Shown piece after piece: positions 1-64,000 of a DNA stretch of 64,000 nt. The notes beneath the pieces were generated by a model. It worked only from the letters and a program-made list of their open reading frames with translations. It made no database searches and was not told the DNA's origin. The stretch is from a candidate division FCPU426 bacterium. Its GTDB lineage: Bacteria; Oederibacteriota; Muellerivitia; Muellerivitales; Muellerivitaceae. The DNA lies in contig CAWKAR010000039.1 of the NCBI GenBank assembly GCA_963847625.1, positions 186,823 through 250,822 on the forward strand, in the 5' to 3' direction. The position numbers and the translations under genes are program-made. Position 1 is the stretch's first letter. The number at the start of each line of letters is the position of its first letter.

Positions 1-1
1 G

Positions 2-1402
2 GACCATGGGCCCGATTGGCGCATGAGGGGTTTCGAAGGGGCTTCCGACCAGGCGGTCATTAACAGCGACGTGTTCAGCTCCTTTCATCTCCAAGCCATG
101 GGAGGGATCGTGACCCCGGAATCCCAATATGTTTTTGCCAACGATTACGCCGGAAGCGAGGCCGCCATCGACCTATTTGGGGATAAATTTGAACTGAAGG
201 GAAGCGGGTTGATGCTTTGGGCGGACACCAACTCGGCGGATTATTACCCGGGCATTACTCCCCCCGACCGGCAATACCAGGTTGGAAGCCTTTCGGCCAA
301 GACGAATATTCCCTTCGGTAAGGCCGTCAGTTTCTCGGCGTCCGGGGAATACGCTTACAGCTTTTACCAGAATGATTCAGTCAACCTCCAAGACACCCTC
401 AAGGATTGGGCGTTGGAAGCTAAAGGCGCCCTAGCTGTTGAAGGCGTCCAATTGTCCGGCAAGTACCTCAGTAACGGCCCTTATTTCTACTCACCCGGGG
501 CACAAACCAACCGGTTTTCTCCGGATTTGGCGGGCAGTAGTTTCAACGTCCTGGATGACGGACTCAACGATTACTTATCGGGTTTTGCTTTCCAAGGGGT
601 CAATCAACAGATTTTTGAGCCCTATGACCGCATGTCGGAAAACATCCTACCTTACGGCGACGCAACCCCGGATCGAGAGGGTTTGATCCTGGGTTTCACC
701 GCCGATATCGGAAAGGGAGGCTGGCTAAAACCCCAGGCGTCCTATGTGGTGAAAATGAAGGAACTCCAGCCTAATTACGTATTAACCGGGACCGGCAATG
801 AGGTTCTACCGGTGGACTCGGCAGAACCTGTGACCTCCATCCGGAGTTTTGGCGGGTATGAAGGGGCCTTGACGGTGAACCTGGCCAAGGCCCTGGAAGG
901 AACGCCTAAAACCTGTGCTTTGTCAGGGGATTACAAACACCAAACCACCGATCTGGGAACAGGAGCAAGTTCCTTTATCGTCAATACCTATATCATCTGT
1001 GCGGACATCGGACCCTTCCCACAAGTCCCGCTTTTTGAGGGTTTGATTCTCTCGGCAGCTTATGAGCAGGCTGCTTCCAGCGGTTACGAGTACACATTGA
1101 ACACCCCGGCGTTCACCCAGGCGGCCGATATTCCAACCTTGGCCGAATACTATTTCTATTTCAACAACCTTCCAACTAATGCTAACCCATATAACCAGTC
1201 ATATGATCCGAAAAACGCATTATACAAACTTCAACTCCTGGATTTCACCAAGACCTCCTGGGCTTTCGGGCTTAAATGTCCGGTGAGCCGCACCATAGTG
1301 GTTCATGGGGACTGGTTCATCAATGGTTACACCTGGAGCAATGTGCCGGGTTATGACCGGCGTGAACAGATATGGAGAGCGACTTGTGAAGTTTCTTTCT
1401 AA
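2..1402 (+). CDS. Putative outer-membrane beta-barrel protein, 5' truncated by window edge; paralog of next gene
   Basis: Frame is open from base 2. Aromatic-rich amphipathic strands and C-terminal Phe (TCEVSF). Shares YLxxGPYxYSPxAQT and YDRxxxNxxPYGxATPxREG with 1437..3749. Confidence 0.6.
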   Translation, partial: DHGPDWRMRGFEGASDQAVINSDVFSSFHLQAMGGIVTPESQYVFANDYAGSEAAIDLFGDKFELKGSGLMLWADTNSADYYPGITPPDRQYQVGSLSAKTNIPFGKAVSFSASGEYAYSFYQNDSVNLQDTLKDWALEAKGALAVEGVQLSGKYLSNGPYFYSPGAQTNRFSPDLAGSSFNVLDDGLNDYLSGFAFQGVNQQIFEPYDRMSENILPYGDATPDREGLILGFTADIGKGGWLKPQASYVVKMKELQPNYVLTGTGNEVLPVDSAEPVTSIRSFGGYEGALTVNLAKALEGTPKTCALSGDYKHQTTDLGTGASSFIVNTYIICADIGPFPQVPLFEGLILSAAYEQAASSGYEYTLNTPAFTQAADIPTLAEYYFYFNNLPTNANPYNQSYDPKNALYKLQLLDFTKTSWAFGLKCPVSRTIVVHGDWFINGYTWSNVPGYDRREQIWRATCEVSF

Positions 1403-1436
1403 TGGAAAACTCTTTGAATGGGGGACCGAGCGGATC

Positions 1437-3749
1437 GTGAATAAAAGTAGAATTTCGTCCATATTCTCATTGATATTTCTTCTCCTGAGCCTGCCTTGGC
1501 TTGCGGAAGGGAATACTCCCGTTGATCTTTTCTCGATCGTATCGGCTGGCGATCCCGCTTATACGGAGTTGATAGAATTGGCCGATGCGGGTTGGCTTTC
1601 CGCGAAAGATGTGACCCCTACCAGCTTGACGCGGTTTGACGTGGCCCAACTGATTCAAAAAGCGGAAAAAGCTTCCGGGGAACTCATCGTGGCCCAGGCG
1701 GCCGCGACCCCCGGCGTCTCCGATCAGGAAGACATGCTCCTGCCGGCGCAAGAGACAACGGCAGGCCCGGCCACCAGCGCGGGGCCCGCCACCCTGACCC
1801 CGGCCGATCGCGCACAAGCGCGTTTGAAGGCGGCCAAGGCCCTTCATAGTTTGGAAGAGGCTTACCGTTATGAGCTACAGGAATTAAAAGATAAAGTGAA
1901 GGCTCTTCGGGCGAAAGCCTCCGACCTGGAATCCCAGCAGTACGACCTGAGGAAGAGACTGAAAGGTATTACCCAATATCCCACGATCGCGGTGCACGGG
2001 TATGGGCTGGGGCTTGGCTATACCCAACAATATTCCGGGGATGAATCCGGATTGAAATTATTAAATCCAGGCACACGGTATACTTATGGTTTTTTAGATT
2101 TGCAACCAGAGGGAACTGTATCCAAGGAAGTGCGTTGGAGCGTTATTTTCAGGGTCGCATCCAACTTTCTACCTACTACCACTGATTTTACTTTCAGCGT
2201 CTGCCGGATAACCCTGGAGTTCAATCCGTCCTGGCTTTCAGCCACTTTCGGCGATTTCGATGAAGCTTACACCCCTTTCACCTTATGGAACCGAAATACC
2301 CTGGATTTAAAATATGTCCCGGAAATGTGGGCCAGATGGGATTCCCGCGCGAAGTACGAAAACTTTTTCGACAACGAACCTTATTGGCCTTTCCGGGGTT
2401 TGAGGTTGGGGGAGGCCCTGATGTGGCCCGATTCGGACTTGCTGGAATCGCTCAAGGTTTCCGGCTTTATTCATATGATCCGCAATGGATTTAACGACAA
2501 CGGAGGCTGGTATTACGGATCCGGTCAATATACGGATTGGATTTTCGGGGGAACCGCTGGTTTGAAATCCCCCCAATGGTACCTGGGTTCAAGGACCCTT
2601 CAGTTGAGTGTGGATACCTACGGACTCATCCTGGACGAATCCTTGGATACCGAACTACCGGGTGCTCCTTACGACCCGCTGAATCCCCTGACTTGGGCGC
2701 ATCAATACCTGACCGGCAGCGTCAAACCCGACGTGAAGGTCGGACTAGGGGATGATTGCTACGCAGGAGGGACGGCCGAGTATGCTTATTCCCGCTACCA
2801 GGACGACAAGAGGGACCCCGACCGCATGATCGGGGATTACGCGGTCATGGCCGGACCTTACCTGCAGTTTTCGGATTCCAGGGTTTCGGTGAATTATCTG
2901 AATGTGGGGCCTTATTATTATTCACCTTTGGCCCAGACACGCCAGGACGCGGCAAATGCGGGTACCACCCTTTCCCCCGACCTTTATGAGCCCGTCCTGC
3001 GCAGCCAGTATTTCCTCACGAATGTTCCGAATCCCGGTGCCATATTCGGTTATTACGACCGGACCCAGGACAACACTTTTCCCTACGGTTTGGCCACCCC
3101 CAACCGGGAAGGATTCGGATTGGACGCGGACCTGAAGGTATTGAAAAAAGATTCCTTGAAGATAAAGGGGTCGGCCTATTGGGTCAAAGAAATCACCGGC
3201 AACATGGTCATCAATACCCTCGGGACGGGGTATGTCCCGGTGGACAGCCCAGCCAACACCTATCTGGTGCCGGTCCGCAACTTCACCTACATCAACGTGG
3301 GGCCCTCCTTCAACCTAGGCCCTTACTTGGGCCTTGACCGGGATTTGGAACTTGGTACCAACCTGCGTTACGAGCGAACCACCAGCGACTTGGGGACCCT
3401 TAACAGCGCCTGGATCATTGGAGGAATCCGGGTGGATCTTTTACCGGTGTGGGAAATCTCGGCGGCATTCAGTCAACAGAACGCCAAGGGAACCGAAGCC
3501 GGGTTAGGTGGCACTCTTTGGGCCCGATACCCCTACTTGTATGATTATTCGGACTTGGGTAATTATTCACCGGTCCAGGTGGACGGGAATATCCAAAGTC
3601 TGAGATTTTCCAACGTTTTCAAGGTCAACCGGAATTCCGACATCTTCATTGATTACGATTGGACCTCGGGAAACATGCTGCCGACAAAACCCGTCCAGGG
3701 AACGTTGGTGAACCAATTTATCGAGTTAAGCTATGAAGTCCGGTTTTAA
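1437..3749 (+). CDS. SLH-like domain + coiled coil + beta-barrel outer-membrane protein (OmpM/SlpA-like architecture)
   Basis: Likely GTG start at 1437 and a signal peptide. SLH-like DPAYTELIELADAGWL...LTRFDVAQLI, heptad coiled coil (ELQELKDKVKALRAKASDLESQQYDLRKRL), then barrel-like region ending SYEVRF. Confidence 0.6.
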   Translation: MNKSRISSIFSLIFLLLSLPWLAEGNTPVDLFSIVSAGDPAYTELIELADAGWLSAKDVTPTSLTRFDVAQLIQKAEKASGELIVAQAAATPGVSDQEDMLLPAQETTAGPATSAGPATLTPADRAQARLKAAKALHSLEEAYRYELQELKDKVKALRAKASDLESQQYDLRKRLKGITQYPTIAVHGYGLGLGYTQQYSGDESGLKLLNPGTRYTYGFLDLQPEGTVSKEVRWSVIFRVASNFLPTTTDFTFSVCRITLEFNPSWLSATFGDFDEAYTPFTLWNRNTLDLKYVPEMWARWDSRAKYENFFDNEPYWPFRGLRLGEALMWPDSDLLESLKVSGFIHMIRNGFNDNGGWYYGSGQYTDWIFGGTAGLKSPQWYLGSRTLQLSVDTYGLILDESLDTELPGAPYDPLNPLTWAHQYLTGSVKPDVKVGLGDDCYAGGTAEYAYSRYQDDKRDPDRMIGDYAVMAGPYLQFSDSRVSVNYLNVGPYYYSPLAQTRQDAANAGTTLSPDLYEPVLRSQYFLTNVPNPGAIFGYYDRTQDNTFPYGLATPNREGFGLDADLKVLKKDSLKIKGSAYWVKEITGNMVINTLGTGYVPVDSPANTYLVPVRNFTYINVGPSFNLGPYLGLDRDLELGTNLRYERTTSDLGTLNSAWIIGGIRVDLLPVWEISAAFSQQNAKGTEAGLGGTLWARYPYLYDYSDLGNYSPVQVDGNIQSLRFSNVFKVNRNSDIFIDYDWTSGNMLPTKPVQGTLVNQFIELSYEVRF

Positions 3750-3815
3750 ATGTTGTCAAAAACAGGTTAAAGTGTTACGGGAAACATATCTGAACCCGAA
3801 GAAGGGGATAGAACC

Positions 3816-4490
3816 ATGAATGCAAAATTATTCAAGAATTTGGGCTTAGCCGCCTTGGGCCTATTGTCGTTATTATTTCTTTACCAGGGTTGTACTACGA
3901 AAATTCCAACCTTGTCAGCGATGAAATCCTATCCCTCTTCTTGTCAACCCCTCCTTTTGAACGCTTTTGAGAGTTTAGATAATTTAAGTTCTTCCAATCC
4001 AAGTGGTTCCTCCACCATAACTGCCAATCTAACCCTTTCTCCCCTGCACGTGACACAAGGTGTATCTTCTTTGGATATCGATATTTATAACCCTCCCCTA
4101 GCATCACCAGGTGTCGTCTATAATTGGAACGATCAAATCTTATACGATACTTTAACCCCGCCCCAACCAACAACTTGGGCAAATTTTACCCAAGCTATCG
4201 CAGATGTTTACATTGATCCCAGCGTGATTGCAGGAGCAACTTACCATTCACTTAATCTCTACGCCAAAGCGAGTAGTGGCAATTACCAATCCCTTTGCTC
4301 CAACCAACCCAGTATCACGTCAGGGCAACAATCAATCACTTGGGTAATTGACTCCATCCCATCCGGTGCGACACTTACGGTTATTTTCTTAATTCTCAAC
4401 GCCAATACCACCAACGGAAGTGGAAACATCTACCTGGACAATCTCCGGTTGGTTTATAAAGAATGCCCGACTCCCACACCCATTCCTTGA
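3816..4490 (+). CDS. Lipoprotein with carbohydrate-binding-like jelly-roll domain
   Basis: Lipobox-like LFLYQGC, GNIYLDNLRLV terminal strand typical of CBM-like domains, PTPTP tail, lower GC. Confidence 0.55.
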   Translation: MNAKLFKNLGLAALGLLSLLFLYQGCTTKIPTLSAMKSYPSSCQPLLLNAFESLDNLSSSNPSGSSTITANLTLSPLHVTQGVSSLDIDIYNPPLASPGVVYNWNDQILYDTLTPPQPTTWANFTQAIADVYIDPSVIAGATYHSLNLYAKASSGNYQSLCSNQPSITSGQQSITWVIDSIPSGATLTVIFLILNANTTNGSGNIYLDNLRLVYKECPTPTPIP

Positions 4491-4742
4491 CCCACATTTC
4501 TTATCAATAAATAGTTACAATCTTTCAAAGTTTAAATCCTTTCCGAATTTATTTTCTGGCATTGTTCTTAGTGCCTCCAAAGCTTATTCCTGAAAGCCTG
4601 AACCTATCAATTATGAATAGAAATGAGAAATGAAGCCCGGCAATCTTATAATGATCTTATTCAATGTCTTTGTGGTCCGTTTGTAAACCGAACGGTTGTT
4701 TTAATTTTAAAAACTTTCGGTGCCATGCCGTAGAATACCAGA

Positions 4743-6830
4743 ATGGTAAAAACGGAAAGCCTATCCACAAAGGAAAAAGGTTTCTTATGCTTGGGAGTGG
4801 TTTGGGCGGGATTGGTTTTCATCCATTATTATTCCTGGTCTTCCCTGGCTGATTTTGCCTTTCTCAAGACTCTCGCCGCAGACTTGAAGCGGGGCACTGA
4901 TTTCCGGTTTCAATCAAACGGACTTTCTTTCCTGAAAAACCTTCTTTTAACGCTGAATATCTGGCTCACCCTCTGGATGTGGGGCCGGCGGTTCAGGAAA
5001 TGGCTGGGCCTTTCCCTGGGAAACAGAGCTATAAAGATTTCGGCGGAATTCGCCCTGGGCGTGGCGGGGGCCAACGCCCTTTGGCTCGGGACGGGGTTGT
5101 CCCATCTTTGGTTCCAAATCCTGCTTTTTCCACTGGCCCTTGCGGCTTGGGGAACGGCTCTTTTTGATTTTTTCTTCACCCTCATGGATCGTCCCGCTCT
5201 CAAGCCGGCTTTTCCGAAAGAAATTCCATTACGTTTATTATTTCTTCTCGGGATTCTTTCGGGTTTGTTTTCCCTGGCCCAGGGTGCGATCCCCGAGGTT
5301 TATTTCGACAGCTTGGCCTACCACCTGTCCACGCTGAGTTATTGGATTTTCCACCATGGAATTTCGGATTTCCCCACCAACCTTTATTCCTATTATCCCT
5401 TCGGGGGAGAGCTGTATTTCCTGAACGGCCTTTTCTTCCAGGGAACCGAGGCCGCCAAGACACTGAACGCCCTGGCAGCGGGAGCCTGCCTCATGGCCGC
5501 GGCGGGTTGGGTGACGGAAATGGCCGGGGCTTCTTCTGGCTTCCTGGTTTTCGGCATGATCGCTGCTTTTCCCCTGGTTTCCACGACCGTTTGGACCACC
5601 CAAATCGACGTCTTATTGTGTTTTTATCTGATCCTCTTTTTTTACGCCCTGACTCGGTGGGTCAAGCGCGATCCGCGTTGGGCTATTGCAGCCGCCCTCT
5701 TCGGAGGGACTGCGCTGACAATGAAATACACCGCAATTATAGGTGTCCTGGCGGGACTCGCCGTTTTGGGATTATTTCTTAAAACCCGCGGGCGGAAGAG
5801 ATCCTTCCCCTCAGGTTGGATTCTTCTTGTAGCGATGATAGCCGGAGCCCTTATCCCGTGGTTTCTGAAAAATTATCTCTATTCCGGAAACCCTTTTTAT
5901 CCCTATTTATCCCTGCTCTTTGGCGGGAAAAGTCTACCGCCGGTAAATCATCAGGCCCTCATGGGGGACCACGCGTCGGTCTGGGGATCGGGAGAGTCTT
6001 TCGGGCGGTGGTTTCAATTGATATTCATCAGGGACTTGGCCCAGTCCATCGCGCCCCTGCTCTTTTCATTCCTTCCTTTCTTGTTCTTCCGCTTCTCCCT
6101 CAGTGAGCCCATTCGGAAGCTGGCGATATTGAGCGTTCTTTACCTGGGCATGAGCTTCGGCATATCCCATCAATTGCGGCTGGCAATGCCGGCCATCCTG
6201 TTATGTCTCATGACTATGGTTTTTGTCCTCTCGGAAATTAAAAAAAAACCCGTCCTTCGGACTTGGACCCTTATTTCCCTCCTTTTCGGGTTGATCGGTT
6301 TCCTTTCCCTTTGCCGGTTAAGCTCGGTTTATTACCAAAGCCAGAAAATCTGGTTCGGGGAGGAACTCCATTCGGAGTTTCTCGCCCATTCTCCCCTCGC
6401 CGATTCCTATTACGGTTTGACCGAGGCCTGTGCTCGCCTGCTCCCGCCGGAAGGCCGGGTCCTAGTCGCGGGGGATGGCCGCGGGCTTTATTACCGCCAG
6501 CCTTTCCTTACCAACAGCGCATTTGACGAGCAAGCTTTGGCTTCTCTCGCCCGGCGGGAGAGGAGCGGCGATGGGATTTACCTGGGTCTTAAAAAAATGG
6601 GCGTGGATGCCTTGGCGGTTTCCGGACAGGAAGGCATTCGCCTGTCCCGGAATTACCCTTATGTTTATTCGCTGACCTTGGAGGAATGGGACCGATTGGA
6701 CGATTTTATCCAGCGGTATTGCGATCTTTGTTATTTCGAGGGAAGCAACGGTATTTACCGCGTGCGTGTGGCTCCGGCGAAACGGAAAATCCGGATTCCC
6801 GACCTTTTATTGCTCTTTAGAAAGGGCTGA
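4743..6830 (+). CDS. Polytopic membrane glycosyltransferase (GT-C, ArnT/PMT-like)
   Basis: Many TM segments; FDSLAYHL and KYT motifs, PWFLKNYLYSGNPFYP. Confidence 0.65.
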   Translation: MVKTESLSTKEKGFLCLGVVWAGLVFIHYYSWSSLADFAFLKTLAADLKRGTDFRFQSNGLSFLKNLLLTLNIWLTLWMWGRRFRKWLGLSLGNRAIKISAEFALGVAGANALWLGTGLSHLWFQILLFPLALAAWGTALFDFFFTLMDRPALKPAFPKEIPLRLLFLLGILSGLFSLAQGAIPEVYFDSLAYHLSTLSYWIFHHGISDFPTNLYSYYPFGGELYFLNGLFFQGTEAAKTLNALAAGACLMAAAGWVTEMAGASSGFLVFGMIAAFPLVSTTVWTTQIDVLLCFYLILFFYALTRWVKRDPRWAIAAALFGGTALTMKYTAIIGVLAGLAVLGLFLKTRGRKRSFPSGWILLVAMIAGALIPWFLKNYLYSGNPFYPYLSLLFGGKSLPPVNHQALMGDHASVWGSGESFGRWFQLIFIRDLAQSIAPLLFSFLPFLFFRFSLSEPIRKLAILSVLYLGMSFGISHQLRLAMPAILLCLMTMVFVLSEIKKKPVLRTWTLISLLFGLIGFLSLCRLSSVYYQSQKIWFGEELHSEFLAHSPLADSYYGLTEACARLLPPEGRVLVAGDGRGLYYRQPFLTNSAFDEQALASLARRERSGDGIYLGLKKMGVDALAVSGQEGIRLSRNYPYVYSLTLEEWDRLDDFIQRYCDLCYFEGSNGIYRVRVAPAKRKIRIPDLLLLFRKG

Positions 6831-6920
6831 AAATAAATTCTTTTTCGCTTAAATGACATGCTGTTTTCCCGGTTATTATAGGGACTGTTTTCATCCTCGA
6901 TCTCGAAAGGGAGGACAACT

Positions 6921-8270
6921 ATGGCTGAACCCCTAGTGGCAATTCTCCTCGCGGCGGGCAAGGGTACCCGCATGAACTCCAAGATTCCAAAAGTGCTCCA
7001 TGAAGTCGCGGGCCAACCCATGGTCGAATACGCCCTCCAAAACGCCCTGGCGGCGGGCGCCTTCCGCGTTTACGCGGTGGTGGACTCGAATTCTGGCGAG
7101 ACCGTCCGGTACCTGGGAAAAAGGGTCGTGCCGATTGTCCAGAAAAAAAAGCTCGGCACGGGCCACGCCGTTCAGCAGGCCTTGCCTTACCTGAAATCCT
7201 TCCGGGGAAACGTGCTGGTGCTTTGCGCGGACGCGTGCCTGGTTAGGCCCCAAACGGTCCAGGCCCTCCGCCAATTCCATCGTCTTCAAAACGGGGCCCT
7301 GACCCTTTTGACGGCCCGGGTGGAGGACCCCTACGGATACGACCGTATCCTGAGGGGGAGCGAAGGTCAGGTGGAACGAATCGTCGATGAGAGGGAAGCC
7401 AATGAGACCGAAAGGCGCATCAACGAGATCAACGCCGGGGTATATCTTTTCAAGGCGAAAGCCCTGACGGCCGCCTTGAAGCAATTGAAGCCGAACAACG
7501 TCAAGGGGGAATATTACCTGACCGACACCATCCACCTGGTCTTGTCCAGCGGGGAAAGGGTCGACGCGCTCATGGTGCCCGACCGGTCGGAGGTACTGGG
7601 GGTCAACGACCGGTCCCAATTAGCCCGGGCCCACCGCACCCTGAACCTCCGGAGGATCGAGGAGCACCAGGGAAACGGGGTGACCTTCCTGGCCGCCTCC
7701 ACGGTGGAGATTGGGCCCCGGGTGATCATCGGTTGCGATACGGTCATCGGGGGAAACGTAAGGCTGGCGGGTGAGACATCGCTGGGCGAGCGATGCCGGG
7801 TGGAACCGGGAAGCTTTGTGGATTCCTCGATCTTGGGCCGGGGCGTAACGGTGAAATCCTCGCGAATCGTCGAGAGCCGGCTGGGCGATAACTGCGACGC
7901 GGGGCCTTTCGCACACATCCGAGGGGAAAGCCGACTGGGGGATAACGTTCATGTGGGGACCAACACCGAGTTGAAGAATGCTCGAATCGGGAATGGAAGC
8001 AAGGTGGGCCACTTCTCCTACGTGGGGGACGCGGTTTTAGGCAAGGACGTGAACGTGGGGGCGGGATGTGTTTTCGCCAACTTCGACGGGAAGAAAAAGC
8101 ATGAGAGCCGGGTGGGGGACGGGGCTTTCCTGGGGAGCAATTCCACCCTGGTGGCTCCGGTGCGGATTGGGGCCAAAGCGGTGGTTGGCGCTGGCGCGGT
8201 CGTGACCCGGGATGTTCCGGCACGCACAACAGTCGTGGGTGTCCCTGCTAAGCCGGTTCAGAAGCCTTAA
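6921..8270 (+). CDS. glmU: Bifunctional UDP-GlcNAc pyrophosphorylase/glucosamine-1-P acetyltransferase
   Basis: LAAGKGTRM, GTGHAV, GEYYLTD, hexapeptide repeats, NFDGKKKH; RBS GGAGG. Confidence 0.97.
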   Translation: MAEPLVAILLAAGKGTRMNSKIPKVLHEVAGQPMVEYALQNALAAGAFRVYAVVDSNSGETVRYLGKRVVPIVQKKKLGTGHAVQQALPYLKSFRGNVLVLCADACLVRPQTVQALRQFHRLQNGALTLLTARVEDPYGYDRILRGSEGQVERIVDEREANETERRINEINAGVYLFKAKALTAALKQLKPNNVKGEYYLTDTIHLVLSSGERVDALMVPDRSEVLGVNDRSQLARAHRTLNLRRIEEHQGNGVTFLAASTVEIGPRVIIGCDTVIGGNVRLAGETSLGERCRVEPGSFVDSSILGRGVTVKSSRIVESRLGDNCDAGPFAHIRGESRLGDNVHVGTNTELKNARIGNGSKVGHFSYVGDAVLGKDVNVGAGCVFANFDGKKKHESRVGDGAFLGSNSTLVAPVRIGAKAVVGAGAVVTRDVPARTTVVGVPAKPVQKP

Positions 8271-8396
8271 ATAAAGAACTCTTTTACCAAAAGTTCAAGG
8301 TTGGTTTTGAGAATTCCCCTGAATTTAGTTTTCCTTGGCCCCTTCGGGTCTTGGTGGTAAAATTCGTCTTTCTATTTTTACTTTTTAGGAGCATCC

Positions 8397-9359
8397 ATGA
8401 GTCCGCGAGATGAGGAATTGGACGGTTTGAAAATCTTCACGGGTACGGCCAACCAGGACCTGGCGAAAAATATATCTGCCGCCTTGAGGGTCCCTCTGGG
8501 GGAAATATTGGTCACCCGTTTCTCGGAGGGAGAAATTCGGCTCAAGATCATGGAGGACGTGCGCGGCCGCGACGTGTTCATCGTCCAACCTACCTGCCCC
8601 CCCGTCAACGACAACGTGATGGAACTGTTGATCATGCTGGACGCCTTCCGCAGGGCCTCTGCCCGGCGCATTACCGCCGTGCTTCCCTATTACGGCTATG
8701 CCCGCCAAGACCGCAAGGACCAGCCCCGGGTGCCCATCACCGCCAAGCTCATGGCCAACCTCATCACCGAAGCCGGAGCGCACCGGGTCCTTACCATGGA
8801 CCTCCACGCCCAGCAGATCCAGGGTTTCTTCGACATCCCGGTGGACCACCTTTACGCCTTCCCGGTCATATCGTCTTATTTCCGGCAAAAGAACCTGAAG
8901 GACCTAACCGTGGTATCCCCCGACGTGGGAGGCATCAAGATGGCCCGGGCCTACGCCAAGGGCCTGGGAGCCGACCTGGCCATCGTGGACAAGCGCCGCT
9001 CGGGGCCCAACGAGGTGGAAGCCATGAACCTGATCGGCGAAGTCAAGGGCCGCACGGTGCTCATTCCTGACGACATGATCGCCACCGCCGCCTCCCTTGT
9101 GGAGGCGGTCAACGCCCTGGTGAGGTTCGGGGCCAAGGACATCTATGCTTCCTGCACCCACGCTATTTTGTCCGGAAATGCCGTGGAAAAACTGCAAAAT
9201 TCCGTCTTGAAAGAAGTCGTCGTTACGGATACCATTCCTCTTCCTGCGGAGAAGCGGACCGGCAAGATCAAAGTTCTTCCGGTGGCCCCCCTTCTGGGGG
9301 AAGCGATCCTTCGAATTCACAACGAAAAGTCCATCAGTTCGTTGTTCGACGATTTGTGA
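8397..9359 (+). CDS. prs: Ribose-phosphate pyrophosphokinase
   Basis: PYYGYARQDRK, DLHAQQIQGFF, VSPDVGG, DDMIATA. Confidence 0.98.
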   Translation: MSPRDEELDGLKIFTGTANQDLAKNISAALRVPLGEILVTRFSEGEIRLKIMEDVRGRDVFIVQPTCPPVNDNVMELLIMLDAFRRASARRITAVLPYYGYARQDRKDQPRVPITAKLMANLITEAGAHRVLTMDLHAQQIQGFFDIPVDHLYAFPVISSYFRQKNLKDLTVVSPDVGGIKMARAYAKGLGADLAIVDKRRSGPNEVEAMNLIGEVKGRTVLIPDDMIATAASLVEAVNALVRFGAKDIYASCTHAILSGNAVEKLQNSVLKEVVVTDTIPLPAEKRTGKIKVLPVAPLLGEAILRIHNEKSISSLFDDL

Positions 9360-9469
9360 ACCGCAAAGGTCATGATTTCAAAGAGCGCGGCCGGGGGTTG
9401 ATTTTTATCCACGGCTTTGGGTTTGATGATTCTAAAAAAATTTATTCCTGTAGAAGGAGTCCATTCGAA

Positions 9470-10219
9470 ATGAAACAAGTACCTTTAAGCGCAAAAACCA
9501 GGACGGCTCGGGGAAGCAGCCGGGCCCGCCGCCTGCGCTCGAGCGGATTCGTGCCGGCGGAAGTGTACGGCCGAAATGAAACCAACCAGTCCATCGAGGT
9601 TTCTGAGAAGGAACTGGGAAGAATCCTCTCCTCCTCAGAGGGGCAAAACATCTTCTTCGAATTGAAAATCGACGGCTCAGAAGGCAAGCCAATTCTGGCG
9701 GTCCTGAAGGAAGTTCAGTACCACCGGGTCAACCATTCGCTCATCCACGCGGATTTCCACAAGGTCAAGATGGACCAGAAAATCCGCATCAAGATCCCCA
9801 TCCGCGTTTTGAACGCCGACATATGCGAGGGCGTCAAGGTCGGGGGAGTCCTTCAGACTCTCTTGCGCGCCTTGGAAGTGCAGTGCCTGCCCACCCAGAT
9901 CCCGGATGCGATCGAAGTGGATGCTACCCTGCTGGCCGTGGGTCATTCGGTTCACGTATCCGATTTGAAGCTGCCGAAGGGCGTGAAGCCCCTCCAGTCC
10001 CCCGAAATCGTAGTGGTTTCCGTGGCCGCACAAATGGCCGAGGAAGTCAAGCCTGAGGTCGCACCCGCAGTGGAGGGGGCAGCCCCTGAAGCCGGCGCTG
10101 AGCCCGAAGTCATCACCGCTAAGAAGCCGGAAGAAGGCGAGGCCGAGGCGAAGGCCCCAACCGCCGAGAAAGCCGCGGAGAAAAGACCTGCCGAGAAGAA
10201 AGCCCCCGAGAAGAAGTAA
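9470..10219 (+). CDS. rplY: 50S ribosomal protein L25/Ctc
   Basis: ATG 9470 after AAGGAG; RRLRSSGFVPAEVYG, HADF, GVKVGGVL; conserved prs-rplY-pth order. Confidence 0.95.
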   Translation: MKQVPLSAKTRTARGSSRARRLRSSGFVPAEVYGRNETNQSIEVSEKELGRILSSSEGQNIFFELKIDGSEGKPILAVLKEVQYHRVNHSLIHADFHKVKMDQKIRIKIPIRVLNADICEGVKVGGVLQTLLRALEVQCLPTQIPDAIEVDATLLAVGHSVHVSDLKLPKGVKPLQSPEIVVVSVAAQMAEEVKPEVAPAVEGAAPEAGAEPEVITAKKPEEGEAEAKAPTAEKAAEKRPAEKKAPEKK

Positions 10220-10242
10220 GCCGCGGGAGGCTTCAACCTATC

Positions 10243-10283
10243 ACGGCCATTCGGAGGTAATCCCCGGGTGGCCGTCTTTTTTT
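10243..10283 (+). terminator. Intrinsic terminator after rplY
   Basis: ACGGCCATTCGG...CCGGGTGGCCGT stem followed by T7. Confidence 0.75.
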
Positions 10284-10292
10284 GAGGCCATT

Positions 10293-10874
10293 ATGTCCCT
10301 TGAAACTTGGTTGATCGCCGGCCTGGGAAATCCCGGGGAGAACTACCGGTTTACGCGCCACAATGTGGGGTTCCGCGTGGTGGAGTCCCTTGCCCTCAAG
10401 CGCAACGTCAAGGTTCGGGAAAAAGGCGATGCGATTTTCGGGAGTTATGCCCTCGAGGGGCGCGAAATTTTTTTGCTCTTCCCTCAGACCTTCATGAACG
10501 AATCAGGCAGGGCGGTTGCGCCTTTCCTGAGATACCGTCAAATTCCCTTGGACCGTTTCATCGCCGTGTCCGACGACCTGGACTTGCCCCCGGGAAGAAC
10601 CCGCCTTAAAACCTCCGGGGGCTCGGGTGGACACCATGGATTGGATTCGCTGATCGCCTACTTGGGCAGTTTGGATTTCCCGCGCCTTCGGCTCGGGGTC
10701 GGCCATCCCCCTACCCCGGAGCAAGGTGTGGACCACGTTTTATCCACATTCCCTCCAGAGGAAAAACCCATGATCGACCAGGCCATCCAGAGGGCCGCAG
10801 AAGGGATCGAGAGTTTCATCCTCAAGGGAGCCGAAGCCGCCATGCGGGAACTGAATAAAACCCCTGACGGTTAA
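10293..10874 (+). CDS. pth: Peptidyl-tRNA hydrolase
   Basis: GLGNPG, TRHNVGF, PQTFMNESG, DDLDL, GGSGGHHG. Confidence 0.97.
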   Translation: MSLETWLIAGLGNPGENYRFTRHNVGFRVVESLALKRNVKVREKGDAIFGSYALEGREIFLLFPQTFMNESGRAVAPFLRYRQIPLDRFIAVSDDLDLPPGRTRLKTSGGSGGHHGLDSLIAYLGSLDFPRLRLGVGHPPTPEQGVDHVLSTFPPEEKPMIDQAIQRAAEGIESFILKGAEAAMRELNKTPDG

Positions 10875-10924
10875 AAATCTTGCCGAATCCAACAAACCGG
10901 GTAGCGAAAGTTCACTTGGCTCCA

Positions 10925-11686
10925 TCACTCGGGCGATGAAATGGGGTCGGCCTTCCGGACCCAATAGTAATCCCGCTCTTCTTCCAGAAATTGGCCGGAA
11001 TTTCGCGCCAAGAGATCCAGAACCTCATTCCGGGGCAGGAAATTCATTTCAATCTGGATGTCCGGGTTCAATGCCAGACCATAGCGCCATCGGCGGTAAG
11101 CCCTCAGGAGCGGTTTGGGAACCGCTTTTTTTAAAAGAAGGCGCAAGGGATGATAACGGGGCCGGGAAGGGACCTGGAATACGAGAAGGCCGCTGGGTTT
11201 CAGCACCCTTAAAAATTCGGCGATGTAATTCCTCGCGTGTACTGGCGCCATATGCTGCAGGACCAGGGCGGAATAAATGAAATCGAAGGCGGCGTCGGGG
11301 AATAAAGCCAGGTCGTTTTTCTCATTGAGAATGTACAGGCATTTGTCCGGAAAGCGGTTGTATTGGACTGCTTTTTCCAGCATGGATGGCGCGATATCCA
11401 CTCCCAAGCAGGCTTCGAAATAGGGGCACAGGGCCTGGGTCAGGCGGCCGACCGCACAGCCGAAATCAAGGGCCTTGCCGGAAGGGTTCCACCCGCGCGC
11501 GCGCGCCCGGGCCATCAGACCGTCGATTTCTTCGCGGCCCGTTTTGAAGAATTCCCCCTCGCCCCAGCCCCGGTTGAATTTTTCCCGGTGGCTCAGGACT
11601 CCATAGAAGGGATCTTGCCGGCCCATTTGATCCCAATTTTTTTGCAATTCCTTCAAGTCCATATCATCCCCGGAAGGTAAAATCAT
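10925..11686 (-). CDS. Class I SAM-dependent methyltransferase
   Basis: ALDFGCAVG, GVDIAPSML, FDFIYS, LRVLKPSG; ATGA overlap with upstream gene. Confidence 0.85.
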   Translation of the reverse strand: MILPSGDDMDLKELQKNWDQMGRQDPFYGVLSHREKFNRGWGEGEFFKTGREEIDGLMARARARGWNPSGKALDFGCAVGRLTQALCPYFEACLGVDIAPSMLEKAVQYNRFPDKCLYILNEKNDLALFPDAAFDFIYSALVLQHMAPVHARNYIAEFLRVLKPSGLLVFQVPSRPRYHPLRLLLKKAVPKPLLRAYRRWRYGLALNPDIQIEMNFLPRNEVLDLLARNSGQFLEEERDYYWVRKADPISSPE

Positions 11687-13176
11687 TTAAGCTTGAATAT
11701 GTAGCAAAGGGGGACACCTTCCCGCTCCACCACATGAATGACCTTGGATGGGTCCACGGACTCCTGTTTTCGGTCCCTGGTATAGGAAAGGAAATAATCG
11801 GCGTCCTTCAAGTTGTCCACCCATTTCATGTTGCCAGTGAAGTAGTAGAAAATCTGGTAAGGGCTTCCGGTTCCCGAGATTTTGTAAGTTTCTCGGCTGT
11901 CCTGGAGGGTGTTTTGCTTAAGCCATTCCACGCCTTCCTTGAAGCTGGCTCCCCAGTAATCGTTGTCGAAGTGACCCGCCGAGCCCCTCAAGCCCCCGGT
12001 TAGTTCGTTGAAATAAACATATTCATAAGGGTGCAGCCGAACCAAGTGGGAAGAAATAGCCAGAAAGTTTAAAAGGCTGAAGGCGAGCACAATTTTCCCG
12101 AAACGGGAAGAATGGGATTTTTGAAAAAATTCCAGGGCTGAGGCGGCCGCCAATACCGCCAGGACCGGAAGAAGGAAAAGGAAGTGGCGGACACCGTCGT
12201 ATAGAACAGGTCTTACCAGCATGAAAAGGGCCAAATTCAATAACAAAGCACAACCCGGAAGAATAACCAGCGGATTTTCCTTTTTATTCCGCATGAAGAA
12301 AAAGACCCCTCCTAGGAAAAAAAGGATGAAAAGGGGGGTGGTGACCAGGAGCCAGAGGGGGACGTAATACCAAGGCAGTTGGGTGCTGAGGATTTCATGG
12401 CCCAGGAAAAGGACCTTGTTATTCCAGAAGAAGTTTCTGGATACCGAGAAGGCTTCCAACAGGTGCCGGAAGTAATTCGCGCCCAAGTAAGGCCAGGTCG
12501 CCATCATCAGGAAATTCGAAACGATGAGGACAGTCAGGAGAACCCCGAAGGTCTCCAGGAGGTGGGACCGCCATTTCTTCCAGCCCGGTTTATCCCGGTG
12601 ATAAAAAACATGGAAGTCGAATATCAGGTAAACCGCGTAAAGGGTAAAGCCCATGATCCTAGAGCATTGGGCCAAACCAAATAAAAAGCCCAGAACCAGG
12701 CTTTTCAGAAGGGGGCTGGAGTCGGGTTTGCGGTTGAAATAATAAATGCCCGCCAAGGCCAAGAAATAAAAGACGGCGAATGGCATGTCCTTGGGATTGC
12801 CGGGGATATCGCCCAAAAAACGCGGCGTCAAGGCCAGGAAAAGGGGGCCTAGGACGGCCAACCAGGGAATCCGGTATTGCGCCAATAGCATCTCAAAAGT
12901 AGCGGCGAACAGGAGCAGGCAAAAGATCATATTGAGAAAATGGTAGAAGTCCAGGTCCCCCGCGGGATTGACTAGGCCTAGCGACATGCCGTAGAGGTGG
13001 TTGTAAATGACGAGGCCATCGTCCGGGACGCTTTTATGCAGGAAACCCGCATAATCGTCATGGACTAGATAATGGGCAAGCCCCATCCCCCGGGCGTAAA
13101 CACCGGATTCATCGAAGGTCATCCCATAGTCGGTATAGGTCAGGAACGCCCAAAGGAGATAAAAAAAGACAAACAA
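11683..13176 (-). CDS. Membrane glycosyltransferase (GT-C/ArnT-like)
   Basis: DYGMTFDE, NPKDMPFA, YDGVRHFL, HPYEYVYFN, DYWG motifs; multiple TMs; true start may lie slightly upstream. Confidence 0.7.
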   Translation of the reverse strand: MFVFFYLLWAFLTYTDYGMTFDESGVYARGMGLAHYLVHDDYAGFLHKSVPDDGLVIYNHLYGMSLGLVNPAGDLDFYHFLNMIFCLLLFAATFEMLLAQYRIPWLAVLGPLFLALTPRFLGDIPGNPKDMPFAVFYFLALAGIYYFNRKPDSSPLLKSLVLGFLFGLAQCSRIMGFTLYAVYLIFDFHVFYHRDKPGWKKWRSHLLETFGVLLTVLIVSNFLMMATWPYLGANYFRHLLEAFSVSRNFFWNNKVLFLGHEILSTQLPWYYVPLWLLVTTPLFILFFLGGVFFFMRNKKENPLVILPGCALLLNLALFMLVRPVLYDGVRHFLFLLPVLAVLAAASALEFFQKSHSSRFGKIVLAFSLLNFLAISSHLVRLHPYEYVYFNELTGGLRGSAGHFDNDYWGASFKEGVEWLKQNTLQDSRETYKISGTGSPYQIFYYFTGNMKWVDNLKDADYFLSYTRDRKQESVDPSKVIHVVEREGVPLCYIFKLK

Positions 13177-13378
13177 GAATAGGGGATAACGGCTTCGGAT
13201 GAAGGAAAGGGTTTGGACGTTCAGATCCGGTCTCCCAGGAAGAAGGATGAATAAATCCCATTATATCCCTGGGGAACCTACGGAGGCTGATTCTTTTAAA
13301 ACCGATAAAAACATGGGGGATGAAATCAGTTTTTTGACTTCTTCATCCGACTGCCGATCACTTTTCCCTTTCCAGGAA

Positions 13379-16300
13379 TCAAGGATTCGGCAGGGTTGAA
13401 ATTTCCGAAGCCGCTGGCGTACCAGGGTGACTGTCTTTTCCGAAACCGCCGGAGTGGTGGGCTTTACGCCTTTCAAGGACGGACATCAAGCTGTAGGCAC
13501 AGGGCACCACCACCAGGGTCAGCAGGGTGGAAAAGATGATGCCGCCGATGATGGCAATCGCCATGGGCTGGCGCAGTTCTGCGCCGGGACCCCAGGCCAG
13601 GGCCGCGGGGAGCGCCCCAGCCACCGTGGCCGAGGAGGTCATCAAAATCGGCCTCAAACGCACCGGGCAAGCGTCCATCAGGGCGTCGTGCACGTTCATT
13701 CCCAAGCGGCGCCGCTGGTTGGTGAAGTCCACCAGCATGATGGAATTCTTCTTCACCAGCCCCATCAGCAGGATGATGCCGATGATGCTGTAGATGCCCA
13801 GGCTCTGAGCGAAGAGCCACATGGCGAAGAAAGCCCCGGTCACCGAGAAGGGCAGTGCCAGCAGGATAATAATGGGGTGCAGGAAGCTGTTGAACTGGCT
13901 GGCCAGGACCATGTAGGCCACCAGGATGCCCAGCATCATGACGAACATCAGCTGTTTCATGGAGTCGGCGTTGGCCTTGGCTGATCCTGTCAAATGGACC
14001 TCATAGCCCTTCGGCAGGATGCCTTTGCAGATGTTGACGGCTTCCTGGACGGCTTCCTGCTGGGAAGTCCCGCGGCCCGCCCCGGCCGTGATGTAAACCG
14101 CCCTCTGCCGGTTGTCCCGGAAAATCTGCTGGTAGGACGGCTCCAGTTGCAGCTTGGAAACGGCGGAAATTGGCAAGACCTCGCCGCGGTTGTTCCGGAC
14201 GTAGATCTCGTTGATGGCGGAGGGGCCTTTGCGCTGGTCCACGGGAACCCGGATGGCGATGGGGTTGTCATGGCCGCCCTCGTGGAAATAGGTCCCCTGG
14301 AACTGGAAACCCCCGATGGCGGTCCCGATGACGTTCCCCAAATCGTCCATATTGACGCCCATTTGGGCCGCTTTGACCCTGTCGGGAATGACACGGATCT
14401 CGGGCTGCCCATCCAGGAAATTGTCATCGGAATCCGCCAGTTTCGGGCTGGCCCGGAAGGCTTTTCGGATTTTCCTTATGCAGTTGGCCAGGGTGTCCCA
14501 ATCCGGCCCGGTCACCATCAACTCCACGGAATAGCCCTTTCCGGTGGACATGCCCCTTTGGGAGAAATCCAGGCAAAAAACCTGCAGGTCGGGGGACACC
14601 TTGGGGAGGCTTTTCCGGACCCAGGACATGAACTCGAACTGGGTCATGTGCGGGGGCGTTATTTTCTGCCAGAGCTTTACGATGAAACCCAAGGGACCCA
14701 CGGGCGGGAACTTGTCGGAAAGATCGCACTTGGGCCGGTCCGCCGGGTCTTTCATGGTCAAGAAGAACATGCCCTGGTTAGGGGTCGAGCCCCCGAACCC
14801 GCCAAGAGGCGCGAAGAGGTGTTTTACCTCACCCCGCTGTTTCAGGATCGCCTCGCACTGCTGCACGACTTGGTTGGTGCGTTCCAGGGAGTAATCCACC
14901 GGCAACTTCATGGTGACGACAAACGCGCTCTGGTCGGTGGCGGGGTTGAAATTCACCTTGATGAGGTTTAACGCTGGAAAGGCAAAAGAACCGAAGAAAA
15001 TGACAAATGACACCAGGACCACCGTCCAACGGTGATCCAGGCTCCATCTCAAGGTTTTCTTGTAACCTTCCGTGATCCTGGCAAACTGGCCATTCACGAA
15101 CTGGTTGAACCGGCTGTGCTCGTCCGCCGCGTGAACGAACTCGGAACAGCGCATGGGGGTCAAGGTGATGGCCTCTAAAAGCGAAATCAGCACCGCGCCC
15201 GAGAGGGTGACGCCGAACTGGAAGAAGAACTTGCCGATGATGCCCTGCATGAAGGCGATGGGCAGAAAAATGGCCACGATGGCGATGGAAGTCGCGGTTG
15301 CCGCGAAGGTGATTTCCCGGGCGCCGATGAGGGCCGACTCCACCTGGCCCTCGCCCCTTTCCTGGTGCCTGACGATGTTTTCCAGCACCATGATGGCGTC
15401 GTCCACGACCACCCCGATGGAAAGGGAAAGCGCCATCAGGGTGAATGTGTTCAGGTTGAAACCGAAAAGGCTCATGACCATGAAGGTCCCGAAGAGCGAG
15501 GTGGGGATGGCCAGGAAGATGTTCACAGTGGAGGAAAAGCTCCCCAGGAAAAGGAAGCAGACGCCCGCGGTCAGGAAGGTGGCCAAAAGAATGGTCAGTT
15601 CCAGCTCGTGCACGTTATCCTTGATGAACTTGGTGGTGTCGAAGTTGAGGGAAAGGTGGTAGCCCTTGGGAAGCTGTTGGCGGACTGCCTCCATGCGGGC
15701 CCTGGTCGCGTCGCCGACATCCACGGCGTTGAAACCGTCCTGCATGACTACCCCTAGCCCCACGGTGGGCAAACCGTCGAAACGGGCCAGCCGGGTGATG
15801 GGGGTCACGACCCCGTCCTCAATGGTGGCGATATCCTTCAAGCGGGTCAGGGTATAGTTGGGGGAGCCGCCGCGGGTGAGGATTGGCAGGTTGGCGAAAT
15901 CGGGCACCGTATAGGCCTCGCCCATGACCCGGATGTTGTATTGGGTTTGGGGGGTTTCCTCCGCCCCTGCCGGGGTTTCCTGGTGCTGGTGCTGGATGGT
16001 GTTGATGATGTCGATGGCGGTCAATTGGCGGGCGTTGAGCTTGTTATTGTCCACCCAGATGTTGATTTCCCGGTTCAAAAAGCCGCCCAGGAACACGTTG
16101 GCGACCCCGTTCAAGCTGGTGAACCTATCCTGGATATGGTCGCGGGAGTAAAGCATCAAGTCGCGGAGCGTGAGGGGCGGGTCGGCAGTCACGGCCAGCC
16201 ACAAAATGGGGGAGGCGTTGGGGTTGTACTTGCGAATGACGGGGGGAAAGATGGTGGAGGGGAGCTGTTTCTCAGCCTGGAAGACCAGGGTTTGAACGTC

Positions 16301-16618
16301 CTGCACGGCGGAATCCACGTCCCGGCTCAGGTCAAGGTAAACCGAGACATTGGCGTTGCCCTGGGTGCAGGTGGTCTGGACGTCCTGCACGCCCTGGGCG
16401 CCCAACACCGCCTGCTCAATGGGATCGGCCACGTCCGATTCCACAACCTCGGGGGAGGCGTCGGGAAGGGTGATGGAAATGTTCACCACCGGGAAGTTCA
16501 CGTCCGGCAGGTTTGAGACGCCCATTCGCACCCAGCAAATGAAGCCGAAAATGATGAAGGCCGCCATGAGCATCCAGGCGAAGACCGGATTTTTAATGGA
16601 TACGTCGGATAAAATCAT
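13379..16618 (-). CDS. RND efflux permease (AcrB/AcrD/AcrF family)
   Basis: 1079 aa; GVVVDDAIMVLENI, KKNSIMLVDF, RLRPILMT. Confidence 0.95.
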   Translation of the reverse strand: MILSDVSIKNPVFAWMLMAAFIIFGFICWVRMGVSNLPDVNFPVVNISITLPDASPEVVESDVADPIEQAVLGAQGVQDVQTTCTQGNANVSVYLDLSRDVDSAVQDVQTLVFQAEKQLPSTIFPPVIRKYNPNASPILWLAVTADPPLTLRDLMLYSRDHIQDRFTSLNGVANVFLGGFLNREINIWVDNNKLNARQLTAIDIINTIQHQHQETPAGAEETPQTQYNIRVMGEAYTVPDFANLPILTRGGSPNYTLTRLKDIATIEDGVVTPITRLARFDGLPTVGLGVVMQDGFNAVDVGDATRARMEAVRQQLPKGYHLSLNFDTTKFIKDNVHELELTILLATFLTAGVCFLFLGSFSSTVNIFLAIPTSLFGTFMVMSLFGFNLNTFTLMALSLSIGVVVDDAIMVLENIVRHQERGEGQVESALIGAREITFAATATSIAIVAIFLPIAFMQGIIGKFFFQFGVTLSGAVLISLLEAITLTPMRCSEFVHAADEHSRFNQFVNGQFARITEGYKKTLRWSLDHRWTVVLVSFVIFFGSFAFPALNLIKVNFNPATDQSAFVVTMKLPVDYSLERTNQVVQQCEAILKQRGEVKHLFAPLGGFGGSTPNQGMFFLTMKDPADRPKCDLSDKFPPVGPLGFIVKLWQKITPPHMTQFEFMSWVRKSLPKVSPDLQVFCLDFSQRGMSTGKGYSVELMVTGPDWDTLANCIRKIRKAFRASPKLADSDDNFLDGQPEIRVIPDRVKAAQMGVNMDDLGNVIGTAIGGFQFQGTYFHEGGHDNPIAIRVPVDQRKGPSAINEIYVRNNRGEVLPISAVSKLQLEPSYQQIFRDNRQRAVYITAGAGRGTSQQEAVQEAVNICKGILPKGYEVHLTGSAKANADSMKQLMFVMMLGILVAYMVLASQFNSFLHPIIILLALPFSVTGAFFAMWLFAQSLGIYSIIGIILLMGLVKKNSIMLVDFTNQRRRLGMNVHDALMDACPVRLRPILMTSSATVAGALPAALAWGPGAELRQPMAIAIIGGIIFSTLLTLVVVPCAYSLMSVLERRKAHHSGGFGKDSHPGTPAASEISTLPNP

Positions 16619-16641
16619 TTCACACTCTCTTCAATTCGAAA

Positions 16642-18012
16642 TTATTTGTTTGCCTTCGGAAGTTCTCCCGTGGCGACGTCCAGCCAAACCTGGTCGTACA
16701 AAGCCTGGTACTTGGCTTTGATATAGCTGATTTTGGCGTTTTCCAGGGACGTCATGGTTTGGAGCAGTTCCAAGTTGGTGGTCAAGTTCAGCTTATAGTC
16801 GCTTAAAACGTCTTGATAAGCTTGCTCATAGGATTGCTCGGCTTTCTGGTAGGCTCCAGTTTCACCGATGGATACCACTAAACTCTTGTAAGCCTCCCGG
16901 ATATCATCGTGGGCGGTTCTTCTCGTCAAGGACAATTGCATTTCAGCCTGACGTTTCCTGGAAGCAGCGGCATTTTCTTGAGCGACGACCTGGCCGCCCT
17001 CGAAGATCGGCAAGGATGCCAGGAAGGTGGCGTTCCAATCTGGGGTCGTGCCGCCCCCGTCTTGTTGCAAATAATACTGGCCCTGGACCGAAATGGTGGG
17101 CAAATGGCCCCCGTGGGCCTGTAAAAGGTAGGCATCTGCGACCGCCACGCTGGCAGCCGCCGCTTGAACATCGGGACGGTTTTCCACCTTGGCCTCGATA
17201 TCCTCCAGGGTAACGGCAGGAGTGGAATAATTTTCCTCTGAGGCCAAACGTTGGTCGTTTTTAATATCCGCCAAGGTGGCCAAGTTTTCCCGGGCTTGTA
17301 CCAACTGGTTTTTTACGCTTTCCGTGTCCGCATCCACCTGGGCCAACTGGGCCTGAGTATTGGAGACGACGGCGGTGCGGGAACGGCCCATTTTTTGCCA
17401 TTTCTTCTCAACCTCTAAAGTTTTTACATTCAGATCCTTTGAGGTTTCCAAGGCTTTCAAAGTTTCCTCTAATGACAGCACGTTATAAAAAGCGTTGGCT
17501 ATGTTCAATAAAAGAAGGCGGGATTGGTTCTTAAAGACGTTGTTTTGATAGTCGATATTGGCCCCGGCGCCTTGGATAGCGGCGACTTGGTTCAAACCAC
17601 CCAGGAGGGTTTCGGTGACGGATAGAGAGAGTGAATTGTTCAAGACGGATGGGAGTTGATTGGATAACCCGACAATAGTGTCGTTGGATTGCCATTTTTT
17701 CATATCATTCAGGTAAATTTGGGGAAGCCAGGCGCCGATCGCCTGCGCGTTTTGAGCCTTGGCCTGTTCCACGTTCTCGGCGTTGGTGGCCAGGGTTTCG
17801 GTGCGCTTCACCGCCAGGGCATAAACATCCCGGAGGTTCAACGATTCTTTTTGGAGGGCTTTTTGTACATCCTCGGTAGTTACCCCGCTGACATCCCGAA
17901 GCGGTTTTTCAACGGGGCCTTCGCCGACCTTCACCGGCGCCCCAGCGCAACCGGCAAATAAAATCAAAAAACACCCGGCGACAAAGATATTTAAAAAAAG
18001 ATTTCGGGACAA
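16642..18012 (-). CDS. TolC-family outer-membrane efflux lipoprotein
   Basis: Lipobox FAGC; NRPDV, SLPIFEGG, terminal ATGEL; adjacent to RND gene. Confidence 0.88.
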   Translation of the reverse strand: MSRNLFLNIFVAGCFLILFAGCAGAPVKVGEGPVEKPLRDVSGVTTEDVQKALQKESLNLRDVYALAVKRTETLATNAENVEQAKAQNAQAIGAWLPQIYLNDMKKWQSNDTIVGLSNQLPSVLNNSLSLSVTETLLGGLNQVAAIQGAGANIDYQNNVFKNQSRLLLLNIANAFYNVLSLEETLKALETSKDLNVKTLEVEKKWQKMGRSRTAVVSNTQAQLAQVDADTESVKNQLVQARENLATLADIKNDQRLASEENYSTPAVTLEDIEAKVENRPDVQAAAASVAVADAYLLQAHGGHLPTISVQGQYYLQQDGGGTTPDWNATFLASLPIFEGGQVVAQENAAASRKRQAEMQLSLTRRTAHDDIREAYKSLVVSIGETGAYQKAEQSYEQAYQDVLSDYKLNLTTNLELLQTMTSLENAKISYIKAKYQALYDQVWLDVATGELPKANK

Positions 18013-18170
18013 AGTTCTTTCTCCTTAAACAAAAAAGTAAATATTTCGCTCCCCGGAGGAAAACATTATGGGCAAAATCCTTCCTGTTTCAATCCCAATT
18101 AAGAAGAAAAAGCAGGTAAACAAAAGGCCCCAGGCGCTTTGCCTAAGGCCCTCCACTAACCCACAACCCT

Positions 18171-18596
18171 TTATTTCTGGTTGGGCGGGGGAGCTCCGGA
18201 CACGGGGCCAGAAGGAAGGCCCGGAATTTGCCACTCTCTGGGGTTGTTATGCCGCGCGTCCCATCGCGCCATCATTTCCCCGAACTTTTTCTTCTGGTCC
18301 CCGTTCAACACCAAGAGAATACGCGAGTGTACTCCGCTCCAGAATGACTTCAGCTTACTGTTGGTATCTTCCCGGATGGCATCCATCTTGGGCGACTCTT
18401 CCTTGAAGATCTCCAGAATCTTATCCTTTTGGTCGTTGGACAAGTTCAATTTGGAACCCAAATGATCTACTATATGGTGATAATCCCCGGGAGCAAAGGC
18501 TCTTGAGAAATGACGGTGAATATAAATGCCCGTTCCCGCGACACCCAGTAATAAGCCAATGAGGAAAATGAAAGAGAATTTAATCCAAGGCTTCAT
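18171..18596 (-). CDS. Spy/CpxP-like periplasmic protein
   Basis: N-terminal TM/signal; LNLSNDQ and LNGDQKKKF (LTxxQ-like) repeats. Confidence 0.7.
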   Translation of the reverse strand: MKPWIKFSFIFLIGLLLGVAGTGIYIHRHFSRAFAPGDYHHIVDHLGSKLNLSNDQKDKILEIFKEESPKMDAIREDTNSKLKSFWSGVHSRILLVLNGDQKKKFGEMMARWDARHNNPREWQIPGLPSGPVSGAPPPNQK

Positions 18597-18605
18597 GGTT
18601 ATTCC

Positions 18606-19079
18606 TTATTTTAAAAGACTGACTACCATGTCATCGTTGTCCGCGGAATAAGCCGCCGGAAGGACGGACCATTGGGTGGAATTGTTCTCGGCTGGTGAAG
18701 CATAAAGATAACTCTCGGCGGTTGGCCCGGCGGAAAGGCCCGGCGTGCCGGGAAGAACCGAGAAAAAAACCCAAGCCGCCGCGGCGGTGGATCCCAAAAG
18801 GGGGAAGAGCCACCGCAGGGCCAATTCCATAAGGGAAACGGGGTTATCGACGGCCTTGGAGGAAACCCTGGCCATCACCAGTGAAACCATTCGGTCCTCT
18901 TCAACCTCGGAGAAGGCTGGAGGGGCGAAAAGGGACGCCGACAAGGCCTTCCACTCGGCGATGGCCCTTCGGCACTCGGAACATTTCGCCAAGTGTTTTT
19001 CCGCCAACGCCCTTTCCTTCTCGGTCAGGGGGCCGTCATAAAGGGCGAAGAGCTTTTGCTGGATCTCGTCATGATTCAT
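18606..19079 (-). CDS. Zinc-finger (ZAS/zf-HC2) anti-sigma factor
   Basis: HLAKCSEC motif, one TM, overlaps sigma gene. Confidence 0.88.
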   Translation of the reverse strand: MNHDEIQQKLFALYDGPLTEKERALAEKHLAKCSECRRAIAEWKALSASLFAPPAFSEVEEDRMVSLVMARVSSKAVDNPVSLMELALRWLFPLLGSTAAAAWVFFSVLPGTPGLSAGPTAESYLYASPAENNSTQWSVLPAAYSADNDDMVVSLLK

Positions 19080-19665
19080 TGTTTTCCCCTTCCTCCGTAT
19101 AGACGCTTCCCGGCTCTAGGAAGTGTCGGAGATTGCCCTGCAAATGCTTACGGGCCCGCGCCAGGCGGCCCTTGACCGCGTCCAGGGAGCAACCCAAAAT
19201 AGCCGCGATTTCCTGGTATTCCAGGCTGTTGGCCTCGCGGAGGGTCAGGATCGTCCGGTAATCCGACGGAAGGGTTGAAAGTATTTTATCAGCCAGATCC
19301 CGGTTCTCCAGCGCGGAACTTTCCACCCGGTTTGAGGCGAAAAGGCCCTCGATTCGGGAACCTTCCTCCTCGATCAGGGCGTCCAGGGAGACGGTTTTTC
19401 GCCGGTTTTTCTTTCGCAGGATATCCAGGCAGTGGTTGGCCGTGATGCGGTAAAGCCAGGTCGAGAAGGCGGAATTGCCCTTGAAACGGCCCAGGGAATT
19501 GTAAGCCTTCACGAAAATATCCTGGACCGCCTCCTCCGCGTCGGTGCGGTTGGAAAGCATGGAAAGGCAATAGCCCAGGACTTTCTTATGATACTCGCGG
19601 ATAAAGTCCCCATAGGCCTCGGTATGGCCGGCCTTGATTTGTTTTATTATTTCTTTGTCGTTCAT
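19069..19665 (-). CDS. ECF RNA polymerase sigma factor
   Basis: DAEEAVQDIF, FSTWLYRITANHCLD, YQEIAAILGCSLDAVKGRLARAR. Confidence 0.95.
   Translation of the reverse strand: MNDKEIIKQIKAGHTEAYGDFIREYHKKVLGYCLSMLSNRTDAEEAVQDIFVKAYNSLGRFKGNSAFSTWLYRITANHCLDILRKKNRRKTVSLDALIEEEGSRIEGLFASNRVESSALENRDLADKILSTLPSDYRTILTLREANSLEYQEIAAILGCSLDAVKGRLARARKHLQGNLRHFLEPGSVYTEEGENNES
19100..19128 (-). promoter_or_regulatory. Putative ECF promoter inside sigma 3' end, upstream of anti-sigma
   Basis: CGACAC-N17-CGTCTA on minus strand, same boxes and spacing as 19692..19720. Confidence 0.65.
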
Positions 19666-19691
19666 GGATTATAGGAGGCATCGCTTTTCTT

Positions 19692-19720
19692 TAGACGATT
19701 AGGGAGCGCCGGGTGTGTCG
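19692..19720 (-). promoter_or_regulatory. Putative autoregulatory ECF promoter
   Basis: CGACAC-N17-CGTCTA, 26 nt upstream of the sigma ATG. Confidence 0.7.
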
Positions 19721-19832
19721 GGTTCAATTTTACCAACCCTTTCTCCGAAAAAGCCACGAAATGGCGGCACAACTCTTATCTTTCATTATAATAAGCCCTT
19801 ATTCCTTCATCCCGGCTCAAGGGAAGGCTCCA

Positions 19833-19982
19833 GTGGGTCTGGTTTTGACCTCGCAAGAAAAGAAAGTCTTGGGGTTTATCCTTTTGCTAGCCCTATTAGG
19901 GTTGGGAGTGCTGGCTTATCGGCACTGGGTAAGCCCGGCCCCACCCGGTCCAAGGGAAACCGGCATGACTCAAATGAAGTAG
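19833..19982 (+). CDS. Small single-TM protein (49 aa)
   Basis: GTG after GGGAAGG; LTSQEKKVLGFILLLALLGLG resembles the membrane anchor of ComEA-like proteins. Confidence 0.45.
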   Translation: MGLVLTSQEKKVLGFILLLALLGLGVLAYRHWVSPAPPGPRETGMTQMK

Positions 19983-20002
19983 TTTCAATAAAGGAAGCAA
20001 AC

Positions 20003-22144
20003 TTGCGAAAAGTCGTCTCCTTGAATGGAAAATGGAAATTCACCCGCTTAGCCGAGTCGACTCTTGAAAAGCAGTCGGTACCGGTTGGGAATCCCAAGAG
20101 CCGCACCATCCAGGTGCCGGCCAATTGGTACTTGCAGGGGGAGAATTTCGCGGGAGAAGCCCTCTATGAAAGGGAATTCAAGGCGCCTGAGCTTCGGCAA
20201 GGACAGGCGGCGTTCCTGAGATTCAAGGGAGCTGATTATTTCCTCAAGGCCGAGTTGAATGGCCGGTTGTTGGGCCGCCATGAGGGGTATTTCCAATCCT
20301 TCGAGTTTAAGGCGACCCACGCCCTCCAGAAAAAAAACAAATTAAAGGTATGGGTGGAGTCCCCCAAGGAAAATTCCAAGGTCTGGCCGCACGAGAAGCA
20401 CCTGATCAAGGGCATTTTCAACCACCATGACGCCAGGCCTGGCAGTTGGGATCAGGAACACGGCCAGGATTTAAATACCGGGGGGCTGTGGAACGGGGTG
20501 GAACTCCTCATCGTGGACCATCTTTTCCTGGAACGTTGCCAAGTTACCCCGGCGCTCTTATCCAACCGCCAGGCGGTGGTGAACCTGAAACTGGACCTCG
20601 TCAACGCAGGCGAGCCGGGTTCCTATGGCGTGGAAGTGGATTTCCGCGGGGTGGGATTTCCCGGCCGATGGACCGTCCGGAAAAATGTCAGGTTGCCGCG
20701 GGGCCGGACCGAGGTTCGCCTCAGCCAAAAATTCCCCAAACCCAGGCTTTGGTGGACCTGGGACCAGGGGGAACCCAGCCTTTACCGCGCATCCATCCTT
20801 CTGCGACGATCTAAGGACCGACGGGTGGTGGAGAGGGGAGAGACGCGTTTTGGCATCCGCGAGATCCGCGTGTCCAAAAAATGGGAGTTTTTTCTCAACG
20901 GCCGCAAGTTCTTTCCCCGCGGGACCAATATCATTCCCACCCAATGGCTTTCCGAATACACCCGCGATCGGGCCAACCGGGACGTAAAAATGATGAAGCA
21001 GGCCGGGTTGAACGCAGTGCGGGTGCATGCACACGTCAACCGGGAGGAATTCTACTCGTCCTGCGACGAAGCGGGGCTTTTCGTGTGGCAGGACTTCGCC
21101 TTGCAGTGGAGCTACGAGCGGACTAAAGCCTTTACCCGGAACGCATGCCGCCAGATCCGGGAAATGGTGCGCCAGTTATACAACCATCCCTCCCTCCTGG
21201 TCTGGTGCTGCCACAACGAACCCTCGGTGAACCGCCACGAGCTGGACCCGGTCCTGGCGCGGGCGGTGAAGAAGGAAGACATGAGCCGCCATGTGGACAC
21301 GGCCAGCGATTTTCTCTATCACCCCTACCCTGGTTGGTATTGGGAGGATACGGTCCTGCGGGACGTCACGCCGGGGGCTGTGGGCGCGGACGCGCCTTTT
21401 TATTCTGAGTTCGGGGCCCAGGCCTTGCCGGGGGTTAAAACCCTGAGAAAAATGTTCAAACCCCGGGAACTCTGGCCGCCGGATTTCAAGAAGTGGGCGT
21501 TCCATGATTTCCAGTACTTCCAGACGTTCAACGTGGCCCGGATTCAAATGGGAAAATCCATCGGGGAGTTCGTGAAAAACAGCCAGGACTACCAGGCCCA
21601 CCTGGTGAAAGAATACATCCAGAGCATCCGGCTTAAGAAGTACCAACCCATGAACGGATATTTTCATTTCATGTTCGTGGATTGCTGGCCGGCCATCACC
21701 TGGAGTGTGGTGGATTATTTCCGTAATCCCAAGGAGGGCTACCGGGCCCTGCAAGAGGCGTCCCAGCCCCTCCTGCCGCTCTGGCGCCCCTTAGCGAACC
21801 GGTTTAATCCCGGGGATATGCTATTCTGGGGCGACTCACTCCTGAAGGAACTGGTGCTGATCAATGATTTTGGAAAGTCTCTCAAGGGTTTGAGGGTGGA
21901 GGCCCGGGTGGTGGATTCTGGGGGCCGGATTCTTTTCCGGGAGAAAAAAACCTGCGGGGTGAAAGCCGATTGCGTGGTCAGACCGTTTGAAAACCAGGAA
22001 CGTCTGAACCATAAGCAAAGCTTTAAACTGCCCTCAAGGGGCTCCACCGGGATATACCGGGCGGAGTTCAAGGTATGGGACAGGGCGGGAAAGCTTCTCG
22101 CGCATAACGAGAGAGAATTCGAAGTCGTGGCAAAAATACATTAA
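20003..22144 (+). CDS. GH2 glycoside hydrolase (beta-mannosidase-like)
   Basis: Probable TTG start after AAGGA; LNGKWKF, WWTWDQGEPSLY, NAVRVH, WQDF, HPSLLVWCCHNE, SEFGAQ, WSVVDY. Confidence 0.88.
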   Translation: MRKVVSLNGKWKFTRLAESTLEKQSVPVGNPKSRTIQVPANWYLQGENFAGEALYEREFKAPELRQGQAAFLRFKGADYFLKAELNGRLLGRHEGYFQSFEFKATHALQKKNKLKVWVESPKENSKVWPHEKHLIKGIFNHHDARPGSWDQEHGQDLNTGGLWNGVELLIVDHLFLERCQVTPALLSNRQAVVNLKLDLVNAGEPGSYGVEVDFRGVGFPGRWTVRKNVRLPRGRTEVRLSQKFPKPRLWWTWDQGEPSLYRASILLRRSKDRRVVERGETRFGIREIRVSKKWEFFLNGRKFFPRGTNIIPTQWLSEYTRDRANRDVKMMKQAGLNAVRVHAHVNREEFYSSCDEAGLFVWQDFALQWSYERTKAFTRNACRQIREMVRQLYNHPSLLVWCCHNEPSVNRHELDPVLARAVKKEDMSRHVDTASDFLYHPYPGWYWEDTVLRDVTPGAVGADAPFYSEFGAQALPGVKTLRKMFKPRELWPPDFKKWAFHDFQYFQTFNVARIQMGKSIGEFVKNSQDYQAHLVKEYIQSIRLKKYQPMNGYFHFMFVDCWPAITWSVVDYFRNPKEGYRALQEASQPLLPLWRPLANRFNPGDMLFWGDSLLKELVLINDFGKSLKGLRVEARVVDSGGRILFREKKTCGVKADCVVRPFENQERLNHKQSFKLPSRGSTGIYRAEFKVWDRAGKLLAHNEREFEVVAKIH

Positions 22145-22211
22145 AATCAACCTGGTGCGGACCGGCCGATTCGGTCCGGGATCCAGGGATGGTGCTAAAA
22201 AGGCGGATCGA

Positions 22212-23555
22212 ATGAATCGAAATATCTGTTTTAAGGCCGTGGGTTTACTCCTCTTTGGGGCCGGTTTCCTCTTGGCGGCCGAGGGGACGGTGGAAGTCAT
22301 CAAGGATGTTCCCTCCACTTACATGTATCCCTCAGGCGGGTTCCTGCCCTTCAATATCCACCGGGGCACCCAGACCATGCTTTCCTTGATGCTTCCCGGC
22401 TGCTCCTTCAACGACCCGCGGGGAGTGGCTTGCGCGCTTTTAAAGAAAGATCACGACCCTGGGGCGCCCCAAAACGACGTGGTGGTTACCTGCATCGGGG
22501 TTAACTCGGGAGCCGGGGAGATCGTCTACAACGTGGGATTGAAGGATTTGCGGAGGTTCGGCTCCCCCGGGCATGGTGAGAAGCAGTTTTTCGCTCCTAA
22601 CGGCGTGGCCATCCATTCCAACGGCAGTGTGGCTGTCGCCGACACTGGAAACAACCGCATCGCGCTTCTTCACCACGACGGCATGAGGATCGCCTGGGTC
22701 AAGGCGGTGGGCAAGAGGGGAAACCTGCCCGGGGAATTCACGTCCCCCATGGGGGTGGCCTATGATTCCCAGGGACGGCTTTACATCGCCGACACGGGGA
22801 ACAACCGCATCCAGGTCATGGACCCCAAGGGGCACTGCCATGTCCTTTCCACCCCCGCGCTGGAGGGCCCCTCGGCCCTGGCGGTGATCGACTCCAAGGA
22901 AGACTGGACTTTCTACCAGTCGGGGCCTTACGCGGACCGCATCGCGGTCATCGATCGAAAGGGAACCCGCCTGCAAACCCTGACCCTGGACGGCGCTCCC
23001 CTGACCCAAACCGCGGCGGACCCCTCGGCAGAATCCCCGGTTAAATTATGGGGTTGTGCCTTCGACTATTACGGCAACGTGGTCGCTACGGACATTTCCA
23101 AATCCTGCCTGAGGAAGTTCGACAAGGACCTGCGTTTCGTGGTCTCCTTCGGAAGGCCGGGGGAGGGGGATTACCAGTTCCTGGAACCCCGGGGCATCGC
23201 CTTCAACCACCAGTTCGGCCAGGTGCTGGTGGCCGACAAGGAATGCGTGCATTATTTCTGGAACGGCACCGACGCCGTCGACTTGAAAGTGGAACCGGAG
23301 GACAAGGGATACAAATTCCACTATCTCCTGACCGAAAGGGCTTATGTCACGGCCGAGATCAGGGACTCCCAGGGAAAAACCATGAAAACCCTGGGCCAAA
23401 ACCATGACTTGGAGGAGGGTACGCAGGTACTGGACTGGTACCCGGACCCTTCGGTTTCGAAGGGGGACTATGTCCTCTACTTGAGGCTCATGGCGACCTA
23501 TTCCTCGCGGGACCGCATCGCCAAGGAGATCGACCTGCCGGTTTCCTACCATTAA
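22212..23555 (+). CDS. Secreted NHL-repeat beta-propeller with C-terminal FlgD-like Ig domain
   Basis: Repeated F..P.G.A....G...ADTGNNRI units; signal peptide. Confidence 0.8.
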   Translation: MNRNICFKAVGLLLFGAGFLLAAEGTVEVIKDVPSTYMYPSGGFLPFNIHRGTQTMLSLMLPGCSFNDPRGVACALLKKDHDPGAPQNDVVVTCIGVNSGAGEIVYNVGLKDLRRFGSPGHGEKQFFAPNGVAIHSNGSVAVADTGNNRIALLHHDGMRIAWVKAVGKRGNLPGEFTSPMGVAYDSQGRLYIADTGNNRIQVMDPKGHCHVLSTPALEGPSALAVIDSKEDWTFYQSGPYADRIAVIDRKGTRLQTLTLDGAPLTQTAADPSAESPVKLWGCAFDYYGNVVATDISKSCLRKFDKDLRFVVSFGRPGEGDYQFLEPRGIAFNHQFGQVLVADKECVHYFWNGTDAVDLKVEPEDKGYKFHYLLTERAYVTAEIRDSQGKTMKTLGQNHDLEEGTQVLDWYPDPSVSKGDYVLYLRLMATYSSRDRIAKEIDLPVSYH

Positions 23556-23573
23556 TTTTAGCTGGAGGGGTTC

Positions 23574-24062
23574 ATGTCCCATAAGTCCTGTTTTCTCGGG
23601 TTTTTAATCCTTTCGCTTTCGGGGTTCGCCGGGTGCACCCAGGGACCGCCCCCCGTCATAGACGGGAGCAGCATCAATCTCGACGAGGCCAAGAGCGTCG
23701 CCAACACGGTGGCGGCTGATCTCATAGCGGATAACGCCAAGGACCTTTTCCTTCACCTGGACGAGGGTTTTCTCACCGTTGTGAGCAATGATAAAGATCT
23801 GGAAAAAGTCATGCAAAAATTGTATGCCGATTACGGCAGACCTACCAGTTGCGAGCCCAAGACCTACGGAAACGGTGTGCGCGTCGACGGTATACACAAA
23901 AGGCCTAAGAAGATTATTACCTACGCGATTACAACCACCAAGCTCTCAAAAGGTTATTACCTCAAGGTGGAGGTGGCTCCGGCCCTGAATGGGGTCCATC
24001 TGGTTGTTACCGGATTCGGCATTTTCGACCTTCGGAATAAAAAGTCGCCCTTTTTGCAATAA
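23574..24062 (+). CDS. Hypothetical lipoprotein
   Basis: Lipobox FAGC; RBS GGAGG. Confidence 0.6.
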   Translation: MSHKSCFLGFLILSLSGFAGCTQGPPPVIDGSSINLDEAKSVANTVAADLIADNAKDLFLHLDEGFLTVVSNDKDLEKVMQKLYADYGRPTSCEPKTYGNGVRVDGIHKRPKKIITYAITTTKLSKGYYLKVEVAPALNGVHLVVTGFGIFDLRNKKSPFLQ

Positions 24063-24101
24063 AGCTGTGGCGTTGGGACTTTGTTATAAAAGAGTGCTTC
24101 C

Positions 24102-24620
24102 ATGCGAAAGACCAAAGATCGATTTTTTTTCCGGGGGCGAAAGTTGTTTTGGGCGGCGGCAGCCGCTGCAATATTACTAACGGCAGGCGTCTTTTCGGCT
24201 CTATTGAAATCCAGAAATCCCGAAAACGTCGATCGGGTCCAATGGGTTTCGATCGCTGAGGCCGAAAAGGAGTTTCAAAAGGGCGGAAAGCCGATTTTAT
24301 ATGAGTTTTCCTCCGAATGGTGCGGACCCTGCCAGGCGATGAAAAGGGAAGTGTTTGGGGACAAGGCCACGGCGGATTGGATCAACCTCCATTTCATTCC
24401 CGTCAAATTGGTGGACCGGACGAGGGAGGACGGGGGGAACCGGTCGGAAGTGAGGGAACTCCAACAAAAGTATCAGATTCAGCAAATTCCAACGATCATT
24501 GTTCGTTTACCCCATGGCAGCTTTGGGACCAATATAGGATTCCAGGGCTTAGAAGCTATCCGGCGTTACCTGCAGGAACAGTTGGACGAGTTCAACCGGC
24601 AAATCCAAGGGAAGGGTTAA
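24102..24620 (+). CDS. Membrane-anchored thioredoxin-family protein
   Basis: N-terminal TM, WCGPC, cis-Pro motif IPT. Confidence 0.85.
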   Translation: MRKTKDRFFFRGRKLFWAAAAAAILLTAGVFSALLKSRNPENVDRVQWVSIAEAEKEFQKGGKPILYEFSSEWCGPCQAMKREVFGDKATADWINLHFIPVKLVDRTREDGGNRSEVRELQQKYQIQQIPTIIVRLPHGSFGTNIGFQGLEAIRRYLQEQLDEFNRQIQGKG

Positions 24621-24755
24621 TCCCATTCCGCAAGTTATGGATCGAGAGCCTTCTTTCGACGGTTTGAGTTTCAAACAAAGATAATGCCTGTGAGTTTCTC
24701 CCGGATTCACCGTAGACAAGTCGGTCGAATCGCCATTCATTGAAGGAAACCCGTT

Positions 24756-27098
24756 ATGAGGCATTGGATTTATTTCCTTGTTTTGGGAATGGTGTTGGTT
24801 CCTGCACGGTATTTTCAGGCGCGATATTCATTTGAATCCCAGCGGCAAGTATTTCCGGAACCCTGTAAAGGCCTTTTCCTAGTTCAAGTGGGGGAAGAAC
24901 CGGAGGTGCTTTTCGACCATTCGGCGGGAAGCCATGACACGGGAAGGCTGGGTGGTTACTACCAGCCTTTTGTTCGGGAGGTTCGCGCAGTCTGCGAGGT
25001 CCTTTCCCGCGATGGGGTCAGGACCCCGTCCGTAAAAGCCCGGTGCGCTTTCCTTTTATCCGCCGACCATCCCCGTTCAACCCTGGCCTACGGCGACACG
25101 GTTGAAATCGAGGGTAAGATCCAATATCCTGCTTCGGCCCGGAACCCCGGCCAGTTCGATTACGCCCACTACTTGAAAACCAAAGGGGTGGCCTACGTGA
25201 TCTACGGCGCCCCGGGTTGTTGGAATCTCCTTAAATCCGAAAAGACGATCAGGAACCCTTTTCTGGCGTCTTCCTTTGGGATGAAGCGCTGGGCCGAGGA
25301 CGCCCTCTACCGATACCTTCCTTTTCCCGAGAACGCCCTATTAACCGGCATCCTTTTGGGCGAAAGGGGGCCACTCCCCTCGGACATGACCGAGGCCTTT
25401 ATGGTAACCGGCACCGTGCATATCCTGGCGGTCTCGGGCATGGTTACCGCCTTCCTGGCCGGGCTTTTTTTCCTCATTTTCCGGGCGCTCCAATTCGGGC
25501 GCAAGTGGGCGGCGGCCTTGTCCCTGGCCGCCCTTCTTTTTTTCATCTTTATGACGGGAGCCCATCCCCCGGTCTGCCGGGCGGGGCTTTTTTCCGCCCT
25601 GGCCCTGACCGGAGTGCTTTTGGAAAGGAAAATCCACGGCGGGACACTGCTCCTGGCGACGGCCCTCCTGCTCGCGGTGATAAACCCTTTCGTGTTGGAA
25701 GACCTTTCCTTTCAAATATCCTTCCTGGCCACGGCGGGTTTGATGGTCCTGGCTTCCCGGTTCCTGGAAATGGGTTCCTTCATATGGAAACCCGCGGCCC
25801 TGCTCATTTCCACGACCGCGGCGGCCCAGGTATCCGTGTGGTGTCTCATCATCCATTCCTTCAATCAATCTTCCCCTTATTCGTTGTTGGCCAACCTCCT
25901 CATCGTTCCATTGGCCCTTTTTTCCGTGGCGGGAGGCCTGGCCATGCTCATAGGCTGTTGGATCCATCCTTTGATGGGGGTGGTGTTCGGTTCGGCCTGT
26001 GAGATACCCCTCCGGTTTTTGATTGTCCTGGCGGATTGGATCGCCAAACTTCCCTGCGCCAACACCATCGTGGCTTCACCGCCAGTGGCCTGGACCCTTT
26101 GTTTCCATTTTTTATTGCTGGCTTTCTTCGCGGCTTTTTGGCCGGTGCCGGAACCCGAAAATCCTTCTCCGGCCTGGAAAAAAAGGCGGGGTCTTTTTCA
26201 GAGGGCCCAAAGAATGGTCTGCACGGCTTGGATCCTTTTCCTGGCCCTCTCGACGGGGATAGGACTGGCTTCAACCCTCAGGACGCAGCCTTGGCGCATG
26301 GCCTTTCTTTCGATGGGACATGGCAACGCCCTGGTCCTGAGGACTCCCCATGGGAAGGTCCTTGTTTTCGACGGAGGCCGGGAAACTCACGGTCCCGACC
26401 GTTATCACCCCCTGGTGGCGTACCTTCGCCACCTGGGCATTAGGAAAGTGGATGCGGTTTTCAACACGCATCCGGACGAGGACCATGTGGGAGGGTTGGC
26501 CAACCTGCTGGCGGCTTATCCTGTCGGGGAAGCCTTTGAGGGGAACGGAGCAAGATCAGCTTCAGCCATTTACCGAAGGTTTGAGGCGTTGCTCAAGGAA
26601 AAGAGAATACGCCATGAGGAACTCAAAATGGGGGATATTCCATTCGAAACGGACCAAACCCAAGTGTTAATGCTGCACCCATCCCCTTCCTTCCATCCCC
26701 TCCACCAACCGGACAACAACCGCTCCATGGTTTCCGAGGTCGATTTCCCCTTTGGGGGAAGGAACTTCACCCTGATCCTCCCCGGAGACCTGGAAAGAGA
26801 GGGTTTGACGGAACTATTAAGGACCCACCGGCCCTTTCCGAAGGTAGACTGGCTTTTGGCGCCGCACCACGGACGATGGAGTGGAGCTCAGGACCTTTGC
26901 GCATCCAGCATGAAGCCCCATTTCACGGTTTTGAGCGACTGGAGAGATTATCCGGATGATCACGACCTATACAAAGCGTCGGTGCCGGATGCGGTTGTTT
27001 TATCCACCGCGCGGGAAGGTTCCATTGAGGTGGAAGTTTGGCCTGCGGGGTGGGGCCGCTACCGGACTTTTCAGGATAAAAAATGGAAAAGTTTTTAA
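24756..27098 (+). CDS. comEC: DNA uptake competence protein ComEC/Rec2
   Basis: RNPGQFDY, GTVHILAVSG, SFQISF, MBL motifs THPDEDHVGG and PHHG. Confidence 0.92.
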   Translation: MRHWIYFLVLGMVLVPARYFQARYSFESQRQVFPEPCKGLFLVQVGEEPEVLFDHSAGSHDTGRLGGYYQPFVREVRAVCEVLSRDGVRTPSVKARCAFLLSADHPRSTLAYGDTVEIEGKIQYPASARNPGQFDYAHYLKTKGVAYVIYGAPGCWNLLKSEKTIRNPFLASSFGMKRWAEDALYRYLPFPENALLTGILLGERGPLPSDMTEAFMVTGTVHILAVSGMVTAFLAGLFFLIFRALQFGRKWAAALSLAALLFFIFMTGAHPPVCRAGLFSALALTGVLLERKIHGGTLLLATALLLAVINPFVLEDLSFQISFLATAGLMVLASRFLEMGSFIWKPAALLISTTAAAQVSVWCLIIHSFNQSSPYSLLANLLIVPLALFSVAGGLAMLIGCWIHPLMGVVFGSACEIPLRFLIVLADWIAKLPCANTIVASPPVAWTLCFHFLLLAFFAAFWPVPEPENPSPAWKKRRGLFQRAQRMVCTAWILFLALSTGIGLASTLRTQPWRMAFLSMGHGNALVLRTPHGKVLVFDGGRETHGPDRYHPLVAYLRHLGIRKVDAVFNTHPDEDHVGGLANLLAAYPVGEAFEGNGARSASAIYRRFEALLKEKRIRHEELKMGDIPFETDQTQVLMLHPSPSFHPLHQPDNNRSMVSEVDFPFGGRNFTLILPGDLEREGLTELLRTHRPFPKVDWLLAPHHGRWSGAQDLCASSMKPHFTVLSDWRDYPDDHDLYKASVPDAVVLSTAREGSIEVEVWPAGWGRYRTFQDKKWKSF

Positions 27099-27229
27099 CT
27101 TGCCGTGTTCGGCGCACTGTGTCCATTTGGCACGGCTGAAGTTGAACTACTTAGATGGAACCCCCAAAAGGGTTTGGAAAAAAACATGTTGATCCGGCAA
27201 AAAAGAGGGAAGTCCCTGTTTTACGACCG

Positions 27230-27259
27230 TTGACATGGATTTTAGTTACACCTTATAAT
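27230..27259 (+). promoter_or_regulatory. Consensus sigma70 promoter
   Basis: TTGACA-N18-TATAAT, 7 nt before the ATG at 27267. Confidence 0.8.
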
Positions 27260-27266
27260 CTACCCA

Positions 27267-27626
27267 ATGAAGCTGACCCTACAAGATGTAGTAAGAGGCA
27301 TCGCCAAGGCGACAAAACTCGCCCTTCCTGAGGCTAATGTCGTTGCCCATAAAATCCTTTCCACACTGGAGGAGGGGATTATATGCGGAAAACGGATAGA
27401 AATAAGGGATTTCGGGGTTTTTCAAACGAAAACCGTATCCGGGAAAAAAGGCCGGGATATGGCCAGGAACCTTACCATGTTCCTTCCCGCCTATAAAAAA
27501 CTTTCCTTCCGGGCCGGAAAAAACATCCGCAACCTTTTCCGCGACTTTCGGGGGGATCCGGAACCGGCTATGGACGCCGATGGCCAGTTGGAAATGCACA
27601 TCCTCAAGGATGTGGTCAACCGGTAA
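27267..27626 (+). CDS. HU/IHF-family DNA-binding protein
   Basis: RIEIRDFGVF, KGRD, PAYKKLSFRAGK. Confidence 0.8.
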   Translation: MKLTLQDVVRGIAKATKLALPEANVVAHKILSTLEEGIICGKRIEIRDFGVFQTKTVSGKKGRDMARNLTMFLPAYKKLSFRAGKNIRNLFRDFRGDPEPAMDADGQLEMHILKDVVNR

Positions 27627-27683
27627 GACGGGGAACAAGGGGCTTGTTTTCCGCTTTTGGAATAAGAGAAGAAGGAGGTTTCG

Positions 27684-28184
27684 GTGGCTACGACGATCCA
27701 TTATTTCGGAAAAATCAGGAATCGGGAAGCCATCGGGGAAATCCAGGAGGAATTCCGGGAAATTGCCCAGGTGAGCGGCTGGCTGCATGAAACCGTGGAC
27801 CATGTTTTTACCCAGGAGGGCGACGCTTCCCCCATACGCTTGAGTCTGAAGGGTATCCGGGTGACTCTAAATAATAACGTAGGCCCCTTGCAATTGACTT
27901 TTGATAAGGACTGCTACCTGTCCCATATCTATTACGAGAAGCCGTCCGTTTCCCTCCGCCGCCAGGGAACCCATCCGGCCCCCCGGCAGTTTCTACACCA
28001 AGTTCATACCAGCGCCAGCCTGCGCCAGTGCGATCCCCCTTCTCACATCACGCTCGTTAAGCTTCTGGACTATGTGAAGAAACGATTCGTGCCCAATCTG
28101 GAAGTCATCGATAATACCGGATATTGGTATTCCCGCGATGAATCGGTATTGTCGCCCAAACAGCTGGAACTGGCAAAAAAGTAA
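27684..28184 (+). CDS. Hypothetical protein
   Basis: GTG after AAGGAGG; followed by terminator. Confidence 0.65.
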   Translation: MATTIHYFGKIRNREAIGEIQEEFREIAQVSGWLHETVDHVFTQEGDASPIRLSLKGIRVTLNNNVGPLQLTFDKDCYLSHIYYEKPSVSLRRQGTHPAPRQFLHQVHTSASLRQCDPPSHITLVKLLDYVKKRFVPNLEVIDNTGYWYSRDESVLSPKQLELAKK

Positions 28185-28199
28185 GGACGGCGGTTCGTC

Positions 28200-28231
28200 A
28201 GCCCTTTTGGCCCGTCCAAAAGGGCTTTTTT
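28200..28231 (+). terminator. Intrinsic terminator
   Basis: AGCCCTTTTGG/CCAAAAGGGCT stem plus T run. Confidence 0.8.
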
Positions 28232-28289
28232 GTTTCAGGAAAAACCGGTTATGCGGGTGGCGGGACCTTTCCTGGAAAGCGAGTTCTGT

Positions 28290-30533
28290 TTGAAAAAGTT
28301 TTTGCTGGTGCCGGTACTGGCCCTACTTGCCTTTTTAACCGTGCCCGGCCTTTACGCAGGCACCTTCGAGGCTAGGCTGGGGAAATGGTTCGCCCAGGGT
28401 AAAACCTCCGAAATTGAGGAAGCCCTCGCTGAAAGAATCACGGAAGAACCAGCTAACAGGGACCTGTGGCTGGAGTTGGCGGAATTCCGGAAAAGCCAAG
28501 GGGACTACCCTGGCACCGTGGCGGCATACCAGGAATACCTTTCCACCCAAGAGGATTGGAAAGTGAGAGTATCCTTGGCCTTGGCCGTGGAGCAAATGGG
28601 GCAGTTCGCCGACGCCGAGGGATACCTGAAGGAACTGTTCCAAAAACACCCGAGAGAGACGGACATTCTATGGGGTTTGGCCCGGCTTTGCCTTTACCAA
28701 TCCAAGTGGAAAGAGCTTCAGACCCATAAGACCGCCGTCCAGGCCCTGCGTGAGGCGCAAAAATACCTGGCGGGCTTGACGGCCTTACGCCCCGACTCCG
28801 CCTTGGGGTTCTGGCAGTTGGCTGAGGTTTCGCGAAAACTAGGCGACACGAAACAGGCCTTGGAAGCCTACGAGCAAGCGGTTAAAATCGACCCGAGTTT
28901 CAAAAAGGCCTACCGGTATATCGCCCGGCTCCTCGCCCAAAGGCGGGAGTTCCGGCAGTCACTGGCCGAATACGAGCGGGCTGAAACCATTGAACCGCAA
29001 GACACCGCGTTGAAAAGGGAAGCGGAACAAGTCGCGAAAAAAGCACCGGAAATGGAGGCGAAACTCAAGGCGGATAAAATTAGTCTTTGGGAAAAATGGG
29101 AGCCACCCCGGGAGACTGCCATCGCGCCTTCCTCCGTGACCATCCGGGTCGGGTTGTTCACAGGCCTAAGTCAGCTGCTGTTCCGGGGGGAGGGGGAACT
29201 GGAAGTTACAGACACGCCGGCTTATCCGGGCATATCCTCCGTAAGACCAGCGACGCCTCAACCGGCCGCCGGGGCGGGCTGGGGGGGGCCTCGGACAGCC
29301 CCGCGGAGTCCCACCGTAGTACCTTTTCCCCTCTTGGAGCCCCTGCCCCTTTCAAATCTTCCCGGGTTTACCCCGGGTCAAGCCCCGATCACCGTCCTTT
29401 CCGCCAAAAAGAATTACGAGGTGGACTACATTTCCGCCAAGAGATCGGCGACACATAAGGAATTCTGGGTTGTCAAAAACCCCAAAGGGAAGGTCGTCGT
29501 CAGGTTCGACAAGCCCCTATGGATTGTCTCCCGCGATGCCTCCAAGGCCCTGGTGGCCCACGCGGTGCCCTCCAACGTGGGCTATTTTTTCGCAAAAGAG
29601 GAAGACCGCGCCTTTCGGGGGATCCTGGAGTTGGACCCGCGGCCGGGGGAAGGTTTCAACGTTGTCAACCGGGTCACCCTCGAAGACTATACGGCGGGGG
29701 TCCTGCCTTCCGAGATGCCATCCTCTTGGCCCATGGAGGCTTTGAAGGCCCAGGCCGTTGTGGCAAGGACCTACGTTCTTTCCAAGATGGGCTGGCATGA
29801 GGCCGATGGCTTCGACGTTTGTGACGACGTGCATTGCCAGGTCTACCGGGGCCTCCGGGCCGAATGCGCCAGGACCAACCAGGCCGTGAGGGAAACAGCG
29901 GGGATGGTCCTCAAATACGGCCCCCGGATGATGCCGGTGTTTTATTCCGCCCAGTGCGGGGGTCACACCCAGGATTATGAGGAAGCCTGGGGGGCCAAAC
30001 TACCGGTGGTGGGCGTTGAGGATTTCGACCCCGGGAAAAACCAGGACCTGGAATTCCCGCTCTCTCCCCGGCGGATGGAGCAATGGATCCGCCAGGATCG
30101 CCCCGCTTACTGCCGCGTTGACGGATTGAGGGGCTACCAGAATTACCGCTGGGCTTGGATCCTGCCCGAGAAGGATATCCGGAACAAGACCGGCACGATC
30201 GGCCGGATCCGCAGGATGGTGGTGACCCACCGCTCCACCGCGGGCTGGGCGGACAGCCTCCGGGTGGAGGGGGAATCAGGCGAGAGGGAATACAGGGGGG
30301 ATCATATCAGAAGTTTCCTGGGGGGAATCCGCAGCAACCTGATCTGGATCGAACCCCAATACAACCCAAAAGGCTGGCCCGAGGAATTCATCATCTACGG
30401 GGGGGGCTGGGGCCACGGGGTGGGCATGTGCCAGGTGGGATGTTACAGCCTCGCGAAATTGGGAAAAAATTGCGAGGATATCCTGCGGCATTACTTCCCC
30501 AAGGCGGACTTGAAAAAATTGTCGAAAAATTAA
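28290..30533 (+). CDS. TPR + SpoIID/LytB domain peptidoglycan lytic protein
   Basis: Signal peptide, TPRs, GVLPSEM..WPMEALKAQAVVARTY, CDDVHCQVY, GWGHGVGMCQ. Confidence 0.9.
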   Translation: MKKFLLVPVLALLAFLTVPGLYAGTFEARLGKWFAQGKTSEIEEALAERITEEPANRDLWLELAEFRKSQGDYPGTVAAYQEYLSTQEDWKVRVSLALAVEQMGQFADAEGYLKELFQKHPRETDILWGLARLCLYQSKWKELQTHKTAVQALREAQKYLAGLTALRPDSALGFWQLAEVSRKLGDTKQALEAYEQAVKIDPSFKKAYRYIARLLAQRREFRQSLAEYERAETIEPQDTALKREAEQVAKKAPEMEAKLKADKISLWEKWEPPRETAIAPSSVTIRVGLFTGLSQLLFRGEGELEVTDTPAYPGISSVRPATPQPAAGAGWGGPRTAPRSPTVVPFPLLEPLPLSNLPGFTPGQAPITVLSAKKNYEVDYISAKRSATHKEFWVVKNPKGKVVVRFDKPLWIVSRDASKALVAHAVPSNVGYFFAKEEDRAFRGILELDPRPGEGFNVVNRVTLEDYTAGVLPSEMPSSWPMEALKAQAVVARTYVLSKMGWHEADGFDVCDDVHCQVYRGLRAECARTNQAVRETAGMVLKYGPRMMPVFYSAQCGGHTQDYEEAWGAKLPVVGVEDFDPGKNQDLEFPLSPRRMEQWIRQDRPAYCRVDGLRGYQNYRWAWILPEKDIRNKTGTIGRIRRMVVTHRSTAGWADSLRVEGESGEREYRGDHIRSFLGGIRSNLIWIEPQYNPKGWPEEFIIYGGGWGHGVGMCQVGCYSLAKLGKNCEDILRHYFPKADLKKLSKN

Positions 30534-30631
30534 GGGGAATATATCGGGAAGAATGGGAAAAAAAGTTTTAGAATCATCCTTCACTCGGGCTCATTTGCAA
30601 TAAACGGCTTTTATGGGATAAAGTGTAAAGC

Positions 30632-31165
30632 ATGATCATGAGATTGTTCCTGATATCGGTTTTGTGCATGTCCTTGGTTTCCTGCGCGGAACTTTCCGAG
30701 CAACTGGGATTAACGCATAGGACCGACCTGGAAATGCGCTCCGGCCCATCGGGAAGCCTGGATAACCCGACCGTCCTAGACCCCTTTAAGAAGTATAACT
30801 TCGTCATGGCGGCCGATGATTGCCGGTATTTCCAGATGAAAGTGCCCCATGACTGGTATTGGAAGTTGTTCATGACGGTCGATAACCATAGTGACCTCAG
30901 CCATGGTGCCTTGGAAACCGCCATCGCCGATGTTGTCCCGCCTTGGGCGGCCTTGCCCGACTCCAGTTTCAGAAAAACGTTCGAACTGGATCAGGGTGGC
31001 GTCCAAGGGGTCCTAGGTGTTGGCAACCCGGGGCCAGACAGGACAGCCCTTTTAAAAATGTGCCAAAGCGGGGCACCGCTACGCATCATCCTGGAAAGCC
31101 AGGTTTCCGCCACTTCCGCGCTTTTGGGACCCAAGATGCCCACCACCGAAAACCCGGAACCCTAA
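30632..31165 (+). CDS. Hypothetical lipoprotein
   Basis: Lipobox LVSC. Confidence 0.6.
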   Translation: MIMRLFLISVLCMSLVSCAELSEQLGLTHRTDLEMRSGPSGSLDNPTVLDPFKKYNFVMAADDCRYFQMKVPHDWYWKLFMTVDNHSDLSHGALETAIADVVPPWAALPDSSFRKTFELDQGGVQGVLGVGNPGPDRTALLKMCQSGAPLRIILESQVSATSALLGPKMPTTENPEP

Positions 31166-31236
31166 GAAAGCCGATTCAAATATCCGGTTCGGATGATCAA
31201 ACCTTTGAACTCCACGGCTCAACGCAACGGTGGGGC

Positions 31237-31698
31237 CTACAAATCCACCCGGCTTTCCAGTATTTGCGAAGCTTTCCGAGCCTCCGATTCCCTTACCATC
31301 AACTTTATCCCGCCAAATGCCGCGTCGAGTGTGGCCGGAGGAATAAGGCCTATTTGACGCTCATATTCGTCAAAAAGAAAACTTTCAATGCCTTCCGAGT
31401 CTAATTTTGTTTTAGCCAGGTTAGCCTCAATGGAATTCTGATATTGGCCAATGGGAATTAAATCTTCGGCTAAGGCTTCGGGCTCGTCGGGCTCATCGGG
31501 AATATCGGGGGGAATAAATGCTTCCACCTCGGGGGGTTTATTCTCTTCCTCGAACGCCTTCAGGCATGAGGGCCGGTTGCAGTAGTAGTACTCCGGACCT
31601 TCCTTCAAGCATTCGTGGCAAAAATACTCATGGCAGTGGTGGCAGAAGCTGAGGGCCTTTCGGTCCGGATGGTTCAGGCAAAAATGTTCCTGATTCAT
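31237..31698 (-). CDS. B-box-like zinc finger + DUF2007-like domain protein
   Basis: CLNHP...CHHCHEYFCHEC; EANLAKTKLDSEGIESF, GGIKLMV. Confidence 0.75.
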   Translation of the reverse strand: MNQEHFCLNHPDRKALSFCHHCHEYFCHECLKEGPEYYYCNRPSCLKAFEEENKPPEVEAFIPPDIPDEPDEPEALAEDLIPIGQYQNSIEANLAKTKLDSEGIESFLFDEYERQIGLIPPATLDAAFGGIKLMVRESEARKASQILESRVDL

Positions 31699-31707
31699 AT
31701 CTGTGGT

Positions 31708-32232
31708 TTATTTCCCCGTAGAATTTGCCAAAGCATCCTTCAGGAATTGGATCAGGGATTCCCGGCCCAGGTAGCCCACATGGACCTTGGAGTCATTATT
31801 CGGATATCGAACCACGAGTGTCGGGAATCCCCGGATTTGATACCGCGTTTGGAGTTCCGTGACTTCCGGCGGGTTCGTCTTCGTTTCCCGCCTGCGGTCC
31901 ATCACCGTGACCAGGATGAAGGATTGGCCGATCCAATCAGCCTGGGCCTTGTCGTCAAACACTTCGGCTTTCATTTTCTTGCAGTAGCCGCACCACTCGG
32001 CCGTGAAATCGTAAAGGATGGGTTTTTGCCCCTTTTGAAATTCTTCTTCGCCGTCCTGGATCGACATCCACTGGCCGGCCCGATTTGATAGGGTTTTATC
32101 CTTTGATATGGGATTGTCCTTATGAAAAAATTGGAAGGTTTCCCAAACCGCCAACAATATAAAAATGAGTACGGCCATTTTTGCAAAAAGCACCCAAAGC
32201 GGCACGGATTTGGTTTCATTTACAGGTATCAA
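31708..32232 (-). CDS. Membrane-anchored thioredoxin-family protein
   Basis: TM, WCGYC, GFPT; paralog of 24102..24620. Confidence 0.85.
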   Translation of the reverse strand: MIPVNETKSVPLWVLFAKMAVLIFILLAVWETFQFFHKDNPISKDKTLSNRAGQWMSIQDGEEEFQKGQKPILYDFTAEWCGYCKKMKAEVFDDKAQADWIGQSFILVTVMDRRRETKTNPPEVTELQTRYQIRGFPTLVVRYPNNDSKVHVGYLGRESLIQFLKDALANSTGK

Positions 32233-32390
32233 TGACTTTCCTTTATGAATGATATTGAAGGAAAAGAATAAGGTGACACATCCATTTTACCTGGGAAATT
32301 TCGTGATAGGTTGAAATTGGGGTGGGAAAAACGAGTATTATCTATAAAATCGCCTATTCATTATCAGAGATTCTAAAGTTTGAAAGGCGT

Positions 32391-32768
32391 AAAGCAAAAC
32401 CATATATTAGCCACATGCCAATCTTCCATGAAGCTTATAAAGAGATTGGTATCGCACCGATCTCCAATAATTTTTATGGATGATCGGCACGGATTCAGGG
32501 GATGTGCCGATTCACCCCTAAAACAGTTAAGGAAATCGGTACTATACCGAACTTTCATTGAAAGCTTTAATGAGGTTCGGCATGCATTTAGATAGGCCAA
32601 AACATTCATGAAAACTTCTTGAATGAATTTTAAATCCTCAATTTTAAATTTTTTTTAAGCAAATCCCATGAATCCCATGCATGGCAGCCTTCTACGAAGC
32701 TTTTATTAAAGCTGGTATAATAGCGATTTCATTAACTGTATTATTGTGAATCGGCACATCTGTGGCTA
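32391..32768. repeat. Cluster of three copies of a double-hairpin element (A 32415-32490 +, B 32504-32583 -, C 32681-32757 +)
   Basis: Each reads ATG(C/G)C-N11-AAGCTT-N11-13-GGTAT, then a second hairpin (consensus GYACCGAT...ATCGGCAC); fourth copy at 48999-49082. Confidence 0.8.
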
Positions 32769-32817
32769 GAGATTATTTTGATAAGATGTGTTTTCGAATA
32801 AATTTAAAAAGGATCGT

Positions 32818-34011
32818 ATGATTTATTTCGACCACGCCGCCACCACCCCCTTGGACGAACAAGTCCTGGAAGCCATGATGCCTTTCCTGAAAGAGGAATA
32901 TGGTAATCCTTCCAGCTTGCACGCCTCCGGGCGGGCCGCGCGGGCTGCGGTGGAACATTCCCGCGAAAAGATCGCCCTCACGTTGAATTCCGACCCGAAA
33001 GAAATCGTCTTTACCAGCGGCGGCACGGAAGCCGTGAATGCCGTCCTTAAAGGAATGGCTTTCGTCAACCAGGGGAAGGCCCGGCATTTCATCATTTCCG
33101 CGGTGGAGCACCATTGCGTGCTGGATTGCACGGAATGGCTGACCCGCCAGGGATGCTCCGTCACCGCCGTGGGCGTTGACTCCGAGGGCCAGGTCGATCC
33201 CAAAGAGGTGGAAAAGGCCATCCGGCCGGGCGAAACAACGTTGATCTCCATCATGGCGGCCAACAACGAAGTGGGCACGATCCAGCCTTTCGGGGAGATC
33301 GGGGCCCTGGCCAAGGGGCATGGGATTCCCTTCCATACCGACGCGGTACAGGCTTACGGCAAGGTTCCCATCGACGTGCAACGGGATCACATCGATTTTC
33401 TTTCGGCTTCGGGCCACAAGATATACGGACCCAAGGGTTGCGGTTTCTTTTACCAAAGAAGGGGGATGGACCTGGTCCCGCTCCAGCATGGGGGCGGGCA
33501 GGAGAGAAACCGGCGGGGAGGCACCGAAAACGCGGCTGGGATCGTGGGCCTGGGGGAAGCGGCCAGGCGGATCTGCCTTGAGATGCCGAGGCATGGGCGC
33601 TTAAGGGCGCTGGCGCAAATCCTCCTGGATGAAATGAAAAAAGCGTATCCCGAGGTGAGGGTCAACGGGCCATTGGATCCCGAAAAAAGGGTCCCGGGAA
33701 TCCTGAACATCACCCTGCCCGGCATCGAGGGGGAGACCCTCGTCCATAGCCTGGACAACCGGGGTTTCGCTGTTTCCTCGGGGGCCGCCTGTGCGGCCGG
33801 ATCGGCGATACCTTCCCATGTCCTATCGGCCATGGGCCGGAGCCCGAAAGAAACCAAGGAGGGCCTTCGTTTTTCCTTCGGCCGGTCCAATACCGGGGAA
33901 CAGGTTCAGGAACTGTTGGGGACCCTGCCCTCCGTCATTCAAAGCCTTCAAATGATGTCTTCCTTCCTGGAGGAGGGTGAACCCAAATCAGAAACCCCCA
34001 AGCCCCGCTAA
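32818..34011 (+). CDS. iscS: Cysteine desulfurase (IscS/NifS family)
   Basis: YFDHAATTP, GNPSSLH, FTSGGTE, HTDAVQA, SGHKIYGPKG, SSGAAC. Confidence 0.92.
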   Translation: MIYFDHAATTPLDEQVLEAMMPFLKEEYGNPSSLHASGRAARAAVEHSREKIALTLNSDPKEIVFTSGGTEAVNAVLKGMAFVNQGKARHFIISAVEHHCVLDCTEWLTRQGCSVTAVGVDSEGQVDPKEVEKAIRPGETTLISIMAANNEVGTIQPFGEIGALAKGHGIPFHTDAVQAYGKVPIDVQRDHIDFLSASGHKIYGPKGCGFFYQRRGMDLVPLQHGGGQERNRRGGTENAAGIVGLGEAARRICLEMPRHGRLRALAQILLDEMKKAYPEVRVNGPLDPEKRVPGILNITLPGIEGETLVHSLDNRGFAVSSGAACAAGSAIPSHVLSAMGRSPKETKEGLRFSFGRSNTGEQVQELLGTLPSVIQSLQMMSSFLEEGEPKSETPKPR

Positions 34012-34109
34012 AGCGGCCCAGGAACGGGAAAGGCCCGCCAGAGTCCATCTTTCAAGTGTGATTTTACCCGGTATCTGTTCTAAAATAACCGGCCGGTCAT
34101 TCCTGCCTT

Positions 34110-35792
34110 TTGGAAAGGTTTTCGACAGTGATCCTGAGAAAGTTGGGTTTCCGAATCGCCATAACCGCCGCGCTTTCCATTTTCCTCCTGGAAGGAATCA
34201 TCGGCGCGTACAACGCCGCGCACCAGAAACAAAACCTCTTGGACCAAAAGGTCGGGTATTTGGACCTGGTCGTCCAGTCCCTCCAGGAGGATTTCGCGCG
34301 CCAAATTCAAAAGGAAAATTTCGAGAATCTCTCCGCCACCGTATCGGCCCTTTCCCGCCAATTCCAGGTCAGCACCCTCACGCTTTTCGACAAAAGGGGA
34401 AAAGTCCTGGTCCGAAGCCAATACCAGGAAGGTTTTGAAAGCCGGCTGGGCGACCTGAAACAAAAACTCATTTTGTCCCAGTCCCTTAGAAAATGTTGGG
34501 AAGAAACCTGGAAGACCCCGGAAGGGGAGATTTTAAGGTACCTCACCGCCATCCGGGACGGGGAGGGCAAGGTGGTCGGCGGGATCAACGTGGAAATCCC
34601 CCTTTCCCAGTTGGAATCACAAGTCAGGTTTTCCATCCTGGAAACGGCGGGAATCGCGGCCCTCATCTCCCTGGCCATCGTGCTCATCCTGATGCCCCTT
34701 TTGAGGGTTTTCGTCGTGAATCCCATCAACTCCATCAAGACCGAACTCATGGACTTTTCCAAGGGTGAGGCGGACCTGACCTTCCGGATCAAGGTGCGGT
34801 CCCGGGACGAGATCGGAGACATGTCCGAATGGTTCAACACCTTCCTGGAGAAAATCCGGAACATGGTTTCCCGGGTCCTGGAGCATTCCCAGCGCCTTTC
34901 CGAGCAGGTGCTCGAGTTGATCAACTCTACCGGCGAGGTGTCCTCCATGAGCGAGGATGTTTCCACGACCATCTCGCAGATCGCCCGGGGCGCGGAGGAA
35001 CAGGCCGCCAAGATCGCCGAGGTTCACCATTTAATGCAGGAGATGCAGGAGACCATGAAGGACGTGGAAAACAAGGTGGGGGAAACTTCCGCCGCGGTGG
35101 ACAAGGCCACCTTAACCGCCCAGGCGGGCGGCAAGCTGGCCCGGGTCACCATCGACCGGATGGTGACCCTGAACGAGACCATCCTGAAGAATTCGGAGCT
35201 CATCCACCACCTGGGCCGCAAAAGCCAGGAAATCGGGGGCGTGGTGGAGATCATCCAGGGAATCTCCGAGCAAACCAACCTGTTGTCCCTGAACGCCGCC
35301 ATCGAGGCGGCCCGGGCGGGGGAGCACGGCAAGGGTTTCGCGGTGGTGGCCGAGGAAATCCGCATCCTAGCCGACCGGGTCGGGAAGGCGACCGGGGAAA
35401 TCGGGAACGTGATCCAGGTGATCCAGGACGAGACCCTGGCGGCGGTGGGATCCATGGAAAAAGGCGCCAAAGAGGCCCAGGTGAGCCAGGAAAGCATCCG
35501 TCAGATGGAGGGGGCCCTGGACGAGATCGTGGCGGTCATCGAGAACGTGGTCCAGTTCAGCAAGAGCATCTCCGACCTGGTGGCCCTCCAGAACGAGCGG
35601 TACAGCAGGATCGTTAACGGCATCCAGGACATCAACGCGGTTTCGGAGGAGTCGGCCGCCTCCACCGAGGAGGTTTCAGCCTCAACGGAGGAGCAAACCG
35701 CCAACATGGAGCAGATCAACGCCACTTTCAAGGAAATCTCCACGATGGCGGAAGAATTGAAAACAATGGTGGAAAAGTTTAAGATCCGGTAA
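34110..35792 (+). CDS. Methyl-accepting chemotaxis protein
   Basis: Two TMs, HAMP (DEIGDMSEWFN), QTNLLSLNAAIEAARAGEHGKGFAVVAEE. Confidence 0.95.
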   Translation: MERFSTVILRKLGFRIAITAALSIFLLEGIIGAYNAAHQKQNLLDQKVGYLDLVVQSLQEDFARQIQKENFENLSATVSALSRQFQVSTLTLFDKRGKVLVRSQYQEGFESRLGDLKQKLILSQSLRKCWEETWKTPEGEILRYLTAIRDGEGKVVGGINVEIPLSQLESQVRFSILETAGIAALISLAIVLILMPLLRVFVVNPINSIKTELMDFSKGEADLTFRIKVRSRDEIGDMSEWFNTFLEKIRNMVSRVLEHSQRLSEQVLELINSTGEVSSMSEDVSTTISQIARGAEEQAAKIAEVHHLMQEMQETMKDVENKVGETSAAVDKATLTAQAGGKLARVTIDRMVTLNETILKNSELIHHLGRKSQEIGGVVEIIQGISEQTNLLSLNAAIEAARAGEHGKGFAVVAEEIRILADRVGKATGEIGNVIQVIQDETLAAVGSMEKGAKEAQVSQESIRQMEGALDEIVAVIENVVQFSKSISDLVALQNERYSRIVNGIQDINAVSEESAASTEEVSASTEEQTANMEQINATFKEISTMAEELKTMVEKFKIR

Positions 35793-36010
35793 ACATCCCT
35801 GGGAGTTCCCTTTAGCGCGATAGAAAATGATTTCACTCTCCGGTCCTTCATCCTAAACCTTTTTAAAAGACCGATGCCCGTTTTTTATTTTCTACCGGGC
35901 AATACAAGAGTGGGTTGGGATTCCGGGAGCCTAGGCGATGGCGGAGTTCATCGGCTCTTATGAGCATCTCGGTTAAAAAAACTTGTATCCCCTTATAAGG
36001 GTTAAATGGA

Positions 36011-38062
36011 ATGGTTAAAATTAGGTCCTATCTTGGGGTTAATATTTCATTCATTGCTTGGGCCTGTTTTTTTGTTTTTCTGGTTTCAAACACCCTTTTA
36101 TCCTATTTTGCTTTGCCCCTTGTCACCAGGCTTCAAATCGGCCTTTGGGGTATATTTTTCCCTTTCCTTTTTGCTTTTTTTAGCGATCCCAAAAAACTAA
36201 GGGAAACACCATCCTGCCTGGAACATGAGTTTCTTCCTTCCATCCCGAATTGGCTTTGGATCTTGGTATTTTTTTCCGGAATTTTTTTACGCCTCCACCA
36301 GCTTGTTTCCCTCTCCACATGGCCGACCCCTGATGAAGGAAACTATGCCCTTGGATCAATGGACCTTTCCCAAAATGGAATATGGCATTTGTCCTATACC
36401 ATTCGTCAACATCCCCCTCTATTTAACTGGGCTTTGGCTCTTTTTTTTAAATGGATTTCCCCGTCGATATTTTCCCTTTGGCTGTTTCCAGCCATCCTCA
36501 GTATTTTGGCCCTGCTGATAGCCGGCTTGGCCGGGCGGGCCTATTTGTCCAAGTCTTCGAACTTCATTTGTTTTGTTTTAGCCGCCACGGGTTTCTGGCC
36601 CCTTTTCGTAGGAAGGTTTTGTTCCAATTTCATATTATCTTTTCTTTTTGAATTTTTAGCGTTTTTGATTTTAAGCTTATTTTTGAGGAGCCAATCAGCC
36701 GGCCAGTATCGAAGGTATGCCCTTCTTTTAGGGCTGTGCGTGGGATTTGGACTTTTTACTTTTGTGGTATGGACTGTCGTGGCGGTTGCCGTGATTTTGG
36801 CATTTGTGTTTTCCCGGGGAAAAAAGGGGAAATGGACTTTTTTAAACTTTTTCCTGCCCCTGTCCTGTTTTGGCGTTTTCAGTGTTTATTTTTACTGCGC
36901 ACACGCAAAACCCATTCAATCGGAATGGGGCTTCCGGTCCGGAATGGATTTTAGCCAGCAATTCGTGAGCTCTTTTTCCTACCTCAGCGCCATGTTTTGG
37001 GGAACCTCAAAATATTGCTATGGCCCCGTGTGGGGAGGATTGTTTAACCCTGTATTTGATTCATTGACATTCCTGGGAATGGCGGTTTGCTGCCGTAAAT
37101 GGAATACCGCGTTCTATAAATGGATCCTGATTTGCCTGGGACTTTTTATCCTGCCGGGGGTTGTTTCAAGGGATTTAGAAACTTTCCGGGTTATTTTTAC
37201 TTTTCCCTTATTGGCGATGGTTGCGGTTATGGGGATGGGGTTGTTGCTTGGGCCTTTGAAAAAATATCGCAAGATAACTATCGGGATCCTTTTGATAGCC
37301 GGTTCGTGCCTTGATATTTATCACCTTTATGGCCCTTACCACTCCCGGTTTGGGACTCCCGGGCCCGAATGGTATTACATGAAAACGAACACCGGATACC
37401 AAGCTTACTTGAAACTGGAGGACATTCACCGCATCCGGGGAAAAGGGTTCATCCTGCACGACCTCCGGGTTGTGAATGACCCAACGCTTCAAGCTGCGAC
37501 TTTTGGTTTTGATGCGGCCCAAAACACCGGAATTCCATTTCAAGACGCGAAGTGGGCGGCGGTGATTGTCGGAATGGATTATCTGCCGTTCTTATCCCGG
37601 AGGGTTCCGGAAATAACCTGGTATCCCTTGGGAAAAGAGCAAAAGCAAGACCCTATGGAATGGTGGCTGGGCATCATTCCTTGTGAAAGTGAGCGGACTC
37701 GAAAAATGCTAAAGGAATGGGTGAGGGCCGGTCTGGAAATCCGGTCGGTTTCCGGACAACTGATGAATTCCTCCCCGGGGAATTTATCGTTGCCGGTAAT
37801 GACTTGTTTCCCTGAAGCCCAAAGCCTTGTGCGGAATGATCCTTTTTTAGCGTCTTGTTTTTGGGAGAAGATGATTTTTTATTACTGCATTGTTGAAAAA
37901 AATGATGAAAAAGCTTTTTCGGCAATCGATCAATGCGCAAAATACGGATATCCTTTACCGCATCTATTGGACCTGAAGAAGGCCTTGATGAAATCCCGGC
38001 GGCAAATGACACCCCAAAACCAACCGGTTGAAATAATTGAAAACCGTGGTGGAAAAGTTTAA
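36011..38062 (+). CDS. Membrane glycosyltransferase (GT39/PMT-like)
   Basis: WPTPDEG, HPPLFNW, many TMs; lower GC than flanks. Confidence 0.65.
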   Translation: MVKIRSYLGVNISFIAWACFFVFLVSNTLLSYFALPLVTRLQIGLWGIFFPFLFAFFSDPKKLRETPSCLEHEFLPSIPNWLWILVFFSGIFLRLHQLVSLSTWPTPDEGNYALGSMDLSQNGIWHLSYTIRQHPPLFNWALALFFKWISPSIFSLWLFPAILSILALLIAGLAGRAYLSKSSNFICFVLAATGFWPLFVGRFCSNFILSFLFEFLAFLILSLFLRSQSAGQYRRYALLLGLCVGFGLFTFVVWTVVAVAVILAFVFSRGKKGKWTFLNFFLPLSCFGVFSVYFYCAHAKPIQSEWGFRSGMDFSQQFVSSFSYLSAMFWGTSKYCYGPVWGGLFNPVFDSLTFLGMAVCCRKWNTAFYKWILICLGLFILPGVVSRDLETFRVIFTFPLLAMVAVMGMGLLLGPLKKYRKITIGILLIAGSCLDIYHLYGPYHSRFGTPGPEWYYMKTNTGYQAYLKLEDIHRIRGKGFILHDLRVVNDPTLQAATFGFDAAQNTGIPFQDAKWAAVIVGMDYLPFLSRRVPEITWYPLGKEQKQDPMEWWLGIIPCESERTRKMLKEWVRAGLEIRSVSGQLMNSSPGNLSLPVMTCFPEAQSLVRNDPFLASCFWEKMIFYYCIVEKNDEKAFSAIDQCAKYGYPLPHLLDLKKALMKSRRQMTPQNQPVEIIENRGGKV

Positions 38063-38144
38063 GATCCGTTGAAAGAAAAGCTGGCAGCCGTATGTTCATA
38101 AACCATTTCGTGGCGGCCCCCCATCCGGTTAAAAGGAGTCTCTC

Positions 38145-39455
38145 ATGACCAAGCCTTTGTCCTTGGACTTGTCGTATATATCCGATGCCGTTTCCGAGCA
38201 GGAGATATCCTCCCTTTCGCCGCAATTGGAAAGGGCGTTGAAATCCCTGCTGGATAAAACGGGCCGGGGGGCGGATTTCCTGGGCTGGATCGGCCTTCCT
38301 TTCACCGCGGCCAAGCAACTGCAAGCCCTGCGGAAAGCCGCCGGGGCGTTTGACAAATGCCGGGACGTAGTCTGCGTGGGAATCGGCGGGTCCTACTTGG
38401 GAACGAGAGCGACCCTCGAGGCCCTGGGGGGGGCGCCTAAAATTCACTTCGCCGGCCACCACCTTTCCCCCACGGCATTCCAAGACCTACTATCGGAATT
38501 GAAACCCAAAAAAACCGGGATTTGCGTCATTTCCAAATCCGGAACCACCACCGAACCCGCGGTGGCCTTTCGGATCCTGAAATCCTGGCTTGAAAAAGGG
38601 GTTGGAAAAAAGAAGGCCCGCAAGAGGATCGTGGCCGTGACCGACCAGGCCAAGGGGGCCTTGAAGGGCATGGCGGACGCCGAGGGATACAAAACATTCG
38701 TCATCCCCGACGACGTGGGGGGGCGTTACTCGGTCCTGACCCCCGTAGGGCTCCTGCCGATTGCCATCGCGGGGTTCGACATCGGAAAGCTCCTGAAGGG
38801 GGCCCAGGACGCGGCCCAGGACATGAAGTCCGGGGATTTTTCCGTGAACCTCTCGGCCCATTACGCGGCGGCCCGGTTCCTTCTATATCAAAAGGGAAAG
38901 ACCATCGAGGTACTGGCCAATTTCAAGCCGGAATTGCACTATGTCGGCGAGTGGTGGAAGCAGCTTTACGGGGAATCGGAGGGTAAGGAAGGCAAGGGCC
39001 TATTCCCGGCCAGCGTGGATTTGACCACCGACCTGCATAGCATGGGCCAATACCTGCAGGAAGGCCGAAGGACGTTGCTGGAAACCATCCTTTGGGTCCG
39101 AAAGGAGGATAAGGAAGTTCTCATTCCCAGGGACCCGGAAGACCGGGAAGGGTTGAATTTTCTGGCGGGAAAAAGGCTTTCCTGGGTCAACGAACAGGCC
39201 ATGAGGGGCACGGCGGTGGCCCACCGGGACGGGGGATTGCCCGTCATCCGCCTTACATTGGATAAAATTTCGGAGTATTCCTTGGGATACCTTTATTATT
39301 TCTTCGAGATGGCTTGCGGAATTTCAGGAACCCTCTTGGGGATCAATCCCTTCGACCAGCCGGGCGTGGAAGCGTACAAGAAAAACATGTTCGCGCTTCT
39401 CGGTAAAAAAGGTTATGAGGATTTAGCGGCCCAATTGCGGACCAAGGGCGTCTAA
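38145..39455 (+). CDS. pgi: Glucose-6-phosphate isomerase
   Basis: GIGGSYLG, SKSGTTTE, DVGGRYS, ESEGK, NPFDQPGVEAYK. Confidence 0.97.
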   Translation: MTKPLSLDLSYISDAVSEQEISSLSPQLERALKSLLDKTGRGADFLGWIGLPFTAAKQLQALRKAAGAFDKCRDVVCVGIGGSYLGTRATLEALGGAPKIHFAGHHLSPTAFQDLLSELKPKKTGICVISKSGTTTEPAVAFRILKSWLEKGVGKKKARKRIVAVTDQAKGALKGMADAEGYKTFVIPDDVGGRYSVLTPVGLLPIAIAGFDIGKLLKGAQDAAQDMKSGDFSVNLSAHYAAARFLLYQKGKTIEVLANFKPELHYVGEWWKQLYGESEGKEGKGLFPASVDLTTDLHSMGQYLQEGRRTLLETILWVRKEDKEVLIPRDPEDREGLNFLAGKRLSWVNEQAMRGTAVAHRDGGLPVIRLTLDKISEYSLGYLYYFFEMACGISGTLLGINPFDQPGVEAYKKNMFALLGKKGYEDLAAQLRTKGV

Positions 39456-39496
39456 ACAACATCCAACCTTTTCTTCTGATTGAACAGGGAGTAGGA

Positions 39497-40492
39497 ATGA
39501 AAAAAAAGGCTTTTTTTATTATTTCCTTCATCGGCGCCTTTCTGTTGCCGGCCTTTCCGGCTTTCGCGGTGGACGATACCGCCTCCAACCTTATTTCTTA
39601 CGGACAGATCCGTTTGGGGGATATCAACGATCTTATCAACAAAAAATACCCGGGAAAAAAGGAGAATTTTTGGAACGTTTCCGGCATCGCCTACCATAAT
39701 TTCTCGGATGCGCCGAAGACCGATGTGATCATCGGCGTTGCCGGATACCGGGACAATGGGGTTATTTACAACCTCGGGCGCCAAATGGTCGAGGACGCGG
39801 GAGCCGGTTTCGCTTATTTCCACAAGGTTAAGGATGATTGGAAACTCATCCAGGTGGAGCTGGTGGACGGGAAAAAATACGAGGGTTTCGAGGGATCCGA
39901 CTTGACCGCCCAGGGGAGGGACCAATTGGTGGTTTACTCTTCCTCCGGCATCACCCAGATCGCGAACATTTACATCTTCAACAACGGCGGATCCTTCAAA
40001 AAGGCGGCCTCCATCCAGGGGTTCGGGATGGGCCCGAGAGTCGCGGGGGAATCCGGCAAGCACCTGATGGTGGATTACCAGAGGGCCATGATCAACAATG
40101 AGGAAGGGTTCCGGATCTATTACGGGAGGCCCTTCCGTTGGAACGGCCATGGTTTTATGGTGGCCAAGGATGAGTTTTTGGACCGGGTCCAATCCTTCGA
40201 CCCCGTCCATTCGACCAACGGCGAGTCCTTGAAGGCCCTGGAGTTTTTTGAGAAATATCTTTCCGGCCACCCGAAGGATTTTTGCGCGATTGCCGATTGT
40301 TATGACCTGAGCCGCCGGTTGGGCCTCCCGGAAAAGAGGGACCAATACCGCAAGCAATTGGCTCAGATGAAAGAAGAACCTGTGGTTTGTGATTTATGCG
40401 ACGAATGGCTCAATGACAAGAACCATAACGCCCAGCAGCAATATTTGGAATGGTTAATGGGCAAAGGAAGAACGAAGAAGGATGAGAATTAA
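39497..40492 (+). CDS. Hypothetical secreted protein
   Basis: Signal peptide ending AFA; RBS GGAG. Confidence 0.65.
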   Translation: MKKKAFFIISFIGAFLLPAFPAFAVDDTASNLISYGQIRLGDINDLINKKYPGKKENFWNVSGIAYHNFSDAPKTDVIIGVAGYRDNGVIYNLGRQMVEDAGAGFAYFHKVKDDWKLIQVELVDGKKYEGFEGSDLTAQGRDQLVVYSSSGITQIANIYIFNNGGSFKKAASIQGFGMGPRVAGESGKHLMVDYQRAMINNEEGFRIYYGRPFRWNGHGFMVAKDEFLDRVQSFDPVHSTNGESLKALEFFEKYLSGHPKDFCAIADCYDLSRRLGLPEKRDQYRKQLAQMKEEPVVCDLCDEWLNDKNHNAQQQYLEWLMGKGRTKKDEN

Positions 40493-40635
40493 TTATTTCG
40501 GGTAGGAAGGCGCACATAGCCCGGTAGAAAAAAATCCACCTAGTAAAACCCCAGTTGGCAAATCCCTTTTAAATACGGGGTAAAAACTCGCCCTGAATAT
40601 CGAATTATTTTTGAAAAAATATGTAAAAATTTCTT

Positions 40636-40688
40636 TTGACAATACCAAGCCTGGTGGTATATAAACTTTTGTTGTCTAAATATGGTGT
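40636..40688 (+). promoter_or_regulatory. Sigma70 promoter overlapped by two putative NrdR boxes
   Basis: TTGACA at 40636, TGnTATATA -10; ATACCAAGCCTGGTG and GTCTAAATATGGTG with TGGTG ends 31 bp apart, upstream of an RNR gene. Confidence 0.6.
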
Positions 40689-41063
40689 GAAATAACGATT
40701 TTTGGCCAGTTTTGGCGAAATCGGAGCTAAAAAACCAAGTTTAGCCATGATTTTTAGTGCCGTTGGAAATGATAATTAGTCCAGTTTTGGGGGAGATTCC
40801 AGCTGTACTAGCCTTCATCAGGCAAGAAAAAAGGAATAAAGCCGGGATTTGACGTTTGTTTCGATGAAAATACTGTCAGCCCAGTTTTCCCTAACACAGC
40901 CAAGAAGATTGGATGGAAGCCTTGAGAGTTTTGTTCCGCAACTGCCGGCAATATCTTTCGACCTTTTCCATTAACAACCAACAACACCCTAGCCACGCCC
41001 GCTGATGTTAAGGCCCATTAACATCAGGTGGAAATTTTTGGGCCATTTTTAGAAGGAGGATGC

Positions 41064-43844
<2,781 letters not shown>

Positions 43845-43893
43845 TAGATTCTTCCGCTCCCCTTGACAGGGGAGAGGCTTAATTTAGGCCGCG

Positions 43894-43929
43894 AAGGCCC
43901 GCTTTCTTAATTGAAGGCGGGCCTTTTTT
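43894..43929 (+). terminator. Intrinsic terminator after nrdJ
   Basis: AAGGCCCGCTTTC/GAAGGCGGGCCTT plus T run. Confidence 0.8.
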
Positions 43930-43964
43930 ATTTGATTATTCATTTGGGTTAAAGGAATAAATAA

Positions 43965-44894
43965 GTGAGCAAATGGTTGGTCGATACCAATATTTTGTAT
44001 TACATGTCAGAAGACGATTCAATATTAGAAAGATTAAAAGCAATTTGTCCCAATTTGTTTTGGTCAGAAATTTCATTAGAAGAACTTATAGCTGGGGCGG
44101 ACACAGAACAAAAATATGAAATTTTAAAAGATGTTTTTAAGATAACAACTTTTTTAAATCTTATTGTTCCTGATACGCAAAGTTATCTTACTGAAGAATG
44201 GTTTTTAGATCCTTCAACGAATATGGAAGAATATTCTTGTGGTTTAATGAAAGCTGTTGATGGGGTTTTAAAATCTGTAAATTTTGATCAAATAAGATCT
44301 TTAGTGAAAGATTCTAAAGAGTTATGTGAGGCGAAACGAGAAATATTCAATAAAGATTTTTCGGAAATAGTAGAGACGGAAGCGTTGAATTTGCAAAAAG
44401 ATGGAATTAACATTAAAAATGAAGATGTAAGAAATATAAAAATATTAGAAATGTTTTATAGTTTAATTAAGGATGAAAATTTGAAGAAATTATTATTCAG
44501 AATTAAGAAAACTGCATATTCGGTAAAAAATGGTTTACTTAATGATGCGGGTTTCGATGTTAAAAGTTTGCGTGAATTGAGTAATAGAGAAAATTCAATA
44601 AATGTGCCTGAAATTACTGAGCCAGAGTTTTTAGAAAAAAAGAAATATTACGAATGTTATACACGAGTTTATGCGGGTTATTGCGCAAGAAGAATGTACC
44701 AAACATCTAAAAGCAAATATAAAAATGATTCGCATGATTTGGATATTATGAAATATTTATCGCGAGGATTTTCAATAGTCACTTCAGAAAAAAGGTGGGT
44801 AATAATTTGTAAAGCATCGGGACTTATAACGAAATATTTATTCCGAACTGCGAAAGGCATTGATGTTAATTTAATTCAAAATGAAATTCTTTAA
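43965..44894 (+). CDS. PIN-domain-like protein, AT-rich
   Basis: N-terminal LVDTN, SLEEL, NDSHD, IVTSEK acidic PIN-like motifs; far lower GC than flanks. Confidence 0.6.
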   Translation: MSKWLVDTNILYYMSEDDSILERLKAICPNLFWSEISLEELIAGADTEQKYEILKDVFKITTFLNLIVPDTQSYLTEEWFLDPSTNMEEYSCGLMKAVDGVLKSVNFDQIRSLVKDSKELCEAKREIFNKDFSEIVETEALNLQKDGINIKNEDVRNIKILEMFYSLIKDENLKKLLFRIKKTAYSVKNGLLNDAGFDVKSLRELSNRENSINVPEITEPEFLEKKKYYECYTRVYAGYCARRMYQTSKSKYKNDSHDLDIMKYLSRGFSIVTSEKRWVIICKASGLITKYLFRTAKGIDVNLIQNEIL

Positions 44895-44901
44895 TGCTGA
44901 A

Positions 44902-45941
44902 TTCAACCAGTAAGTGCAACACCTTGACTAAAGACCTGCTCCGGCGTTTTGAAACGAAGGCACTTGCGAGGACGATGGTTTAGGATCCGTTCCACGCGTC
45001 GTACATTCGCTGGGGTTATAGTAGCAAAATCCGTTTTCTTGGGATAGAAGCGACGAACAAGACCTGCAGTATTTTCAACACAACCTTTCTCCCAACTGTG
45101 GAAGGGCAAACAAAAGAATGAACGAGTGCCTGAAACACGATTCACCTGGAGATGTTCGACGTTTTCGGAGCCATTGTCGTATGTGATGGTACGGCGGAGG
45201 CCTTTTGAAATCCGAACCAACCGACGGTTGATTGCGGCTCTAGTGTGGAAAGCTGATTTTTGAGGTAGCCAAGCCAGTTTCACCAGACGACTTTTGCGCT
45301 CGACCATAACCAGAAGTGAGGGTTTGCTTTTCCGGGAGATGATGGTGTCGGCCTCCCAGTGCCCGAATTGCTGTCTTGTTTCAACGATAGCTGGTCGTTG
45401 GGTAATGGGAGTACGTTGAGGAATATGGCTTTTGCGATGTTTTTGAGTGTGCCAACGTCGCAAACGTTTTCGATGGGCCCGGGCTAGATGAGGAATGAGG
45501 TTTCGAGCTTCGCAGTAGATGAATTGATAGATGGCTTCATGGGAAACGGAAAGTTTTGGTTTCTCCCGGCGAAGAAAACCGGCAATTTGCTCGGGCGAGA
45601 GTCCACGAGGTATTTCTCGCAGTACTAAACGGCGAATCTCAGGATTTTTAAGCCTTAAATGAGTACGTGAAAGACGGTTTCGGTGTTCTGCACGCATGTG
45701 AGCTCTGGCGGGCAGGTAGCGGCGAGATCGTATAGGAGGGGCGTTGCGCTTCAGTTCTCGGGAAATGCTGGATACATCACGGCCCAGACGGCGTGCGATT
45801 TCCCGAAGGGAGAGGCCTTCAGCATTCCAAACTGAAATTTCTTCACGTTCGGCTAACGACAGATGCTTGTAGGATGATTTCATAGCACTTAGGATAACCC
45901 CCGGGTTCTGCCGGGTCTAAGTGTTGCACTTCGTTATTGAA
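44902..45941 (-). mobile_element. IS30-family insertion sequence
   Basis: Imperfect terminal IRs TTCAA-N5-AAGTGCAACAC at both ends; transposase inside; exact ends uncertain by a few bp. Confidence 0.9.
44903..45883 (-). CDS. IS30 transposase
   Basis: HTH SLREIARRLGR, GHWEADT, TYDNGSE, WEKGCVEN, NHRPRKCL. Confidence 0.95.
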   Translation of the reverse strand: MKSSYKHLSLAEREEISVWNAEGLSLREIARRLGRDVSSISRELKRNAPPIRSRRYLPARAHMRAEHRNRLSRTHLRLKNPEIRRLVLREIPRGLSPEQIAGFLRREKPKLSVSHEAIYQFIYCEARNLIPHLARAHRKRLRRWHTQKHRKSHIPQRTPITQRPAIVETRQQFGHWEADTIISRKSKPSLLVMVERKSRLVKLAWLPQKSAFHTRAAINRRLVRISKGLRRTITYDNGSENVEHLQVNRVSGTRSFFCLPFHSWEKGCVENTAGLVRRFYPKKTDFATITPANVRRVERILNHRPRKCLRFKTPEQVFSQGVALTG

Positions 45942-46009
45942 CTGGGGAATTTATAAATAATACTTTGTTTTTTGTGACCATTTTATTCATATGTAGGTTT
46001 TATAAATTT

Positions 46010-46597
46010 TTATGACTGTTTCCTAACGATTGTCTTCCCAATTGAAAACGCCGCACCGAGCTTTTCACCGACGGCGAAGTAGTGGTTGCCCTCGAAGCCG
46101 CCGTAGAGAATTGCCTGGACCTTCTCGATATCCGGAAATCCCTTCGGGCCAAGGACATCCTCGTCGGCGAGAATGCCCAGGATCTCCCCGATGAAGATCG
46201 TATGTAATCCGAGCTTATGGTGCTGAAAAAGCCTGCATTCAAGGGAATACGGAAATTCGGCGGCCAGTGGGGCGTTGACCTTTTCGCTCTTGAGCGGGGT
46301 GAGACCGGTTTCCTTGAACTTGTCATGATCCCGTCCTGAGACGAGGCCGACGTAGTCGGCGATCTTGACGTGTTTCCGGGAGGGAATACCGACGGTGAAC
46401 GCCTTGCTGTGCAGGATGTTGTGGTAGGTGAGCGTCGCTTCGCGCAACGACACAGCCACGCACGGCGGGGTGCTGCAGCAGATGCCGCCCCAGGCTGCGT
46501 TCATGAGATTCGGTTTCCCATCCACCCCATAGGTGCCGATAAGCAGAACGGGATGGGGATGAAGGATGGTGTTAGGTTCGAGCGCGATTTTTTTCAT
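46010..46597 (-). CDS. Flavin reductase-like (flavoredoxin) protein
   Basis: ATG 46597 after GGAGG; GKPNLMNAAWGG, SGRDHDKF, LECRL, HTIFIGEI. Confidence 0.88.
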   Translation of the reverse strand: MKKIALEPNTILHPHPVLLIGTYGVDGKPNLMNAAWGGICCSTPPCVAVSLREATLTYHNILHSKAFTVGIPSRKHVKIADYVGLVSGRDHDKFKETGLTPLKSEKVNAPLAAEFPYSLECRLFQHHKLGLHTIFIGEILGILADEDVLGPKGFPDIEKVQAILYGGFEGNHYFAVGEKLGAAFSIGKTIVRKQS

Positions 46598-46702
46598 GGG
46601 CACCTCCGAGTGAATTAGGTCAAACCGGATATACCCTGACCTTTCCCCCGAAAACTGATCCAAAAATATGTTAGTTTTGGATTATAGATCGGGAGGGGAA
46701 AG

Positions 46703-46972
46703 ATGGCAAAGAAACGGTTTTTATCTGAGCAGATAGTGGCTATTCTCCGCGAGGCGGAGAAAGCTCCCGCCGTTGAGGAAGTTCTCCGAAAGCATGGCAT
46801 TTCCGAGCAGACTTACTACCGCTGGAAACGCATGTACGGAAGCCTTGGAGTTTCCGAAGTCCACCGCATCAAACAGCTGGAAGAAGAAAACCGGAAACTC
46901 AAGCAGTTAGCGGGTGATCAGGCCCTGGCTATTCAGGTTCTCCAAGAGCACATAAAAAAAAAGGGGTATTGA
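46703..46972 (+). CDS. IS3 OrfA
   Basis: HGISEQTYYRWK, LEEENRKLK; A9-G slippery site at 46954-46963. Confidence 0.92.
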   Translation: MAKKRFLSEQIVAILREAEKAPAVEEVLRKHGISEQTYYRWKRMYGSLGVSEVHRIKQLEEENRKLKQLAGDQALAIQVLQEHIKKKGY

Positions 46973-47799
46973 TCGAGGAGCAAAAAGGCATGGTGGAAGC
47001 CCTGAAGGCTCAGGAAGTACCGGAAAGACGAGCCTGTGATGTTCTTGGGGTAAATCGATCGAGTTTTCGATATGAGGCCCAGCCAGAAGATCCGTTGAAC
47101 CAGGTGATCCTGCAGGAAATGGTTAAGTTAGCGCAAAGAAACCGACGTTTCGGAAGCCCTCGGATGTTGTGGATGTTGGAACGCAGAGGCCTTGATGTGA
47201 ATCACAAGCGGGTGGAGAGGCTCTACCAGGTAGCAGGGCTTCAATTACCGCGCAGGAGACCCAGGAAGAAGAGGGTTCCGACGGAATGGAGAAGGCCCCA
47301 CCCGGCTTTGGGTTCCAACGAGGTGTGGACGATGGACTTCGTGCATGACCTGACATGGTTCGGGGGAAAGGTGAAGTTTTTGACGGTGTTGGATGAAGGA
47401 TTTAGGGAATGCTTGGAGATCCGGGCGGAGAAGCGAATGAGAAGCCGGGACGTGCTGGAGACGCTGGACGAGTTGATGACGGAGTACGGGACACCAAAGT
47501 GCCTGCGGGTGGACAACGGGCCAGAGTTCGTGGCGAAAGAACTGAGGAACTGGCTTGAGGAGAAGGGCGTAGAGGTGCTATATATCGAACCAGGGAGTCC
47601 ATGGCAGAATGGATTCATCGAAAGTTTCAACGGAAAGTTTAGGGATGAGTGCCTGAACCAAGAAATTTTTCTTTCAAAAGCGGAGGCCCAGGTAGTCGTG
47701 GATTGGTGGAGGCAGGTGTATAACTGGCAGAGACCGCACAGCAGTTTGGGGGGAAAAACCCCAATGGAAGCAAAGGCCGAAAAGTTGGGCCTTAACTAA
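46969..47799 (+). CDS. IS3 OrfB (DDE integrase core), -1 frame to OrfA
   Basis: WTMDFV, DNGPEF, PGSPWQNGFIESFNGKFRDECLN. Confidence 0.95.
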   Translation: MIEEQKGMVEALKAQEVPERRACDVLGVNRSSFRYEAQPEDPLNQVILQEMVKLAQRNRRFGSPRMLWMLERRGLDVNHKRVERLYQVAGLQLPRRRPRKKRVPTEWRRPHPALGSNEVWTMDFVHDLTWFGGKVKFLTVLDEGFRECLEIRAEKRMRSRDVLETLDELMTEYGTPKCLRVDNGPEFVAKELRNWLEEKGVEVLYIEPGSPWQNGFIESFNGKFRDECLNQEIFLSKAEAQVVVDWWRQVYNWQRPHSSLGGKTPMEAKAEKLGLN

Positions 47800-47960
47800 C
47801 TTAAATTTGGATCAAACATTGGGGGAAGGTCAACCCACTTTACCATGGTATGGAGTCAAGGGCGTTGTATTCGATACCCTAGGCGGCCGCCTTGAATGCC
47901 TTGAGTCGTTTTCCGATCTCATCACGGGTACGGCGGACGGCCATATCCACTTTGATCCGA

Positions 47961-48003
47961 ACAAAAGAACCCAGCTTGGGACCAAGCCGGGTTCTTTTGT
48001 TTT
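47961..48003. terminator. Bidirectional intrinsic terminator
   Basis: ACAAAAGAACCC..GCTTGG/CCAAGC..GGGTTCTTTTGT; related hairpin at 56101. Confidence 0.75.
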
Positions 48004-48016
48004 GTTTGAAAAAATC

Positions 48017-48889
48017 TTACGGTTGTTCCGGGGCGAAGCTGAGGTCCGGGAAGGGGTTGGGCCTCGGGGTCTTCGAGAAGTCGTAATAGATGACCACGGC
48101 CTGGTCGAGGGAATACATCCCCCGGTTGTAGTTGAATTCCACCTGGACTGTGGGGTGGGATTCGCGCTCGCCCATGCCCGTGCCGGCCTGCTCCTCGGGT
48201 TCCGCTTTTTTCATTTCCCTATCCATCATTGCCCCCGCGCACGCTGGCGCGTTCGATAAACTTTCGCAGGATTTGGCGCGGGAAGTGGAATATGGGTAAG
48301 GATGTTGGGAATAACGGTAGATCGGGTGGGTGTCGTAATACTGGTTCAATTCGTCCTGGTTCCAAAAGTAGGCCGCGCCGATCACCCCGCAGTTGGCCGC
48401 CAGGTCTTTCCCCATCTCATCCCCGCGCCATTGGGCGTAGGACTTGGGCTTATCCGTGAAGAAGAAACGCCGGGCATCCTCGCCGCTCACCTGCCAGCCC
48501 GGTATCGTGACGGAACTATAGGGGTCGATCATCCATTTTTGGCCGTCCGAGATTCCGCTGGGCTTGCCGGTGATGGAATTGAGGCCGTCCACCGTCAGGT
48601 TCACGGCCACGCGCACGGGAAGGGGATTGTAGAGCCGGACCGAGTAATTCTCCCCCCTGGAGGCGGTGATAAAGGGCCGCCCGTTCCGGTAGGTCTCGGG
48701 CTTGACCCCCTCGTTATCGCTCACGATTTCCACCCTGAAGCTGTAGGGCTGGCGCCTAGTCTCGTGTACCAATCCCTCGTCTTCCATAATCGCGAGGCGG
48801 TATTTGACGTCTTGTTGCTTGGTGGCGGCCTGGGTGTTTGAGGCCCCCAAAGCCAGAAGCGCAATCAGAAGCATCTTGTTGAATCGCAT
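48017..48889 (-). CDS. Hypothetical secreted protein
   Basis: ATG 48889 after AGGAG; signal peptide; YSVRLYN..RVAVNLTVDGLN, IPGWQ, GVIGAAYF. Confidence 0.75.
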   Translation of the reverse strand: MRFNKMLLIALLALGASNTQAATKQQDVKYRLAIMEDEGLVHETRRQPYSFRVEIVSDNEGVKPETYRNGRPFITASRGENYSVRLYNPLPVRVAVNLTVDGLNSITGKPSGISDGQKWMIDPYSSVTIPGWQVSGEDARRFFFTDKPKSYAQWRGDEMGKDLAANCGVIGAAYFWNQDELNQYYDTHPIYRYSQHPYPYSTSRAKSCESLSNAPACAGAMMDREMKKAEPEEQAGTGMGERESHPTVQVEFNYNRGMYSLDQAVVIYYDFSKTPRPNPFPDLSFAPEQP

Positions 48890-48931
48890 GATGATTCTCC
48901 TTATTTGATGTTTTGAACTGCCTATACCCCA

Positions 48932-48959
48932 TTGGACACAGCTCCTCCGAAAAAGTTCC
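48932..48959 (-). promoter_or_regulatory. SigmaE-like ECF promoter
   Basis: GGAACT-N16-GTCCAA about 40 nt upstream of the ATG. Confidence 0.5.
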
Positions 48960-48970
48960 CGGTATGGATA

Positions 48971-49109
48971 AAAGCAAAACCATGTCTTAGCCACGGATGT
49001 GCCGATTTTCATAAATGAAATAATGTTTAATTGAAATCGGTACGATACCAGCCTCATTAAAAGCTTCATTGATGGCTGGCATGCAGGGGATTCATGGGAT
49101 TGGCTTAAA
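48971..49109 (-). repeat. Fourth copy (D) of the double-hairpin element with flanks
   Basis: Reverse complement aligns to 32654-32768 over ~115 nt. Confidence 0.8.
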
Positions 49110-49194
49110 TTCCTACAAATAGGGGCCTATCGATAACCCATTTTCCTGGAGGAATGGCTGGATAACCTGGTAAACGGGGCTGGGAACTCGGGAA

Positions 49195-49272
49195 CGGGTT
49201 CGACGAGGGCTTCGACTGAGGGCCTCGACTGAGCTCGGCCGAAGTCCTCAGCCGAATGTTCTCACCGCAGGC
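49195..49272. repeat. Nested REP-like palindrome
   Basis: GGTTCGAC..[TTCGACTGAGG..[CTCGACTGAG/CTCGGCCGAAG]..CCTCAGCCGAA]..CTCACCGCAGGC; related element at 52933. Confidence 0.55.
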
Positions 49273-49513
49273 TGGCCGATAACCCGGGAACCCGAGAACT
49301 GGCCGATAACCCGAGAACTAGCCGATAACCCGATAACCCGAGAACTGGCCGATAACCCGATAACCCGGGAACTGGCCGAGAACCAAGGAATTCGAAAACC
49401 CAGGAACCCGAGAACTGGCCGAGAACCAAGGAATTCGAGAACGCAGGAACCCAGGAACTGCCCGAGAACCAGCCAATAACCCGAGAACTAGTCGAGAACC
49501 TAGTAAACGGGGC
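49272..49513 (+). repeat. Degenerate short tandem array of CCGA(G/T)AAC / GGAAC units
   Basis: Many 8-11 nt units such as GAGAACTGGCCGATAACCC. Confidence 0.85.
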
Positions 49514-49574
49514 CGGTAACACCTACCGCATCAACGTGCCGCCTACCGGCATGGGAGGATAACCCGCCCACATC

Positions 49575-49998
49575 CCTGCCCGCATTTCCTAGATCTCCTG
49601 CCCGCAGGTGCCGGTAGTCCTGCCCGCAGGGTCGAGTGCCCTGCCCGCAGAAGTCGGTAGTCCTGCCCGCAGAAACCCACCGGGTGCCCTGCCCGCAGGT
49701 CCGGAAACCCTGCCCGCAGGTCCGGAAACCCTGCCCGCAGAAGCCGGTAGTCCTGCCCGCAGGTGCCGGAATCCCTGCCCGCAGGTCCGGAATCCCTGCC
49801 CGCAGAAACCGGGTGCCCTGCCCGCAGGTCCGGAAACCCTGCCCGCAGAAGCCGGTAGTCCTGCCCGCAGGTTTCCAGGGTCCTGCCCGCAGGTCCCTGA
49901 GCCCTGCCCGCAGGGTCGAGTGCCCTGCCCGCAGAAGTCGGTAGTCCTGCCCGCAGAGGCCGGTAGTCCTGCCCACAGGAGCTGGTGCCCTGCCCGCA
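49575..49998 (+). repeat. 20-unit CCTGCCCGCAG array with 10-15 nt variable linkers
   Basis: Core counted 20 times; period mostly 21-22 nt. Confidence 0.92.
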
Positions 49999-50185
49999 TG
50001 GGTGTTTCCATCTGTCGAATAGGCGGTCTACCTGTCGGAATGGACTGGCGAACCTGTCGGAAAGGCGGTTCTGCCTATTCGGCAGCCACTCACCGCAATG
50101 AAAGAAGGGGCAAAAAATAAAAGGGTTTTCGACAGTCGGATTTCTTGGTGTAAGGGGCTTGGCCAATAATCGGCGCGAAGTCTAA

Positions 50186-50557
50186 CTAAACTATTTTACA
50201 GGGGATAAGCTCGTCCTCGTTCACGGAATAAACCGCGCAGAGGCGGTGATAGCCGTCCGCGATGACCACCTTGCCGTTCTGGAGGTCCCGGACCAGCAGG
50301 AGCGGCAAGAGGGATTTCCCGTCCTTGATTTTTTGCTGGTCCTTGGCGACGTGGTAATTGCTGACGCCCAGGAGCGACAGCCCCGAGGCCCGGAAGATGT
50401 CCTTGGCCTTGAACTGGGTCACCTTGGCGTCCTTGAGTTTTTTGACCAGACCGATGGCTTCGGCCTCGGTATGGAGAAGGCTTAAGTAGGATTGCGCCGC
50501 GGGATAGTCCTTATCCTCGGGTTCCGTGAACCATTGAATCTGAGATTTATCAGACAT
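50186..50557 (-). CDS. Stand-alone ParB/sulfiredoxin-fold protein
   Basis: PLLLVR...VVIADGYHRL motif; RBS AGGAGG; no HTH domain. Confidence 0.7.
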   Translation of the reverse strand: MSDKSQIQWFTEPEDKDYPAAQSYLSLLHTEAEAIGLVKKLKDAKVTQFKAKDIFRASGLSLLGVSNYHVAKDQQKIKDGKSLLPLLLVRDLQNGKVVIADGYHRLCAVYSVNEDELIPCKIV

Positions 50558-50588
50558 TTTCAGCCTCCTTTATGTATGGGGGGGGTGA

Positions 50589-50972
50589 TTATGGCTTAAA
50601 TGAAGAAGGCTTTGAATCGCGCCGCAAAAGTGAACTTGATACATAAAGAATTCCCGGTATTAACTGAAGGAGATAAAACGGGGAAAATTTCATATTTCCT
50701 ATTCCTGTGTGATCCAGGAAAAAGCATGAGAAAAAACAGCCCATTCCACCAAGCGCGATGATCCCGCCCGCGAGCTCTTTTCGCCAACCGACAAGAATAC
50801 CGGCCATGAATATTGCCATTGAGAGCAACTCGAGATTTTTAATCAATAGAAGAGAAAAAGGATTCGGTATTCCTTCCCCAATCAGCATTACCAGAAAAAA
50901 TAACACCAACAAGGTGCCCAGGATACGGGCTGTCCATCGGCACACGGCCGCGATTAGATGAGGTCGTTCCAT
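50589..50972 (-). CDS. Small 4-TM membrane protein
   Basis: RWTARILG, GWRKELAGG, hydrophobic helices. Confidence 0.7.
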   Translation of the reverse strand: MERPHLIAAVCRWTARILGTLLVLFFLVMLIGEGIPNPFSLLLIKNLELLSMAIFMAGILVGWRKELAGGIIALGGMGCFFSCFFLDHTGIGNMKFSPFYLLQLIPGILYVSSSLLRRDSKPSSFKP

Positions 50973-51147
50973 ATTGCCATCCTTGGATTCGAAGATACTT
51001 GCACTATTTCCATAAAGTGACAGGTTGAGTCAATGATATACCACTTCGTTGTTGATGGGATTATCTTTTAACCAGTAGGGCCGTCAATATCGTTAATTCA
51101 AAATTTAAAATTAAGAATTTAAAATTCCCATCCCTTACGGGATGGGC

Positions 51148-52740
51148 TTAAGCCATATCCACCAGTTTGTGGTTGGGGCATTTGCGCTGGGTATATTCCT
51201 TTTCCCAGGGGGACTTGAACAGGATTACGGGACGGTCGAGGCGGTCCCGGGTTTTCATCACCTGCAACGGGGGATCGAAAGTCTCCGGGTCCCCGAGAAG
51301 CCAGGCGCTCGATTGATAGGGAAGCAACTCCAGTTGGGTGTCGGTCTTGTATTCGTTTTTTAGGCGGTATTGCAAAACGTCGAATTGCAGTTTTCCCACG
51401 GCGGCCACGTAAAAATCCATGTCATTTTCGCGTCGCAACAACTGCACGGTGCCCTCTTCCGTCATTTGCTTTAATCCCTTGTCGAAGGATTTGCGCTTGG
51501 ACACATCCTTGGGCCTCAATTGGGCGAAAATCTCCGGCTGGAACTGGGGAAGGGGCTTGAAGCTGAACCCGCCTTCCAGGGAAATGGTGTCGCCGATGGT
51601 GAAAACGCCGGGGTTGATCACTCCCACGATGTCGCCGGGATAGGCCACATCCAGCGTGTTCCGGTCCGAGGCCATCATGGAATGGGGTCGGGACAACCGC
51701 AGTTCCTTGCCCAACCGGTGGTGCTTCACCACCATGTCCCGCTCGAACCGGCCCGAGCAAACCCTCATGAAAGCCGTGCTGTCCCGGTGCTTGGGGTTCA
51801 TGTTGGCCTGCAGCTTGAAAACATAGGCCGAGAAGGGGGTCTCCACCGGGTCCACGCTGGTTTCGCCGCCCAAGGGGGTGTCGGCGGTGCGGGCCCCGGG
51901 CGGAGGGGCTATTTCCACGAAGGCGTCAAAAAAGGGCTCCACCCCGAAATTGGTCAGGGCCGAGGCGAAAAAAACGGGGGTCACCTCCCCGTTCAAGAAT
52001 TTATGGGGATCAAAGGGGTTGCCCGCCACCTCCAGCAGTTCCAGGTCATGGCGCAGCTTTTTCCAGGCTTCGGGGTCCAGGCGTTCCTGGGATTTCGGGT
52101 CCTGGAGTGAGACCCGGTCCACGGAAGCCTTGGAGGCTCCCCCGACGGACACCTTGGAGAACAACAGGAGTTCCTGGATGCGCCGGTCCACGACGCCGGT
52201 GAATTCCCGGCCGCTCCCGACCGGCCAATTGACGGCGGAAGAATGGATCCTCAAGACCTGCTCCACCTCGTGCATCAGGTCCAGGGGGGGCTTGCCGGGA
52301 AGGTCCATCTTGTTGATGAAAGTCATGACGGGGATGCCCCGCAGGTGGCAGACGTCGAAAAGCTTGCGGGTCTGGGTTTCCACGCCCTTGGCCGCGTCAA
52401 TCACCATGATGGCGCAATCGGCGGCGGTCAGGGTGCGGTAGGTATCCTCGGAAAAATCCTGGTGGCCGGGGGTATCCAGGACGTTGATGATGGCGTTCTT
52501 GTAGGGGAATTGCATGGCCGAGGCGGTGATGGAAATCCCGCGTTCCTGCTCCATGCCCATCCAGTCGGACACGGCCGCCTTGCCGCCCCGCACCATGCCC
52601 GCGGTCTGGATCATGCCCGAATAGAGGAGCAATTTCTCGGTCAGGGTGGTCTTGCCCGCGTCCGGGTGGCTGATAATGGCGAAGGTGCGGCGTTTCGCGA
52701 TCGCGTTTTTGATTTCAACGGCCAAGGCAGGGTCGGTCAT
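51148..52740 (-). CDS. prfC: Peptide chain release factor 3
   Basis: RRTFAIISHPDAGKTTLTEKLLL, DTPGHQDFSEDTYR, NKMD, FKLQANMNPKHRD. Confidence 0.97.
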   Translation of the reverse strand: MTDPALAVEIKNAIAKRRTFAIISHPDAGKTTLTEKLLLYSGMIQTAGMVRGGKAAVSDWMGMEQERGISITASAMQFPYKNAIINVLDTPGHQDFSEDTYRTLTAADCAIMVIDAAKGVETQTRKLFDVCHLRGIPVMTFINKMDLPGKPPLDLMHEVEQVLRIHSSAVNWPVGSGREFTGVVDRRIQELLLFSKVSVGGASKASVDRVSLQDPKSQERLDPEAWKKLRHDLELLEVAGNPFDPHKFLNGEVTPVFFASALTNFGVEPFFDAFVEIAPPPGARTADTPLGGETSVDPVETPFSAYVFKLQANMNPKHRDSTAFMRVCSGRFERDMVVKHHRLGKELRLSRPHSMMASDRNTLDVAYPGDIVGVINPGVFTIGDTISLEGGFSFKPLPQFQPEIFAQLRPKDVSKRKSFDKGLKQMTEEGTVQLLRRENDMDFYVAAVGKLQFDVLQYRLKNEYKTDTQLELLPYQSSAWLLGDPETFDPPLQVMKTRDRLDRPVILFKSPWEKEYTQRKCPNHKLVDMA

Positions 52741-52932
52741 AGGCCGGGTATCCTACCACAAACCTTTTCACGCTCAAGGCGATTGGTTCTTGTGGAACAG
52801 GCCTTTGAAAACCTGGAAAGCCTTTGTTTAAGGCCATAATCATTCGAAGTTTTCAGGATGCTCCTCTTGAGGGATTCATCACCATCGTCTTCAAAAAGGT
52901 TAAAATATTGGCAATTCAAAGATCAAGTTGTG

Positions 52933-52978
52933 GCCTGCGGTGAGCTTGCCCTGAGCGTAGCGAAGGGAGTCCAACCCG
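52933..52978. repeat. REP-like element
   Basis: GCCTGCGGTGAG..CCTGAGCGTAGCGAAGG..TCCAACCCG; outer arms match the reverse complement of 49195-49272. Confidence 0.5.
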
Positions 52979-53089
52979 GGGAGACGATAACAGGAATAAC
53001 CACTGGAAACACGGCAATAATCCAGGATATCCATTATCATATCCGCGATTTAAAAGGTGTAATGCCGATACGAAAAGGCAATTTTTTAC

Positions 53090-54619
53090 GTGAATAAAAT
53101 CACAAACAAAATGGATGGCTGTCAAACCTATCGGACGACCGGGGCGGTTCAAATCATCAGCCTCGTCTTCCTATCCCTTTTCGTCCTCATCTCCCGCCAA
53201 TCCTGGGCGGCCGGCGACCTCCTCCAGAAGTCCCTGGTCAAGATTTTCACGACCGTGCAGGAGCCGAACTACTACGAGCCCTGGCGGATCGGTTCCTCCC
53301 AATTCGTCAGCGGAAGCGGCTGCGTCATGCCCGGGCACCGGATCCTCACCAACGCGCACGTGGTTTCCAACGCGATATTCATCGAGGTGCTCAAGGAAGG
53401 GGACAGCCGCAAATACATCGCCAAAAGGGAATTCGTCGCCCATGACTGCGACCTGGCCATCCTCAAGGTGATCGACGAGGATTTCTTCAAGGGCACCCTG
53501 CCGGTCACGTTCGGAAGCATGCCGTTCAAGAGGGACAAAGTCGCGGTTTACGGGTTCCCCTTGGGCGGGGAGGAGCTGTCCATCACCGAGGGCGTGGTTT
53601 CCAGGATCGAGATATCCACTTACGCCCATTCCGGCAGGTACATCTTGGACGTCCAGACGGACGCGGCCATCAATCCGGGCAACAGCGGGGGGCCGGTTTT
53701 CAAGGACAAGAAAATGGTGGGGGTGGCTTTCCAGGGTTACAACGCGGTGGTGGCCCAGAACACCGGCTTTTTCGTCCCCGTCCCGATCATCAAGAGGTTC
53801 CTCGACGAGGTTAAAAACGGCGCCTACCGCGGCATCCCGGCGCTGGGGATCTACGGCGAGGACATGGAGAACGACACCCTCAGGGCCTATTACGGGATGA
53901 AGCCGGACCAGACGGGGATCCTGGTCACCCAGGTCATCTACCATTCCTCGGCATGGGACAAGCTCAAAGAAAACGACGTGCTGTTGTCCATCGACGGTTA
54001 TCCCGTCGCCAACGACGGGACCATTTCCTTCCGGAAAGGGGAGAGGATCCATTTCTCGTACCCCCTCTGCCTGCGCCATATCGGGGACAAAATGAAACTA
54101 AAAATCCTGCGGGACAAGAAGATCCGGGAAATCACGGTCACCTTAAAAGCGGAGTCCCGCCTGGTCCCCCTCGTCCAATACGACACCCAGCCGGCTTATT
54201 TCATTTTCGACGGTTTCATCTTCACGCCATTCAACTCGAACTATCCCGGCATCAGCAAGGACACCCCCCCGGAATTGAAGGCCCTTTATTTCCACGGCCT
54301 TCCCTCAGAAAACCGCAAACAGGTTATCCTGGTCAACCACATCCTTTCCAACGCCATCAACAAGGGTTACGACTCGAAGTTCAGCAACCTCATCGTCACC
54401 CAGGTGAACGGCCACAACATCTCGGAAATGAAGGATTTGATCGCGGCCTTCGCGGACCCCCAGGACGGCCGCCATGTCATCGAGATCGACAAGCCCAGGG
54501 AAGTGGGGACCCAGATCATCCTCGACGCGGCCAAGTCCAAGCAGGCTTCGGCGGATATTTTGGACCAATACGACATCCCCAGCGACCGCTCGGCCGACCT
54601 GAAGGGAGGAAGCGAATGA
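53090..54619 (+). CDS. Deg/HtrA-type serine protease with PDZ domains (plant Deg2/9-like architecture)
   Basis: TNAHV, CDLA, AAINPGNSGGP triad; signal peptide. Confidence 0.9.
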   Translation: MNKITNKMDGCQTYRTTGAVQIISLVFLSLFVLISRQSWAAGDLLQKSLVKIFTTVQEPNYYEPWRIGSSQFVSGSGCVMPGHRILTNAHVVSNAIFIEVLKEGDSRKYIAKREFVAHDCDLAILKVIDEDFFKGTLPVTFGSMPFKRDKVAVYGFPLGGEELSITEGVVSRIEISTYAHSGRYILDVQTDAAINPGNSGGPVFKDKKMVGVAFQGYNAVVAQNTGFFVPVPIIKRFLDEVKNGAYRGIPALGIYGEDMENDTLRAYYGMKPDQTGILVTQVIYHSSAWDKLKENDVLLSIDGYPVANDGTISFRKGERIHFSYPLCLRHIGDKMKLKILRDKKIREITVTLKAESRLVPLVQYDTQPAYFIFDGFIFTPFNSNYPGISKDTPPELKALYFHGLPSENRKQVILVNHILSNAINKGYDSKFSNLIVTQVNGHNISEMKDLIAAFADPQDGRHVIEIDKPREVGTQIILDAAKSKQASADILDQYDIPSDRSADLKGGSE

Positions 54620-56079
54620 GGACCGCTTTTTCCGGTTTGAGGGTCACCGCGGTTTTATGCCTGGGATTTTTCCTTTGCGCCCGGGTTTGGGGCGGCGACG
54701 AGACGACGAGAAAATCCGTAGTCAAGGTGTACACCACGGCCCAAACCATCGACTATTACGAGCCCTGGAAACCCGGGTCGGAGGTCCAGTTGAGGGGGTG
54801 CGGCACCATCCTGCCGGGGAAGCGCATCCTCACCACGGCCCACCTGGTCAACAAGGGGAATTACATCGAGGTCGAAAAGTTCGGCCAAACCAAGCGGTAC
54901 GTGGCCCAAGTGGAGCAGGTCGGGTTCGATTTGGACCTGGCCCTGTTGAGCGTGCAGGACGAGGACTTCTTCACCGACACCAAACCCGCGGAGTACGGAG
55001 ACCTGCCGGGGCGGGGCGACAAGCTCGTAATCCAGGGCGGGGATGAGTTGTCGATCAAGGAAGACTCGGTATCCGGCATGGAAATGGTCTGGAGCACCGA
55101 GGGCGGCCGTTCCGTGCCCGCTATCCTGACCAACGCCGCCATCGACGCGGCCAACAACGGGTGCCCGGTGTTCAGCGGCGGAAAATTCATCGGCATTCCC
55201 TTCGACTCCACGGGAAAGCCGGAAAAATCCGGGTCCGTCATTCCCGTGAACGTGATCCAGAGGTTTTTCAAGGGCATCCAGGGCGGGCGCGCTTACGACG
55301 GCTTCCCCGACCTGGGTTTTTACACCCAGGACCTGGAAAACCCGTCCCTTCGGGACTATTTCAAGATTTCCCCCAAGCAATCAGGGGAAATCATCACCAG
55401 GATTTTTTACGGGGGGTCGGCCGACGGGGTGCTGAAGGAAGGCGACGTTTTGACGGCCATCGACGGGCATCCGGTCGACGACGAGGGCTACATCAACCTG
55501 AGAAAAACGGGGAGAATCCCCGAGATTTACCTCGCGACCTTTTACTCCATCGGGGAGGAAATCAGCCTGGATATCCTCAGGGACGGGAAAGCTTTGAAAG
55601 TGAGGATGCCCATGAAGGCCGTATCGAAGTTGATACCCGACCGGCAGGATGACCGGCATCCCACCTATTACATGCTGGCCGGGCTGGTTTTCGTCCCCCT
55701 GACCGTCAACTATTTCTCGACGGCCAATTGGGAGGCCTTCAAGCCTGAATTGCAGGACCTGTTTGTCCACGGGCTTCTCTCGGAAGAACAAAAGCAGGTC
55801 GTCCTCATGAGCCACGTCCTGCCGCATGAAATCAACAAGGGATACGATAAGCTGACCAATGTCATCGTTAAAAAAGTCAACGGCCATCCCATCGCGGAAA
55901 TGAAGGACCTGTTGGAAGCCTTGAAAACCCCCTCCGGGCGCTATCACGTGGTGGAGGTCGACGATTTCAACTGGTCCGGCTCGAGGATCATTATTGACGC
56001 GGAAAAAGAAAAACAAGCCACCGGGGAAATCATGGACACATTTAAAATTCTTTCCGACCGTTCGCAGGATTTGAAATAA
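54616..56079 (+). CDS. Deg-protease paralog lacking catalytic Ser
   Basis: ATGA-coupled start at 54616 after GGAGG; TTAHL and LDLA kept, GNSGGP replaced by ANNGCP. Confidence 0.85.
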   Translation: MRTAFSGLRVTAVLCLGFFLCARVWGGDETTRKSVVKVYTTAQTIDYYEPWKPGSEVQLRGCGTILPGKRILTTAHLVNKGNYIEVEKFGQTKRYVAQVEQVGFDLDLALLSVQDEDFFTDTKPAEYGDLPGRGDKLVIQGGDELSIKEDSVSGMEMVWSTEGGRSVPAILTNAAIDAANNGCPVFSGGKFIGIPFDSTGKPEKSGSVIPVNVIQRFFKGIQGGRAYDGFPDLGFYTQDLENPSLRDYFKISPKQSGEIITRIFYGGSADGVLKEGDVLTAIDGHPVDDEGYINLRKTGRIPEIYLATFYSIGEEISLDILRDGKALKVRMPMKAVSKLIPDRQDDRHPTYYMLAGLVFVPLTVNYFSTANWEAFKPELQDLFVHGLLSEEQKQVVLMSHVLPHEINKGYDKLTNVIVKKVNGHPIAEMKDLLEALKTPSGRYHVVEVDDFNWSGSRIIIDAEKEKQATGEIMDTFKILSDRSQDLK

Positions 56080-56100
56080 ATCTCCGGTATTTAAGGAAAT

Positions 56101-56140
56101 AAAAAGAACCCGCTTGCAAACAAGCCGGGTTTTTTTGTTT
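56101..56140. terminator. Bidirectional terminator between convergent genes
   Basis: AAAAAGAACCCGCTTG/CAAGCCGGGTTTTTTT. Confidence 0.7.
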
Positions 56141-56177
56141 TATAAGTGTGTGTTTTGCCGGGCTTTAAACAAGCCGG

Positions 56178-58367
56178 TCAATATTTGAAAATCGCGGGAA
56201 AAGACCGGTGGAGGAAATAGTACTCGTTCAAGGGCCGGTCGTCGGTAATTTCAGTTTTTTCGTCCGGGCCTAACAGGGTTCTTGTATCCAACTTTTTCGA
56301 AAGGACCAGTTTCATTAAATCTGAAGTGGAAAAAGTCGGATTCCATTCCAAGAAGTCCTTTTGCGCCGCTGGGGGTATCCGGGAGACCAACTCGGGAATG
56401 GGAGGAATGGTGATGGGTTGCATGGACCCGATCAGATGCGTTCCCCAGCCTTCAAATGAGGAAAGAACCAGGTAATAGGGAAAGGACTTGGCGAAAGACC
56501 GGATGAAAGCCCGCTGGATCTCGGAAGGGCCCCCCGGTATCCACTGCTGGACGATCCCGTCCGGGGCAAGACGCCGTTGAATGGCCCGGTAAAACCCATC
56601 CGAATAAAGCAGGCTGGAGCCCGCCGCCTCCACGGGCGGGGCAGGATCCAGGGTGATAACGTCGAATTTTTGCCGGGTCCTTTGGAGAAAGCGCCTGCCG
56701 TCATCGATGACCACCCGGACGTTTGGCTTTGCCAGGATGGCCGACGCATCCATGAAGCTGAAACCGAATTCCTCCTTGACGCTGGGCACCAGTTCGACGG
56801 CGGTTGTGTCGATCCCCCAACTGGCGATCGACCGGAACGTGGTTCCCATTCCAAAACAAATCACCAGGGCCGACCGGGGGGGGTGGGGGCATAGCGCGAG
56901 GGGGAAGTGGGCCATGACCTTGGTGATGGACGTCAGGTAGGCCACCCCGAGGCCGTTGATTAAGAGCCCCTTATTGTTTCCTTTTTGGTACGCCAGCACT
57001 GTCGCGGTGTGATCCCGCCGAAGCTCCGTCCGGTCCCACTTGGAAAAGTTCCAACCTTCCTCAAAACTGCCGCAGGAAAAGGCCGAAAATAATAAAAGGC
57101 AGAGGCTTGCGGCAATGACGGACAGGGAATGGAATGAAAGTTTTCGTTTGGCATTGAGGATGAAATGAAAGGGAAGAAAAGGAATTGAAAGGACGATCAA
57201 GGTCCACCGGGCGCCAAGGTAAGGGAGCATTAAATAAGAAGCCGCCAGCGGCCCCAGGATGCAACCCAGGATGTTCCAAGCGTAAATTCTCCCTCCTTTT
57301 TCCGCGGCGCCTCCGGACCATTGGTCGATGAGACGGGGGGTTAAATAGCCCAAGGCGGCGCAGAAGGGGACCAGGCTCAGGAGGGCTAAAACGTTGGAGT
57401 GATAACGGTTGGGGTCGTTCAGGACGACCGGGAAAAACGGGAAGAGGGCCAGAAGACCCGTCATCAAAACGGTTGAAAAGACCTTTCCCTTTTTTAAGTG
57501 GCGCCGGTAAAGCCAGGAACCGATTCCCGTGGCCGTTAGGTAAGCCGCCAGCAAGCCGGCGAAAGCGTAAATTTCGTTGCCTAAGATGGGGGTGAAGTCC
57601 CTCACCCAAGTCACTTCCATGGCCATGGAAGTGAAACCCGTTAAGAAAAGAAAGACAGGGATGTTTCGGTTTTTATTACTGCCCGGCAATATGGAGGCCC
57701 TATTTGAAAGAGATACTTTTGGTTGAAGCCGGCTTTTGGGTAGCCGGGACCGGAGCCAAAGAAACGCGCCAAGACAAATCGTGAAATTAAGCCCGGACGC
57801 CATGTGGAGGGTTCCCTGGAATCCCAGGAGCTCCACTAGAACAAAGGCGGTGGCCAGGGTTCCCGCCACCGCGCCGGAAACGTTCGCGAGGTAAAGAAAG
57901 CTGAAACTTTCAGGGTTTGAAGAGTTGTCTTCCCGGACGATCTGCATGGCCACTGGAAAAGTGGCTCCCATGAAGAAACACCAGGGGAGGAGGGAAACGA
58001 GGATGACGGTGCCGGAGGATAAAAGGTAGCCGGTGGAGTCCGTTTCACCCATTGACAACAAAAAATTATCGCCCAGGTTAAACAAGGCGGGAACGAGGAG
58101 GCCGCCCAGGCCGATGAAGCCCTCGATCAGGGAATAAAAGAGCAAAGCCGACTTCCCGGTTTTACGGCAGATAGAAACGATGTGGGTACCGCCAGCTTTG
58201 CTTCCCAAGGCAAGGCCCAGCATGAAAACGGAAATGACCGTCGACATGACCGGTGTGGTGATGCCGAAATGAAAGTATGCCAGCCGAAGCCAGACGGTTT
58301 GGTAAACCAGCCCGCAAAAACCGGAAAGAGTGAAAAAAAGGGCCAATGGGAAATAACGCTTTGGCAA
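56178..58367 (-). CDS. Fused membrane (MFS-like)/spermidine synthase domain protein
   Basis: SGFCGLVYQTVW TM repeats; ICFGMGTT, VELVP, DDGRRFL, FDVITLDP. Confidence 0.85.
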   Translation of the reverse strand: MPKRYFPLALFFTLSGFCGLVYQTVWLRLAYFHFGITTPVMSTVISVFMLGLALGSKAGGTHIVSICRKTGKSALLFYSLIEGFIGLGGLLVPALFNLGDNFLLSMGETDSTGYLLSSGTVILVSLLPWCFFMGATFPVAMQIVREDNSSNPESFSFLYLANVSGAVAGTLATAFVLVELLGFQGTLHMASGLNFTICLGAFLWLRSRLPKSRLQPKVSLSNRASILPGSNKNRNIPVFLFLTGFTSMAMEVTWVRDFTPILGNEIYAFAGLLAAYLTATGIGSWLYRRHLKKGKVFSTVLMTGLLALFPFFPVVLNDPNRYHSNVLALLSLVPFCAALGYLTPRLIDQWSGGAAEKGGRIYAWNILGCILGPLAASYLMLPYLGARWTLIVLSIPFLPFHFILNAKRKLSFHSLSVIAASLCLLLFSAFSCGSFEEGWNFSKWDRTELRRDHTATVLAYQKGNNKGLLINGLGVAYLTSITKVMAHFPLALCPHPPRSALVICFGMGTTFRSIASWGIDTTAVELVPSVKEEFGFSFMDASAILAKPNVRVVIDDGRRFLQRTRQKFDVITLDPAPPVEAAGSSLLYSDGFYRAIQRRLAPDGIVQQWIPGGPSEIQRAFIRSFAKSFPYYLVLSSFEGWGTHLIGSMQPITIPPIPELVSRIPPAAQKDFLEWNPTFSTSDLMKLVLSKKLDTRTLLGPDEKTEITDDRPLNEYYFLHRSFPAIFKY

Positions 58368-58395
58368 GTTACGACCTTTATTAATATTTATGAAA

Positions 58396-59091
58396 CTACA
58401 ACAACGCCGCGAAACGCGAAAAGATTTTATCAGCGGTATTCTTCAACTCCAAAGCGTTTGCGTGAAGATTGGATTCGATCGGCCCGACGCGAATGGGCCC
58501 CTGTGGCTCCAGTTCCTTCGAATAAATTGAGATCCAATTTTTAATCATCTCCTCGGTGGTTTCCAAGTGGCATTGGAAACCGTAAGCGTTGGTTCCCAAT
58601 TTGAAAATTTGATGGGGATAAGAGGCGCTTTCGGCGAGCCTGACCGCGCCGGGAGGGAGAGTGAAGGTGTCCCCATGCCAATGGAAAGCCATGATTTCAT
58701 TGGGTAAACCCAGCAGGAGCGGGTCCATCCGTCCCTCAAAAGAAAATTGGACCGGATACCAACCTACTTCAGGCTGGGGACCCTTTAATACTTTCCCGCC
58801 CGCGGCGTAGGCCAAAATTTGGGCGCCCAAGCAGATACCCAGAACCGGCAGGTTTTTTTGCAGGCATTCTTGAATCGCCTGCAATTCCAGCTTTATCCAA
58901 GGATATTGGCCCTGTTCATAAACGCTCATTGGGCCCCCCAGGACAATGAGCGCTTCGCCCAGCCTTTCCGGGATGCTTTCACCCTGGAATGGTTTTATGA
59001 TTTTCAAGGCGATGTTTTTTGCTTTGAGGATATTCAACAATAATCCCGGACCTTCACAATCGATATGTTGGAAACAAGTGACATGGGACAT
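58396..59091 (-). CDS. Class I glutamine amidotransferase-like protein
   Basis: LGGPMS, LGICLGAQ, HWHGD, FQCHLE. Confidence 0.9.
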   Translation of the reverse strand: MSHVTCFQHIDCEGPGLLLNILKAKNIALKIIKPFQGESIPERLGEALIVLGGPMSVYEQGQYPWIKLELQAIQECLQKNLPVLGICLGAQILAYAAGGKVLKGPQPEVGWYPVQFSFEGRMDPLLLGLPNEIMAFHWHGDTFTLPPGAVRLAESASYPHQIFKLGTNAYGFQCHLETTEEMIKNWISIYSKELEPQGPIRVGPIESNLHANALELKNTADKIFSRFAALL

Positions 59092-59472
59092 TAAATTTCC
59101 TATTGCTTGTGTCAAAAGCACCTGCATGGTAGTGGATATCACGTATGCAACGAAGATCCATGTGTGATGTTAAGGGGCTCAGCGGAAAATTTGAAAAGAT
59201 TAAAAAAAGAACTTCCTGATTTTGGCTAATGGAATGATGGATTTATTTCAGTTAGAATTTTCCGTGACCAGTTTTATATTTTTCAGCTTTTTTATGAAAT
59301 GGTTGAACGTGTTTTGGCTCTTTTTAACGATTACCAAAATACCCAATAATTGGGGGTAATTTGGGTGAAAAAGCGGAAATAGTGGTATATTTACTAAAAC
59401 GATTTAACCTATCGCCCTGAAACGAATTGCAACTCGTTTCTGATTGTTTTATGTTCGTGCCTTGAAAGAACG

Positions 59473-62400
59473 GTGGATTCCTTGAACGGATACATTCAAC
59501 CTATTAGGGCCTGTTTTCGACTGAAAACGTTTTTTACCAGCCCATTATATACGTGTATTCTAGTCGTACTCTTGTATTTCTTTTACAATCCCGAATTTTC
59601 CCAAGCCGCCCCAGCCCAACTTAAAACTTCCGGCAACCAGATTGTCACCGCCAGCGGTGGTTGTACCGTCCGCTTAAAAGGCGTGGATGTTTCCGGTTTG
59701 GAATACTACCCCGAGGGCGACACTGGGACCGGGTATCCCACGACCACAGTCGACGGCGTTAGTATGACGGATTACGTATCCATCATCGCCGAGGCTGTCA
59801 CGGCTTGGCATATCAACTGCGTCCGGGTTCCATTCAACCAGGGTTATTGGTTTGGGTGCGCGAACAACTATACTCCCACTCAAACAGCCTATCGGGACAT
59901 GATCGCGGCCATCGTCAACTATTGTTCCTCCCAAAACGTATATGTGGATTTGGACCTGCATTGGTCCGGAACCCAAACCACCGCCACCGCCCCTTGCGGT
60001 ACCGGATGGAACACAGCCACGGCACAGCAAACATTGCCGGATGCCAACTCGGTGACTTTGTGGTCCTCAGTCGCCTCAACCTATTCCAATAATCCGGCCG
60101 TATTGTTCGACATGTACAACGAACCCTATCCCTCCACATGGGACGAGGCTGTGACCGGAACCGGGGGGTACGTGGGTTTACAGACTCTCTTAACCACCAT
60201 CCGTAACACGGGAGCCAATAATATCTGCGTGGCGGGCGGGATTGGTTACTCCTATGACTTGACGGGTGTTCCCGCCAGGCCCTTGACCGACACCGGTTCG
60301 GGATATGGAGTTGTTTACGCGGCCCATGTTTACGACAACAAGGGTGTAACGGCAGGCGGTTGGGACCCCTATGTGACTACGATTACCGGTACTTATCCCG
60401 TTTTTATTGAGGAATTCGGGGCAAGTTCCTCTGATGGCGCCACTTGGGACAATGCCGCCATCAGTTGGATTAATGGAAACAACAACAAAAGCTACGTTTA
60501 TTCGGCCTTGGCTTGGTGCTTTAGCTCCGACGATAGCCCATGTTTGTTGAGCAGTTTCAGCGGTTTTACCACCACTGCCTACCACGGCGCTCCGGTTTCC
60601 ACATGGTTATATCAGTTGAACCAAACCCCTACTCCCAGCAGTTGCGGATCAACCGGGCCCACGAATACCCCCGGACCCACGAGTACTTTCACCCATACAC
60701 CTACCTATACCTATACTTTTAGCCCCACTCCCACGACGGTGCCTCCCAAGATCACCCTGACCAAGACCACGGGCGGACCCACCTCCAATTATACGGATAC
60801 CGGACCTATCACGATGACGATCAATGTTTGCAACGGGTCGGGGTCGGTCACGGCGAATTCGGTCACGGTCACGGACAGCATCACGAATCCCTTGGGTTGG
60901 TCTTTCGAGGGGCCCAATTACAGTACCTGGACCGTGACGGTATCCGGGGCGGCGGTGACGATCAATCCAACGAGTACGGCCTATCCGAACCTGACCTGGG
61001 TGGTGAGCAACCTGCCCGGGGGGAACTGCGTGCCGGTCACCTTCATCGTGGGTTCCTATAACGTTAACTCGAGCGATTATTGCAATGTTGTCACCGACGC
61101 GGGGATAGCCAACTGGTCGGGCGGAGGCCCGGTGACCAGCAATAGCATTTCCATCTCAGTGGTATGCACCGTCGTGAACACCGCGACCAACACGCCTACA
61201 AGGACCTTAACCCCAACAACCACCAATACTTCGACGATTACCCGGACAAACACTGTAACAGGCACGCCTACCTCCACCCCGACCCGTACGAATTCGCCGA
61301 CCATTACGTTCACGACTGCACCCACGAACACTTTAACCAGCACCCCTACGTCCACCCCTACTAGGACGAACACGGCCACTAATACGTACACGACTCTGCC
61401 TACGAACACTTCCACCAGCACCCCCACCCCAACCCGGACCAATTCGCCGACTAATACGGTATCCAGCACCTTCACGAATACTGCTACCACTACGCTTACC
61501 CCAACCGCAACCCGGACGAACACGGCCACAAATACGTACACGACCGCGCCGACGAACACGTCCACGTCGACTCCTACGGCAACCCCCACCCGGACGAACA
61601 CGGCTACTAATACGTACACGACCGCGCCGACGAACACGTTCACGTCGACTCCTACTGCAACCCCCACCCGGACGAATTCGCCGACGAATACAGCTACGAC
61701 TACGCCCACGAATACTGCGACCGCCACATCCACCCCGTCCAGGACGAATTCGCCAACTAATACGGCTACGCTTACGCCCACGAATACGTCCGTGAACACG
61801 CCAACGAACACCTCTACGGCCACGAATACGGCGACCTCCACATCCACCCCGACCAGGACGAACACACCCACCAGCACACTTACAAATACGCCGACGAATA
61901 CGCCCACGAATACAGCGACCGTCACACCCACCGCAACGAGGACGAACACGCCGACTGTTACGATCACAAGTACGTCGACGAACACGTCCGTGAACACGCC
62001 AACAAACACCTCTACGGCCACGAATACGGCGACCTCCACGTCAACCCCGACCAGGACGAACACACTGACCAGTACACCTACGAATACGCCGACGAATACG
62101 CCCACGAACACGGCGACTCTCACGTTAACTCCGACCAGGACGAACACGCCGACTGTTACGATCACAAGCACGTCGACGAATACGTCCGTATACACGTCAA
62201 CGAACACCTCTACGCCCACAAATACGGCGACCTCCACATCAACCCCGACCAGGACGAACACACCCACCAGTACACTTACAAATACGCCGACGAATACGCC
62301 CACGAACACGGCAACTTCCACATCCACCCCGACTAGGACGAACTCGCCGACCGTTACGATCACAAGTACGTCGACGAATACGTCCGTGTACACGTCAACG

Positions 62401-64000
62401 AACACCTCTACGGCCACGAATACGGCGACCTCTACGTCAACGCCGACCAGGACGAACACACCCACCAGCACACTTACAAATACACTGACGAATACGCCCA
62501 CGAATACGGCAACTTCCACATCCACCCCGACCAGAACGAATTCGCCGACCGTTACGATTACAAGCACGTCGACGAATACGTCCATTTACACGTCAACGAA
62601 CACCAATACGCCAACGAATACCTCTACTTCCACGTCAACCCCGACCAGGACGAACACACCCACCAGTACACTTACAAATACGCCGACGAATACGCCCACG
62701 AATACGGCGACCTCTACATCAACCCCGACCAGAACGAATTTGCCTACTAATACAGTCACTCCTACGTCGACGAATACGCCCGTGTACACGCCAACGAACA
62801 CCAATACGCCAACGAACACCTCTACTTCCACGTCAACCCCGACCAGGACGAACACACCCACCAGCACACTTACAAATACACTGACGAATACGCCCACGAA
62901 TACGGCAACTTCCACATCCACCCCGACCAGAACGAATTCGCCGACCGTTACGATTACAAGCACGCCGACGAATACGTCCATTTACACGTCAACGAACACC
63001 AATACGCCCACGAATACGGCGACCTCCACATCCACCCCGACCAGGACGAACACGCCGACCATTACGATCACGAGTACGTCGACGAATACGTCCGTGTACA
63101 CGTCAACGAACACCAATACGCCCACGAATACGGCGACCTCCACATCCACCCCGACCAGGACGAACACGCCGACCATTACGATCACGAGTACGTCGACGAA
63201 TACGTCCGTGTACACGTCAACGAACACCAATACGCCCACGAATACGGCGACCCCCACACTAACTCCGACAAGGACGGATACGCCGACCAGCACGCCCACG
63301 AATACGCCGACAAATACACCCACGAATACGACGACCGCGACGAACACCCTGACCCGGACATCCACGTCCACGCCGACGAATACTCTCACGAACACGCCGA
63401 CGAATACGCCCACAAATACGCCGACGAATACTTTAACCAGCACCAGGACGAACACGCCGACGAATACACCTACGCCGACGGTAACGTCCACGGCGACCAA
63501 TACCAGCACAGGGACTCAGTCGCCCACGCCCACGGCGACTAATACGCCTACGGTCACCATTACGCCTACAAATAGTAATACTCTAACCCCGACGAACACA
63601 CCGACGAGGACCTCTACATCCACAGCCACACCCACGCTAACGAGTACACTCACGAATACTCTTACGAACACCCCGACGCGGACATTCACGTCCACAGCCA
63701 CAAATACGCCGACGAATACGTCTGTTAACACGGCCACGGCCACACCCACGCCAACGAATACGTCTGTTAACACATCCACAAACACACCGACGAGCACGTT
63801 GACGCGGACCTCCACGCCCACAGCCACACCCACGCTAACGAATACGCCACATAGCCCACGAACACACCCACGAACACGCCGACACGGACCTCCACAGCCA
63901 CAAACACGCCGACGAATACACCCACCAATACGCCGACGAATACTTTAACCAGCACCAGGACGAATACGCCGACAAATACACCGACAATGACGATCACCAA
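59473..64000 (+). CDS. Secreted GH5 glycoside hydrolase + Ig/DUF11-like domain + very long Thr-rich stalk; runs off window, apparent frameshift ~63850
   Basis: LKGVD, NCVRVP, DLHW, FDMYNEP (acid/base), HVY, FIEEFG (nucleophile); T-x-T repeats from ~61170. Confidence 0.85.
61170..64000 (+). repeat. Coding Thr/Pro/Asn tandem repeats
   Basis: 198-nt units starting 61849, 62047, 62245, 62443, 62641, 62839; 114-nt duplication at 63007/63121. Confidence 0.9.

Follow-up and report, generated by a model that had tools for sequence, protein, structure and literature searches.

The window, i.e. the whole 64,000-nucleotide stretch of DNA analyzed here, carries four copies (A to D) of a non-coding element of approximately 77 nt that consists of two tail-to-tail hairpins and sits precisely within a two-base pyrimidine-purine (YR) core, mostly CA. 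All four are in AT-rich non-coding DNA: a thioredoxin-like gene and a divergent class-V aminotransferase gene flank the stretch that holds A, B and C, and D is located upstream of a gene that has no Pfam match (Table 1). A and B are 13 bp apart inside one host repeat. A covariance model search of the window returned A to D as the only matches, and the element was absent from the orthologous iscS loci of five out of five relatives. The coordinates and strands given in an earlier note on this DNA proved accurate for all four copies, as did the lengths of hairpin 1 (38, 40, 38 and 38 nt in A, B, C and D), its stems, the ATGGC of copy C and the RTGCC...GGCAY inverted ends. In hairpin 1 of B, the right arm is N13 and not the N11 described.

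Table 1. Features discussed in the text; positions are those of the window unless a genome and contig or a locus is named.
Feature	Position	Strand	Remarks
Element copy A	32415..32490	+	76 nt; left junction CA, right junction CG (hybrid); hairpin 1 (38 nt), hinge of 1 nt, hairpin 2
Element copy B	32504..32583	-	80 nt; both junctions CA; orientation opposite to A
Element copy C	32681..32757	+	77 nt; both junctions CA; most decayed copy
Element copy D	48999..49082	-	84 nt; both junctions CA; hairpin 2 loop longer
Central triplet of A (TCG)	32452..32454	+	candidate guide
Central triplet of B (TAG)	32542..32544	-	
Central triplet of C (TAA)	32718..32720	+	
Central triplet of D (TCG)	49043..49045	-	
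Host repeat split by A and B	32381..32620	+	limits approximate
Second host repeat, same class, split by C	32660..32775	-	inverted relative to the first; limits approximate
Host repeat, same class, split by D	48965..49110	+	limits approximate
Thioredoxin-like gene, left neighbor	31708..32232	-	context
Class-V aminotransferase (IscS-like) gene, right neighbor	32788..34011	+	context
Gene for ~110-aa Y1-fold protein	G000:C31:8482-8823; L385:1489-1830	+	orthologues L365-L394

Results

Copy number and taxonomic range

Searched against the 4.43-Mb genome (G000), a hidden Markov model (HMM) built from the four copies gave 140 non-overlapping matches at E≤1e-3; after local shuffling of the genome there were none, even at E<1. 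The refined model recovered 121 full-length copies, and the four copies of the window are thus only a small part of the family. Single hairpins are rare among the partial matches. A strict sequence pattern was present in 19 of 30 genomes of the same family versus 0 of 30 others. Of the 30 loci listed by a genome-wide pattern scan, 9 lacked good support from the HMM and were discarded as chance. With a covariance model derived from 40 copies the element was detected in 28/30 genomes of the family and, weakly, in 1/68 other genomes of the phylum, and the viral contigs, plasmids and phages searched contained no match.

The copies in G000 are diverged, with a median nearest-neighbor identity of 89%, and near-identical copies have at least one flank in common. 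Grouped by flanks, the 121 copies form 58 clusters, 12 of which have several members and together hold 63 copies. Since near-identical copies share flanks, many of them have spread together with a host repeat, and nothing in this genome shows a recent independent hop or current activity. Their distribution is uneven: contig C3 has 27 matches, several contigs of 50-110 kb have none, and a cluster of copies is found where toxin-antitoxin pairs and AAA-ATPase genes are abundant (C3:20000-56000).

Hairpin structure and covariation

For 113 of the 121 copies the element could be divided at its center, and 106 distinct ones were used for pair statistics. In both hairpins, a stem of nine pairs is followed by one unpaired, variable base at arm position 10, by two further pairs and by a small internal loop, and the top is AT-rich. 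Positions 6-8 of hairpin 1 are Watson-Crick paired in 99-101 of the 106 copies where 52-54 would be expected (mutual information, MI, 0.78-0.89), and position 9 of hairpin 2 is paired in 96 against 52 expected. No covariation links the two ends of the element in the same 106 copies (MI ≤0.13). In the 40-copy alignment, two-sided changes occur at 13 of 22 pairs, a number that none of 500 shuffles reached, although the shuffles ignore phylogeny; control structures slid along the same alignment are at most 42% paired, versus 90% for the real one.

The stem covariation reported from four copies is hence borne out. The further step taken at that time, from compensatory change to selection on structure, does not follow from covariation alone; hairpin-templated repair can also yield compensatory stem changes. 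In this element, the compensatory changes come together with the signatures of insertion described below. The AAGCTT center, described as invariant, is found in just 41 of the 121 full-length copies (41 of the 140 HMM matches), and in the predicted RNA fold the hexamer is wholly unpaired in only 17 of these 41.

A conserved G·T wobble occupies stem position 3; hairpin 1 has it on the top strand (99/106), hairpin 2 on the bottom strand (97/106). Owing to these opposite-strand wobbles neither strand folds better than the other; the element has two-fold symmetry, and each strand opens with an equivalent hairpin, which fits DNA better than a single strand of RNA. When folded as circular DNA, the top strands of B and D are predicted to form a dumbbell, and the top strand of A, alone among the window copies, is predicted to fold end to end instead; copy C has the weakest predicted fold of the four. 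No Rfam family matched at its gathering score (best E 0.74), in agreement with the earlier view that the element belongs to no known family there. The same note had offered a structured RNA with AAGCUU kissing loops as one option, and this is not supported, given how few copies carry the hexamer, how seldom it is unpaired and how evenly the wobbles are shared between the strands.

Junctions, empty sites and host repeats

Identical dinucleotides border the element at both junctions in 109 of the 121 copies, against 87 expected (CA in 96, CG in 9 and TA in 4). When the two flanks were joined with a single core, the resulting 16-mer occurred exactly elsewhere in the genome for 53/121 copies, compared with 0-1 in seven shifted registers. 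Counted by flank cluster, exact empty sites were found for 17 of 58 (nine without tandem junctions), again with 0-1 in shifted registers. As a background, 8.4% of 63,237 non-coding CA/TG sites have a second exact copy, so that a preference for repeats is evident when copies are counted and modest when clusters are. Each of the four window copies has an exact empty site elsewhere, with the 16-mer present 19, 14, 5 and 7 times for A, B, C and D, respectively. After removal of A and B, the host repeat matches uninterrupted copies on other contigs with 90-98% identity over 43-71 nt. Removal restores one host repeat, and the inverted A-B pair is therefore two insertions and not one structure.

In the reading that places hairpin 1 first, a TG/TG core was seen in 0 of 121 copies, and consequently the orientation of the element relative to its core is fixed. 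TG/TG cores with a C-n-A triplet, considered as a fourth class, turned out to be ordinary copies read backwards and were not counted. Neither a target consensus nor a bridge-like complementarity between arms and flanks was found outside the core in 137 flank contexts. Individual insertions illustrate the precision. In G023 the element has entered a plain CA between overlapping stop and start codons, and G001 has eight identical copies head to tail with a single CA between the units. In four contig sets over the window locus, which are short, low-depth pieces, we saw no clean excision or circle, and one joint in these sets is a hybrid of two copies. Separately, two decayed tandem copies start at the 3' end of a tRNA-Leu gene with an adjoining integrase gene (G000:C3:95364-95616); the first of them has CG/CG junctions and a CAG triplet.

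The host repeats of the window belong to a motif class (GCCAC-R-GAT) that is among several kinds of repeat surrounding GxxExxY (PF13366) genes. Motifs from these classes of host repeat are present at 21 of 30 GxxExxY loci versus 60 of 500 random windows, and a copy of the element in 2 of the 30. The direct-repeat motifs around these genes (L288-L317), of the CACAGAG, CACCAAG and CAC-R-GAT types, are arranged mostly as inverted pairs (21/30 loci); such motifs also occur away from GxxExxY genes, one of them 89 times in G000. The short repeats associated with GxxExxY, including those at 32381-32775 and 48965-49110 of the window, may be mobile themselves.

The central triplet

Between the two hairpins lies a Y-n-R triplet whose outer bases close both stems and whose complement corresponds to the core. 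In copy A, for example, the outer bases of the triplet close both stems and are complementary to a CA core. The relation was counted in 273 distinct copies representing 137 flank contexts, from which nine chance loci were excluded and in which a few false calls remain. The triplet matched the core in 123 of the 137 contexts: T-n-G with CA/CA in 113, C-n-G with CG/CG in 6 and T-n-A with TA/TA in 4. The misses comprise T-n-A with CA/CA (3 contexts), T-n-G with CG/CG (1) and around ten contexts of hybrid or decayed classes; copy C of the window, which has TAA despite its CA/CA junctions, is one such miss. Among copies with hybrid ends, five contexts would fit a single-strand cut in the middle of the core (CA/CG 2, TA/CA 2 and CA/TA with T-n-A 1), but three contexts of T-n-G with CA/TA would not. 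The middle base of the triplet is free (A 164, C 61, T 35, G 13).

The 113 copies of G000 examined at their flanks include C-n-G copies, all eight of which have G as the first right-flank base, and T-n-A copies, four of seven with T as the last left-flank base. The triplet rule also holds in a subfamily whose hairpin 2 is different. At one homologous host-repeat site the junctions are TA/TA in G019 and G024, with a TTA/TAA triplet, and CA/CA with TTG in G028, from the same genus; three positions change together here, which makes the site a natural control. The result should nevertheless be interpreted with some caution, since the independent settings behind the alternative cores number about five for CG and two to three for TA, and the rule is accordingly well indicated but short of proven. 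On this comparison of sequences the central triplet is a candidate guide that would read the dinucleotide site by base-pairing.

Search for a mobilizing enzyme

Genes for Y1 transposases are present in 22 of 31 family genomes, and the element was near none of the 31 Y1 loci. G000 has three such genes, encoding long HTH-fused proteins, with ends of the GGGGTCAG type that are unrelated to the element. They resemble the subclass 2.1 group, for which REP-like neighbors are reported to be absent (PMC6006769). Filtering the open reading frames of G000 for the HUH motif returned the same three Y1 genes and nothing further. The true RAYTs of G024 carry ordinary GTAG REPs, and the element occurred in 0/3 RAYT-like regions of G024 and G015, both of which are incomplete genomes.

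Other candidates were set aside as well. The 14 IS110 matches in G000 have ends unlike those of the element, and the ends of IS30 and the other multicopy IS of this genome are likewise unrelated. IS607 TnpA above the cut-off was absent from 31/31 family genomes, and the five resolvase-family matches in G000 are all at least 3 kb from any copy. Tyrosine recombinases are unlinked; the lone integrase, close to two decayed copies, has a tRNA-Leu as its target, and these copies come after the end of the tRNA. Among genes recurring next to the element (138 loci plus 180 neighbors in this genome), no transposase family was found except IS30. A ParB-HTH-like family has seven members in G000 (C3:26082-27833, C45:1537-3384 and five more), of which six lie within 3 kb of the element, but just 4/30 of its loci had a hit of the element model and it occurs in 9/30 family genomes, and it was rejected as mobilizer. 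Proteins with this ParB-HTH-like N-terminus were seen only in family f1, and in the long members membrane helices are predicted and the end is weakly PDZ-like. We also noted an IS110 family that inserts into the GGGGTCAG terminal repeats of long Y1 (TIRYT-like) elements (L001:1112-1420), and at another locus (L003) an IS110 copy sits at either end of a long Y1 (TIRYT-like) element.

Of 30 family genomes, 29 have a single copy of a further Y1-fold gene, which in G000 adjoins a nicotinamidase-like gene; 68 other genomes gave three weak matches to this gene. Its predicted product of approximately 110 amino acids is modeled with a fold like the TnpA of ISDra2 and IS608 (pLDDT 84, TM 0.75, E 2e-7). 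In its sequence, P-[ND]-R-V-E replaces the HUH motif, the invariant tyrosine is missing and the protein stops before the catalytic helix. Sequence and model together indicate that it is apparently a dead, domesticated transposase. None of 30 loci has the element within 1.5 kb, and the gene is also present in two element-free genomes, for which reasons it is not the mobilizer; any link between this gene and the element would be speculation.

Discussion

Likeness to known systems

The features of the element recall several known systems without coinciding with any. As in REPINs and REPs, the unit is two inverted imperfect palindromes in more than 100 mostly intergenic copies (121 doublets here), with compensatory stem changes, a conserved stem mismatch and insertion into other palindromes; dimers of REPs spaced by 1-2 bp, and REPs lying within other palindromes, have been described (PMC3733652). 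Moreover, in one TnpA-REP a guide chooses the dinucleotide cleavage site, CT or CA (PMC8266576). The element differs from this group in having no GTAG/CGTC tag at its outer feet, where the flanks conserve just C|A, and in that its guide-like A-T-n-G is central and common to both hairpins. Its empty sites are symmetric around the 2-bp core, whereas REPIN excisions are described as asymmetric, with a 5' tail (PMC3116915, PMC3337134). Furthermore, it flanks no RAYT gene (0/31 Y1 loci), and its ends do not pair into one long hairpin, copy A alone folding in that manner.

With IS200/IS605 elements such as IS608 and ISDra2 (PMC5934647) the element shares two hairpins with an extrahelical base, a fixed orientation, a scarless donor site and a predicted single-stranded circle, and its triplet is a candidate counterpart of their hairpin-foot guide, which is complementary to the cleavage site. 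It differs from them in that its target is a dinucleotide at both junctions instead of a 4-5 nt motif on the left side, in that its hairpins abut via a 1-nt hinge, and in that no parent IS with the same ends was found. Without a GTAG/CGTC tag or a linked RAYT, and with a symmetric 2-bp core, the element falls outside the miniatures of both REPIN and IS200/IS605 type, although it would work like them.

The same dinucleotide at both ends and in the target, together with fixed orientation, is reminiscent of IS607 and IS110, the latter also in its preference for repeats. However, the element has no coding or bridge region and no extended target motif, its covariation is structure-based, and no matching enzyme was found in the family. 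Like Correia and RUP miniature inverted-repeat elements (MITEs; PMC3184786), it is short, non-coding and multicopy, with inverted ends and an apparent 2-bp duplication; but its ends are 4-5 bp and not invariant, its orientation is fixed to an asymmetric core, and an internal triplet tracks the target. Our literature search returned no account of the family or of a central guide shared by two hairpins, although supplementary repeat tables may list the family.

Integron attC sites, also considered, end in RYYYAAC and GTTRRRY, with one site per gene cassette. The element, by comparison, has CA-TGCC...GGCA-CA ends and its sites interrupt other repeats in both orientations, which in ends and placement does not fit attC.

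A proposed mechanism

Taken together, we regard the element as mobile DNA of a REPIN- or MITE-like kind and favor, with a confidence that is evenly balanced, peel-and-paste transposition by an HUH enzyme over exchange by a 2-bp-core recombinase. The full proposal, to which we give about an even chance, is that of a non-autonomous DNA of approximately 77 nt, moved as a single strand and in trans by an HUH transposase (Y1, TnpA/RAYT-like) with the Y-n-R triplet as guide. A folded single-stranded substrate, the other option offered in the earlier note, gains support from the precise junctions, the empty sites, the tandem arrays and the guide-like triplet. In unwound DNA the two hairpins would stack end to end, so that the triplet faces the C|A junction on either side. 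With both of these junctions cut and the strands exchanged, a dumbbell-shaped circle of 77 nt would be released and the donor site resealed; the triplet would then read a new C|A (or C|G, or T|A), and there the circle would re-insert. Landing would often occur inside other small repeats, or at the element's own junction to give tandem arrays, and the later spread of many copies would be as passengers of host repeats. The cut position, the circle and the class of enzyme are deduced here by analogy with characterized systems.

Two such systems make the analogy concrete. The TnpA-REP of Marinomonas cleaves at CA through cross-complementarity with T2 and G4 of the GTAG guide, the third guide base being free, and changes of the guide redirect cleavage (PMC8266576). 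In IS608 a guide at the hairpin foot pairs with the target, and excision is circular with sealing of the donor (PMC5934647). In our element A-T-n-G stands at the 5' foot of hairpin 2 and C|A directly 3' of hairpin 2. The target of IS200/IS605 elements is 4-5 nt on one side, and the 2-bp core on both sides of our element is a point against the HUH reading. An element derived from IS200/IS605 would be expected to favor the lagging strand; relative to replication, 25 copies have one orientation and 24 the other, on contigs with weak GC skew.

Alternative explanations

Of the alternatives, the main one, which we consider unlikely, is that the same element is exchanged over its shared 2-bp core by a recombinase, either a serine enzyme as in IS607 or one of the IS110 type. 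The core would then have to match between circle junction and target, and the triplet would follow through selection for hairpin closure. The identical cores at both ends, the fixed orientation and the lack of a wider target consensus all agree with this, as in IS607, which is reported to exchange at GG with no other target motif (PMC6188088). IS110 elements, too, recombine at a core and are frequently inserted in REP repeats (PMC11208160; insertion at repeats also in 10.64898/2026.03.19.712850), and G000 has 14 matches to them. In addition, the predicted dumbbell, with an arm on either side of a 2-bp core, imitates a duplex site, and hybrid ends occur in both polarities. Against it, the IS110 ends seen here are unlike the element, and a single bridge RNA would give an extended target consensus, of which the 137 contexts have none; the family genomes have no IS607 TnpA above the cut-off, and the resolvases of G000 are distant from the copies. 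The covariation is within hairpins and not between ends, which points to a folded single strand.

An ordinary DDE MITE with TGCC/GGCA terminal repeats and a 2-bp target duplication, in which hairpin-templated repair later matches the triplet, appears improbable. Short inverted ends and a duplicated dinucleotide do fit the definition of a MITE (PMC3184786), and many DDE IS families are present, but a symmetric enzyme should give both orientations at CA, and none of the 121 copies has TG/TG. Unrepaired copies should also be encountered, and they are rarer than matched ones: T-n-G with TA/TA was found 0 times versus 11 copies of T-n-A, and T-n-G with CG/CG once versus 10 copies of C-n-G. Other mismatches persist in the element despite the supposed repair, no multicopy IS shares its ends, and these ends do not covary and differ in the subfamily. 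We likewise doubt that no dedicated enzyme was involved and that an old repeat was distributed by gene conversion or recombination between host repeats plus slippage, with host repair acting on the hairpins. Near-identical cores do share flanks, with more than half of the copies in multi-member clusters, and our searches linked no enzyme to the element; but 137 distinct flank contexts with base-exact boundaries call for a site-specific step. Such a step is also needed for the insertions at a tRNA 3' end and where stop and start codons overlap, and for tandem arrays of exact unit length that have just 2 bp in common. A structured non-coding RNA dimerizing through AAGCUU and kept by selection on the transcript seems very improbable. 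Strong stem covariation would suit it, and there is a mild bias toward co-directional genes (46 vs 26, of copies that are not independent). It is contradicted by the scarcity of the hexamer and the strand-symmetric wobbles, by precise insertion scars and the lack of a conserved locus (0/5 at iscS), by promoter-like sites at chance level and by the absence of an Rfam match.

A bolder version of the self-guided model, rather unlikely in our estimation, would see the element as a 77-nt dumbbell excised as a single-stranded circle, with one bulged triplet that both splints the junction and reads the target, with an enzyme outside the RAYT, TnpA and IS110 pairings and the dead Y1-fold protein as a hairpin-binding adaptor or repressor. 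Only jointly with that version, and with as little probability, would it be the smallest mobile element to carry its own target guide.

Significance

The dissemination of REPs has been termed poorly understood (PMC8266576), and PMC3116915 demonstrated excisions but considered its insertions unreliable. The present family offers base-exact filled and empty sites as well as natural variants in which triplet and target dinucleotide change together, and guide-directed insertion thereby becomes testable with 77-nt oligonucleotides. If true, it would constitute a minimal, reprogrammable DNA-guided insertion unit. These prospects are limited by an uncultured host, by few independent events for the alternative cores and by an enzyme search that was negative in the family genomes.

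Additional observations

Other small hairpin elements are nested in the arms of the element (G000:C40:94679-94941, C63:92911-93134, C38:58194 and C24:104080; L351:8996-9082), and the genome thus holds several nested families of tiny repeats. In a record titled Atopobium (L027:1390-1695), unrelated REP-like palindromes of approximately 38 nt, centered on GGATCC, form a mosaic together with two further units. Elsewhere in the window, a class II ribonucleotide reductase (41028-43844) and a trypsin-PDZ protease region (53090-56079) each appear as two open reading frames, which could reflect split genes, frameshifts or tandem paralogues, and short ACCC-R-AGAAC-like direct repeats form an array just past copy D (49200-50100).
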